Source of the DNA: Eledone cirrhosa
Taxonomy: Eukaryota
Assembly (NCBI GenBank): GCA_964016885.1
Contig: OZ024741.1
Location: 32,240,001 to 32,304,000 of the forward strand
Direction: 5' to 3'
Length of the DNA stretch: 64,000 nucleotides
Every line of letters begins with the position of its first letter. Position 1 is the first letter of the stretch. The notes beneath the pieces were generated by a model. The model was given only the letters and a program-made list of their open reading frames with translations, was not told the DNA's origin and did not search any database. Positions 1 through 64,000 of the stretch are shown in pieces. A program made the translations under genes and the position numbers.

Positions 1-520
1 GATAGTAGCCCAAGAAGAAGACAGCCTCTCTGTGGCTCTGACAATATTGTCTGGGACTTTAGCAAGTTTGAGGGCCTCTATCATCCAAGAGCGGGGAATA
101 GAATCAAAATCTTTCCTGTAGTCCAGCCAGACTGTAGTCATATTCCTCCTAAGTTGTCGCACCTCCGACATCGCAGTTTTGTTGATTAGGAGTTGTTCAG
201 CACATCCCCGAACCTTTTTCTTTCCAGCTGCTTGTTCATCTGTGATGATGTTATTATTTTCACAGTGATCTTGGAGGAATAGGTTCAGGCAGGCTGTATA
301 CATCTTATACATCAGGTTCTGGCATGCAATGGGTCGGTAGTTTTTTGCCAAGTGGGTGTCTTTGTTGTTAGGGACCAGTAACGTTTGTGCTAATGTCAAC
401 CATACTGGTATAAGTGAATCTCCCTTAAGAACTTGTTGGTAGAGGTCAGTAAGATACCTCCGATAGAATATTAGTTGTTTGTACCAGTAGCCAACAATCA
501 TTTCTCTTCCTGGTGTTTTC
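1..520 (-). mobile_element. Non-LTR retrotransposon RT fragment, R4/Dong (RLE) clade-like; runs off window edge
   Basis: Manual minus-strand translation is open: ...LVPNNKDTHLAKNYRPIACQNLMYKMYT...EQAAGKKKVRGCAEQLLINK...WLDYRKDFDSIPRSWMIEAL, matching N-terminal RT motifs of RLE-type LINEs. Confidence 0.8.
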
Positions 521-802
521 TTATCTATCTATGTATGTATGTATGATGTATGTATGTATGTATGTGTGTATGTACGTAGCTTTTTTTTCTTCTTTTTTTA
601 GTCCTGCAGGATGTCCAAAGTCACCTTCCTCAGAAGAAACCTTGGTGGGGTAGCCAGTTTAGTCGCCAACGACCCGACCATGAGACAGTTTGTACTGGGA
701 TACATGTTACCAGTAGCACCAACTCGTGACCTGACAAAGAGCAAAGGAGCTCTTAAGTCTCAATGGCCATCCAATATCACCGGGAGAGATGACCCCTTAG
801 CC

Positions 803-1188
803 TTTGTCAAGGCAGAATTCTAGGAGAAGGAAAACTCTGATATTACACCTGGAACCATGATGGTATCCAATGATGTTGACTTGTTCTTCTTTTTGGTAAA
901 TATCATCTTGGTTAAGAGAGTGGGACTGGCTTTGTGCAGTGCCTTTGTTCACTATAAAAGCTTCACGGCACAGGCATTGCTTTATATCTGGAGATCTCTC
1001 TGCACTTGTCACATGGTGCCATGGGTCCAGCACTATGTGTCAATAATTGTCACAGGTGTAGTGTTTGTACCAGAGTTTTCAAGTCACTGGCCGGACTAAA
1101 AAGTCACACTTGTTTAGCGCATCGGTAGGGCTTCTCCTACATGGATATAAAGTAGTGGCCGTACTCGAAAACGAGTTGGCAGCCACCA
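803..1188. repeat. ~380-bp dispersed repeat, second copy at 24651-25032
   Basis: Near-identical sequence and ORF-track peptides (797..1033 vs 24629..24877). Confidence 0.9.
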
Positions 1189-1360
1189 TGTAGGTAGCTA
1201 GTTAGTGTGCACAATCGGTTTGAATATATTTTGTATTCTTTTGCATTTCAATGAAGGACGACTGTTTATGTTTTCTATTTTACGTTAAAATGTCATCCAC
1301 CGATTCTCTCAAATTGTGGCCTATCATTACACATCATCATTTGTCAATAAACATTTATTG

Positions 1361-1487
1361 ATCTGAGTTCAAATTCTGCCGAGGTAAACTTTGCCTTTCA
1401 TGCTTACGGGGTCGATAAAATAAAGTACCAGTCATATACTGAGTAATTGCCGGCCTTGCCTTGTGCCAAGAAATAGAAACAAGTATT
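1361..1487 (+). mobile_element. tRNA-derived SINE family 1, 5'-truncated
   Basis: B-box GAGTTCAAATTC followed by shared body ctttgcctttcat..ttacggggtcgataaaataaagtaccag. Confidence 0.8.
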
Positions 1488-1552
1488 AATATAATCGGGT
1501 TGCCATATTAACCATAGCTATCTGAGTATCTCTGTCATTGTTTTCTCACCAA

Positions 1553-1673
<121 letters not shown>

Positions 1674-2036
1674 TATTGAAATTTGCTTGAAGCATTGTGG
1701 AACAATAAGTAAATATTTATAAGTCGTTTGGAAGCCCCGACAATGCAAATTGGTAAATCTCCGGGTAACAAGGTCCGGTGGTGGAGAGAGAGATATGTAG
1801 GTGGGTGTACGTTGAGATGCGTGGTGTGTATAAGATGTGTGAGATGTGTAGAATGAAGGGAAGAGTAAAAGAATAAAAATAATAATAACAACACAAGAGA
1901 GAGAGAGTTACCTTGGGAGAGATTTAATAGTCCCTATATATTTCGGATTCACATCCATCAACTGGGCTTTTTTCCGGGGTGGGGGAAAAGGTTTTCTGTC
2001 GGACAACTCGGAACGCGTCTTTCGCTGTCTGTTGAT

Positions 2037-2124
<88 letters not shown>

Positions 2125-2167
2125 CCATGTGTGTGTGTGTGTACTTATATATATATATATATTTATA

Positions 2168-2379
2168 CAGGAGAACGTATGACCCCGACGGCAGAGCTCA
2201 AGCCTTTTCGACGGCTAATTCTGGACTAAATTAGAATTTTTAGTCCAGAATTAGCCGTCGAAACGGCTTGAGCTCTGCCGTCGGGGCCATACTTTTTCCT
2301 ATCACCCACTCTACTACCCTAAGTATTGAGTACTTTGGTGCGTTATGGTCCATCTGGATCCTTACCACATTTCCTTCGT

Positions 2380-2381
<2 letters not shown>
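2168..2381 (+). mobile_element. Family A foldback insert carrying HHR 3' half
   Basis: ~60-bp-arm palindrome; GAAAC-ggc..gcc-GTC at 2260-2282; (TA)n on both sides; homologues at 3793, 24059, 26388, 45302. Confidence 0.75.
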
Positions 2382-2458
<77 letters not shown>

Positions 2459-2734
2459 TAAAACATGTCTATAGAATCACCAGATAAAATATATACCGAT
2501 TCCTCTCCCAATTAGCATAATTAACCATATAAAAAATCAATTAAAACCAAGCTATAAGAATAAAGGCTCATATGAAGAAATCTCCGACAAATAACCGAAA
2601 GCAGCCCCTTCGCGGCGGTTACGACGGATCATTTATCGAATATTTCGACAGCATATATAAATTGACCAGATATACAGTCAACTAAACAGAATTAGGTGTA
2701 AAATAAACTAGAAGAAAAGTGAACATATATAATT

Positions 2735-2812
2735 ACCTCTACCATGGTTTCATCTGCATTTTAAGACATCCGATAACATTGGATATCTAGAGCTTCGGAT
2801 TCTTCAGGAAGT
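2735..2812 (-). ncRNA. Hammerhead ribozyme, family B inverted copy
   Basis: Reverse complement of 3237-3314 with one stem II mismatch. Confidence 0.7.
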
Positions 2813-3236
2813 TAGCTCAAATTTAGACAATTAATTTTCCAAAGTGATCGCGCCAAGAATACATTCAAAAATAGCTAAGAATCATGACGTGGCAGCGGTC
2901 AAGTTAGAAAGGATGTGATTAGTTGCTTACGGCTTGTAGGCATTTTGATAGAAAACGCAGCCAAAATTGTATCTCAACCTAACGGGAGATTATTACATAT
3001 AAAGGTTTACATATATATATATATATGAAATCATAAATATATATGTGTTTTGCAACGGGTCACGTTGTGGCTCAATGAAGAATTAATAAATTAAATAATA
3101 ATAAATTATATATCATAAAACATGTCTATAGAATCACCAGATAAAATATATACTGATTCCTCTTCCAATTAGCATAATTAACCACATAAAAAATGGCACA
3201 ATCACTTTTGAAAATTAATTGTCTAAATTTGAGCTA

Positions 3237-3314
3237 ACTTCCTGAAGAATCCGAAGCTCTAGATATCCAATGCTATCGGATGTCTTAAAATGCGGATGAA
3301 ACCATGGTAGAGGT
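3237..3314 (+). ncRNA. Type I hammerhead ribozyme, family B
   Basis: acttc-CTGAAGA-atccg..agatatcc..ggatgtct..cggat-GAAA-CCATGG-TA-gaggt. Confidence 0.8.
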
Positions 3315-3721
3315 ATTTAAATATGTACACTTTTCTTCTAGTTTATTTGACACCTAATTCTGTTTAGTTGACTGTATATCTGGTCAATTTATATATGCTG
3401 TCGAAATATTCGATAAATGATCCGTCGTAACCGCCGCGAAGGGGCTGCTTTCGGTTATTTGTCGGAGATTTCTTCATAGGAGCCTTTTTTTCTTATAGCT
3501 TGGTCTAATTGATTTTTTATATGGTTAATTATGCTAATTGGGAGAGGAATCGGTATATATTTTATCTGGTGATTCTATAGACATGTTTTATGATATATAG
3601 CTCTGATTATTTAATTTATTAATTCTTCATTGAGCCACAAAGTGACCCGTTGCAAAACACATATATATTTATGATTTTGTATATATATATATATGTAAAC
3701 CTTTATATGTATATATATATA

Positions 3722-3792
<71 letters not shown>

Positions 3793-3794
<2 letters not shown>

Positions 3795-3991
3795 CGAAGG
3801 AAATGTGGTAAGGAACGAGATGGACCATAACGCACCAAAGTAGTCAATACTTAGGGTAGTAGAGTGGGTAATAGGAACAAGTATGACCCCGACGGCAGAG
3901 CTCAAGCCGTTTCGACGGCTAATTCTGGACTAAAAATTCTTATTTAGTCCAGAATTAGCCGTCGAAAAGGCTTGAGCTCTGCCGTCGGGGA
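3793..3991 (-). mobile_element. Family A foldback insert
   Basis: Reverse-complement homologue of 2168-2381. Confidence 0.75.
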
Positions 3992-4757
3992 CATATATAT
4001 ATATATATAGCTGAATAAAAGAACAGAGAACAAAAAAACAGAGAGGCAGTACAAATGGTATGGTTTTTAGTTTCACGCTTGGGAGTATATATATGATGCA
4101 GCAATAGATTATGGTGTGTTCTGTAGCTCGTTTGTTCAGAACAATATTGTGATAAATCTAATATCCCATGTTAGGCCTTTGCCAATAATGTCCATTGTTT
4201 CTATAATAACATTTCCCCAATTCATTTTATTTCTAGTTTCAAGATTGTCTTTGAATGGATCCACAGTAAAATTGTTGGCAATGTTTAAAATACGCAATAC
4301 TAAAGTAAATAGTATAGACAGCACTCATTGTAACATGAGCCCTGTTTTTTCTCTGCCTGTTAATTATTACACTTATAGTTTGGATATAAGTCAGTACCGA
4401 TCCTGGAGGGAGACCTAACTCAAAAAGCATTCCATCCATTAACGATACAACATTTCTGCAGTTATACTGTATATTAGGCTACATTATCTATGTATATTTC
4501 TTTTTAAAAGGAAGCGGGTGGTTTCAGAGGGATTTAGCGAATAAATCAAGTAGGCCTCGCTTGGGGATCCAGCTAGATCAGTTGGAGATGGATGAGTTTG
4601 ACACTATCCGCTTGTAGGAGTTTTGAGGACTGTGCCGCCATGAAACTCTCAGGAATAAGTGGGCCAAGAAGAAGAAGAAGAAGAAGAAGAAGAAGAAGAA
4701 GAATGAAGCAAGTCGAGTAATCACAGAAAACATCATTTGTTGACTCAGTTTATGCTT

Positions 4758-4945
4758 GGTGGATTGGCAGTATCGCAGAGGATCGGACGCCATGCTTTGA
4801 CGTATAGAGATACGGCCCTTTCCATTCTGAGTTCAAATCCTGCCGAGGTTAACTTTGCCTTTCATCCTTACGGGATCGATGAAATAAAGTACCAGTAAGG
4901 CACTGGGTAATTGCTGGCCATGTGCTAAAAGTAGAAACTATTATT
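4758..4945 (+). mobile_element. tRNA-derived SINE family 1, full length
   Basis: A-box-like TGGCAGTATCGC, B-box GAGTTCAAATCC, shared body and tail. Confidence 0.85.
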
Positions 4946-7120
4946 TATGTATGACATAATTTTGAGAATAACGGATGAAATGTCTTGCTGTATTTTTAAC
5001 ATCCCTTTTTCATCGAAAAGAGGGCACTTTCCCTAGCGGTTGACGTTACCTTGGGTTTTTGTGGGCATTTTCCAGGAGTGACCCTGGAAAATCGATGTCT
5101 TGATTTTTAAATGTTTATTTTTTAATCATCTTTATAAAATTTTCTTCCATACATAAAATACTTTGTACCATCCTGTGTCGTCTTTATTGTATGTCTAATA
5201 AATATAGAATGTCAGGGATATGATGAAAATATATAGAACCTTACAATGAGAGGTAAATATCTATAGGCTATGTTTTAACTAAAAAGAGGAAAGAGGAGAG
5301 CTGTTAAGAGTACAAACCTGGGATTAGAACACAGAACGTAAAGGAGCGTAACTACATGACGCAAAGCATGTTGTCCGACACTCAACAGATGCAGCCAATC
5401 CACCACATTTCTAGAGTCTAAAATAATTATTATTATCGGTGTGCTTGTCCAAATGGTCTTGAAACTGGAGAGGCGCATATGCTGGTGGTTTTTAATGAGT
5501 GACCGATGATGGTGGTGGCTGAGTAAAGAAGAACATATTGGAAATGTGTTGTTATAGTGGGGTAAATGCAAGTAAAGGTTTGCAAGAGTATGGTCATTTT
5601 TCAAACATGGGTAGAACTTAGGGGTCCAAGTTGCAAAAGCGATTTAGATTCAAGGCGTTCAGACCACCGCATGAAGTAAATTCCACTCTTGTCAGTCTGT
5701 TTAACAATCATGCAATATAAATTTAGATATAACATGTCCGAATTCAAAATAACAATCTAGTGATACATATATAATTATACACCAATTACGAACACAATGG
5801 AACCAAACTCCCACTGTCACTGCCTCCGTCTTACCCGCTCTCTCCATCTCTCAATATTATAAGTAAATGGCTGCCCCGCGGCAGTGGCGGATTGATAAGA
5901 GAAGGCGTTTCCCAGGAGGATGGTGTGGGAGACGTGCTGGAAGAGCCATTCCAGCTGCCGTAGCTCACACCTGCGGGTAGCGAACTCCGTGCCAATGGTG
6001 GTTTGTAAGGATGATCCTAAGGCCAAGGACGCCAGAGGTTGGTGCCAATGGTGACACAGCAAGGTGAGATGTAGCACGAGGTTTACTAATCATAGCTACT
6101 ACCGAAAACTGAAATCAACTACAGAGTAATGGTACATCCTCTTGAAGAGACAAAGTAAATTAAGCTTAACCAAACCAAATTGGACTTCACATGTATTTGA
6201 AGCCAGGCCTGGTCGTGAAATTAACTATTGCTGGTGGGTTCAGTATGTCTCTATATAAGAAGGCGCGTAATTTGGTGAGGCGCACGAAAATGTCCGGCTC
6301 TGGAATATGTCTGCAGAAAAGAAAAAATGAAACTTACCAAGTGGAGACGCTCAAGTTCAAGGAGCATGGTCACATGTAGACCATCACCATCTAATGACTT
6401 TTGCAAAGAAATCACGAACAGTTATCTGAGATTGCTATATAGTTGGCGTAGTCCTGTTATTACACCGTCTCCTAAGATCAAATATATTCCACACACAACC
6501 ATCTCATTTTTTTCTGGGTACTATGTTCTCTCGGAAAATATTTATTAAACAATGAATTCTTCACTGTTAAAATCACTATGGTTTAATTTAAGCAATGTTT
6601 CGCTTTGGTTACTTGCATAACTGGTGAGGGTTTAACATTTTCTCAGCCAGTTTGTCCCGTTGTAGTATTCATAATTGTATCAACATCATTACAGCATATA
6701 AGCAGACGACATACACTTCTATACAATGCTTACATTTTAGTATATATGATAAAGAATTTCCTTCATGGTATCTAAGTATTATAATCACTTTCTTGCTCTG
6801 TGGGAAATATTTCTCATTAAATATTCATGGTTCAATCTCATCGCAGAATGTTAGATTTAGAACATACTAGACCACCCGTGATACATTGGGTAACATTTAC
6901 TTCAAACTATTTTACAAATAATTAAAATATACACACACATGTATATGATGCTAAATGAAACTGGAAGGCCCATATATATAGTATATATATATATATATAC
7001 GTGTGTATGTATATATATAAAAGTGTGTGTGTGTGTATATACATATATACATATATATATATGTATTCACCAAACTTCTATATATATATATGAATTCACC
7101 AAACTTCTATATATATATAT

Positions 7121-9445
7121 GAATTCACCAAACTTTTAATTGAAAAAACTGACTCCTTTGTAAGAAGGCTTAGACGGATAGCTTATTTCTATGACCAGCG
7201 CCTAAAAGGGAACTTCTATACCAAGGAACATAACTTCCTCGATCATCTATTTAATTCTAGAAGAAATCCTCCTTCCAACAAAAATCTAGTGCAATTCGAG
7301 GAAGAGTTAACTAACATTATAAAAAATCTTAAATTCAAGAGAAACCCTTACAGAGGACAAGAGCTCCTTGTAAACTCAAGAACACAATTTCAAACCTAAA
7401 TTCCTCAAAAATGTTTTAGTCCACTCTGACAAAACCAATAATTTATATGGTATTTACAAGGATAACAACCTTATCCTAAAGGAACTTAGGAAAAAATATC
7501 GCAAAACCAACCATGATAATTTAGAATCCATAAACTTTGAAGCTTCTGAGATTATGTCAAAACTTGGCATCGGAACAAAGACCGAACCATTCCTCCCAAG
7601 AACTCCGAGGATAAATCTCAAGGATCACAAAAATAATTTTCGTACTGAACTACCAGTTAGACTAATCGCCCCTTCTAAATCAGATCTGGGAGTTGTTAGC
7701 AAAGCCATCTTGGATAGAATTATCCCACAGGTTCGTTCTAATTGCTCTTCTTTGAACTTAAATTTATGGTTTGGTACTTCTGGTTCAACAAATTGAATAA
7801 GAAAAATAAGCAAAAATTTATTCAATTTGATATTGCCAGCTACTATTCTTCTATTTCGCCCTCACTTCTCAACAATGCTCTATCTTTCGCTTACAAATAT
7901 TCAGACATCACCACAGATGAACTTCACATCATTCTCACCGCACGTAAAACCATCCTAGAGTTCAACAATGAATATTGGACCAGAGCTGATACCTCTAACA
8001 AATTTGACATCACAATGGGTGCATCCGATTCATCCCAATTGACAGATTTAATTGGTATCTTTATTTTGAACTCTTTGAATCGGAAAATTTCTCAACTTCG
8101 CGGTGGAATTCATCGTGACGATGGACTCTTTACTATCTTAAATTGCAACATAGTTAACCTTATTATTATTAATAACAATATACATAATCTCTTTAACCAA
8201 CATAACTTAAAAATTGATTTTGATAACTAGCTAATTTCTTGGATGTATCTCTTAATCTTGACACTGGCCTATATTACCCTTACCATAAAAACAATGAGAA
8301 CCTAAATTATGTTAATTTTAAATCTAACCACCCCACTAATATTAAGAATGCTATAGCTAGTAATATTGGAAAAAGAATATCTAACCTATCTTCTAATAAA
8401 AACATCTTTGATGCTAACGCCAATTACTATAATAACGCGCTTTCTAAAGCCGGTTATCCTGATAAAATAAAATATAGTAAAGAAACAAATTCTAGAAGAT
8501 CTTACAGTAGAATAATTAATCATGATCATTCCAATAACTTTAATAAAAGACCTAGATACAAAAACATAATCTGGTATAATGCTCCTTTCTCCATCTCTAT
8601 TAATAATAATATTCCTAAATTATTCTTTAGTGCCTTAAATAAATGCTTCCCTCCCTCACGTATCTATAGTAAAATATTTAACAAACACACTATAAAATGT
8701 TCCTATTCGACCTCCTCCAACATCTCCAACATCTCCAACATCTAAACACAACAATAAAATACTAAATACTAAATCTCTTCCTTCCAACACTGAATATCAT
8801 AATAATAGTAATAGTACTGCCGACGTCATTGTAAACTCTAGGCTAATTTCTGCAAACCCAAATACAACGTCAAACGCAACTTCGCTAAATGTTCTTAATC
8901 CCATTCTAAATCAAGAAACTATTATTCCTATCGTAAATAACTTCTCCAATCCAATCCCTTCTATAGATAACACTAGGCCACTTGTTAATATCTCTGTTAA
9001 TCTTTCTAATCGCAATTGCAATTGCGCTGTTAAAAATAAATGTCCTCTCAACAACCACTGTCTTGAAACAAACTTAATCTACGAATGTAAAGTTATAACT
9101 GACACCAATTCCTTTACCTATTTTGGCTCCACTTCCACCTCCTTTAAAGCTCGTCTTTATAATCACCATTCGTCTTTTAAATACCAACTTAAAAGAACCA
9201 ACACGGCACTCTCAGAAGTCATATGGTCCTTGAAAGACAAACATATTAACTATAACATCTCTTGGAAGAAGGTTTGTTCTGCTCCTACATACTTGAACAG
9301 TTCTCTATCCAAGACATGCAATCTCTGTTTATGTGAAAAATTTACCATTATATCTAATTTAGATTCTATAATAAATAGACGCACTGACTTGTTTTCTCTC
9401 TGCTTGCATAAATTCCACAGAACATTGCATAAAGTATACAGCTAA
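7121..9445 (+). pseudogene. PLE RT + GIY-YIG endonuclease ORF broken by frameshifts
   Basis: ORF fragments 7554, 7742, 8239, 9230 in different frames, plus manual translation of 9008-9230. Confidence 0.85.
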
Positions 9446-10388
9446 TATCTAATACGTTATCAATTTAAAATCCTTTTCTCAAAGGCACACATATATATAA
9501 ACACATATATTTCTTTAAAAATATACCCATCTTTCTACCTTATTTCAATGTTATTTATTATACATTATATAATACTAGTTACTCATTCCATATCACTCCT
9601 ATTTATCACTTCCCTTTCTTTCTTTTTTCCTTTTTTTTTTTCTTTTTTCTTTTTCTTTTAATTTCTAACCCCTAATCTGTACCTTTTCTTCCTAGATACT
9701 TCTCCATTATCATTGTGCCTAACGTAGAAACAATTATTACACAGCACAATATATTCTTACTTTATATCACCTTGAAAAAATCCTTCGTAAACATAAATAT
9801 TTTTTGACGTTAGATTATTCATCCTCAATTCATTATTTTTTTCTCCCTTTCATGCTCATCTAACTTATACATATTACACTTATTCATCCAATCTTCTACT
9901 TCTTTCACAAGATATCCTTACTTACATTACTATTGCTATATTTTTATATTTTTTTTAATAATACATATCAACAATTTCTTTCCATCGCACATATTATTAA
10001 ACCCTTAAATATTATTCTTAATACATATTAACAATTTCTTTTCATCGCACATATTATTAAACCCTTAAATATACAAACCTTAATTTAACATTATTCTAAA
10101 TTTTTCTCTTCGTTAATTTTCAAATTTTCAACCTCTCTATGTAAAACAATATATTTTTCTCAGTTATAAAAGCTATCTCTCTCTCTCTATCACCCATCTC
10201 TCCTCCTATCTCATCCTTCCTCATTATACTCCTCCCCCTCCACTTTTTATTCTCATCTCCTCTTTTTCATCCCCCCCCCTCACGTTTTTTTCCCCAATAT
10301 CACACATCAATCTAAAAGTACTTTTCATATGTTGATTTAAAACTGCACTACTCACAAGTGTGTTTTAACCTTCATATCATGTCTCCCT

Positions 10389-10457
10389 ATTTTATCTGAC
10401 GAAAACGCAAATGTTATTGCATGATGATATTTGATTTTGAAATGCGCATAATAAAAT
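10389..10457 (+). ncRNA. Hammerhead ribozyme in Naiad 3' pLTR
   Basis: attttat-CTGACGA-long stem II (caaatgt/atatttg)-GAAA-TGCGCA-TA-ataaaat. Confidence 0.8.
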
Positions 10458-10517
10458 TTCATGGAACTCTTTTAACCATCTTTTGATCTTATATATTATA
10501 TATATATATATATATAT

Positions 10518-10695
10518 AGAAAAAGAGATGAAATCGAAAATGCAACTGGAGTCTTATTTTTTTAAAAAATATATATATTTTTTAAAAAAATAAGACTCCT
10601 GTTGCATTTTCGATTTCATCTCTTTTTCTTTATACTTTCACTCGTGTAGGACACCCAGTTATTTTTCATTTTGTAAAAAAAACCTCACTTTCTAA
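10518..10695 (+). repeat. Foldback insert (arms ~55 bp plus tail), same family as 47641-47860
   Basis: Palindrome centred on aaatatatatattt; right arm and tail match ~47720-47858. Confidence 0.8.
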
Positions 10696-10703
10696 TATAT
10701 ATA

Positions 10704-10757
<54 letters not shown>

Positions 10758-11535
10758 TGTGTTTATATGTGGGTATCTGTGATCTATATATACTGGTCAT
10801 AGACACACACACATAGACACACACATACTCACATATGTATATACACAACTCCTCCAGCGCTCTCTCTCTCCCTCTCTCTTCAATTCTCCGTCTCTGTCTC
10901 CTTCTCTCTCCCTATGTCTCTCTCTCAACCTATTCTCTCACAAATACTATCTCTTTCTCTCTATCCTTCTTTCTCTCTGTTTATGAAGGAACCCAGAAAA
11001 CCCCTAATCTCAGGAACACGTGGTCTGATTTAAGCAAAACTTGTTTTATTTCATATATTCCCATTTCAGGGGCAACTTCCTTTCAAAGTATTTCCCATTA
11101 TCGGCCTTTTGGCAATACAGACGAACAAGCAAGCAAGCAAGCAATCACAGACATTTAGTAATATAGTAGACCACCCGTCACTCGTGGAGTCACGTTCACT
11201 TCAAAATATTTTAAAAAAATTATGTTCACTTAAACATAATTTTTAAATAATTAAAATATACACAGACACTTTGTCTTTGCACGCGGCACCAGGCATAATT
11301 ATTTCTTTCATCATTCGGGAATAGTTTTGTATGGCGTCAGTTTGGGATTTGAACTCGGGAATTTTATATTCTCCGAGGGAGAAGAGCCTTCTGAAGATTG
11401 CTCCCTTCTCAATGGAAATCCGCTTGGATTTTCCGTTTATTCTGGAGCATGAAACCGCGGTAAAGGCACATATAGTAAGTACAGCAAATTTATTTAAATT
11501 TATTTTAAAACTTTTTCTCTATTTGCTAGACCTTG

Positions 11536-11620
<85 letters not shown>

Positions 11621-11626
<6 letters not shown>

Positions 11627-12485
11627 GAATAATCGAGTATCAGAAAATCAGCTCACGAATTAACGATAAAACAAATCCGATATGAGTGGCAGAGGGCTCA
11701 ATAATTTAGATAAATCAGAGCTATAACTATCGTTAAAATACCAACACATAAAGATTATGCCTAAAATCACCCATGCAGCCGAAAAAAGAACGACCAGGAA
11801 GATTCGGGTCACTCAAATAAAATATCAATAAATCAATAATTTAAATGAATGTAAAAACTTACCCGGACCCGCTAGAAAGGTGTTAAATCTAGCTTCTTGG
11901 GTTTCTGCAATTCCTTAATCCGTTCACTATCAGCCCACATAAAAATATATAAACCTATATAAGACTTCTAGGGAACGAATGGACCGGAAGAACTTTATCA
12001 ACGGGTTGCGTCCGACGAATAAAGAAGTGACCCTTAGCCAGACACGCACATGGTGCCCAGCAAGGGAGATAACCTCTATATTAGCGAAAAATTATCGGTA
12101 ATGTGGAAATCATGTGGGTATACAAAATATCACATATCGAATCAGAGTGCTCAATAGACATGTTAAAATAAACAGGAGCTATTCATCATTCAATAGAATC
12201 GACAAAAAAATGATCAATAAAATTAACTGGTCAATAGCTATGTCTAGAGCTAAATATAATAGAATAATCGAGTATCGGAAAATCAGCTCACGAATTAACG
12301 ATAAAACAAATCCGATATGAGTGGCAGAGGGCTCAATAATTTAGATAAATCACAGCTATAACTATCGTTAGAATACCAACACATAAAGATTATGCCTAAA
12401 ATCACCCATGCAGCCGAAAAAGAACGACCAGGAAGATTCGGGTCACTCAAATAAAATATCAATAAATCAATAATTTAAATGAATG

Positions 12486-12487
<2 letters not shown>
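11621..12487 (-). mobile_element. Non-coding partial-tandem (retrozyme/pLTR-like) element, ~635-bp unit with ~230-bp terminal direct repeats
   Basis: 11621-11853 matches 12256-12487; (TA)n flanks; candidate HHR inside. Confidence 0.7.
11861..12006 (-). ncRNA. Candidate hammerhead ribozyme with U3-A8 core
   Basis: acccg-TTGATAA-agttctt..ttcgttc..gaacgga..aaggaatt-gca-GAAA-ccc..gctaga..tctagc-ggg-TC-cgggt; base of stem II is irregular. Confidence 0.55.
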
Positions 12488-12517
<30 letters not shown>

Positions 12518-12699
12518 TGTCTGTGTGTGTATGTATATATAAATATATAGATAAATGTGTGTGTGTGTATACATATATATATATATGTATATATATGTGG
12601 GTGTCTGCGATCTATATATAGACATACAAACATATATATATGCACACACGCACTCACATTATATGCACAAGAACACCATCATCTCCCCCTCTCTCTCTC

Positions 12700-12746
<47 letters not shown>

Positions 12747-13130
12747 ATGAAGGAACCCGGAAAAACGCCATATCTCGGGAACCTGTGCTTTGATTTAGGC
12801 GAAACTTGTTTTATTCCGTTTGTATCCCCATTTCAGGGTAAACTTCCTTTCAAAGTATTTTCCCATTATACGCCCTTTTGGCTGTATTACATTACAGACA
12901 AGCAAGCAATCACAGAATGTTAGTAGTATATAGATAGATATGTACTTGTATATATGTGCATAGAGATTGACAAACACACACACATACACATACAGTCACA
13001 CACACACAATCACACACACACATGCACGCGCACACACACACACACTAACACACACAAATATATCAGGACACAAATAAAGTAACGCACTGGTGTCGACACT
13101 AATCACTTTCCCCTAAATCAGCAACCATTT

Positions 13131-13512
13131 TTGGCAGTATCGGTAGAGGGTCGAACGCCATGCTTTGACGCATAGAGTTACGGCCCTGGCCATTCTGAGT
13201 TCAAATCCCGACGGGGATAACTTAGCCTTTCATCCTTACGGGGTCGATAAAATAAAGTACCAGTAATGCACTGGGTATTTGCTGGCCTTGTGCCCAAAGT
13301 AGAAACAATTATTCATATTGATGAAGGGTGGTGAATTCGCAGTATTATAGAGCGTTGGAAAATATGCTTTGAGGCATGTAGTTACGACGTTTTACGTTCT
13401 GAGTTAGCTTTGCCTTTCATCCTTAAGGGGTGATAAAATAAACCCCCAGTAACGCACGGGTGTCGATTCAATCGACTTTCAGCCTCTCCTCAGATGTCTG
13501 GCCTTGTACCAA
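13131..13512 (+). mobile_element. Two adjacent SINE family 1 copies, second more diverged
   Basis: Shared head, B-box and body motifs at 13131-13312 and 13325-13512. Confidence 0.8.
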
Positions 13513-13516
13513 ATGG

Positions 13517-13854
13517 ACTCTCACGTCTCGAATAATCGTCCCATCCCCCGCTTATCAATTTTTCAGACCCTCTCCCCCAAGCTTATTAAATTTTGCTAAT
13601 CGATCTCCGGGGAAATTTTATTTTAAGTGGTAGCATACCTGCACCAATTAATTTTCTTTATACATTCAAAAACATTATACATCACAGAGAAGGACATTAC
13701 TAGAAATCCCATACCTTATAAAATAAATAGAATGGGTAAGAAATGTGAACTAAACAATTAATTCTGTGTTTTTAAAATATCAAGGGAGACAAACTAGAGA
13801 TTTTCCAGCCCTTCCGCTTATTCCCACATCCCCCATTATTTGAAATCCGAGAGT
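13517..13854. mobile_element. Possible MITE remnant
   Basis: Imperfect terminal inverted repeats actctcacgtctcgaataa / ttatttgaaatccgagagta. Confidence 0.35.
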
Positions 13855-14204
13855 AGACAATTATTTTTGTTGTTGTGTTTAGATTTATTAACAGCACCAT
13901 TTCCCTTGAGTCACATTCCAGTTTTATTTTTAAAATGCAGAACGCAAACTAAAGACACTGTTGTAGGGAATGAAGAAAAATATTTTATTTGAGTATCACT
14001 GTTATGCTTTTCTAACATTCGCATGTATGCGGGATAACTTAAGATATGCATGCATGCATAGCCCTGTAACTTCAGGGGAAGTTGTTGCGGCTCAGTATTG
14101 ACATATAGCGTTTATTTGACATGACGGATTCCATCTCTTTTCCACGTCTAGATACAGCAAATTTCTTCCAGAGAAGGATAGAGAGTAAGAGAATGGAAGT
14201 GAGA

Positions 14205-14370
14205 GGAAGATATAGAGGATGAGTGGAACCCAGTACTAGAATGGTATTTTTTCGGCCTCGAATGGATGAAAGTTGACCTGGGTGGGATTTGAAGTTAGAG
14301 AGTAGAACAACGAAACGAATACAGCAAAGCATTATATCCGACGTGCTATTGACTCTGCCATTTCACCGCC
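14205..14370 (-). mobile_element. Diverged SINE family 1 copy
   Basis: ggatgaaagttgacctgggtgggatttgaa..ctctgccatttcaccgcc. Confidence 0.6.
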
Positions 14371-15094
14371 AACTTAAGATGTATGCCGATCTTATTCTGA
14401 TTTCAAAGCAAATCATAGGCTTCTCCGTACACACTGAAAATTCTATAACAGAACCGTTAGGCAAATAGGATTATATGTTGCTTGACATAAGAAGATAGAA
14501 ATTTGTAAAAAGTTATATATAACTCAAAAGACATATGAATTACAATAATTAATTTGGTGTTAATATATTTAATGGATACAGCATTAAAATGTTACTGCAA
14601 ATATTTATGCGGGGAGGAAATACAGAAATGGCTGCCAATAATATCGTTTATTGTAAATGTTATTAACATTTTTGTTCAGCGGTTACGAGGAACATCTCCG
14701 GAAATTGACTAATTATTACTTTAGCAAGTATGCCGATGGCTAAGCTACACTGATGGACAATAATAATAAGAAATGTTCGTATTTGACAAATATAATAAAA
14801 CTAATATTAATTATTGACAAATATTTGATTTCCTCAAAACAATTATTTTTAGATATATTGTTAATGTCCCTTGCAATGAATATGTTAACATTACATTAAC
14901 GAGGTTTTCTTCCCCAGGATAATATTTCTGATTAATTTCTTTAAAAATGAATGTTTTCTTTCCTCAGATGCCCTGCGTATATCTAAACTATAATAAAGTA
15001 AGGAGTGCCGGAATGCGTAAGGTTTTTTTTATCACATTAGTAAAATGTATAATTTTTTATCACATTAGTAAATGAGTTGGATTACTTTGAATAA

Positions 15095-15357
15095 ATAATT
15101 ATTTCTACTTTTGGCACAAGGCCAGCAATTACCCAGTGTATTACTGGTACTTTATTTTATCAACCCTGTAAGGATGAAAGGCAAAGTTAACCTCGGCGGG
15201 ATTTGAACTCAGATCATAAATGGACGTAACTCTATGCGTCAAAGCATGGCTTCCGACCCTCTACCGATACTGCCACTCCACCGCCCTTTGAATAAATAAT
15301 TGTTTCTTCTTTCGGCACAAGGCCAGCAATTATCCAGTACATTACTGGTACTTTATT
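15095..15357 (-). mobile_element. SINE family 1 full copy plus duplicated tail
   Basis: Reverse complement of family consensus 15095-15287; tail repeated ~15295-15357. Confidence 0.85.
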
Positions 15358-16170
15358 TGAATAAATAATGAATGAATATTACATAATTTATCTACTAAGT
15401 TTTGTATCTGTTGATTAAATATATTTTATTGTTTATTTGAAGATTCACTTCTTTAAAATTTTCAAATGTCAACACTTCCGGTTAGTGATGGCTTAAATAA
15501 ACATTCATATATTTCCGTCACTAATTTTCTCCTAATGCAGTTTATATATAATACCGTGTTTTTTTAATGTATCATTACTGATTACATAAGACAGTGTAAC
15601 GCAGTCTTCGTTCAATTTCTGTGGATATTGTCAATTACGATTTTATTTGATTTATCAGATCTACATGCATATATACTTGCGTATAATATCAGTATGCACA
15701 CTACACATGCTAGCAGAAAAAACACCCTGCTAGTATGTATAAAACAGTGGGAATAGTTGAGGAACAAAAAACAAAGAACTCCTACCTTAACACATTTAAT
15801 GTTCTTGATATTCCGTCTGCAAAGGCCCTAAATATTACATGAAGAGAACGGTAAATATTTATCTTCTGACTAAATATCAGAATTATTAGATATTTCCAAG
15901 TGAGAATTTAATATAGCATTTGTAAATCAATCAGTTTTGTTTGATTTTATTTAATTGGATATATCTACAAAGAACAGTTTGATTTTTCACATGACCTGTC
16001 AATACAATCTCTGAAATGTGAATTTTTGACAATTCGCATGGTTGTAAGTTAATATCATTTTTCATTTTTTTTTCTTAGGTGTTTTTATTTATACAACTGT
16101 CTCCGGTCACATAATCTCCAATTTACTCCTCTAAGCACATCAAATATCGCCATCACCTTTCCACACATTA

Positions 16171-16357
16171 TGGTGGATTGGCAGTATCGGTGGAGGGTCG
16201 GATGCCATGCTTTCCAGCATAGTTACGTCCCTTTACGGCCTGATTTCAAATCCTGCCGAGGTTAACTTTGCCTTTCATCCTTACGGGGTCGATAAAATAA
16301 AGTACCAGTAATGTACTGGGTATTTCTGGCCTCGTTCCAAAAGTAGAAACAATTATT
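16171..16357 (+). mobile_element. SINE family 1
   Basis: Full head-to-tail match to other copies. Confidence 0.85.
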
Positions 16358-17027
16358 TGTTTTATATTTTTTTCACAGTTTATTTCTAATAATTACTTCT
16401 CAAAAGCATTTGGTTATGACAAATGAAATATGAACAACACCCTCTCTCTCTCTTGTTCTCCTGCCTCTTCCCCTCCCTCTCTCTCAACACGCACGCGTAA
16501 TTCCCATCTGCGAAATTGTATTCACAAGTTGTTGCCAATCTCATTCTATATAAAAAAAATATGTATTGGAAGCAAACGCAGAATGTTAGTGATGTAAAGC
16601 GAACGTATAACCACTCAAAAATGCCTGCATTCTCATTTTCTAAGCAACCTAAGAACACATTTAGCATCTTCTTGTCTTTCCTGGCTACTAAATCCCACCT
16701 TTAGAAAAATAAGCCTTATTCGTTTGTTGAATGTATGTGAATAAGACTTTGATAACACTATTACCTCAAAGTAGGTTGAAAAAAAAAAAACATTAACATT
16801 TCTTTAAATATTGCCGCATGAATAATTCAAGAGGTGAATGGAGGGATATATTGCATTATTGAGATCAAAAAGCGGTGTATTAAAGTCAAAAGAACGTTGG
16901 AAAGAATGCCTTGTGATATTAAGTTCAGCAATCTACGCTCTTAGTTCAAATCTACTAAGGTCAACTTTCGAGTTTCGTTCCTTCGGGATGGAAAAAAATC
17001 AGATACTAGTCAAATACCGGAGTTACC

Positions 17028-17084
<57 letters not shown>

Positions 17085-18131
17085 CTCTCTCTCTCACCTC
17101 TTTCTCACTCCTATCTCTCTGCGCCGAGGATGGGGAGAAGTTATTTAGGTGTCCTATGGACAATCTTATGTGATATGCTGGTCATTTCTGTTACCGTCTA
17201 GTCCATTTATGATTCCAGGATTTCTTTTAATCATATTGTATTCAAACCTTCTGTAAGGATAAATTCCATCTTTATGCAATCGATCATCACACGAGTAAAT
17301 CAATAAGTTATTTTCCTTTATTTCTTCCATGTTTTCTGTATATATGCTTTCATTTAGATTTATCCTAGAATAGTTACCTTCCAAATACATTCATATATCT
17401 ACCGATTCTACAATTGTCCTATTGTCTTATAACTAGAATTTCTGCCTAGCACCTTTAATACTCACCGAAATAAATATATTATGTATCCACTAACTTTATT
17501 AATTTTCATGAGACAGAGTGAATGAGCTTGTTATTCTCTACCAAATTTGCATATCTCAAAGAAGAATTTCGTTACATCCTAGCGACAGTTGTCTAATGGC
17601 GATATTGATGTATTCTAGGAGAGTACGGTGTAAAAATTATGAAAAAGCAGTGACTGTGTTGTTACAACTTCAAGTAAAGGATGTATACGTTGTTATGAGA
17701 CGGTATTGTAGGAAAGTGTCGACAGTCTTGAACTGTTTTCTGGTTTACCAGAGTCAAAATGTCATCCATCATTTTAAAATAGTTGTTTGTGTGTACGTGA
17801 GATAGTGATACACATCTACATATGTTGATCAGATAATAATAGCAGAATGGTATTGGTATTTTAGTTGCTGTTGATGTAACATTTGTATTTTACATTTGTG
17901 TGTTTATATGTCAACATTCAACATTGAACTGTAATTAAAAATTCACAGACATTCAACAAAAAAACAAGTATATATACACACACATACATTTATATGTGCG
18001 TGCATTTGTATATGTGTGTGTATGTATGTGTATGTATGTGTATGTATGTGTATGTATGTGTATGTATGTGTGTGTGTTTGTTCGTATACCAACAAATTAT
18101 ATAACTGAGGTTATGACCTTCCTAGAAAATA

Positions 18132-18241
<110 letters not shown>

Positions 18242-18284
18242 GGTTTAGTTCTTTATGTTTATATATATATACATATATATATAA

Positions 18285-18325
<41 letters not shown>

Positions 18326-19299
18326 TATATGCATATACGTATAAAGAGAGATAAATAGAGAGGGAGATAACGTGAGAAAGAGAAAGAAACAGGAACATAT
18401 ATTTTAAATGTCGTTTTACTATTGTACAAATTGAAATATTTCGTTCGGCCCATGGATGGCTTAAATGTTATCTCTTTATGTAAATGTCAGTTTACCTTTC
18501 TATGAATACCATTGGATGTATGTTGCCCTCAACAACCATTACCACTTCCACCATCGCCTCCATAGAAACAGCAAGAACAACAATGGGGGAAGGGAGGTTG
18601 ATTAGATAGAGAGAGCAAGAAAGAAAGAAAAAAAGAGACAGAGTGAGAGTGAAAGCAATGGAAATAGATTGTAATGGTAGGTCACTGTCTAATCGTATGA
18701 ATTCTTCGAATCTTCCAATGACATTGTGTAAGTAAATGAATATCACATCTTTTTTTCTATCGCAGCTAAACATTTACCTGTTCAGGTCAATGAAGGAGTG
18801 TCTACTCAGTCTCCGAAAACACGAGATATAGAAGTAATACTTTTCTCATTGACACAAAAGCATGTCCAGCAAACTTCAGTCTCTTATGTGCTACTTTCGA
18901 GCTGACTTTTGGGAGGCACCCCTACATCTCTGAGATCTTCATCCTCAGTGTATACTAATTATTATTCAGAGCCATCCTCAACATTCTCATGTAGCACCCA
19001 TCCACTATCTGAGTGAGTTTCTTGGTCAGTAAGGCAACCTTCTAGATATAGCATTCAAATCTGCCTTAAATCAAACCCCTGTCGTTTTAATTAAAGATAA
19101 TTCAGTATCTAGTTAAAAATACAGTATTATTGGTGAAGTCAAAAATGCCGTTGATCGTCAACCTGCTCAATAGATGTTAATCAGGGAGTAAATAGCAATA
19201 GTACTTGGATATTGTGCATATGTAAATAAGACCGTTACTACAGCAAACAGTCTACAGACAAACATCAAAGACCGTATATTATACACTAAAAACTGTATT

Positions 19300-20108
<809 letters not shown>

Positions 20109-20113
20109 TATAA

Positions 20114-20234
<121 letters not shown>

Positions 20235-20284
20235 CTTGTGTGTGTGCATGTGTGTATATAGATAGATAAATAAATAGATAGATA

Positions 20285-20500
20285 TGTGAGTCCCGGGTTC
20301 GACGGGGGTAACTACAGTAAGTATGGTACTTAATACATTAGTAGATTGTATACAACAGAATTGAATGTAGAAATGGTTTCTACAGGACTAGAACTGTTTC
20401 ATTTGAAGGAAATCACCAGAAAAGCTCGTGATAATTTCCATCGAATGAAACACCTCTAGATGTGTAGAAGCCATTCTATATTCAATTTTGTCTACACAAA
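20285..20500. mobile_element. Older foldback copy of the 31212-31403 family with decayed HHRs
   Basis: Homologous tail and ttctacaggactagaactgtttc; imperfect arms ~20349-20415 and ~20428-20497. Confidence 0.65.
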
Positions 20501-20509
20501 CGCGCATTC

Positions 20510-20588
<79 letters not shown>

Positions 20589-20631
20589 TATCGTCGATTA
20601 GTCACGGTTGTCCCCTTTGCTTCTGCTGGAC

Positions 20632-20760
20632 ACCACCATAGGGTGTTAGCCCCGGTGTTTGCATAGCTACAGCTTCCTAAAACCGTATTTCTTTATGAAT
20701 ACGAAATTTCTATACATATTTTATAAAGCTATGCTTGAAGCGAAATCTTATTTCTTTTAT
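20632..20760. repeat. Dispersed repeat, second copy ~49228-49356
   Basis: gttagccccggtgtttgcatagctac..aaagctatgcttgaagcgaaatc shared. Confidence 0.8.
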
Positions 20761-20787
20761 ATATAAGTGAGTGTGTGTGTATATATT

Positions 20788-20885
<98 letters not shown>

Positions 20886-20913
20886 GATACATACATACAC
20901 ACACATATATGCG

Positions 20914-20945
<32 letters not shown>

Positions 20946-21030
20946 GTAATAATTAATTTGAAGTCTAAAATCCAAAGAAGACTCGATAAGGATAAATATA
21001 TATCAAATATATAAGAATCGTAGATCAAAT

Positions 21031-21203
21031 ATTTATTAAAATAACAGATTAAATTTTAAGCAAAGAATCGCTGCTTTCACCCTTAACGGGATCTTCTAAA
21101 ACTACAAAAGTCAATCTGAGAACGCAGAAGTGAATATTTCGAAAAACGTTAATGGTGAAAGCAGCGATTCTTTGCTTAAACTTTAATCTGTTATTTTAAT
21201 AAA

Positions 21204-21204
<1 letters not shown>
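21031..21204. repeat. Foldback copy of family C (other copies at ~24427, ~29899, ~52448)
   Basis: attaaaataacagatt..gctgctttcacccttaacgggatcttct; inverted arm ~21148-21204. Confidence 0.8.
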
Positions 21205-21291
<87 letters not shown>

Positions 21292-21457
21292 CGAAGATTG
21301 CTGGTATAAATACTGCGTCTTTCGGCCAGCGTCTAGCTCACTCAGCAAATCTAGTGAATTGCAGTTATGCAGCTGAAATCACTTGTTCAGAGCACATATA
21401 TTTAGTTTTACTGTAGAGTGTTGGCTATGTTTTTAATTAGAGCAGGAAGTTGAAATA

Positions 21458-21580
21458 CCTGAATGATCGTTTCTATGTAATATTTCCTTACAAATGCAGA
21501 TTTTACTACTGCAATGTTTAGAAAATCGCGTAAATTCAGCAGATAATTACGCAATCGGGCTATTCCACGTCATCAGCAGG
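21458..21580 (-). ncRNA. Hammerhead ribozyme with branched stem II
   Basis: cctg-CTGATGA-c-gtggaata..(attgcgtaa/ttacgcgat; tgcag/ctgca)..tattacat-a-GAAA-cgatca-TT-cagg. Confidence 0.7.
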
Positions 21581-21758
21581 ACTGCCCTATAATATTATGC
21601 GATATTTCCATGCAGTATGAGTAAGCTTTTACTGCTGGACACACCATACAACAGTTCATGACATTCAGTCAGCCTCAAATGAAAAAAGAATTAAATTCTC
21701 GCAGATGATAACACGTGATTTTGGTAGTTAAATTCAAACAATACACACACACACAGAC

Positions 21759-21843
<85 letters not shown>

Positions 21844-22225
21844 CATGCATTTGTCTGTATTATCAAAAGTACACTGGGTTATGCAACAACAGATTTGCAT
21901 GAAAGCCTGGACATGATGGAATTTTCAAGAAATAATAAAACAATCTAAATGCAAACGAGTGGGATTTCATTGAAGATTTGTAAAAAAGTTCAAAGATTCT
22001 TTATTTGTGCTACACATGAACATATGATAATGAGACATGTTCATCCATTACACGTATGCAATTAGATCTATCTATACGTACGTCTACATATATGTACACA
22101 TTAATTCGTATATTCAGAACTCTCTGGAAAGTTAGAATTAAATATAAGCCTTGTCACTTTGATTTTGATTTAAGGAAATCTCATAGAAAATCATGCATAA
22201 CCTTCATGCACACGTATTTATGTAC

Positions 22226-22311
<86 letters not shown>

Positions 22312-22312
<1 letters not shown>

Positions 22313-22480
22313 ATACATAAACAGAGAAAGCCTTAAGCGATACTCCGACCAACTCCATCTTACTCAACAAACATTAGGATATACCTAATTATTATCCTAA
22401 TTTAGCGTTCCGGATGCTAACTAATCAGTATTTCGTGGATAGCTGGTTGTATTATTTTATATGAGACATTATTAAATAAA
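22312..22480. repeat. (TA)n-flanked repeat, reverse-complement homologue at ~61165-61330
   Basis: ctcaacaaacattaggatatacct and flanking sequence shared. Confidence 0.75.
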
Positions 22481-22551
22481 TATCTCTTTCCTTCCAGACG
22501 CTCGTTTCGTTATAAGATTTCTACAATTTGGGATAAATAATTTCCAGATTA

Positions 22552-22643
<92 letters not shown>

Positions 22644-22858
22644 CTTTTAAATTGAGTCAGGCAAACCCTATTGTCTATAGTTAGTATTCCTTTCACCTTA
22701 GCGAATCTGTTCCCTTACCATCTGAACACATATATGTATATATCTGTGTTCGTCTTTCCTTTATATTCAATTATATTATACGGCTCGGAAAAATCTCTTT
22801 CCTAGAGCTATTTTATTGTAAAAGACTATTTTGAGTTTCTAACTCAATATATATATAT

Positions 22859-23290
22859 ACTAGACCTGAAAATGCGCAAGCTCAAAAGAGCCGTAGAATT
22901 TTATAATAAACCTTCAAAGGTGTGGGACTAGAGTTGTTGCTCAAATATATTGTAATCATTATCTATCGTACACTCTGTGGCATCCTTTAAAAGAGATTCA
23001 TAACGAACTCAAGACACACGATAATTATTGAAGCTAATGTTCAATATCTCATGTTTAGTAATGATTAATACGAAATGCACTTAAACCGATTTCTATATTA
23101 TAAATTCACTTAAATAATTATCGTGCCGTCTTGAGTTCGTTATGAGTCTCTTTTTTATAAAAGGATGCCACAGAGTGTACGATAGATAATCATTACAATA
23201 TTTTTGAACAACAACTCTAGTCCCACACTTTTGAAGGTTCATTATAACATTCTGTGGCTCTTTTGGGCTTGCGCATTTTTCAGGTCTAGT
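22859..23290. repeat. Inverted repeat with ~170-bp arms and ~80-bp spacer
   Basis: actagacctgaaaatgcgcaag.. / ..cttgcgcatttttcaggtctagt. Confidence 0.9.
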
Positions 23291-24058
23291 TTAATATTTT
23301 TTAAGGCAACGCTTGTAATAACTCTAGTTAAAGATGATATATATTAATAATACATTATCGTTGTAATGTAATTAGATTATATTATTGTTATTTTATAAAT
23401 GATCTTATAAATATTATTGTAAGATGTATAAAAATATTTTCAGACTTTTAATATAAACAACTACAAAAAACAATCAATATTAAATTAATATATTTTACAT
23501 AATAATTGTTATAGTTGAATTAATAAAAATTAAATATTACATACACATAGTCTAACATAATAATAAAAAAATAATCTAACATAATAATAATAAAATAATA
23601 TAACATAAAACGAACAACAATATGGACAAATATAGAAGTAAATATGATACAACCAATATTATAATCATGTTATAGCGAAGTGAAAAAAAATAGTTAATAT
23701 AAATTTAAAAAAATCATATATAAATTAACAATATAACTTACCAAAACGAGAAAAATGTTTTGATGATAAACTACGAAATACAGGAAAAAAGATTCGAGAG
23801 CGAAACGATAAATAAACGTGCAAAGTGGCTGATGCTTTTGAGCAACAATTACTCTCATTGGTTGATTAGCCAATAAGACGATGAAATGAGCCAATAAGAC
23901 GATACATTACAAAAGATGTTTGGCAGGGTTCACCACGGCCGGCGAAACCCCTTGAATGTTTTATTCACAAGCTACGCATATATGTCTGACATGCAAACAA
24001 AACACTCTGTTGTTAGTCACTGCGTGTCTAACATATATATATATATATATATATATAT

Positions 24059-24214
24059 AACGAAGAAAATGTGGTAAGCAACCAAGTGGACCATAACGCA
24101 CCAAAGTACTCAATACTTAGGGTAGTAGAGGGGGTAATAGGAACAAATAAGACCCCGACGGCTGAGCTCAAGCCGTTTCGACGGCTGAGCTCAGCCGTCG
24201 GGGTCTTATTTGTT

Positions 24215-24220
<6 letters not shown>
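24059..24220 (-). mobile_element. Family A foldback insert
   Basis: Homology to 2168-2381; hairpin ~24137-24218. Confidence 0.75.
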
Positions 24221-24261
<41 letters not shown>

Positions 24262-24290
24262 ATTATGTAATAAACAACATAAGGCAATTA

Positions 24291-24350
24291 TTCCATTTAC
24301 CAGTGGTTTCTTAAAAGCAAAAGGTTTTGCTTTCAATCCTCAGAATGAAA
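24291..24350 (-). ncRNA. Type I hammerhead ribozyme
   Basis: tttcatt-CTGAGGA-ttgaaagcaaaa-cc-ttttgcttttaa-GAAA-ccactgg-TA-aatggaa. Confidence 0.85.
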
Positions 24351-24383
24351 AATCCTGGTTTGTTTATTGAATATGGATTCATT

Positions 24384-24432
<49 letters not shown>

Positions 24433-24650
24433 TAAAATAACAAATTAAGGTTTAAGCAAATAATCGCTGCTTTCACCCTTAACGGGATCTTCTGAAACTA
24501 ACAAAGTCAATCTGTAAACGCAGAACTGGATATTTCAAAAAACGTTGCAACCGGAGGAAGACAGGAAGACGATATTTTGGTTCGTGGAAACGTTCGCTGG
24601 CAAAGAACGGGTTTTTTCCCGTTCTTTGTCAGCGGGTTTTTTCCCGTTCT

Positions 24651-25032
24651 TTGTCAAGACAGAATTCTAGGAGAAGGAAAACTCTGATATAACACCTGCA
24701 ATGGTATCCAATGATGTTGACTTGTTCTTCTTTTTGGTAAATATCATCTTGGTTAAGAGAGTTGGACTTGCTTTGTGCAGTGCCTTTGCTCACTATAAAA
24801 GCTTCACGGCACATGCATTGCTTTATATCTGGAGATATCTCTGCACTTGTCGTCACATGGTACCATGGGCCCAGCACAATGTGTCAATAATTGTCACAAG
24901 TGTAGTGTTTGTACCAGAGTTTTCAAGTCACTGGCTGGACTAAAAAGTGACACTCGTTCAGCGCATCCGTAGGGGTTCTCCTACATGGATATAAAGTAGT
25001 AGCCGTACTCGAAAACGAGTTGACAGCCACCA
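24651..25032. repeat. Second copy of the 803-1188 repeat
   Basis: Direct sequence match. Confidence 0.9.
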
Positions 25033-25034
25033 TA

Positions 25035-25694
25035 TCTATGTATATAAAGTTGTATTCCTGTCCGTTTGTTTCTTCACGAACTACTCCTATGGTTTTGGAC
25101 ATAGACCTCCATAACCATATATATTCTGAAACTACATTGCCCAATGGTATATGGATAGGTAGAGTTCATTTTAATCAAAGGGTTCCCCGGGGGCACAAAA
25201 CCCCGCTGAAAACCCCGGCTGAAAATGTTCTCCCTTCGATTTATATGAAATGTAAATGACAAGATATGATGCCTATTCACAAAATCTCAGCATATATCAA
25301 TAATATTAAGACACCCTAATTGGGGTTAAACACCCTATTAGGGTTCCCCAGAAAGCACAAACCACCGTTCAGTATTTTTCCCTTCGATTTATATGAAACT
25401 TAAACCATAGGTAAATGACAAGATATGATGCCTATTCACAAAAGTTTTGAATTGATATTTTGAAAAACATTATTTACAAGAAACAAAATAAGAATAATAT
25501 CTAATAATGTAATTTTGATTTGATATATTACAACAAATAATGTTTTCCAATTTTTCATGCATTACATTTTACATTGAGTAATATTGAAATGCAGAGTTTT
25601 TCTTCATAAATTATATCACTGATTTAAAATCAATCATCATTTTCTTACAAAAAAAAAAGTGTGAAACGCAGCAAGGCGCGGATAATTCGGCTAG
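25035..25694 (+). mobile_element. Non-autonomous Helitron
   Basis: A^TC 5' end, subterminal GC hairpin cgcagcaaggcgcgg, CTAG^T 3' end, internal ~60-bp duplication. Confidence 0.7.
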
Positions 25695-26130
25695 TTTATA
25701 TATATATGTGTATATATGTGTATGTGTCTGTACATATATATGTATGTGTCTGTACATATGCATCTGTGTGTGTGGGACGCACACATGCAAGGAATTGATC
25801 GTGCAAACACACATGCTCGAGTTATTCAGAAACAAGTCCCCGCATAACATAATTGTAACTATATATAGCCCCGGACATTGTATTAGCCTCACATAAAAAC
25901 AGCTCACGTCACTTTGTGACAGGGTGGTTTAAATTGAGTAAAATAACTAGTTAAGTAAATCAGAAATAAAAATCTTACATTTATACATACTTACACATAC
26001 ACACATAAACACATATATGGACACATCCATACATCTAGAGATGTCATGAATAGACCTGTCATTTTTATCTAAAGACATTTTTTCCAATTACAACCCGACC
26101 ATCCCCTCAATCTATCTTATATCTCATTCT

Positions 26131-26167
26131 TTCTACTGATGAAGGACTAGAATCCGAAACGTTAAGA
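26131..26167 (+). ncRNA. Minimal hammerhead motif in a ~220-bp repeat (homologue ~36910-37125)
   Basis: CTGATGA-a-gga-ctagaa-tcc-GAAA-CG-TT-aaga; AACGTT palindrome. Confidence 0.6.
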
Positions 26168-26315
26168 CCCTCCTCCTGCTATATCAAGCGTTAACCTAAT
26201 ATATCCCTTCCATATATACTGTACCGATTGTGTTGTTATTTCTGTTTACCTTATAAATATGTATGTATGAATGTGTGTGTGTGTTTAAATATATATATTT
26301 AAACACACACACACG

Positions 26316-26387
<72 letters not shown>

Positions 26388-26389
<2 letters not shown>

Positions 26390-26484
26390 GGAACATGACC
26401 CCGACAGCAGGGCTCCAGCCGTTTCGACTGCTGTTTCTGCCGTCGAGGTCATACTTGTTCCTATTACCCACTCTACTACACTAA
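26388..26484 (+). mobile_element. Family A foldback insert, decayed
   Basis: gaccccgacagcag..ctgccgtcgaggtc..ctattacccactctactac. Confidence 0.65.
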
Positions 26485-26571
26485 TTTACCTTGGTCGCCC
26501 TTGAAATATATATAATAAAATAATTATGGTTTTAAAAATATAGTTTCCATTTATTAATATATTGTATATTT

Positions 26572-26762
26572 GGGTGGTGGATTGGCAGTATCGCTAGAGG
26601 CGTCGGACACCATACTTTGACGCATAGAGTTACCGCCCTTGCCATTCTGAGTTCAAATCCCGCCGAGGTTAACTTTGCCTTTCATCCTTACGGGGTCGAT
26701 AAAATAAAGTACCAGTAATGTACTGGGTAATTACTGGCCTTGTGCCAAAAGTAGAAACAATA
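26572..26762 (+). mobile_element. SINE family 1
   Basis: Full match to other copies. Confidence 0.85.
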
Positions 26763-26855
26763 TATTGTATATTTACTACACTCATTGTTGAGTGCTTTAT
26801 AATAGTTATAAACATTTTTAACCTTGTTGAATCCCATCAAATTAAATATAACCCC

Positions 26856-26896
<41 letters not shown>

Positions 26897-26898
<2 letters not shown>

Positions 26899-27110
26899 CT
26901 TTAGGTTTGTTGGTTCTCCACTGGATAGAATTGGTCAATCTTGGTGTAATATTATGGAGAGTACTCAACGTAGTGCAGTTCACCCGTCTTCGTTCGTGTG
27001 GTTGGTGGTGCGAATACTGAGTTAATTAAAAATAAAATAACAGGAGGCTGGACTGGTGTAAATCCTTGAAAGGTTTATTATACTATGATCATTTCAATGA
27101 CCGGGTTCCA
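26897..27110 (-). mobile_element. 3' end of the 32277-35110 family, truncated inside HHR stem II
   Basis: aaggtttattatactatgatcatttcaatgaccgggttcc is identical to ~32319-32358; rest homologous to 34910-35100. Confidence 0.8.
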
Positions 27111-28371
27111 TATATATATATATATATGTATAACATATAACATATAACGTTCAGCTGTAGAAAGGGATAGAGGGCGATAGAGACTGTCAGAGAAACAGAC
27201 AGACATTAAGGTAGAAAGAGAGTGTATCGTAAAGATGTTGTGAAATACAGAATGAGCGAATGAGGTAATAAGTGAAAACATTTCAAAGAATAAAATAAAT
27301 ATAAGCAGAGGGGAAAACTGCGTGTGTGTCTGTCTGTGAGTGTGTGTGTGTGTCTGTGAGTGTTTGTGTCTGTAAGTGTGTGTGTCTGTGAGTGTGTGTG
27401 TGAGTGTCTGTCAGTGTGTGTGTGTGTGTGAGAGAGAATGAGAGAAAATTATTTGTATAACTATGCACCTGTCAAATGTAAAATGTTCAAGAACATAGAT
27501 AACATCATCAAGCCGACATATTTGAAAATCAGATCTGACCTTTAAAGTGGAGGTTAGCATTTTGAAATACAACATTGTAGAAAATAAGTGGAAGACAAAA
27601 TATATATTAGTTTGCCGTTTAGTTCTAGCCTCATTTCAGCTCGCCTCGTTAGAGTTTTCAACTTTTACATGGAAGGAAGGTGCAGGTGGAGAGAGGGAAG
27701 TACACTTCGTCGGTAAATTTACCAAATGATGCGTAAAACTAACGAAATTGGGAAGAGTGGATGTGTCTACTCTCAACGTGTGTCTATAGGTTGACCAGTC
27801 AATGAGAGGTTGGACAAACTACTCGTCATTGATGGTCAGGGTAAATGTGGAACTGTGAGGTTCCTCAATTGGACCTAGGTATTTAGTTCTCTCTACAACG
27901 AGGAAATAGTCTTTCCACCTCTCCTAATATCTACCACTGTGAAGGCCGCTGCCTCCATCGCAATTACTTTAAGTAGAGGCAAAAGGAACACCCCGAACAC
28001 CGCTATCCCACCAGTGCAAAAGCTGAAACATAAAACAAGAATAAAACTAGCACAGATCAATACCTTCACAGCAATAACAACATCATGAACAATAGCAACA
28101 ACGATAACAATAACAACAAATATAACAATACATTTGCAGCAACAGCTGCCAAAATTACCAAACCTGTTTTTTACGTACGTTGCTGAAAAGGATAGATGAT
28201 TGGCTCAAGTAGCGAAACTGAAACAATTGGAAACATCCTGGACTGCCGTAGCGATGACCATCTCTCATCCCGAGAAATTGACAGAAACGCACAGGAATAT
28301 GTTCACGTACAAATGCTTATCCACAGACACGAGTTGGCCGGAGCCAACCAATCAAGCAGTCGTCGAAGGAA

Positions 28372-28553
28372 ATATTTGTTTCTACTTTTGGCACAAGGCC
28401 AGCAATTACCCCAGTGTATTACTGGTACTTTATTTTATCGACCCCGTAAGGATGAAAGGTAAAGTTAACCTCAACGGGATTTGAACTAAGAATGGCAAGT
28501 GCCGTAACTCTATGCGTCAAAGCATGGCGTCCTACCCTCTAATCCACCGCCCT
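28372..28553 (-). mobile_element. SINE family 1
   Basis: Reverse complement of family consensus. Confidence 0.85.
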
Positions 28554-28598
28554 TGGTATTCTCTTCACTTCTAACATAACTTCCAATTTATTAATTGA

Positions 28599-29145
28599 CT
28601 AGCTGAGGTACCCAGCTTTGCCAAGGTTAACAAATGATAAGACAAGACCGGCAGAAGAGAAAACGTCTGTATTGAATGTATTCTCTTGTTTACAGTGTGT
28701 GTGTATTGTGTGAGTGTGTGTGTGTTCGTGTGTGTGTATATATATATGTGTGTGTGTATGTGTATATATATATGTGTGTGTGTGTGTGCCTGTGTTAGTG
28801 TTCGTGTGTGTGCGTGTGTGTGTGCGTGTGCGTGTGTGTTTGTGGGTGTGTGTGTAAACCACCGTTAAAATCGGAGACATAGGCCGCGAAACACGATCAT
28901 CACAGACAACGAACTCGCAGAGAAAATCCCTTATGGTTGATTCCCAACCTGCTAGAAATGGCAATCAGGTTAGTTAGCATACGTGGTATGTCTTTCTTCT
29001 TCTTTGGTGTTATCAAATTAGTATCAATAAACTTTCCTGGATATACTCTCATCCCAATCCTGTACATAGTTTCCTATTGTCACTTCGTTTTTTTTCGTGT
29101 GATACGCGAAGGAACCAACCAACAAACATCTCTCATTTATATCTC
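28599..29145 (-). mobile_element. Probable non-autonomous Helitron
   Basis: CTAG end preceded on minus by hairpin cttggc-aaa-gctggg; internal (TG)n. Confidence 0.45.
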
Positions 29146-30621
29146 TTTTATTTGTTCATTCAAAATATTTTTCAGCTAATTCTGCCGTACAATATACATC
29201 AGCAATCGTTATCTAATGTTTAAAACATATGAATAGCTGCGATATATGCACCATATCAATCAAAAATGATATGAGAATTGAATACCATACTAAAGCGCCA
29301 GTAAGCTTGCTAAGAACCTGCAGATAGAAATGTTAATAAATACAACATTTGGCTTGGGTAAACTTTAAGATGTTCTTTCATTTTATGTTTCTTTTCTCAG
29401 CCAGTACGTTAAAGAAAATTGATAGTTACAACAATAAAGGTTGAACAGAGAACACATTGTTTAACAAACTTTACAATAATTTGTACAACCATAATGGAAA
29501 TTCCAAGTAACAGAAAATACATAAATTACATTGTTAGAGCCTCAGAGTATACAATATCTTTTGTTCGGCCCTCAGGAGCAAAGATGAAGAGATTGTTTGG
29601 AGAGCTCACCATAGAATTGACCATGGTTTTCCCAGATGAAGGCCAGCCACTTTTAGGGTTTGACCCTGAGCTTTGTTGATAGTAATCGCGAAGCTTAGTC
29701 TCTCTGTTGCTCTAGTAACATTTTTTATCCTGGAAAATCTGATCTTGCGGCCAGGCTAGGAATTTTTGGGTGGCATATCGGCAGTAACAATGACGATAAG
29801 CCGTCTGTGCTTTCGGGAAATAAATACGTTTGTTTATATTTTGTTTTTGTTTATACAAAAATATCTGTACACGAATATATAATTATATATATACATATAT
29901 TAAAATAACAGATTAAAGTTTAAGCAAAAAATCGCTGCTTTCACCCTTAACGGGATCTTCTGAAACTAAAAAAATCAATCTGTGAACGCAGAAGTAAATA
30001 TTTCGAAAAGCGTTGCAACCGAAAGAAAACAGGAAGATGATACTTTGGTTTGTGAAAACGTTACGAATGTCGTATAACCGGAAGTGTTGACAATTGAAAA
30101 TTTTAAAGAATCGAATATTTAAATAATGTCTTTAATCTTTTAAAAAGATTCCGTAGACAAAAATACCCTCACTTATTTACTTGGAACAAGTTACATCTCT
30201 GGTGCAAATTTGGTGCTGTTTGGTCCAGCCGTTTGGCGGAAAGTTTGTTGCCTACATACGGCCGTCAGCTTTATAGTATAGATTAATTTAACCAATACAT
30301 ATATGTATATATTTAATATTTTCATGTTTATATCATCACATATTTATATTATAACCACCAACACCACAACTATTTTCAACAATCATATTATTTTCACTTT
30401 TCTTCGCACACATACATATTTTTATTTATTTTTTATCATCTTCATTATAACTTATTAATTATTATTTATTTATTAATTATTTTTATTTTTCTTTATCTTT
30501 TTTTCTTTTTTCTTCTTTCTTTTTCTCTCTATCTTTTTTTTCTTTTCTTTTTCTTTCTTCATTACTGATGTTGGGATTTGAATTTCTCTAATATATCACA
30601 AACGCCGTGTATAATTTTAAT

Positions 30622-30734
30622 CAGTTTTTCTGATGATTTGGTTAAGCATACATTGTATTTAAAATTGAGTGACACAACTTCAAGTGATTAGCAATTTTTA
30701 GACAACTTAATCAATGAAACAATTGTTAATACTG
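30622..30734 (+). ncRNA. Hammerhead ribozyme with long stem II
   Basis: cagttttt-CTGATGA-t-ttggttaag..aaaattg..caatttt..cttaatcaa-t-GAAA-CAATTG-TT-aatactg, following a T-rich UTR-like tract. Confidence 0.7.
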
Positions 30735-31211
30735 TATATAAAACCCTTTTTGTACTGTTGACCATGTTATTCTTCACTCTTTCGCTATTATTACTCCAAG
30801 ATTAACTTGCATAGGAATTCCCGAGAACTGACAAACTCGCTACGTAAGGAACCCTCTTGTTGAGTTAAACAACGTCGTACGCTAAAACTATCCACAATAC
30901 GGAGTATTCACAACCTCTAACTGGATTACCTATGACGATTATTTGTTATCCCATATATATATATGATGGACTCTCACGTCGATTCAACGTATGAGGGTTC
31001 AACGATCTTTTCAGTTCGTTGTTTTATGTTTAGGCCCCAAATAACACTTCAATCCAGCTGCTGATTTACACATCAATCCGCATTTGGTGCAGGTGACAGG
31101 ATCTCGAACATAGCAGAGTGGGATGTCTGACTGGACTTTGGTGTTAGATCTTATCTCACAGAGTTGGGCTAAACGAGTTTTCTCAATATATATATATATA
31201 TATATATATAC

Positions 31212-31398
31212 GTTATTCCGGGTTGAATCGGAGGTAACCACCGTAAGTAAGGTACTCAATACATGGCAGAGTATAACAGTTTTAATATAGAAGAGATTCT
31301 ACAGGACTAGAACTGTTTCATTCATTAGAAATCATCAGGAATGAGATTCCTGATGATTTCTAATGAATGAAACAGTTCTAGTCCTGTAGAATCTCTTC

Positions 31399-31403
<5 letters not shown>
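31212..31403. mobile_element. Foldback insert made of two head-to-head HHRs plus a tail
   Basis: Perfect palindrome 31285-31403 with a 3-nt centre. Confidence 0.85.
31343..31395 (+). ncRNA. Type I hammerhead ribozyme (mirror copy on minus, ~31296-31342)
   Basis: gagattc-CTGATGA-t-ttc-taat-gaa-t-GAAA-cag..ctg-TA-gaatctc. Confidence 0.85.
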
Positions 31404-31472
<69 letters not shown>

Positions 31473-31473
<1 letters not shown>

Positions 31474-32063
31474 TAGACCATCCGTCACCCGTCGGGTGAC
31501 CCTCACTTCAAAATATTTTTAAAAAATCATGTTCACTTAAAATGAATTTTTAAATAATGAAAATATACACATACATGTATATAATGTGAAATGAAACTGG
31601 AAGGCCCATATATATATACCTGTGTGTATGTATATATATATATAACTGTGTGTATGTAAACACATATATATATGTATGTGTGTGTATATATATATCTATA
31701 TACACACACATTCACATATTTATATACACAGCAACACTACCTGCTCTCTCTCTCTCTCTCTCTTTTTTCTTCTCTCTGTCTCCCCTCCCTATCTCAATAT
31801 TTCTCTTTCAATCTACTCTCTGACAACCATTATCTCTTTCTCTCTATCCTTTTCTCTCTCTGTTTATGAAGGTACCCGGAAAAAACCCATATCTCTGGAC
31901 ACGTGGTCCGATTTACGCGAAACTTGTTTTATTCCATTTGTATCCCCATTTCAAGGTTAACTTTCTTTGAAAGTATTTTCACCTTATGCGCCCTTTTGTT
32001 TGTATTACATTACAGACGAGCAAGCAAGCAGACAGGCCATCACAGAGTTGTAGTATCATATTA
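31473..32063 (-). mobile_element. Non-autonomous Helitron H, uninterrupted copy
   Basis: Minus strand ends gtcaccc-gac-gggtgac hairpin then CTAG^T; internal microsatellites. Confidence 0.7.
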
Positions 32064-32201
32064 GACCACCAGTGACCCTTTGCGGTCACGTTCACTTCAA
32101 AATATTAAAAAAAATAATTTGTAAATAATTAAAATATACACTGACATATATATAATGTGAAATGAAACTGGAAGGCCCATATATATATACGTTTGTGTAT
32201 G

Positions 32202-32280
<79 letters not shown>

Positions 32281-32328
32281 ATGAAATGACAGGAGGCTGG
32301 ATTTGTGTAAATCCTTGAAAGGTTTATT

Positions 32329-32386
32329 ATACTATGATCATTTCAATGACCGGGTTCCGTATGAATCCGGTGATATCATCAGGTAT
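32329..32386 (-). ncRNA. Hammerhead ribozyme, left arm
   Basis: Mirror of 34851-34908. Confidence 0.75.
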
Positions 32387-34850
32387 TCGAAATATAATAC
32401 GTGAATGTAATAGGTAAAATCCATGGGGCTGAAAATCGAGACCCGAGGGCGACCGCTATTCTGTTCCTTCAACCTCAGCCGGTCGCCCTGGAGTGACGTG
32501 GCTAAATTTTATAGTATGCTACTACCGGTCAGATGAACGAAAACAGAAAGAGATGGGAGCATAGGTTAACGTCGATCCCATGACACAAGGTAAAAGAAAG
32601 AAAGAAAGGAAGGAGAAGAAGGGGGAAGAAAGAAGAAGAGAAGTCAGGGTTAATGTCAGCTAAAAGAGGAAGGTAACTACTACTGGTCAGATATAGGCAA
32701 GCAAGAGGGGGAAGGAAGATAAGTCTGCGGGAGGAGGAGGGGAGAGAAGGAAGGGAAGAGAGAAGTAGAAAAGTAAGGGTTGATGGCTACAAGAAGGAAG
32801 ATAGAAAGGAAGAGGAAGAAATGTCGATATTAATGTCAGACCACAGTCAAGCCAGGAGTGGCGCGAGAAAATTTTCACAGGGACCCGCATCTTAGCGGAG
32901 ATGAATATATTGGGAGTCAGTGTTTTACAGTGTTTAGACTTCTAGGATGAAGTTAAACAAATTTAATAATCAAGATTCAATATTAAAGAGGTTAGAAAAT
33001 TTAAAGTTCAACAGTTTAACAATTAATTATATAATAGTTCCGATTTGTTCTGTAATTTAAAGGTACTATTTGGCGGTTAAAACAACGGCCGCGCCCCGGG
33101 CCCCATGGCGAATTAAGCCACGCCGAGTATTTTCATTTACTGAAAGAAGGGGAAATTTATTTTTCCAAGCATTGGGACCTGTACCCATTAGCACACGACA
33201 CTAGAATGTCTCCTCCTGAGAACAAAAATTAAACATTACACGACTATATCCCGTACTCTACATCCCACTAGGATAAATTACAGATCTACATAATACAATT
33301 AACGTTTCTTCATAAAAGACTATTTAATTAAACCCCGCAACCCAAAACCTCATAGAAGTTATTTGAATGTCTAATCTTCAATTTTCTGTTTGTTCAATTC
33401 TCAATCCTCTTACTCCTTAGTTTCATAATGTTATTCTGAATTCTTTCAACTTCATCCGATAGAGTTAAGCAAAATTCTAAAGTTCCAACTTTCTGTCGGA
33501 CCGTTGGGTGGGTTTTAGCGGCGGCGCGACCAGCTCCCTGGCGAACGGGCTCACCTGGAGTGCTTGGAAAAATAAATTCCCCTTCTTTCAGTAAATGAAA
33601 ATACTCGGCGTGGCTTAATTAGCCATGGGGCCCGGGGCGCGGCCGGTGTTTTAACCGCCAAATAGTACCTTTAAATTACAGAACAAATCGGAACTATTAT
33701 ATATATCAACCTGAAACTGTTGAGCTTTAAATTTTCTAACCTCTTTAATATGGATTATTAATTTATTAATTTTTTAACTTCATCCTATAAGTCTAAACAT
33801 TGTAACACACTGACCCCCAATATATTCACCTCTGCTAAGATGCGAGTCCCTGTGAAAATTTTGTCGCGCCACTCCTGGCCCGACTGTGGTGTGACATTAA
33901 TATCGACCTTCCTTCCTCTCTCTTTCTATCTTCCTTCTTGTAGCTATCAACCATTACTCTTTTACTTCTCTAAGCTAAATTTTAAAGTTCCAACTTTCTG
34001 TCGGACTGTTGGGTGGGTTTTAATGGCGGCGCGACCAGCTCCCTGGCGAACGAGCTCACCTGGAGTGCTTGGAAAAATAAATTTCCCCTTCTTTCAGTAA
34101 ATGAAAATACTCGGCGTGGCTTAATTCGCCATGGGGCCTGGGGCGCGGCCGTTGTTTTAACCGCCAAATAGTACCTTTAAATTACAGAACAAATCGGAAC
34201 TATTATATAATTAATTGTTAAACTGTTGAACTTTAAATTTTCTAACCTCTTTAATATTGAATCTTGATTATTAAATTTGTTTAACTTCATCCTAGAAGTC
34301 TAAACACTGTAAAACACTGACTCCCAATATATTCATCTCCGCTAAGATGCGGGTCCCTGTGAAAATTTTCTCGCGCCACTCCTGGCTTGACTGTGGTCTG
34401 ACATTAATATCGACATTTCTTCCTCTTCCTTTCTATCTTCCTTCTTGTAGCCATCAACCCTTACTTTTCTACTTCTCTCTTCCCTTCCTTCTCTCCCCTC
34501 CTCCTCCCGCAGACTTATCTTCCTTCCCCCTCTTGCTTGCCTATATCTGACCAGTAGTAGTTACCTTCCTCTTTTAGCTGACATTAACCCTGACTTCTCT
34601 TCTTCTTTCTTCCCCCTTCTTCTCCTTCCTTTCTTTCTTTCTTTTACCTTGTGTCATGGGATCGACGTTAACCTATGCTCCCATCTCTTTCTGTTTTCGT
34701 TCATCTGACCGGTAGTAGCATACTATAAAATTTAGCCACGTCACTCCAGGGCGACCGGCTGAGGTTGAAGGAACAGAATAGCGGTCGCCCTCGGGTCTCG
34801 ATTTTCAGCCCCATGGATTTTACCTATTACATTCACGTATTATATTTCGA

Positions 34851-34908
34851 ATACCTGATGATATCACCGGATTCATACGGAACCCGGTCATTGAAATGAT
34901 CATAGTAT
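34851..34908 (+). ncRNA. Hammerhead ribozyme, right arm
   Basis: atac-CTGATGA-t..accgg..ccggt..t-GAAA-TGATCA-TA-gtat. Confidence 0.75.
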
Positions 34909-35107
34909 AATAAACCTTTCAAGGATTTACACAAATCCAGCCTCCTGTCATTTCATTATAATATTTAACTCCGTAATAGCACCACCAACTACAAAAACAG
35001 ATACGGTTGAACTGCTTTACGTTGAGTACTCTCTATATTATTGCATTACGATTGACCATACGGAATAGACCAGCTCTATACAGTGGTGAACCTCAAACCT
35101 GAATAAA

Positions 35108-35194
<87 letters not shown>

Positions 35195-35200
<6 letters not shown>

Positions 35201-35520
35201 TATAAGATCAAAAGATTGTTAAAAGAGTTCCATGTATTTTATTATGCGCATTTCAAAAACAAATATCATCATGCAATAACATTTGTGTTTTCATCAGATA
35301 AAATAGGAAGACATGTTATTATTAAATTATAAATATATAAATTACTTTTCATATGTTGATTTAAAACTGCACTATTCACAAGTGTTTTTTAACCTTCATA
35401 TCATGTCTCCCTATTTTATCTGACGAAAACGCAAATGTCATCGCATGATGATATTTGTTTTTGAAATGCGCATAATATAATACATGGAACTCTTTTAACC
35501 ATCTTTTAATGTTATATATA
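35195..35520. mobile_element. Head-to-head pair of Naiad pLTR ends
   Basis: 35343-35515 matches 10319-10492; 35200-35315 is its reverse complement; HHRs at 35235-35305 (-) and 35412-35482 (+). Confidence 0.9.
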
Positions 35521-35604
35521 ATTTTAATCCAGTCCTACAAACTGTAGAGTGCTACTTATCCGAATTCTGCATTGCTTTATTGTACTACAATAAAACTCAC
35601 CTCC

Positions 35605-35705
<101 letters not shown>

Positions 35706-36998
35706 GTGTGGGTGTCTGTGATCTACATACACTGGTCATAGACACACACACATAATCGCACGCATATATATACACACACTCACATACACAACAACACCAC
35801 CAGTTCTCTTCCATTCTCCTTCTCTGTCTCCTCTCCCTCTCTCTATGTCTCTCTTTCAAACCACAAAATATATCTCTTCCTGTCTATCTTTCTCTCTCTT
35901 TGTTTATGAAGGTACCCGGAAAACCCCATATCTCGGAATCCCATGGTCCGATTTACGAGAAACCTATTTTATTCCATTTGTATCCCCATTTCAAGGTCAA
36001 CATCCTTTCAAAGTATTTTCCCATTATGTGCCCTTTCGGCTGTATTACATCACAGACAAGCAAGAAAGCAAACAATCACAGGCTTTTAGCCTTATATAGA
36101 TATAGATATATATATATTCTTTTTTTATTCTTTTATTGGATTAAGTCATTAGACTGCGGCTATGCTGGGGCGTTACATTGAAATTTATATATTTATATAT
36201 ATGCATGTGTGTGTGTGCCTGTGAGTATGTGCGTGCGAATATGTATGTGTATGGTGGGTTTTTCTGTATGTGCACGCGCGCGGGTGTGTGTGCTCTGAAA
36301 TAGCATCATTGATCAGTATACAGATTGCGAGGACACTTTTGACATTCGGTTGTCATCATTATCATCTTACTGAAATTGGTGCTGCCTGTCATTTTAGTGC
36401 CACTCTAGACATTCTGGTAGTAAGCAACCATCATTGATCTCTTTCATCTGACATACGAAGAACCATGCCAGTATTAAGTAGCAAATAAAAAATAAATAGA
36501 ACAGCGTTTATGTGTTCTTAAATTACTAAAATGTCTCTTTTCACGATGTAATCTTTATATAAATGCTGTAACCGTGTTATTCATGGTTCCATAAAACAAG
36601 ACGATAACCTTGCCATTAGTCAAGCGCTAACCTGTTTTTTATAGAGAGCTACCGACACTCATAGAGAATAACAAAAAGTATCTGACTCTTACCCAAGTTG
36701 ATGAAGGCTGGAATATTTGTGCATCAAACAATTTGTAAAGAACACATAAGAACATATGAAAAATGACAACACACTCTCACAGACACATAGACACACGCAC
36801 ACAGACACAGATACACACACACATACACACACACATACACACACACTCACACACACACACATACACACATACACATACACACACACCTAACAGTTTTGCA
36901 AGAGTTGCCAACATGAATGGACCTGTTATTTTTATCTAAAGACATTTTTCCCAATTCCAACCCACCCGTCCCTTCAATCTATCTTATTTCTCATTCTT

Positions 36999-37034
36999 TC
37001 TTCTGATGAAGGACTAGCGTCTGAAACATTAAGA
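36999..37034 (+). ncRNA. Minimal hammerhead motif
   Basis: tctt-CTGATGA-a-ggac-tagc-gtct-GAAA-CA-TT-aaga. Confidence 0.6.
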
Positions 37035-37118
37035 CCCTCTTCCTACTATATCAAGCGTTAACCTAATACATACCTTCCATGTACTGTACCGATTGTGTTG
37101 TTATTTCTGTTTACCTTT

Positions 37119-37162
<44 letters not shown>

Positions 37163-39809
37163 TATACATTGACGAGGATATAGAGAATACTCACTACAAT
37201 CCTGTTTTCCCACAATTACTCACTCAATGAAATATGATTTGAACGTGTATCAAGCAGAACGTCTTTCAGAGTGCTAACCAAGTATATGTTAGTAATGTGG
37301 TGGTTACACTGGCTTGTCCGGACCCCAGTATTTCTGTTAATACTGTAAGCTTCCATAACTGCAATATGCAACTTGCTCAATACAGTGGCTGCACAATGCT
37401 AGCAGAATCAAGCACTAACTTCCTCCGGAGACATTTTTATTATGGAGAAATAGTGAAGCCATTCGTTCCCAGTGAGCGTAAGAAAATTACTGTTAGAATA
37501 TGTTGTCTGTAGCAACTAGTGACGTCGTCTCTGTCTCCCACTATTGGATAGTGCTAAATGGCGGTAAAATGTCAACATAAAATATATTTCGAATATACAG
37601 CCATGATTTAGATTATATATATATACACGAGGTAGTAGATGGATAGATCGATAGATAGATAGACAAATAGATAGATAGATTGATAGATAAATAGATAGAT
37701 AGATATCTTTCTTTATTTGCCACGGGGGTGTACAAAAATGGGACATTACAAGACGTGACGGCGGGGGTTTTACATACAAATCATATAACTTTAACATTAA
37801 TAAATAACAATAAACTATATATTTGAAATGAACTCAAATTGATCTGTCGAGGTTCATATAGTTCAACAGAGCCTACCTACAATTAAGCTTGTGACATATT
37901 TAAACATCTCAAATTATATTTACCCGTAGAATTATTTTCACTGTCTTTCGAAGACCGTTATAATATCTCGGTAACATATATGTGGTCAATTTGTTTCTTC
38001 GTCCATTCCTGATCAATTTATTTATGATAATCTAATCATATACCTTTGTTGCTGCCACGGATTGGCAAAATTATGAGTCACACATGTTCTTCTGAAAATA
38101 ATCATCTTTGCCATCAAAATATAATTTATGAAGATTCTAGTGGTCTGCAAAAACAAGAGCAGAAGCAGGTCAGAATGGTGATGGAACTCTCATTCCAAAC
38201 CAGTAAGAAATAATTGGAAACCATTCCCAACCTTATAGATCTTTAAGAGGGCTCCCAGCTGTCCGTCATGTTAGGAAGAAGAGCACGGTGTCATATTTGA
38301 TGCCACCGTGAAAGCATTCAGCCTAGAGTTGGTTGCAAGGAATAACTCTTCATCACTTTTGACAACAGCTTTTTCTATTTCGTTTCTTCTCCTTTTGGAG
38401 TGACAATTCTTATTTATGTCTCACTCGTTACAGGGCAAGTTCGCAAATGTTGAATCGAGAAGGACCCTGGCCTTTTGTACTGCCTACTGACGAGGATATT
38501 CAGTTGGTGGTGTAGGGAATGCTATTGGTGTGGATACGGCACATCGTAATGTTGTTGCAGATGGTGTTTTTGATGCTTCTGATTTCGTTAATGCTACAAT
38601 TTCTTTGGTCGCTGCTGACTGAGAGTGTTTCTTTGTTTGTTTTTATATGTTATTTGTTGGGTAGGCGCAGATATTTTGTAAACCTCCACAATCGGATTAT
38701 ATGTAGAAAACGTAGAATGCCGGATTACATATAGTGAGTGTAGAACTGCAGACTTAAGTGAAGCGAAGACTGAGAAGAGTTTCTAGTCAACTGGGGTGTC
38801 GTTAAATGCCCACGGCTCTCTACCGGTTGTCGGAAGTTCCATTTTGGCATTCTAAAGAAGATTAATGACGGGTGAAAGCGATACATTTCTCAAAGAGTGT
38901 AACGGCATCGACTACAATAAACTGGCTAGTCGGTTTGCGATCACGCGAGGTCAAGGGCCCATCGATCATTCCCAGAAATCCCTGCTACCGATTTGGTATT
39001 GCCGGTCATGTATGAACTCTACAGGTGCTGAAGTGTCATTAGTTCGGGCTATCCGAGATCCACAATGGGAAACAAAACCATCATGCGTACACTCGTGTTG
39101 GGTTCGTGAATCGTGGAAATATGTCGAACAGCTCTTATTATGATCCACCGATCAATTTAGTCCAATGTAAGTTCGCCCCTCTGTTTTCCTTTGATTTGGA
39201 AGAGCAGGTAGTTAGCATCTCGCTGGTTGCTATGACTAAAGATTCTGTGGTGTGATAGAGATTGAACGGGCCGTAGACATGCACTTTGCTCTTTGACCAA
39301 GAACTCTTCCACGTTTCATCCTTTGTGTGATTTTATTGCTATCCATGTTGTTTTGGGATTGGCTATTTCCTCTTTTCACATGTTTTCATGTTCAGACACC
39401 CTCCATCGCTCCGTACTGTCTTCGACCTTTTTTAAACCACTGTGGTTAATAAAGATATCATAATAATTATTATTAGTTAAAGTTCCCATAGCAAAACATC
39501 TTTCCTTCTATTGCTTGTATAATATAGAATACAAATATGAACAGTTGCCAGTAAACCATTGTTTTTTTACTGACTACACTAAACGAACCAAATATTTCTT
39601 TATCTCTCTCGTCTGTTTTTCTCTCTCTTTTTATTTCTCTCCCTCTTCACCCCCCTCTCTTTCTCTTTCCCATCTAACGGGTTTTTTTCTTTTCTCTCTC
39701 CGTCTGACTGGCCGTATCAGTGGCACTACCTCACTAAATTTCCTACCCAGTTTCTCACACTTCTCTCTCTCTCTATCTTTCTCTCTGTTTTTCCTTCTCT
39801 GTCTCCATA

Positions 39810-39859
<50 letters not shown>

Positions 39860-41379
39860 TCACATTCTCTCGCTCTCAGTCTTTCTTTCAACCACTCTCT
39901 CCCTCTTATGCTTTCTCACGCTCTCTCCTTCACGCCCATATTCTCTCTCCCCCTCTCTTACACACACCCATGCTCTCTCTCTCTCTCTCTCACCCTCTCT
40001 CTCTCCCCCTCTCTCTCTCTCTCCCCCCTCTCTCTCTATCGAATAGTGAGGTTAATGTAATTTTTCTTTTATTATTCCTATTTTTTTTTTCTATTTTTTC
40101 TAAGTTGCTTTTAATCTTATTATTAACATTTTGCTATCAGTTTGTCTCGTGGCAAAAGACACAAATCTGAGGAACACACACACATACATACTACACCCCA
40201 CACATAATAAAGAAATAAATGAAAACAACTACAAAGAAGAAAAATAGAAATGGATTAAATATATAAAACTAATTATATAATAAAAATATTGCTTCACAAA
40301 TGCAATTTAATTTCAGATCACACACTAAAATATAATTAAAATTAATCAGTTTTTTAAGAAAAAAATAATGATAGAAAAAAAAGTTTAATTTGCAAGTGTG
40401 TCACGTGATAGCTTGCGATTAGATCTCACCTTCCGGTTTGAAACTAACTACAAATCATGTTCATGTTATCATAGATTTTCCTTTATCTTCCATAATTCAG
40501 CGTGTTGCTGTTATTAACGCTTTATTTCACCCTTCTACGATTTCTAACTACGGTTTGGTCACAATTGTTGTTATTGTTTGTCGTAGATGACCTGACAACG
40601 AGGAAAAGGTCACTTACAGTTTAATTCGCTAAACGGAAACTTGTGGCTTGTTACAAATATGTTTCATTGTTGAAATTTTGAAGGTTTTCAAATGGGCTAG
40701 CTCTAATTTCTAGAAGAGAGGGGGGAAGACAGGGGAGTCAGGGTTGCATTTTGACCTAGTGCGGCCCGGAGTACTTCACATTTTTTTAGTGGGGGGGATC
40801 CCTCATACACAAAAAATTAGAATACACAGCAAACCCCCCAATTTCACATATCAAACTTTGCTTGGTGCAAGTAATTGAAATTGAAAAGTTAAGATCAAAG
40901 TATTAAATTTAAAAAAATTCTAACAATCCTAAAACTAAAAATCCCAGCTGAGAGCACAAATAAATTTCTACCGACGCCGCTAATGGTGCCCCACACTGCA
41001 AGGGGCCCGGTGCAATTTCCGCATTTGCCTCCCACCTCCCATTAAACCTGGCCTGGCAAGGAACTCCCTACCTCTCGAACCCATCGTTTCTAAAGAGAAA
41101 GCTACTAAATTTACCTTCACCTCACTCACAAACAACGATATGTAAAACAAACAAACTGTGGAATGGACCGCGTTGAGGTTTCGATGATGAAATGTCCCAA
41201 TTGTTCGATCAACGTAAAAACTGCTCATGAAATGAACTTCAAAGTGACAGGGCATTTCGCAGACGCGTGTATCAATAAGGTAATCCCCAGGAATTTTCAG
41301 CAGGACGCATTTGAATTACATGTACAGTCCATCTGGCGGACTTCCACACATGTTCCGTCTATCAGTTTCACGCATAATG

Positions 41380-41530
41380 CGAATGGATTAGTCCTTAGAT
41401 CATTGGGCTTGCAATCGAAAGGTTGTGAATTCAATTCTCGGACCGGGTGATGTGTTGTTTCCTTGAGCAAGACACTTTATTTCACGTTGCTACAGTTTAC
41501 TCAGCTGTAGAAATGAGATTATAGGACTGG
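41380..41530 (+). mobile_element. tRNA-derived SINE family 2 (CORE/V-like central domain)
   Basis: ttcaattctcggac..gtgttgtttccttgagcaagacactttatttcacgttgct. Confidence 0.7.
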
Positions 41531-41559
41531 GGTATTGCACAGTTTTGGAGTGATATTAT

Positions 41560-41682
41560 TCCACTCTTTGTCCAGTTTCTTCCATAATTCAGTTGTTGTA
41601 GCTGAATTTTCACCATGACGTCCCAAAGGTCCTCAATTGGATTTAAGTCGGAAGTCTGGGCAGGCCATTTCAAAACTTTCAA
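41560..41682 (-). mobile_element. Tc1 transposase C-terminal fragment
   Basis: WPAQTSDLNPIEDLW resembles the Tc1 WPSQSPDLNPIENLW motif. Confidence 0.75.
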
Positions 41683-42389
41683 ATTTTACAGGAAAATTTA
41701 GTTTAATAAGAAAAATAATGAAAAGTTAATTTATCGTTCTCTTATTTTGATTGCTACTGTATATATATCGACAAAACAGAATATGTGTATAAATAGCAAT
41801 ATATATATATGGAAGAGAGATGAAGTTGTTAGTCGTTTAAACATTGAAGATACATCGTGATCATCGTGCTAATGGCGTGAATCGTGCCCGACCATTTCTT
41901 CGAATTGAAATACCAATGATACGTCAGTTGTGTTATGGCACGAATCCTGAATCAATAATCTAAAATTTCGGATAAAACTGAGCTGTCAGAAGCTTAACTC
42001 AACAACAACACAATTCAGTCTTTGAAGAATCTCCGAGGGTGCAATATGCGCCTAAACAAATGTGTACTGTTTTACTTAGACATTTTACCGAAAGTTTTGC
42101 GAGGAATGATAATTTGGAGACAATTTGCTTCGATACATGCATTGACAGCCTGTCATGACATTTTAGATTGGTAGAAGAGTGAGGTGAAACACTGATCACA
42201 ACAGAACCGCAGCACGTAATCAACATTTTCGTAAGTGTATAGACTGATTTACGAGCTTCACGTCTAAATGGCTGACTCGTTCTTACTTAGCAGCCATCTA
42301 ATGAAGCTGGTATTACCATCGGATTCTTCTCAGTCTTATAAGTCGGGATGTAGTGATGCTATTAAGAAATGACACAGAGAGGTTTTGAG

Positions 42390-42940
42390 TAACAGTGGGT
42401 ATCGGGCCCGTAATTCTACTAAACTCAGATTTGAAGATTTTGGAAAACGAAATCTCTAAGTGGCTTATGCTCACCACCATCAATGAATTAAGAGACGCAC
42501 AAGCCCCTACGACCCCTCAGCAATCCATTTATGACAGCCTTCACATCCTGGGATACATTATAGACCGGGTGAAAAATAGATCTGAGGTTCAGTGGGGTGT
42601 TGGTCAATCTAGATAAAACCAAATATTTCGACAGGGTTGGCCATGGATATCGGGAGAAAATCTAGTGCAACCGGTTTCAGTAACCTTTTCAGAAGTTACA
42701 TTATACAGTAGTAATTGTTTGTTAGTCCAAATTAATTGCCATTTATTGACCCGTTTCACATAGACTACTTATTCCATCAAGTGTACCACCTAACATATCT
42801 GTTCTATTTGGTGGCGCTAGAGCCTTTGTTGCAGAAGATGGAAAGACAAATGGCTATACAAAACGAAGTCCCTGTCATTGTGTCAGACCCTTCAGATGTA
42901 AACGTGGGCTGCAACATAGTCGAAGAATGTCACTAAGATA
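42390..42940 (+). mobile_element. Decayed L1/Tx1-like RT remnant
   Basis: PVILLNSDLKIL, SIYDSLHIL, VNLDKTKYFDRVGH, LVALEPLL. Confidence 0.65.
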
Positions 42941-43499
42941 CGGCAGCATGCAACAAACGGTACACCTCAGTGAGCTCCTAATTCGATGTGAGGAGCGTCA
43001 ACTCCATTCAGACTAGCAGACATTTCTGTTACTTAGTTAAAGTGTTCGATTTCTAGTTTGAATCTCGAAAGCGACAAAGAAACTGAGTGAAAGCTGTCCT
43101 TGAAATATCGGGTTGAAGTCTCCAAAGCTAACATCAGCCATGAGTGTTGTATCTTAACATATACATGTCCAAACATGAATGCATTCGCTTTCATTTTTCT
43201 GTGTAATATTTTGTATGTATTTGTATGTATTTTGTATGTGTTTGTATATTTCCGTGTGGTGTGTGATGCAGCAATGTTGTATCGCTGTCGGTATGCGCGT
43301 GGATCAATGAAGGTACTGGAGGCGGTAGGGAAAGACAATTGGAGGAAAAAGGGCGGTGCATATAGGCCATTGGGTAAAAGGTTTTAGACAAAAAGTAAGC
43401 TGCTATTCCCTCTGTTGGCACGGAGATAGCTGCACTGATGACTTTGGTTATCATTGCTGAATTGTTTATTCTTTGTTCTTGTATATAACATATAAACAT

Positions 43500-44240
43500 T
43501 AATTGCTTACTTTTTATAATAGTTGCTTATTTTTGATAAGTGGCGAGAAAATGGCAATTTGAGCCATTTTACGCTACCCGTGGAAAGAAGGACTTAGTGC
43601 AAGGAGAGCGGCAACCGAAATTAATGATGTGGAAGTCCCAGGAAGTATCTACGAACGTGTGCAATGAAATAGGTTCAAGCGTTTCAAGAAAAGTGACACC
43701 AGCTTTGAAGACAAACCAAAGTGAGGGAGATGTTTTGTTGTGGAAGATGTGGCCTTGCATGAACAACAGCCAATTATAAGCACTCGTATATTGTCGGCAA
43801 AAGATGGTCCTTCCCGAAGCACCATCAATTGAAACTTTCATAAACTCGGACTTGTGAACAGATGCTCTTGAGGAGTTCCGCAGGAATTGACCAATGACAA
43901 GGCATGTTATTATCTCAGCAGACACTGTCAATCTGACCAAGTGTTAACCTCATGAACTTGAGGGTTGGAAACGTTGCGTCACCCAACTAACCCTCAAGAT
44001 CTTGCACCATCAAATAACCACATTTTCCGAGAAATGGCTTATTTCCTGTGCTGACGGACGTTCAACAATGTGGATAAGGTGGGAAACGATTGCAGGGAGT
44101 ATTTTGATTCTAAATCAGCCAAATGTTATAAGCGTGGAATTAAGTTTCTGGCACAAGGATGGCAACAGACAATATGATGGGATATATTTTGATGAATAAA
44201 CGCCAAGAGAATGTAATAATTTGTTTGAACTATTATTTAT
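43500..44240 (+). mobile_element. Decayed mariner remnant
   Basis: FKRFKKSDTSFEDKP, HPTNPQDLAPSNNHIF, terminal DGIYFDE*. Confidence 0.7.
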
Positions 44241-44311
44241 AGCTTGTTATACAAAATAACATTTGACTCAATCTGATATATACATTATACAACCATCCAC
44301 TCCTACATGTT

Positions 44312-44381
<70 letters not shown>

Positions 44382-44384
44382 ATC

Positions 44385-44964
44385 TGAGTTTTTCGAATAT
44401 TAATAATAACATTCGATTCGTTTGCAATTATGCAAACAAGCCAAGTCGATAGAATGAACCCTTCATTCTTGCTCTTGTGTTGGCATGTGAACAGAACTGC
44501 AGACGCTAGTGCTTCTGGGTATCACCCATTATCAGTACAGCTCACTGTTCACCTGCCAAACTGTCAGAGCTACTTAAAATATAGGCTATTTTCAAAAATA
44601 CACAGTGATTGATCGGCCTGATTTACTAATTGGCAGACTGGCTCATCAGTCAGATCTGCATATTAATAGATCCACTGATCAGCCAGATTTGCATATCAGC
44701 AGACTGTCCAGTGAGTTTCCTGTATACGAGCGATAAATAACCGACTTTGCCAAATTCAAATTTTAAAAACATTTTCGCTCTACATGGCTGAATACAATAA
44801 ATGTCATCTAAGTTTTTCGAATATTAATAATAACATTTGATTCGTTTACAATTATTCAAACAAGCCTCAATTTTATAGCCATGTCAGTAGAATGAACCCT
44901 TCATTCTTGCTCTTGTGTTGGCATGTGAACAGAACTGCAGACACTCTTGTTTCTGGGTATCACC

Positions 44965-44965
<1 letters not shown>
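44385..44965. repeat. (TA)n-flanked partial tandem: ~140-bp direct repeats around three ~33-bp subrepeats
   Basis: 44385-44526 matches 44809-44965. Confidence 0.8.
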
Positions 44966-45013
<48 letters not shown>

Positions 45014-45230
45014 GTTCAAGAGTAACCAATCTTAAAGAGAGAGATTGAGATAGTAGAGGAGATATGAGAGGAAAGATTGGTGAGTTAGTTAGAAGTTGTA
45101 AACGGGCATTATTATTATTAATATTATTATTATTATTATTCTCTATATTCCTTACATCAAACTAAATATGTTGACAATCTTTTAATAATGTCTTCCTTGT
45201 GAAATTTGTGGTCTTGTTTTGCTTAACTAA

Positions 45231-45301
<71 letters not shown>

Positions 45302-45303
<2 letters not shown>

Positions 45304-45487
45304 CGAAGGAAAAGTAGTAAGGAACCAGGTGGACCATAACGCACCAAAGTACTCAATACTTAGGGTAGTAGAGTGGGTAATAGGAGTAAGTAAGACCCCG
45401 ACGGCTGAGCTCAAGCCGTTTCGACGGCTATTTCTGTGAATTAGCCGTCGAAACGGCTTGAGCTCAGCCGTCGGGGTCTTACTTACT

Positions 45488-45492
<5 letters not shown>
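45302..45492 (-). mobile_element. Family A foldback insert
   Basis: Hairpin ~45379-45492 with ~52-bp arms. Confidence 0.8.
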
Positions 45493-45572
<80 letters not shown>

Positions 45573-46000
45573 GTACAGCCACCGGAAATAACATCTCTGA
45601 AATATACAGCGCCATCTACCTGTTAGCTAGCTACCTCACCGTGAAACAAAGCAACCCTTAGAAGCTACCAGAATAAACGCCTACACAGTGGCTAAACATA
45701 AAACGATTATTTTTGTATAAATAGAGTGGTTCCAAACACTTCGCCAGTCGACATTTGGCAGAGTCAACCCGCGTATCGTTGTTCCTCGCATCTGCCACGC
45801 TTTGTCACTCACACACGCCTTGTACCTTGTATCGTCGCTTCATGTGAAAATAAGTAACTGATCGAAACTACATCTCTCGCCTTGCTTCGACCTTTCAACT
45901 TGTGCTTTCGTCTGTTCATCCTCACCAGTGACAAGTTCTTTTAAGGGCTATCTTCAGATCTGATCAGACCGTATGCGATAACAGTCCTTCTAAGGGCTAT

Positions 46001-46047
<47 letters not shown>

Positions 46048-46053
46048 CACACA

Positions 46054-47585
<1,532 letters not shown>

Positions 47586-47607
47586 TACGAATATATATTT
47601 ATATACA

Positions 47608-47640
<33 letters not shown>

Positions 47641-47675
47641 GAGAGAAAAACCACATACCCTCCATCTCAACTCTA

Positions 47676-47711
47676 CTTTTGAAAAGCAGAAGAACTGCGA
47701 AACCGGTAAAG
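47676..47711 (+). ncRNA. Minimal hammerhead ribozyme with U3-A8 core
   Basis: ctt-TTGAAAA-gcag-aagaa-ctgc-GAAA-CCGG-TA-aag. Confidence 0.7.
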
Positions 47712-48281
47712 GAACCAAATAAATATATATATTTAAAAAAAAAATAAGACTCCAGTTGCATTTTCGATTTCATCTCTTTTTCTTTATACTTTCACTCATG
47801 TAGTCGTGTAGGACACCTCGGTTATTTTTCAATTTGTAAAAAAAACCTCACTTTCTAATATATATATATATATATATATATGGTATGCAGGTGCATATAT
47901 GTTTGGATGTATGTGTTCTTAGTTATTTTTTTTACAAGAGTGTATTTATGTATTTATGCCAAGCTACTGTTCACATACAAACGATAATATATGTATCAAC
48001 AGTAAACTTTACATATAATCATGTATTTAATAAGAGGAGTTTTCATTGCTTCACTGATTCTCATTGATTCTAGGATATGTAAATGAAAAAATGGAAAGCA
48101 AAGATTAAAGACGAGATATATAAGGAGCTGTATGTTGAACTTCAAACCATTATTTGATGTACGGCTGTTTTTATCTGTAGTAAATCGCAAGTTCCAATGT
48201 GAAATATACTAATATATATACAAATGTATATAAATAAATATATGTACACACGCACACACACACACATGCGCGCACACACAC

Positions 48282-48383
<102 letters not shown>

Positions 48384-48422
48384 ATATATGTATATAAATA
48401 AATATATGTACACAGACACACG

Positions 48423-48456
<34 letters not shown>

Positions 48457-48890
48457 AATAAATATATGCATGTATATATATAATCATACGCAACTATAAT
48501 CATTCATATGTAAAAATGGAGATGCATGAAGATAGTTTTTAGGAAAGTCGTTAAACTGAAACTGATTTAATGTACGACATTTCATGTGTTTATTTATGCA
48601 TCTGTTTGCATGAATTTAAACATACATGTACGGTGTGTTTAGAATTGTATGGCTGAATAGGTGATTATATGAGTGCACAGACATACACACACAAACACAC
48701 ATACACACACACATATATATATATATATACATATATGTATACATGTATATATATATATATGTGTATATATATATATGTGAGTATATATATGAGTATATAT
48801 ATATGTGTTTATATATATGTGTTTATATATATGTGTATATATATAGATGTGAGTATATATATGTGTATATTTATATGTGTGTGTATATGT

Positions 48891-49160
48891 GGAGGCACGT
48901 GGCCTAGTGGTAAGAGTGTTGGACTTACGATCATAATGTCGTTCGATTCCTGGGTTGCGTGTTGTGTTCTTGAGCAAAACACTTCATTTTACGTTGCTCC
49001 AGTATACTCAGCTGAAAAAGAGTACCAGCAATAGCTGGAGGGTTAACTTTGCGATGGACTGGCGTCCTGTCTAGGGGAGTCTTGTACTCTCAGTCGCTTA
49101 CGGCATGAAACCGGGATAAGCAGCGGCCAAATGAGGCCTTTGGCTTACGACGGACTTTAG
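48891..49160 (+). mobile_element. SINE family 2
   Basis: A-box TGGCCTAGTGG, B-box GTTCGATTCC, gtgttcttgagcaaaacactt domain. Confidence 0.8.
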
Positions 49161-49616
49161 ATGTGTGTATATGTATGTATTTATATATATGTGTATATAT
49201 ATATGTGATATATATACATATATTGACATCACCAGAGAACGTTAGCCCCCCGGTGTTTGCATAGCTACGGCTTCCAAAAACTGTATTTCTTTGGAGATAC
49301 AAAATATTTATACATATTGTATAAAGCTATGCTTGAAGCGAAATCCTATTTCTTATATATATATGTATATATGTATATATATGTATATATATATGTATAT
49401 ATATATAAGAGATAGAGAGAGAAAGGAGGAGAGAGTAAGTGAGAGAGAGAGAGAGAGAGAGAGTGGTAGGGAGAGATATAGATTGATAGATAGAGAGAAA
49501 GAGAAATAAAAAGAGATGTCTATGTGCATACATGTATGATTTATTGTGTATATTATGTGTATATTATGTGTATACATATATATACCTAACGCCCACCCAC
49601 ATAAACACACGCATAC

Positions 49617-49665
<49 letters not shown>

Positions 49666-50142
49666 TGTGTTTTCGTGTGTGTGTGTGTGCAAATATATAT
49701 ATATAATTATTTTCACCAATTTGCCCATTAACCTGACTGCATGACATGAAATGCGATTTCGAAATATATAAATATGTAATATAATATAATAAAAAAAAAA
49801 CAAACAGAAAAATATAAATATAACAAAGTTTATATTATAGAAATATAGAGAAATTAACAGCACTATCACCATTATGACCAACAACAACAATAACAACCAA
49901 ATAATGATAACAATCATTAGTATTCCTCGCACATCTCTCAAAAATATATATTGATAGTTTGCAATGACAACAGATAATCAGGTAGTATCTTGAAAACTTG
50001 CCACGAAGAAAAGTATTTATGTATATCCTTATTCGATCATCAACAATATATTATGAACGCTATACATGTACATACACACAGTACCCCCCCCCCACACACA
50101 GACACACACTCATACACACACATGCATACACACACACACATG

Positions 50143-50226
<84 letters not shown>

Positions 50227-50323
50227 CATAAATATATATATATATAAAAAGAGCGGAGCAAGCGGTTATCAAACAATTCTCTAAATAAATTAAAAAACTA
50301 TTTAAATAATCACCTGTTCTATT

Positions 50324-50403
50324 GCTGTTACCGACGGTTTCACCATTCACAAAATTGGAAGTCCAGAGAATTTCCAATGGAAAGAAATGGATCTTCAGAC
50401 AGC
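50324..50403 (-). ncRNA. Type I hammerhead ribozyme
   Basis: gctgt-CTGAAGA-t-ccatt..attggaa..ttccaat..aatgg-t-GAAA-ccgtcgg-TA-acagc. Confidence 0.85.
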
Positions 50404-50676
50404 TTACTTCCATACTATAAGCCTTACAGCAAGTAAATATTTCGCTTCCTGCCTAACGCATGCGGTCAAGCCGTTAAAATGACACAGACGCAAAATCAGG
50501 TCCCAGGCAATAGCTGTGTATTATAAACTTGTTGATACTGCCACTAAAATTAGCAGCATTATTCAACGTTTTGTTCTCTACATAAGGAGAAAAATTATAA
50601 AAGTGGATGAATACTTCAACAGGCACTATGTACCTATAGACATATGCAAGGTGTTTATAATAGTTGTGGTTCGATG

Positions 50677-51538
<862 letters not shown>

Positions 51539-51654
51539 ATTAAGTCAAATATGTAAAATTTGGTGGCTTCGTTTATTATATAGATATACTGATTGGCTGT
51601 AACCTCTTCAGGCAGTTCGAATTGGTGTGGGAAAGACAGGTACACTTGTCGAAG

Positions 51655-51805
51655 TGTGTTTTACTCCGTCAATACATCGATAGGTCCAGCTCCTGGTTGT
51701 GTTGTTAGTCATCTGAGGAACTGGAATCATATGATTCTAGTTGCTCAGATGAATAACAACACAACCAGAAGCTGGACATATCCATGCATTGACGGAGTAA
51801 AACAC
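51655..51805. repeat. Imperfect palindrome with ~75-bp arms
   Basis: Centre aatcatatgatt. Confidence 0.85.
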
Positions 51806-52923
51806 TGCAACACTTGTCTCAGAGAAAAACATCAGCGTAACCAAACTATCAGTTATTTTGAAACAAAGAAATTGGATGGACATGAAAAACGAAAAAAAAA
51901 ACAAAAAAATGCGTTATCTCTCTATCGTTTAAAATCATTGCTTCTAAATGAAAATCTCATAAGGCTTTATTCGAGATGAATACTTTTTTACAAAATATTT
52001 GCTTGTTTTCAAGTAAAAATATTGATTTAAAAGCCTTTTTAATGTAAATGAAGCAAAATGGAAGCTTAATGTTGAAATATAGAACTCATGAAATTTTCAG
52101 CTTAAAATTTTGCTAGCCCGAAAGTTGTTCGTGTTTTTTGTACCTATGCACGCGTCGTTTATACGTAACATAAATAGACAAGCAAATGATGTCATAAAAG
52201 CGAAATAACTCGTCTCTCATCTCTATTTATACAATTGAACTGAAAAATCAATACATTATAAATTCGATTTTTGCACTTGGCGTGGGTCGATTTGAACATT
52301 ATTTGACCGATGTCTACGCCGGACCTTCATCTATAAGTGTAGCAATTTCACCAAAATTTGAACGTATGGTTTAGGAGGAGATATGTGCCGACCATTTTAG
52401 TATACAGACAGACAACCTCAGTTTTATATATATATATATATATATATATTAAAATAACAGATTCAATTCTAAGCAAAGAACCGCTGCTTTCACCCTTAAT
52501 GGGATCTTCTGAAACTAAAAAGGTCAATGTGAGAACGCAGAACTAAATATTTCAAAACACGTTGCAACCGAAGGGAGACAGGAATACGATACTTTGGTAA
52601 ATATTTGGTAAATATTATAAAATTAAATCAAAAATGTGTTAACACTACAAGTAAAGTAATTATTTTCCTTTGTTTCAAATATACCTAACTGTACCAATGA
52701 TCTCACACATTTTCCAATATATATATATATATATACTATAAGAATATAGAAACAAGGATTCAGTGTTGCCTCATAACATATTTAATAACATATTACATGT
52801 TTCACCATCGATCAGCTCGCGGAAAGATCTATTATAGATCGAACCAGACTCTGTAATCGAAAGATCTTTCTGATCAAATCATCGGATTACTGCCTATAAT
52901 ACTACTTATAACGATAACTTATT

Positions 52924-52969
<46 letters not shown>

Positions 52970-52971
52970 CG

Positions 52972-53003
<32 letters not shown>

Positions 53004-53095
53004 ATCCCTAGAACATCTGACAGATAAAATGACAAGTCAGTCAATAATATTGGTGGCCTCCCCACACCGTGTGTGTGTATGTGTGTATGTATGTA

Positions 53096-53175
<80 letters not shown>

Positions 53176-53247
53176 TTATGGTAGCTAAGATGCTTCCATA
53201 GGCGGTATGCCGCTTGAGCACTCTGTGTTCTTACAGAGCAGAGTATG

Positions 53248-53378
53248 ATAGAGTAGAAAACGAAAAATCAGTGATGCATCTAAACTCAATTTATTGTGTG
53301 TTACAATTGTTTCGCCGGCGAAACAATTGTAACACACAATACATTGAGTTCAGTTACATCACTGATTTTTCGTTTTCT

Positions 53379-53385
<7 letters not shown>
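53248..53385. repeat. Spacerless palindrome pivoting on HHR stem II
   Basis: Centre tacaattgtttcgccggcGAAA-CAATTG-TA. Confidence 0.85.
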
Positions 53386-53430
<45 letters not shown>

Positions 53431-53721
53431 TATATATATATATTTATATATATAAATTACACCATCATCAAACCTATCTTCAAATCATTTCATTGCTGAC
53501 AATCGTTTCTTCCAAACTTTCGTTTGGAATCAACGGAGCACTAGCAAAGTTTGGACATATAATTAACTTCCTATTCAACTGAACAATCATATGGATGTTG
53601 AAATCAACAGTTTCATATTTACAGAGTGGAATGGATGTGACACAGATTACAAGATAATTGTATAATAATTAAAGAGGCATTAGGCAGAAAGTTACTCGTA
53701 AAACGAGGACACTAGCAGTAC

Positions 53722-53857
53722 ATATGCAAGCGTATAGAGAGTGCAAATGCGTTAGGCATATACAGGACAGTTATGTAGGCCTAGTACTATTGCTTGTTTC
53801 CTAACTAACTGTCCTGTATATGCCTAACGCATTTGCACTCTCTATACTCTTGCATAT
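53722..53857. repeat. Inverted repeat with ~52-bp arms
   Basis: atatgcaag..caggacagtta / taactgtcctg..cttgcatat. Confidence 0.85.
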
Positions 53858-53859
53858 AT

Positions 53860-55047
53860 ATATCAACTAGAAATTGATTGACACATATATATATCTAAAA
53901 TAAACACATGAAACAATCACAGGGGATAATTTGGAAAGTGTGTAAGCACACACAATTAGGTAGGTAACTAATTATATTTTAACTAGAACTTCAAATATAG
54001 ATACCTTTTAAAATGATTAATCCTCCTTGCATATATCTCATTAAATAAATATTTTTCACCATCAGTTTGTAAATCACAGTAGTCAAATTCCGGATTTTCA
54101 ACAAGGGAGAAGATTTAAATATCTGTGTTTACACAGCAAATGCATATCTACGAATGACCCGTCGCACATGTTGCATCTTTTTTTTTAAATATACACATCG
54201 TACCAGCGTCATCCCAGTGGCGTGAATACGATTATCGACAGCTAGAAATAGCAGCCGAGTCCTTTCAACTGAGTTAGCTCTACAATTAAGGGGCCGTATA
54301 TAAGTTCAAGTTAAACTTTAATTAGTTACCTACCTAACTGTGTGTGCTTACACACAATACATTATACCCTGTGATTGTTTCATGTGTTTATTTTAGATAT
54401 ATATATATATGTCAATCAATTTCTAGTTGATATAAAATGCTCGGATATATTCATTGGAATCTTTGAGCATATTCTACAGTGGATATGGCGCATGTCTCTC
54501 GGACATGACACCCTTAATTTAATTTTGGATATATATACGGCCCCTTAATTGTAAAAAGGACTCGGCTGCTATTTCTAGCTGTCGGTAATCCTATTCACGC
54601 CACTGGGATGACACTGGTATGATGTGTGTAGTTTTAAAAAAAGATGCAACACGTGCGACGGGTCATTCGCAGATTTCCATTTGCTGTGTAAACACAGATA
54701 GTTAAATCTTCTCCCTTGTTGAAAATTCGTTTTTGACTGTTATGATTTACCGATTAATGGTGAAATATATTTCTTTAGTGAGATATATACAAGGAAGATT
54801 AATAATTTTAAAAGGTATCTATATTTAAAGTTCTAGTTAAACTTTAATTAGTTACCTACCTGGCTTTGTGTGCTTACACACTTTACAAATTATCCCCTGT
54901 GATTGTTTCATGTGTTTATTTTACATATATATATATATGTTAATCAATTTCTAGTTGATATAAAATGCTCGGATCTATTCATTGGAATCTTTGAGCAATA
55001 TTCTACAGTGGATATGCCGCATATCTCTCAGACATGACACCCTTAAT
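53860..55047. mobile_element. Inverted plus partial-tandem non-coding element, ~525-bp unit
   Basis: 53860-54302 is the reverse complement of ~54533-54962; ~54309-54517 matches ~54835-55047. Confidence 0.8.
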
Positions 55048-55207
55048 ATGCAATATAGATCTATGTAAAAATATTACAAATTATTAGAGGAAATATACAT
55101 ACCTTCACATATACATTCTGTCTTCAGAAATGATGTAGATTTATATATATATATGTGTGTAGATAAATCTACCAAATATATATACTATAAATATGTAGAT
55201 ACATCTA

Positions 55208-55340
55208 CATCATTTCTGAAGAGAGCATGTATATGTGAATGTATGTATATTTCCTTTGATAATTTGTAATATTTTACATAGATCTATATGATATACATAC
55301 TAACCCACATACACATCCTCGAAACGATCGTGAAATGATG
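55208..55340 (+). ncRNA. Hammerhead ribozyme with very long stem II; cleavage triplet reads GUG
   Basis: catcattt-CTGAAGA-gag..ctc-GAAA-CGATCG-TG-aaatgatg; inverted 5' half at ~55053-55140. Confidence 0.75.
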
Positions 55341-55393
55341 AATTTTTTAATAAAAGGAACTTGTTCTTTGTTTTTATTTCATTGTTTTTATTA

Positions 55394-55476
<83 letters not shown>

Positions 55477-56559
55477 TCATATATATATATAGTATAAACA
55501 GAAAAAAAAGAGAAAGAGAGTCGGGGGAGATAGATAGATAGATAAAGAGAGGGAGAGAGAGAGAGGGGGAGATAGAGAGATGGAAGGATGGATAGAAAGG
55601 GGTTAGTTAGAAATTAAAATATATAGTTGGAGAGTTGTAGATAAATGATAGAAAGACAAATTTAGAGGAGATGTGGTTTTCGATATTTAATTTGTCGTGC
55701 TTCATTGGAAAGTTGGTTGACAATATTACAATGATTAACTTCCGAACGCTTCATTGAGATGTTGCAATGTCATAACACGAGAGGAAGAATCTGAGTGAAT
55801 TAAATTACATTAGTCTTCACATATTGATCCAATATTCTAATTACTTTCTGATTAATGATTTCTATCATCGTACTCGTAAGTTATTGATGGCCAAGGCAAT
55901 GTAACTAGGAGGTCAGCTTTTTCTCATATTTTCACAAGTAATCTCACTGTTTTATGTTTATGATGTTTAGTAAGCACACACTTTGTTAAAAATATTCGAA
56001 CCCGTCGATTTTGACGATAGGTGTTTCAATTATTCTCTCAACAATAGGGTTAACTCTTTAAATTATGTTTTGAGTCACAGAGTACATTTATGTATATATT
56101 TAACATACTCCTTAGGGTAACTGGTAACTCAGACTTTTACAGTGCATAACAATAGTGGTATTTTGAATTACATGTTCTATCCAATTAGTTATTCAAGCAA
56201 CAGCTTAATTGTTTAGTTGCTGTATTAATCGGTATTTGCTCCACAGATACCTGTTCCCCAAGGCAATCCTCAGAGAGATTCAGTGTGAAATAAAATGTAA
56301 CTAGGCTGTCACATTGAAGAACTGGTACCGTTCATCCAATGGGCTTCCAAATAACTTTTGTGAATCTCATTTCATTTTCAAAACTTTGATCTACTCGAAA
56401 AATAAACAAAATAATTCATTTCCAGTTGTATGTTTTTCAATCTTGGTCTAAATTATTTAATGTTCGGCCATATTTACGAACTCAAACTTGAAGAAAATGG
56501 CATATAGACAGACAAAGATGCACATGCATACATGTGTGTGTGTGACAGTTCACACCTAT

Positions 56560-56790
56560 GCAGGTTTAGCTGGCCACCTCCAAAGTATATCTCGTTGGAG
56601 GTGTCTTGGGTGATTTAATGATAGGGACCCCAGTCCTCTCATCTCATTTCTACAGCTGAATAAACTGGAGCAACGTGAAATAAAGTGTCTTGCTCAAGGA
56701 AACAACACATCACGCTGTCCGAGAATTGAACTCAAAATCTTTCGATTGCAAGTCCAATGCTCTAACTACTAAGCCATGCGCCTTCACATA
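56560..56790 (-). mobile_element. SINE family 2
   Basis: gagcaacgtgaaataaagtgtcttgctcaagg..aactactaagccatgcgcc. Confidence 0.8.
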
Positions 56791-58651
56791 CATACATAAG
56801 TACGTACATAATTTCGCGTACGTGACGCAAGACCAGTAGGGTATCATTGAAAATATACTATACACTAATTTGAGATGAACGCGTTATTATTTACTACGAA
56901 ATAGAGCCTCAACATGATATTGCCGACATATCTTCCCTAGTTTAGGAATACCTATACAAGCTGGGTAACTTTAGCTTAGACAGTGTTCTCCAGTGATCGT
57001 GTAATTAATAATGGCTATAGCAATTTCGACCCAGTACACAAAGAGTGAGAACATATACCACAAGATGATTGTCTTACGGCCAAATAACTATTCGGTTATT
57101 CAAACACCTAGTCATGTATTTTATTTCTCGAGTGTGAAAGGTGAAAAGGTGAAGATGGCGAGGGTTATATTTTAACACAAACCGCAGATTGATGAAAAAA
57201 ATGTCTTCTTCTTCTTCTTCTTCTTCTTTACCTATTTATTCCTGAAAGAGTCCTCAAACACTCCTTCCAGCTGGCCCTATCAGAAACAACCGTCTCCAAC
57301 TGATCTGGCTGGATCCTCAAGCGAGACAAGAAAATCTCATGGATGTTAACTAAACCTCTTGCCCGATGTCTACACCTGAGACTCTCGCCGGTTTGTTATA
57401 TATTCTTTTAATAAATCCCGCACAACATTATATTCCATGTGCTATACACCATAATTAAAATAGATGATTTTATGTTTGTTGTGTTGATCCATTTCAGATT
57501 TTACCAAACATATATTATCGAAAATATTTCAAACATGACCATTCTATCCCATTCCCATCTTATTTTAGGTGTATCATATATATGAATAAATTGTGTGTGT
57601 ATAATGCTACAGTGTGGTTTTAGATTGGTTTGGCTGCTTTTTCTGACAAGCTTTCCCGCCCCACGCCTGGACCCATGCGGCACTACAATTCTCTACCTGT
57701 CTCAGCAAAAAAAAAGAAAACAGTTTATATAATTAAGTTCAAATTTGTTACGGCTGTAACAAGATGAGGCTTTTCCGTAGAAATTTACAAGTACAATTTT
57801 AACGTAAATAGCCGGCTGATCACCCATTGATGGATATACATGATCAAGGAAACGTAAATAATTATTGTGATATTCTAATAAGCGAAGAAACAGCATAGAG
57901 GAAATATATCAGCAACAAGTTAATTCCATCTGATGAATTACGTTATTAGATAATCCAGTAAAGTGTAATAGTTGTCAGGATTTCATGTAATTTTCATATT
58001 ACATGAAATTACATCAATCAAATATTATTGCAGCCTTTCATAATCTGAAGTAACGAAACCAGAAAGCGTATTTAGTATCGAATATTACCCAACGTTGAAC
58101 GGGTAGTTAACAAGCTACAAAAGGAACAACAACAAACACAACAGCCATAAATATAAACAGTGTTTTGATATAAGTTCATGCTTAAATAATAAACATTAGT
58201 GACGCTCGTAATTACTATACACGAGAGCAGAGGAGGTTGTATGATATTGACTAGGGTTTGAAGTTAGATTAGGGGTTATCTCATTCATTCCAACGCTGTA
58301 CTTCACAAATACCATAATTGTTTATAGCAGCTACGTCAAATGTTTCAGAAATTATGGAGAAGGATCAAAGAAATTGTTGTCTCTAGCAGAAAACGTTTAA
58401 GTGCAGCTAAACGACAGGGGTGGTCACATTACAGAGTCGAACTGGTCAAATTCTAGCCTCTTGCATGCTCTCCCGCTCACATCAAAACAATTTTGGTTTG
58501 TACTATAAAGTTTTATAAATACACGTAGATAGAAATGAGTAAATGACAGTAGAAGACTATTAGTATGTATGTTATTTGTGTGTGTGTGTGTAAATGGAAG
58601 TATGCAGATATGTTTGTATGTTTGATTGTATATATATATATATATATATAT

Positions 58652-61164
<2,513 letters not shown>

Positions 61165-61336
61165 TTTATTATATCTCATATGAGATATTACAACTGGCTA
61201 TCCGCAAAATACGTATAGTTAGCACCCAAAACGTATAATTGGGATTATACTAAGGTATATCCTAATGTTTGTTGAGTGAGACGGAAGCCGGTCGGAGTAT
61301 TGCTTAAAGCTTTCTCTGGTAATGTATTAAATATAT

Positions 61337-61381
<45 letters not shown>

Positions 61382-61528
61382 GGAACAGACACTGGTCTGT
61401 TGGAGACGCAGGACATGGCAGCGATAATGAGGGACAGGGACCGCGCTGGAGAGAACTCGTCCATGGATCTCGGAAATTTTACCCGCCCTAGACATATATA
61501 TATGTATATATATGTGTGTGTATGTATA

Positions 61529-61636
<108 letters not shown>

Positions 61637-61681
61637 TAAACAAATAATGAATAAACAATTCCTTATATTAAACAAAAAAAG

Positions 61682-61836
61682 TTCATTATTTAACGATCGT
61701 TTCTAGGGTATATATGTGTTATAATTGGTATGCATATTCAACAGATCTATGTACAAAATTATACAAAATTATACAAATTATCAAGATTAAATATACATAC
61801 CTAACACATATATACGCCGTCTTCAGAAATAATGAA
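61682..61836 (-). ncRNA. Hammerhead ribozyme, same family as 55208-55340
   Basis: ttcattattt-CTGAAGA-c..gtatatatgtgtta..taacacatatatac..a-GAAA-CGATCG-TT-aaataatgaa (10-bp stem I). Confidence 0.85.
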
Positions 61837-62379
61837 GTATATTTATTGATAATAACAACAATTCAAAATTTCAGTTCAAAATTGACCAATGAAAACACAA
61901 AGGGTTAAAAGCAGTTCGGTGTGTGTATATACATGTAAAATCCTTACACATATTTTACAAAAATGTATGTATAACTTGTATACGCATACTAAAAAGATGG
62001 ATGCAAACACAAAATTTCAAGGTTAATATCTCTGTAAGCTTAAAATGCGCTGATAAGATGCGCATTGATACTTATGGAGTCAAGCACATAAATATATTTT
62101 TTCATACTCACACATATCAGTACAATCACACATACACGCGCGTATATGCATAAATATACACATAACCACGAACATACAAGCACACACACACCCCCACTCA
62201 CATTTATATATGTGGATATAAAATCATAAGCACATGGATATTAAATCACTCACATAAAACACTGGCACACACATTTCAAGATCAAGATACAGAAATTAGG
62301 TGGGAGGGGGGGGGGAGGGGTCAGTATTCAATTGTCTGAGCAGACTGCCAAATATAAATGTATCTATAAATTAAGAAAA

Positions 62380-62777
62380 ATAAAAAAATAAAACAATAAA
62401 ATATAATAAATATAATATAATATACATACACATACAGATATATACACATACATACATGTACGCGCACATAGAAATATTTACGCATACACACATACACACA
62501 TACATATACAGTCATACACACACATACACTTACACGAACATACACATACACATATATAAAGATATATATATACACACACACACACACGCAACGCATACAC
62601 ACATACACATATATATAAAAAAATAAATAATAAAGATATATATCCATATATATATACACACACATATATACATACATATATATATATACATACACATACA
62701 TACACATACATCTAAATATACATACACATACATACACACATACATGTACATACATGTACATACATATACGCACATTG

Positions 62778-62822
<45 letters not shown>

Positions 62823-63124
62823 TAGACATATAGATACATACACACACAACTTACATACACACATATATATATATAGATGTACATTCATACATAGAATTAG
62901 ATATATAATCATACATACATATGCACCTACTTATACTCATATATATAAATACATACGCTTCCATATATGCGTATATACATAAAAAACACTACAACCTCAC
63001 CTAACTCAGACATACAAATAAAATAATAATAAAAAGGCATATGTATATACATACACACACGCATTAATAGAGATATATATATATATACACACATACATAC
63101 ACATATATATATATACATATATAT

Positions 63125-63165
<41 letters not shown>

Positions 63166-63282
63166 TACACTCATACATATATATATATATATATATATAA
63201 ACATATATATCCACACACTCATACCACCATAAATACACATACAAACACCCACATATATATATATATATATATATATACACAC

Positions 63283-63321
<39 letters not shown>

Positions 63322-63609
63322 TAAAAAACAGACATGCACATATATATATATATATTTTTTTTTACACTTATATATACACATATTATATACACATACACAA
63401 CCTCACTTATACACATATACACATAAGTTATATTATAATAATAAAGAATAATATACATATATATATATACATATACATATATATATATATATATATACAT
63501 ACATACATACACATACATACATACACATAAACATATACATACATAAATACACACATACGAATAAAGACATATATTCACACATAGACACCTATATATATAT
63601 ATATATATC

Positions 63610-63661
<52 letters not shown>

Positions 63662-64000
63662 GACACATATACACACTCACATATATATATATATATGTGT
63701 ATGTGTGTGTGCGCACATACACATATATACACACACACATACAAACACACACAAACACATACAAATGCATACGTGCACACACACACACATATATCACATA
63801 GATACGAAGATAAACATATAAATAGAGAGACATACATATATATACAACACACATACACATACATACATACACACGCATATACATATACATATATATATAC
63901 ACATATATATATTCCTATATATACAAGCATACACATACATACACATATATACACAAACATACACATATACATACAACACATTCACATACACATACATATA
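62380..64000. repeat. Long cryptic (TA/CA)n low-complexity tract
   Basis: Direct observation. Confidence 0.9.

Follow-up and report, generated by a model that had tools for sequence, protein, structure and literature searches.

Head-to-head stubs of a Penelope-like retrotransposon in Eledone cirrhosa: a candidate record of paired reverse transcription from an RNA that would start inside its own hammerhead ribozyme

The window analysed here is a 64,000-nt stretch of the genome of Eledone cirrhosa (contig OZ024741.1, positions 32,240,001 to 32,304,000), an animal genome of 3.0 Gb that is rich in microsatellites. Five palindromic copies of a repeat, family A, lie at 2168, 3793, 24059, 26388 and 45302 and are its sole members across the 64,000 nt. 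All five are real, and each is a head-to-head repeat in which a tailed arm is joined to an inverted, tail-less arm. Positions within the element are counted from the predicted cleavage site of a hammerhead ribozyme, the C of GUC being -1 and the next base +1. The features are as follows.

2168..2243, minus strand: tail-less inverted arm of copy 1, parent about +20 to -57, with inverted stem II loop and private GAAAA
2239..2380, plus strand: tailed arm of copy 1, parent -44 to about +98; in order, stem II 3′ strand, GAAAC (2260-2264), stem III, cleavage C (2282), stem I 3′ strand, tail
2239-2243: 5-nt overlap common to both arms of copy 1
2240..2245, plus strand: initiator-like TTAGTC; the A at 2242 is position -41, the putative capped RNA start
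2381..2456, no strand: (TA)n target run adjoining the tail end of copy 1
3793..3995, minus strand: copy 2, inverted duplicate of copy 1
24059..24219, minus strand: copy 3, arms overlapping by 1 nt, the tailed one reaching -30 and the tail-less one -14
26388..26484, plus strand: copy 4, joined through a 3-nt insertion; the tail-less arm reaches -30, the tailed arm begins at -9 and its tail can be matched to about +37
45302..45492, minus strand: copy 5, arms joined bluntly (0 nt), the tailed one reaching -38 and the tail-less one -35

As a preliminary description of this DNA had stated, all five copies contain the 3′ half of a hammerhead (GAAAC, a 5-bp stem III, GUC and GGGG), and no match to CTGANGA was found inside any of them. 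GAAAC, described as decayed in copy 4, is present there in the tail-less arm only, as the tailed arm begins at -9. The copies at 2168 and 3793 lie as the outer arms of an inverted duplication (96%, with 8 differences over 203 nt); their junctions are identical, and the inverted arm of both carries a private change of GAAAC to GAAAA. They are therefore one duplicated insertion, and the five copies represent four events. The same description had made all copies pivot on the ribozyme's own hairpin. Complementarity within the stem II hairpin was found at the junction of copies 1 and 2 only; copies 3, 4 and 5 are joined by a 1-nt overlap, a 3-nt insertion and 0 nt respectively. Runs of TA flank nearly all family A copies.

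The DNA between copies 1 and 2 is occupied by an unrelated hammerhead-bearing element (2450-3711) of another PLE-like family, with inverted arms at 2450-2855 and 3194-3599 and an extra inverted piece at 2994-3194. It carries canonical CUGAAGA hammerhead motifs at 2807 (minus strand) and 3242 (plus strand).

The window copies are 3′ stubs of a very abundant Penelope-like element (EN+ PLE). A 25-mer from the family A tail has 26,582 exact matches in the genome, and a control had 0. Longer copies extend upstream into the ribozyme half that is absent from the stubs, and upstream of the parent ribozyme lies a 3′ UTR, preceded by a broken ORF that contains an RT motif and ends in a GIY-YIG-like region; we take the LYRDDG motif and the C-terminal YQC..YIG region of this ORF to represent RT and GIY-YIG. 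A direct Pfam scan of three parent ORF fragments, all from broken ORFs, returned 0 families, while Atlas neighbours of the parent ORF at 0.93-0.97 bear HTH_animal, GIY-YIG (21-27% of members) and RVT_1 (13%). The parent tail continues into a 5′ UTR with an ATG at about +190, forming a pseudo-LTR or partial tandem, and the unit is about 3.0 kb long (measured at one locus, L093). Family A thus shows the hallmarks of EN+ PLEs, namely an inverted 5′-truncated copy, a tail at one end and a microsatellite target, and this parent bears out the earlier suggestion that the palindromes are retro-derived stubs of a hammerhead-bearing element. The majority of family A insertions are stubs of less than 250 nt that have a sharp 5′ wall. 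Family A and both of its outer ends were seen in three contig runs, which cannot show RNA starts.

A genome search with a degenerate pattern found 5,646 parent arms that contain the 5′ ribozyme half. The predicted CCCC-core half therefore does exist upstream, with a core of YUGANAA (UUGANAA or CUGANAA) rather than the expected CUGANGA. In the first 100 of the 5,646 arms, position 8 is A in 100/100 and G in 0/100, 76 have U and 24 have C at position 3 (hand count), and all four bases occur at N7. Most of these arms could therefore form a U3-A8 pair, and subfamilies with unpaired C3/A8 make up about a quarter; GAAA and GUC are conserved in the parents. At minimum energy, one parent (L183) folds with stems I, II and III meeting in a three-way junction of type I. 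In 14 parents, stems I, outer II and III are 98.6-99% paired, figures that exclude the mis-registered inner part of stem II; there is one compensatory change and covariation is weak. Rfam gave no hammerhead among the matches listed for the window (150 of 236) or in 101 rows for three parent loci. Arms with the C3/A8 core are abundant and close to each other in sequence, and the abundance of these unpaired subfamilies hints that cleavage may not be needed for spread. Four loci (L260, L284, L047 and L140) carry deletions between internal repeats of the ribozyme or between stem arms, suggesting that RT skips across hairpins.

The outer ends of the insertions are fixed at about +20 and at +98 to +100 (140 arms each among the loci compared), and both lie at TAT, matching the (TA)n target. 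Exactly one tail was present in 36 of 40 insertions, with none in 2 and both arms tailed in 2 (p = 9e-8 against 0.5). The 40 junctions were chosen without regard to tail; a script gave 34/4/2, and two of its 'none' rows were recounted as tailed since the tail is present with an internal deletion. Independent choice of the two ends would allow one tail in at most half of the insertions. A second family, described below, likewise had exactly one tail in 12/12 short pairs. The two arms belong to the same subfamily in 58 of 60 pairs (chance 25%), and both therefore come from one source. The arms of L123 differ at three subfamily-diagnostic sites and those of L086 at one, and the tailed arm of L123 looks chimeric. 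An apparent discordance between arms in the first 30 loci was rejected as a product of selection for likeness to the query.

Inner ends were examined in a position-picked sample, which covers the first 25 Mb of one contig and requires an exact 25-mer match. Of the first 100 matches to the tail on contig 1, 90 were used; they yielded 93 tailed arms, which were parsed against real parent copies. Eight were long and 85 stopped short of -60. A short inverted partner was present in 71, after removal of L141 and L149, two long copies with false short partners, from an initial 73. Inner ends cluster 35-47 nt upstream of the predicted cleavage site, with 107/164 at -47..-35 and 0/164 at -60..-48, and thus define a wall at about -45. 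They are not piled up at the predicted cut site (11/164 in -8..+5). The enrichment of breakpoints at stem II that the preliminary description anticipated is therefore real genome-wide.

The junctions themselves differ between copies. None is predominant, as even the most frequent pair of ends accounts for just 3/71, and the homogeneous copies with one internal junction that characterise a MITE were not found; a single ancestral MITE is thus not the source of the stubs. A related explanation is that long inverted insertions later collapsed by central deletion, or that a few short masters spread in the manner of a MITE. Long inverted pairs are indeed common, and copy 1 was duplicated locally. 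Against this, besides the lack of a dominant junction, the hairpin-annealed junction of copies 1 and 2 has 13 exact matches in 3.0 Gb that span several subfamilies, and deletion accounts for neither the wall nor the extra G described below. We regard this explanation as very improbable.

The preliminary description attributed the palindromes to a single cDNA that snaps back at stem II and primes itself. This is close to a published proposal, since in the accessible part of PMC3846280 the palindromic junctions of PLEs are read as self-priming. The clustering of pivots in the stem II region and the nearly constant agreement of arms in subfamily would suit it. The tailed arm, however, reaches further upstream than its partner in only 25/71 junctions, equally far in 11/71 and less far in 35/71, and in 25/71 the tail-less arm holds at least 3 parent bases that are absent from the tailed arm. 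Bases of the inverted arm that are missing from the tailed arm could not have been made by one cDNA priming itself, and snap-back therefore fails for these junctions. Its geometry fits 1 of the 71 (L156).

Among the 71 junctions the arms overlap by 0-1 nt in 36 and by at least 2 nt in 14, and bases are inserted in 21. Overlaps of 0-1 nt thus make up 72% of the junctions without insertion (36/50), as against 86% under a blunt-join null, and overlaps of at least 3 nt exceed the null (11/50 versus about 7%); microhomology is near that expected by chance. Of the 13 hairpin-annealed junctions, 2 have tails on both arms and 1 has no tail; in the other 10 the loop is in the tail-less arm, the wrong one for self-priming, by 9 to 1. 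Long insertions (46 loci, 20 of them picked as pairs) have breakpoints scattered over 3 kb and their unpaired centre in both orientations, the latter counting against self-priming. Self-priming also leaves the fixed +20 end without a reason, and the divergent arms of L123 do not fit it. Self-priming is consequently the explanation we find hardest to credit; at most, a snap-back step could help to anneal two cDNAs in the rare hairpin class.

The sequence around the wall points to a transcription start. A-41 sits in TTAGTC or TCAGTC, and A-45 in TCATTT, all of which we take to be initiator-like from the initiator consensus. The untemplated base preceding arms that end at -41 is G in 13/20 cases, compared with 14/64 at other ends (p = 7e-4). 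This count excludes two repeats of one locus and 6 ends at which G is the parent base, and sets aside 7 blunt joins at which G can come from the partner arm. The extra G is present on both arms in several junctions. Genome-wide, 6,571 arms have a base other than T before -41, and the first 100 of them, read by hand, gave G 48, C 44 and A 8; long arms with G before -41 number 7. A G is added opposite the RNA cap during reverse transcription, although we found no source for this in the literature searched. Compared by eye with the downstream promoter element consensus, the sequence showed no clear element at +28. Many short arms reach -42..-46, and these need either a second start or chance matches. 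We infer from these features that a capped RNA may start at -41, and less often at -45, inside stem II.

The wall could alternatively be a point within stem II at which RT stalls on a longer RNA, with addition of a non-templated G, two cDNAs still being made and no transcript starting there. In favour of this, the apical loop of stem II (-52..-45) is immediately 5′ of the wall, templates that traversed the region are evident from full-length copies, and 13 junctions use stem II complementarity. Yet the stem is interrupted and its fold is no more stable than those of shuffled sequences (z -0.3); a stall would be expected at the base of the stem (-26), whereas the ends peak 10-20 nt inside it, and the G excess is specific to -41. 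The second family also argues against a stall. This family has an intact CUGAUGA, and its short arms stop upstream of that motif by no more than about 6 nt (about 11 nt in one case), so that its wall lies 5′ of its ribozyme. The pivot therefore tracks something specific to each family and not stem II. We consider a stall unlikely.

The core of the second family has 4,311 exact matches and occurs in the window at 31290-31398, where a short head-to-head insertion has intact CUGAUGA hammerheads in both arms; this insertion was used as a control. Elsewhere (G000:C1:83679791-83699003), hammerheads of this family form a tandem array with a spacing of about 1.07-1.1 kb, 12 copies being on one strand and one inverted, which resembles a retrozyme or satellite.

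The family A stubs are probably abortive insertions made by two-ended priming, run-off at a capped start in stem II and head-to-head end-joining. The endonuclease of the element would cut both strands of a (TA)n site, and each 3′ end would prime at one of the two start sites, the template being a single RNA or RNAs of one source. The cDNAs would run off the capped 5′ end of the RNA, for which the 3′ strand of stem II in the hammerhead is the predicted position, the G before A-41 presumably being the copied cap. Host end-joining would then trim both cDNAs and fuse them head to head. With its start at -41, an RNA would have no 5′ core and could not fold the hammerhead locally, which would explain why stubs keep an uncut GUC and never the 5′ core. 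The preliminary description held that the template was uncleaved at GUC or re-ligated there. That it was not cut at GUC agrees with our analysis; re-ligation is unnecessary for the short class, as its RNA would start without the 5′ core.

A wider proposal is more tentative, and we would not yet lean towards it. Transcription would start inside the element's own hammerhead, so that promoter-started RNAs begin with half a ribozyme and are unable to cut themselves, while the 3′ repeat holds a whole U3-A8 ribozyme. Paired reverse transcription would use two fixed start sites, one for each DNA end, and the dominant product, amounting to tens of thousands of stubs, would be a pair of cap-terminated cDNAs resembling strong-stop DNA. 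If this is true, the RNA's own 3′ end could complete the 5′ half-ribozyme and so join the ends.

Long copies appear mostly to use a different template. Full-length copies had been predicted to end at -41, and mostly they do not. Among 29 displayed copies with an ORF start, the upstream sequence crosses the wall and takes in the whole ribozyme in 19, while just 2 stop near the wall, at -46..-18. The capped -41 RNA is therefore not the main template of full-length copies. Their templates are mostly others, whether read-through RNAs, circular RNAs or RNAs reached by a jump. In roughly a tenth of insertions both arms are long, and these need a template that continues through the whole, uncut or re-joined, ribozyme.

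A retrovirus-like cycle would account for the long copies by treating the short cDNA as a strong-stop intermediate that jumps to the RNA 3′ end via a repeat of -41..-1 left by ribozyme cleavage, the stubs being failed jumps. This is compatible with two-ended priming and run-off, and differs from it for long copies only. Its geometry fits, as the tail runs into the 5′ UTR and ORF start, and full-length copies usually carry an upstream partial repeat. However, the footprint of strand transfer is absent from the long arms, which retain no cap base (G 7, A 6 at -42; G 5, A 7 at -43). Independent jumps would also not make both arms long together, as was found in 6/7 long cases checked against at least 3/85 of the others. 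We judge such a cycle distinctly improbable.

Several other repeats in the window have related structures. An inverted repeat at 32270-34967 has 902-nt arms that are 100% complementary, with CUGAUGA at 32382 (minus strand) and 34855 (plus strand), and looks like a very young two-armed insertion. Minimal hammerhead-like motifs of a further repeat family (CUGAUGA, a short stem II, GAAAC and U at the cleavage position) occur at 26136 and 37003. Further palindromes or inverted pairs lie at 10519-10628, 21032-21203, 22860-23289, 35207-35510, 46204-47596, 51656-51805, 53251-53382, 53725-53854, 53863-54958 and 55053-55289, and possibly reflect the same mechanism in other families. A partial tRNA match at 56719-56776 (minus strand; Rfam 34.8 bits, model positions 8-63) is perhaps the head of a SINE.

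In LINE-1 twin priming the two arms copy different parts of the RNA, whereas the arms of family A copy the same part from two fixed start sites. The two systems would otherwise be alike in that both break ends prime and two cDNAs are joined in inverted orientation (accessible part of bioRxiv 10.1101/2024.12.14.628481). This and the papers that follow are cited from the portions of their text that were accessible. How PLEs make inverted, one-tailed insertions is named as an open question in PMC8557442. The EN+ PLEs described there and in PMC3846280 have, like family A, RT followed by a C-terminal GIY-YIG-like region, pseudo-LTRs and partial tandems, head-to-head inverted copies with a tail on one end, and (TA)n targets. 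Family A differs from them in its tail of about 80 nt, against 30-40 nt, and in consisting mostly of stubs under 250 nt with a sharp 5′ wall; its junctions contradict the self-priming proposed in PMC3846280.

The closest biochemical parallel is PAc, the Anolis Poseidon protein, which in vitro cuts and extends both strands (PMC11167929). Two RT start sites bound the tail, the protein is predicted to dimerise, ribozyme cleavage is not needed, uncut RNA is used and the target is AT-rich. On the mechanism proposed here, family A would resemble PAc in priming on both strands, in two start sites that bound the tail, in an AT-rich target and in the use of uncut RNA. That text maps no transcription start. 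The PAc start site is unrelated to the target and not strand-specific, whereas in family A TAT is common to both ends and the target, and each insertion has one end of each kind. The U3-A8 pair in place of C3-G8 is reported for the type I hammerhead of Schistosoma Cercyon PLEs (PMC4209133), as are nearby motifs on opposite strands; the family A ribozyme shares the U3-A8 core and the type I PLE form, but has a long stem II, a 5-bp stem III and, in about a quarter of arms, an unpaired C3/A8. Transcription of Penelope in D. virilis starts at an initiator inside the pseudo-LTR and an intron follows the start (PMC2377424), to which the predicted family A start is similar. In D. virilis the start lies upstream of the ribozyme and the intron ends at helix I, whereas the family A start would lie inside stem II.

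Earlier work has already described each component of this picture: PLE insertions that are inverted and one-tailed, internal promoters, U3-A8 cores and a pair of start sites. A search of the literature that took in few subscription papers and main texts without supplements turned up neither a PLE hammerhead with a start site inside it nor paired stubs marked by a cap. Nothing on such stubs or such a start site was found in the accessible parts of a 2026 retrozyme preprint (10.64898/2026.07.22.740005) and of an octopus repeat paper (PMC13282606).

The more than 26,000 copies of family A document insertion in vivo in a way that agrees with two-ended priming and is contrary to self-priming in this family, and they link the two RT start sites seen in vitro to the two ends of one insertion. 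The stubs resemble MITEs or microRNA hairpins and may be mis-annotated as such. The natural U3-A8 and C3/A8 cores are suited to asking whether ribozyme activity matters for spread. If the proposed mechanism is true, the stubs record the start site and priming sites of the element in DNA. The transcription start is predicted to the base, and the walls and extra G residues of short copies would offer a means of mapping PLE start sites from DNA alone.
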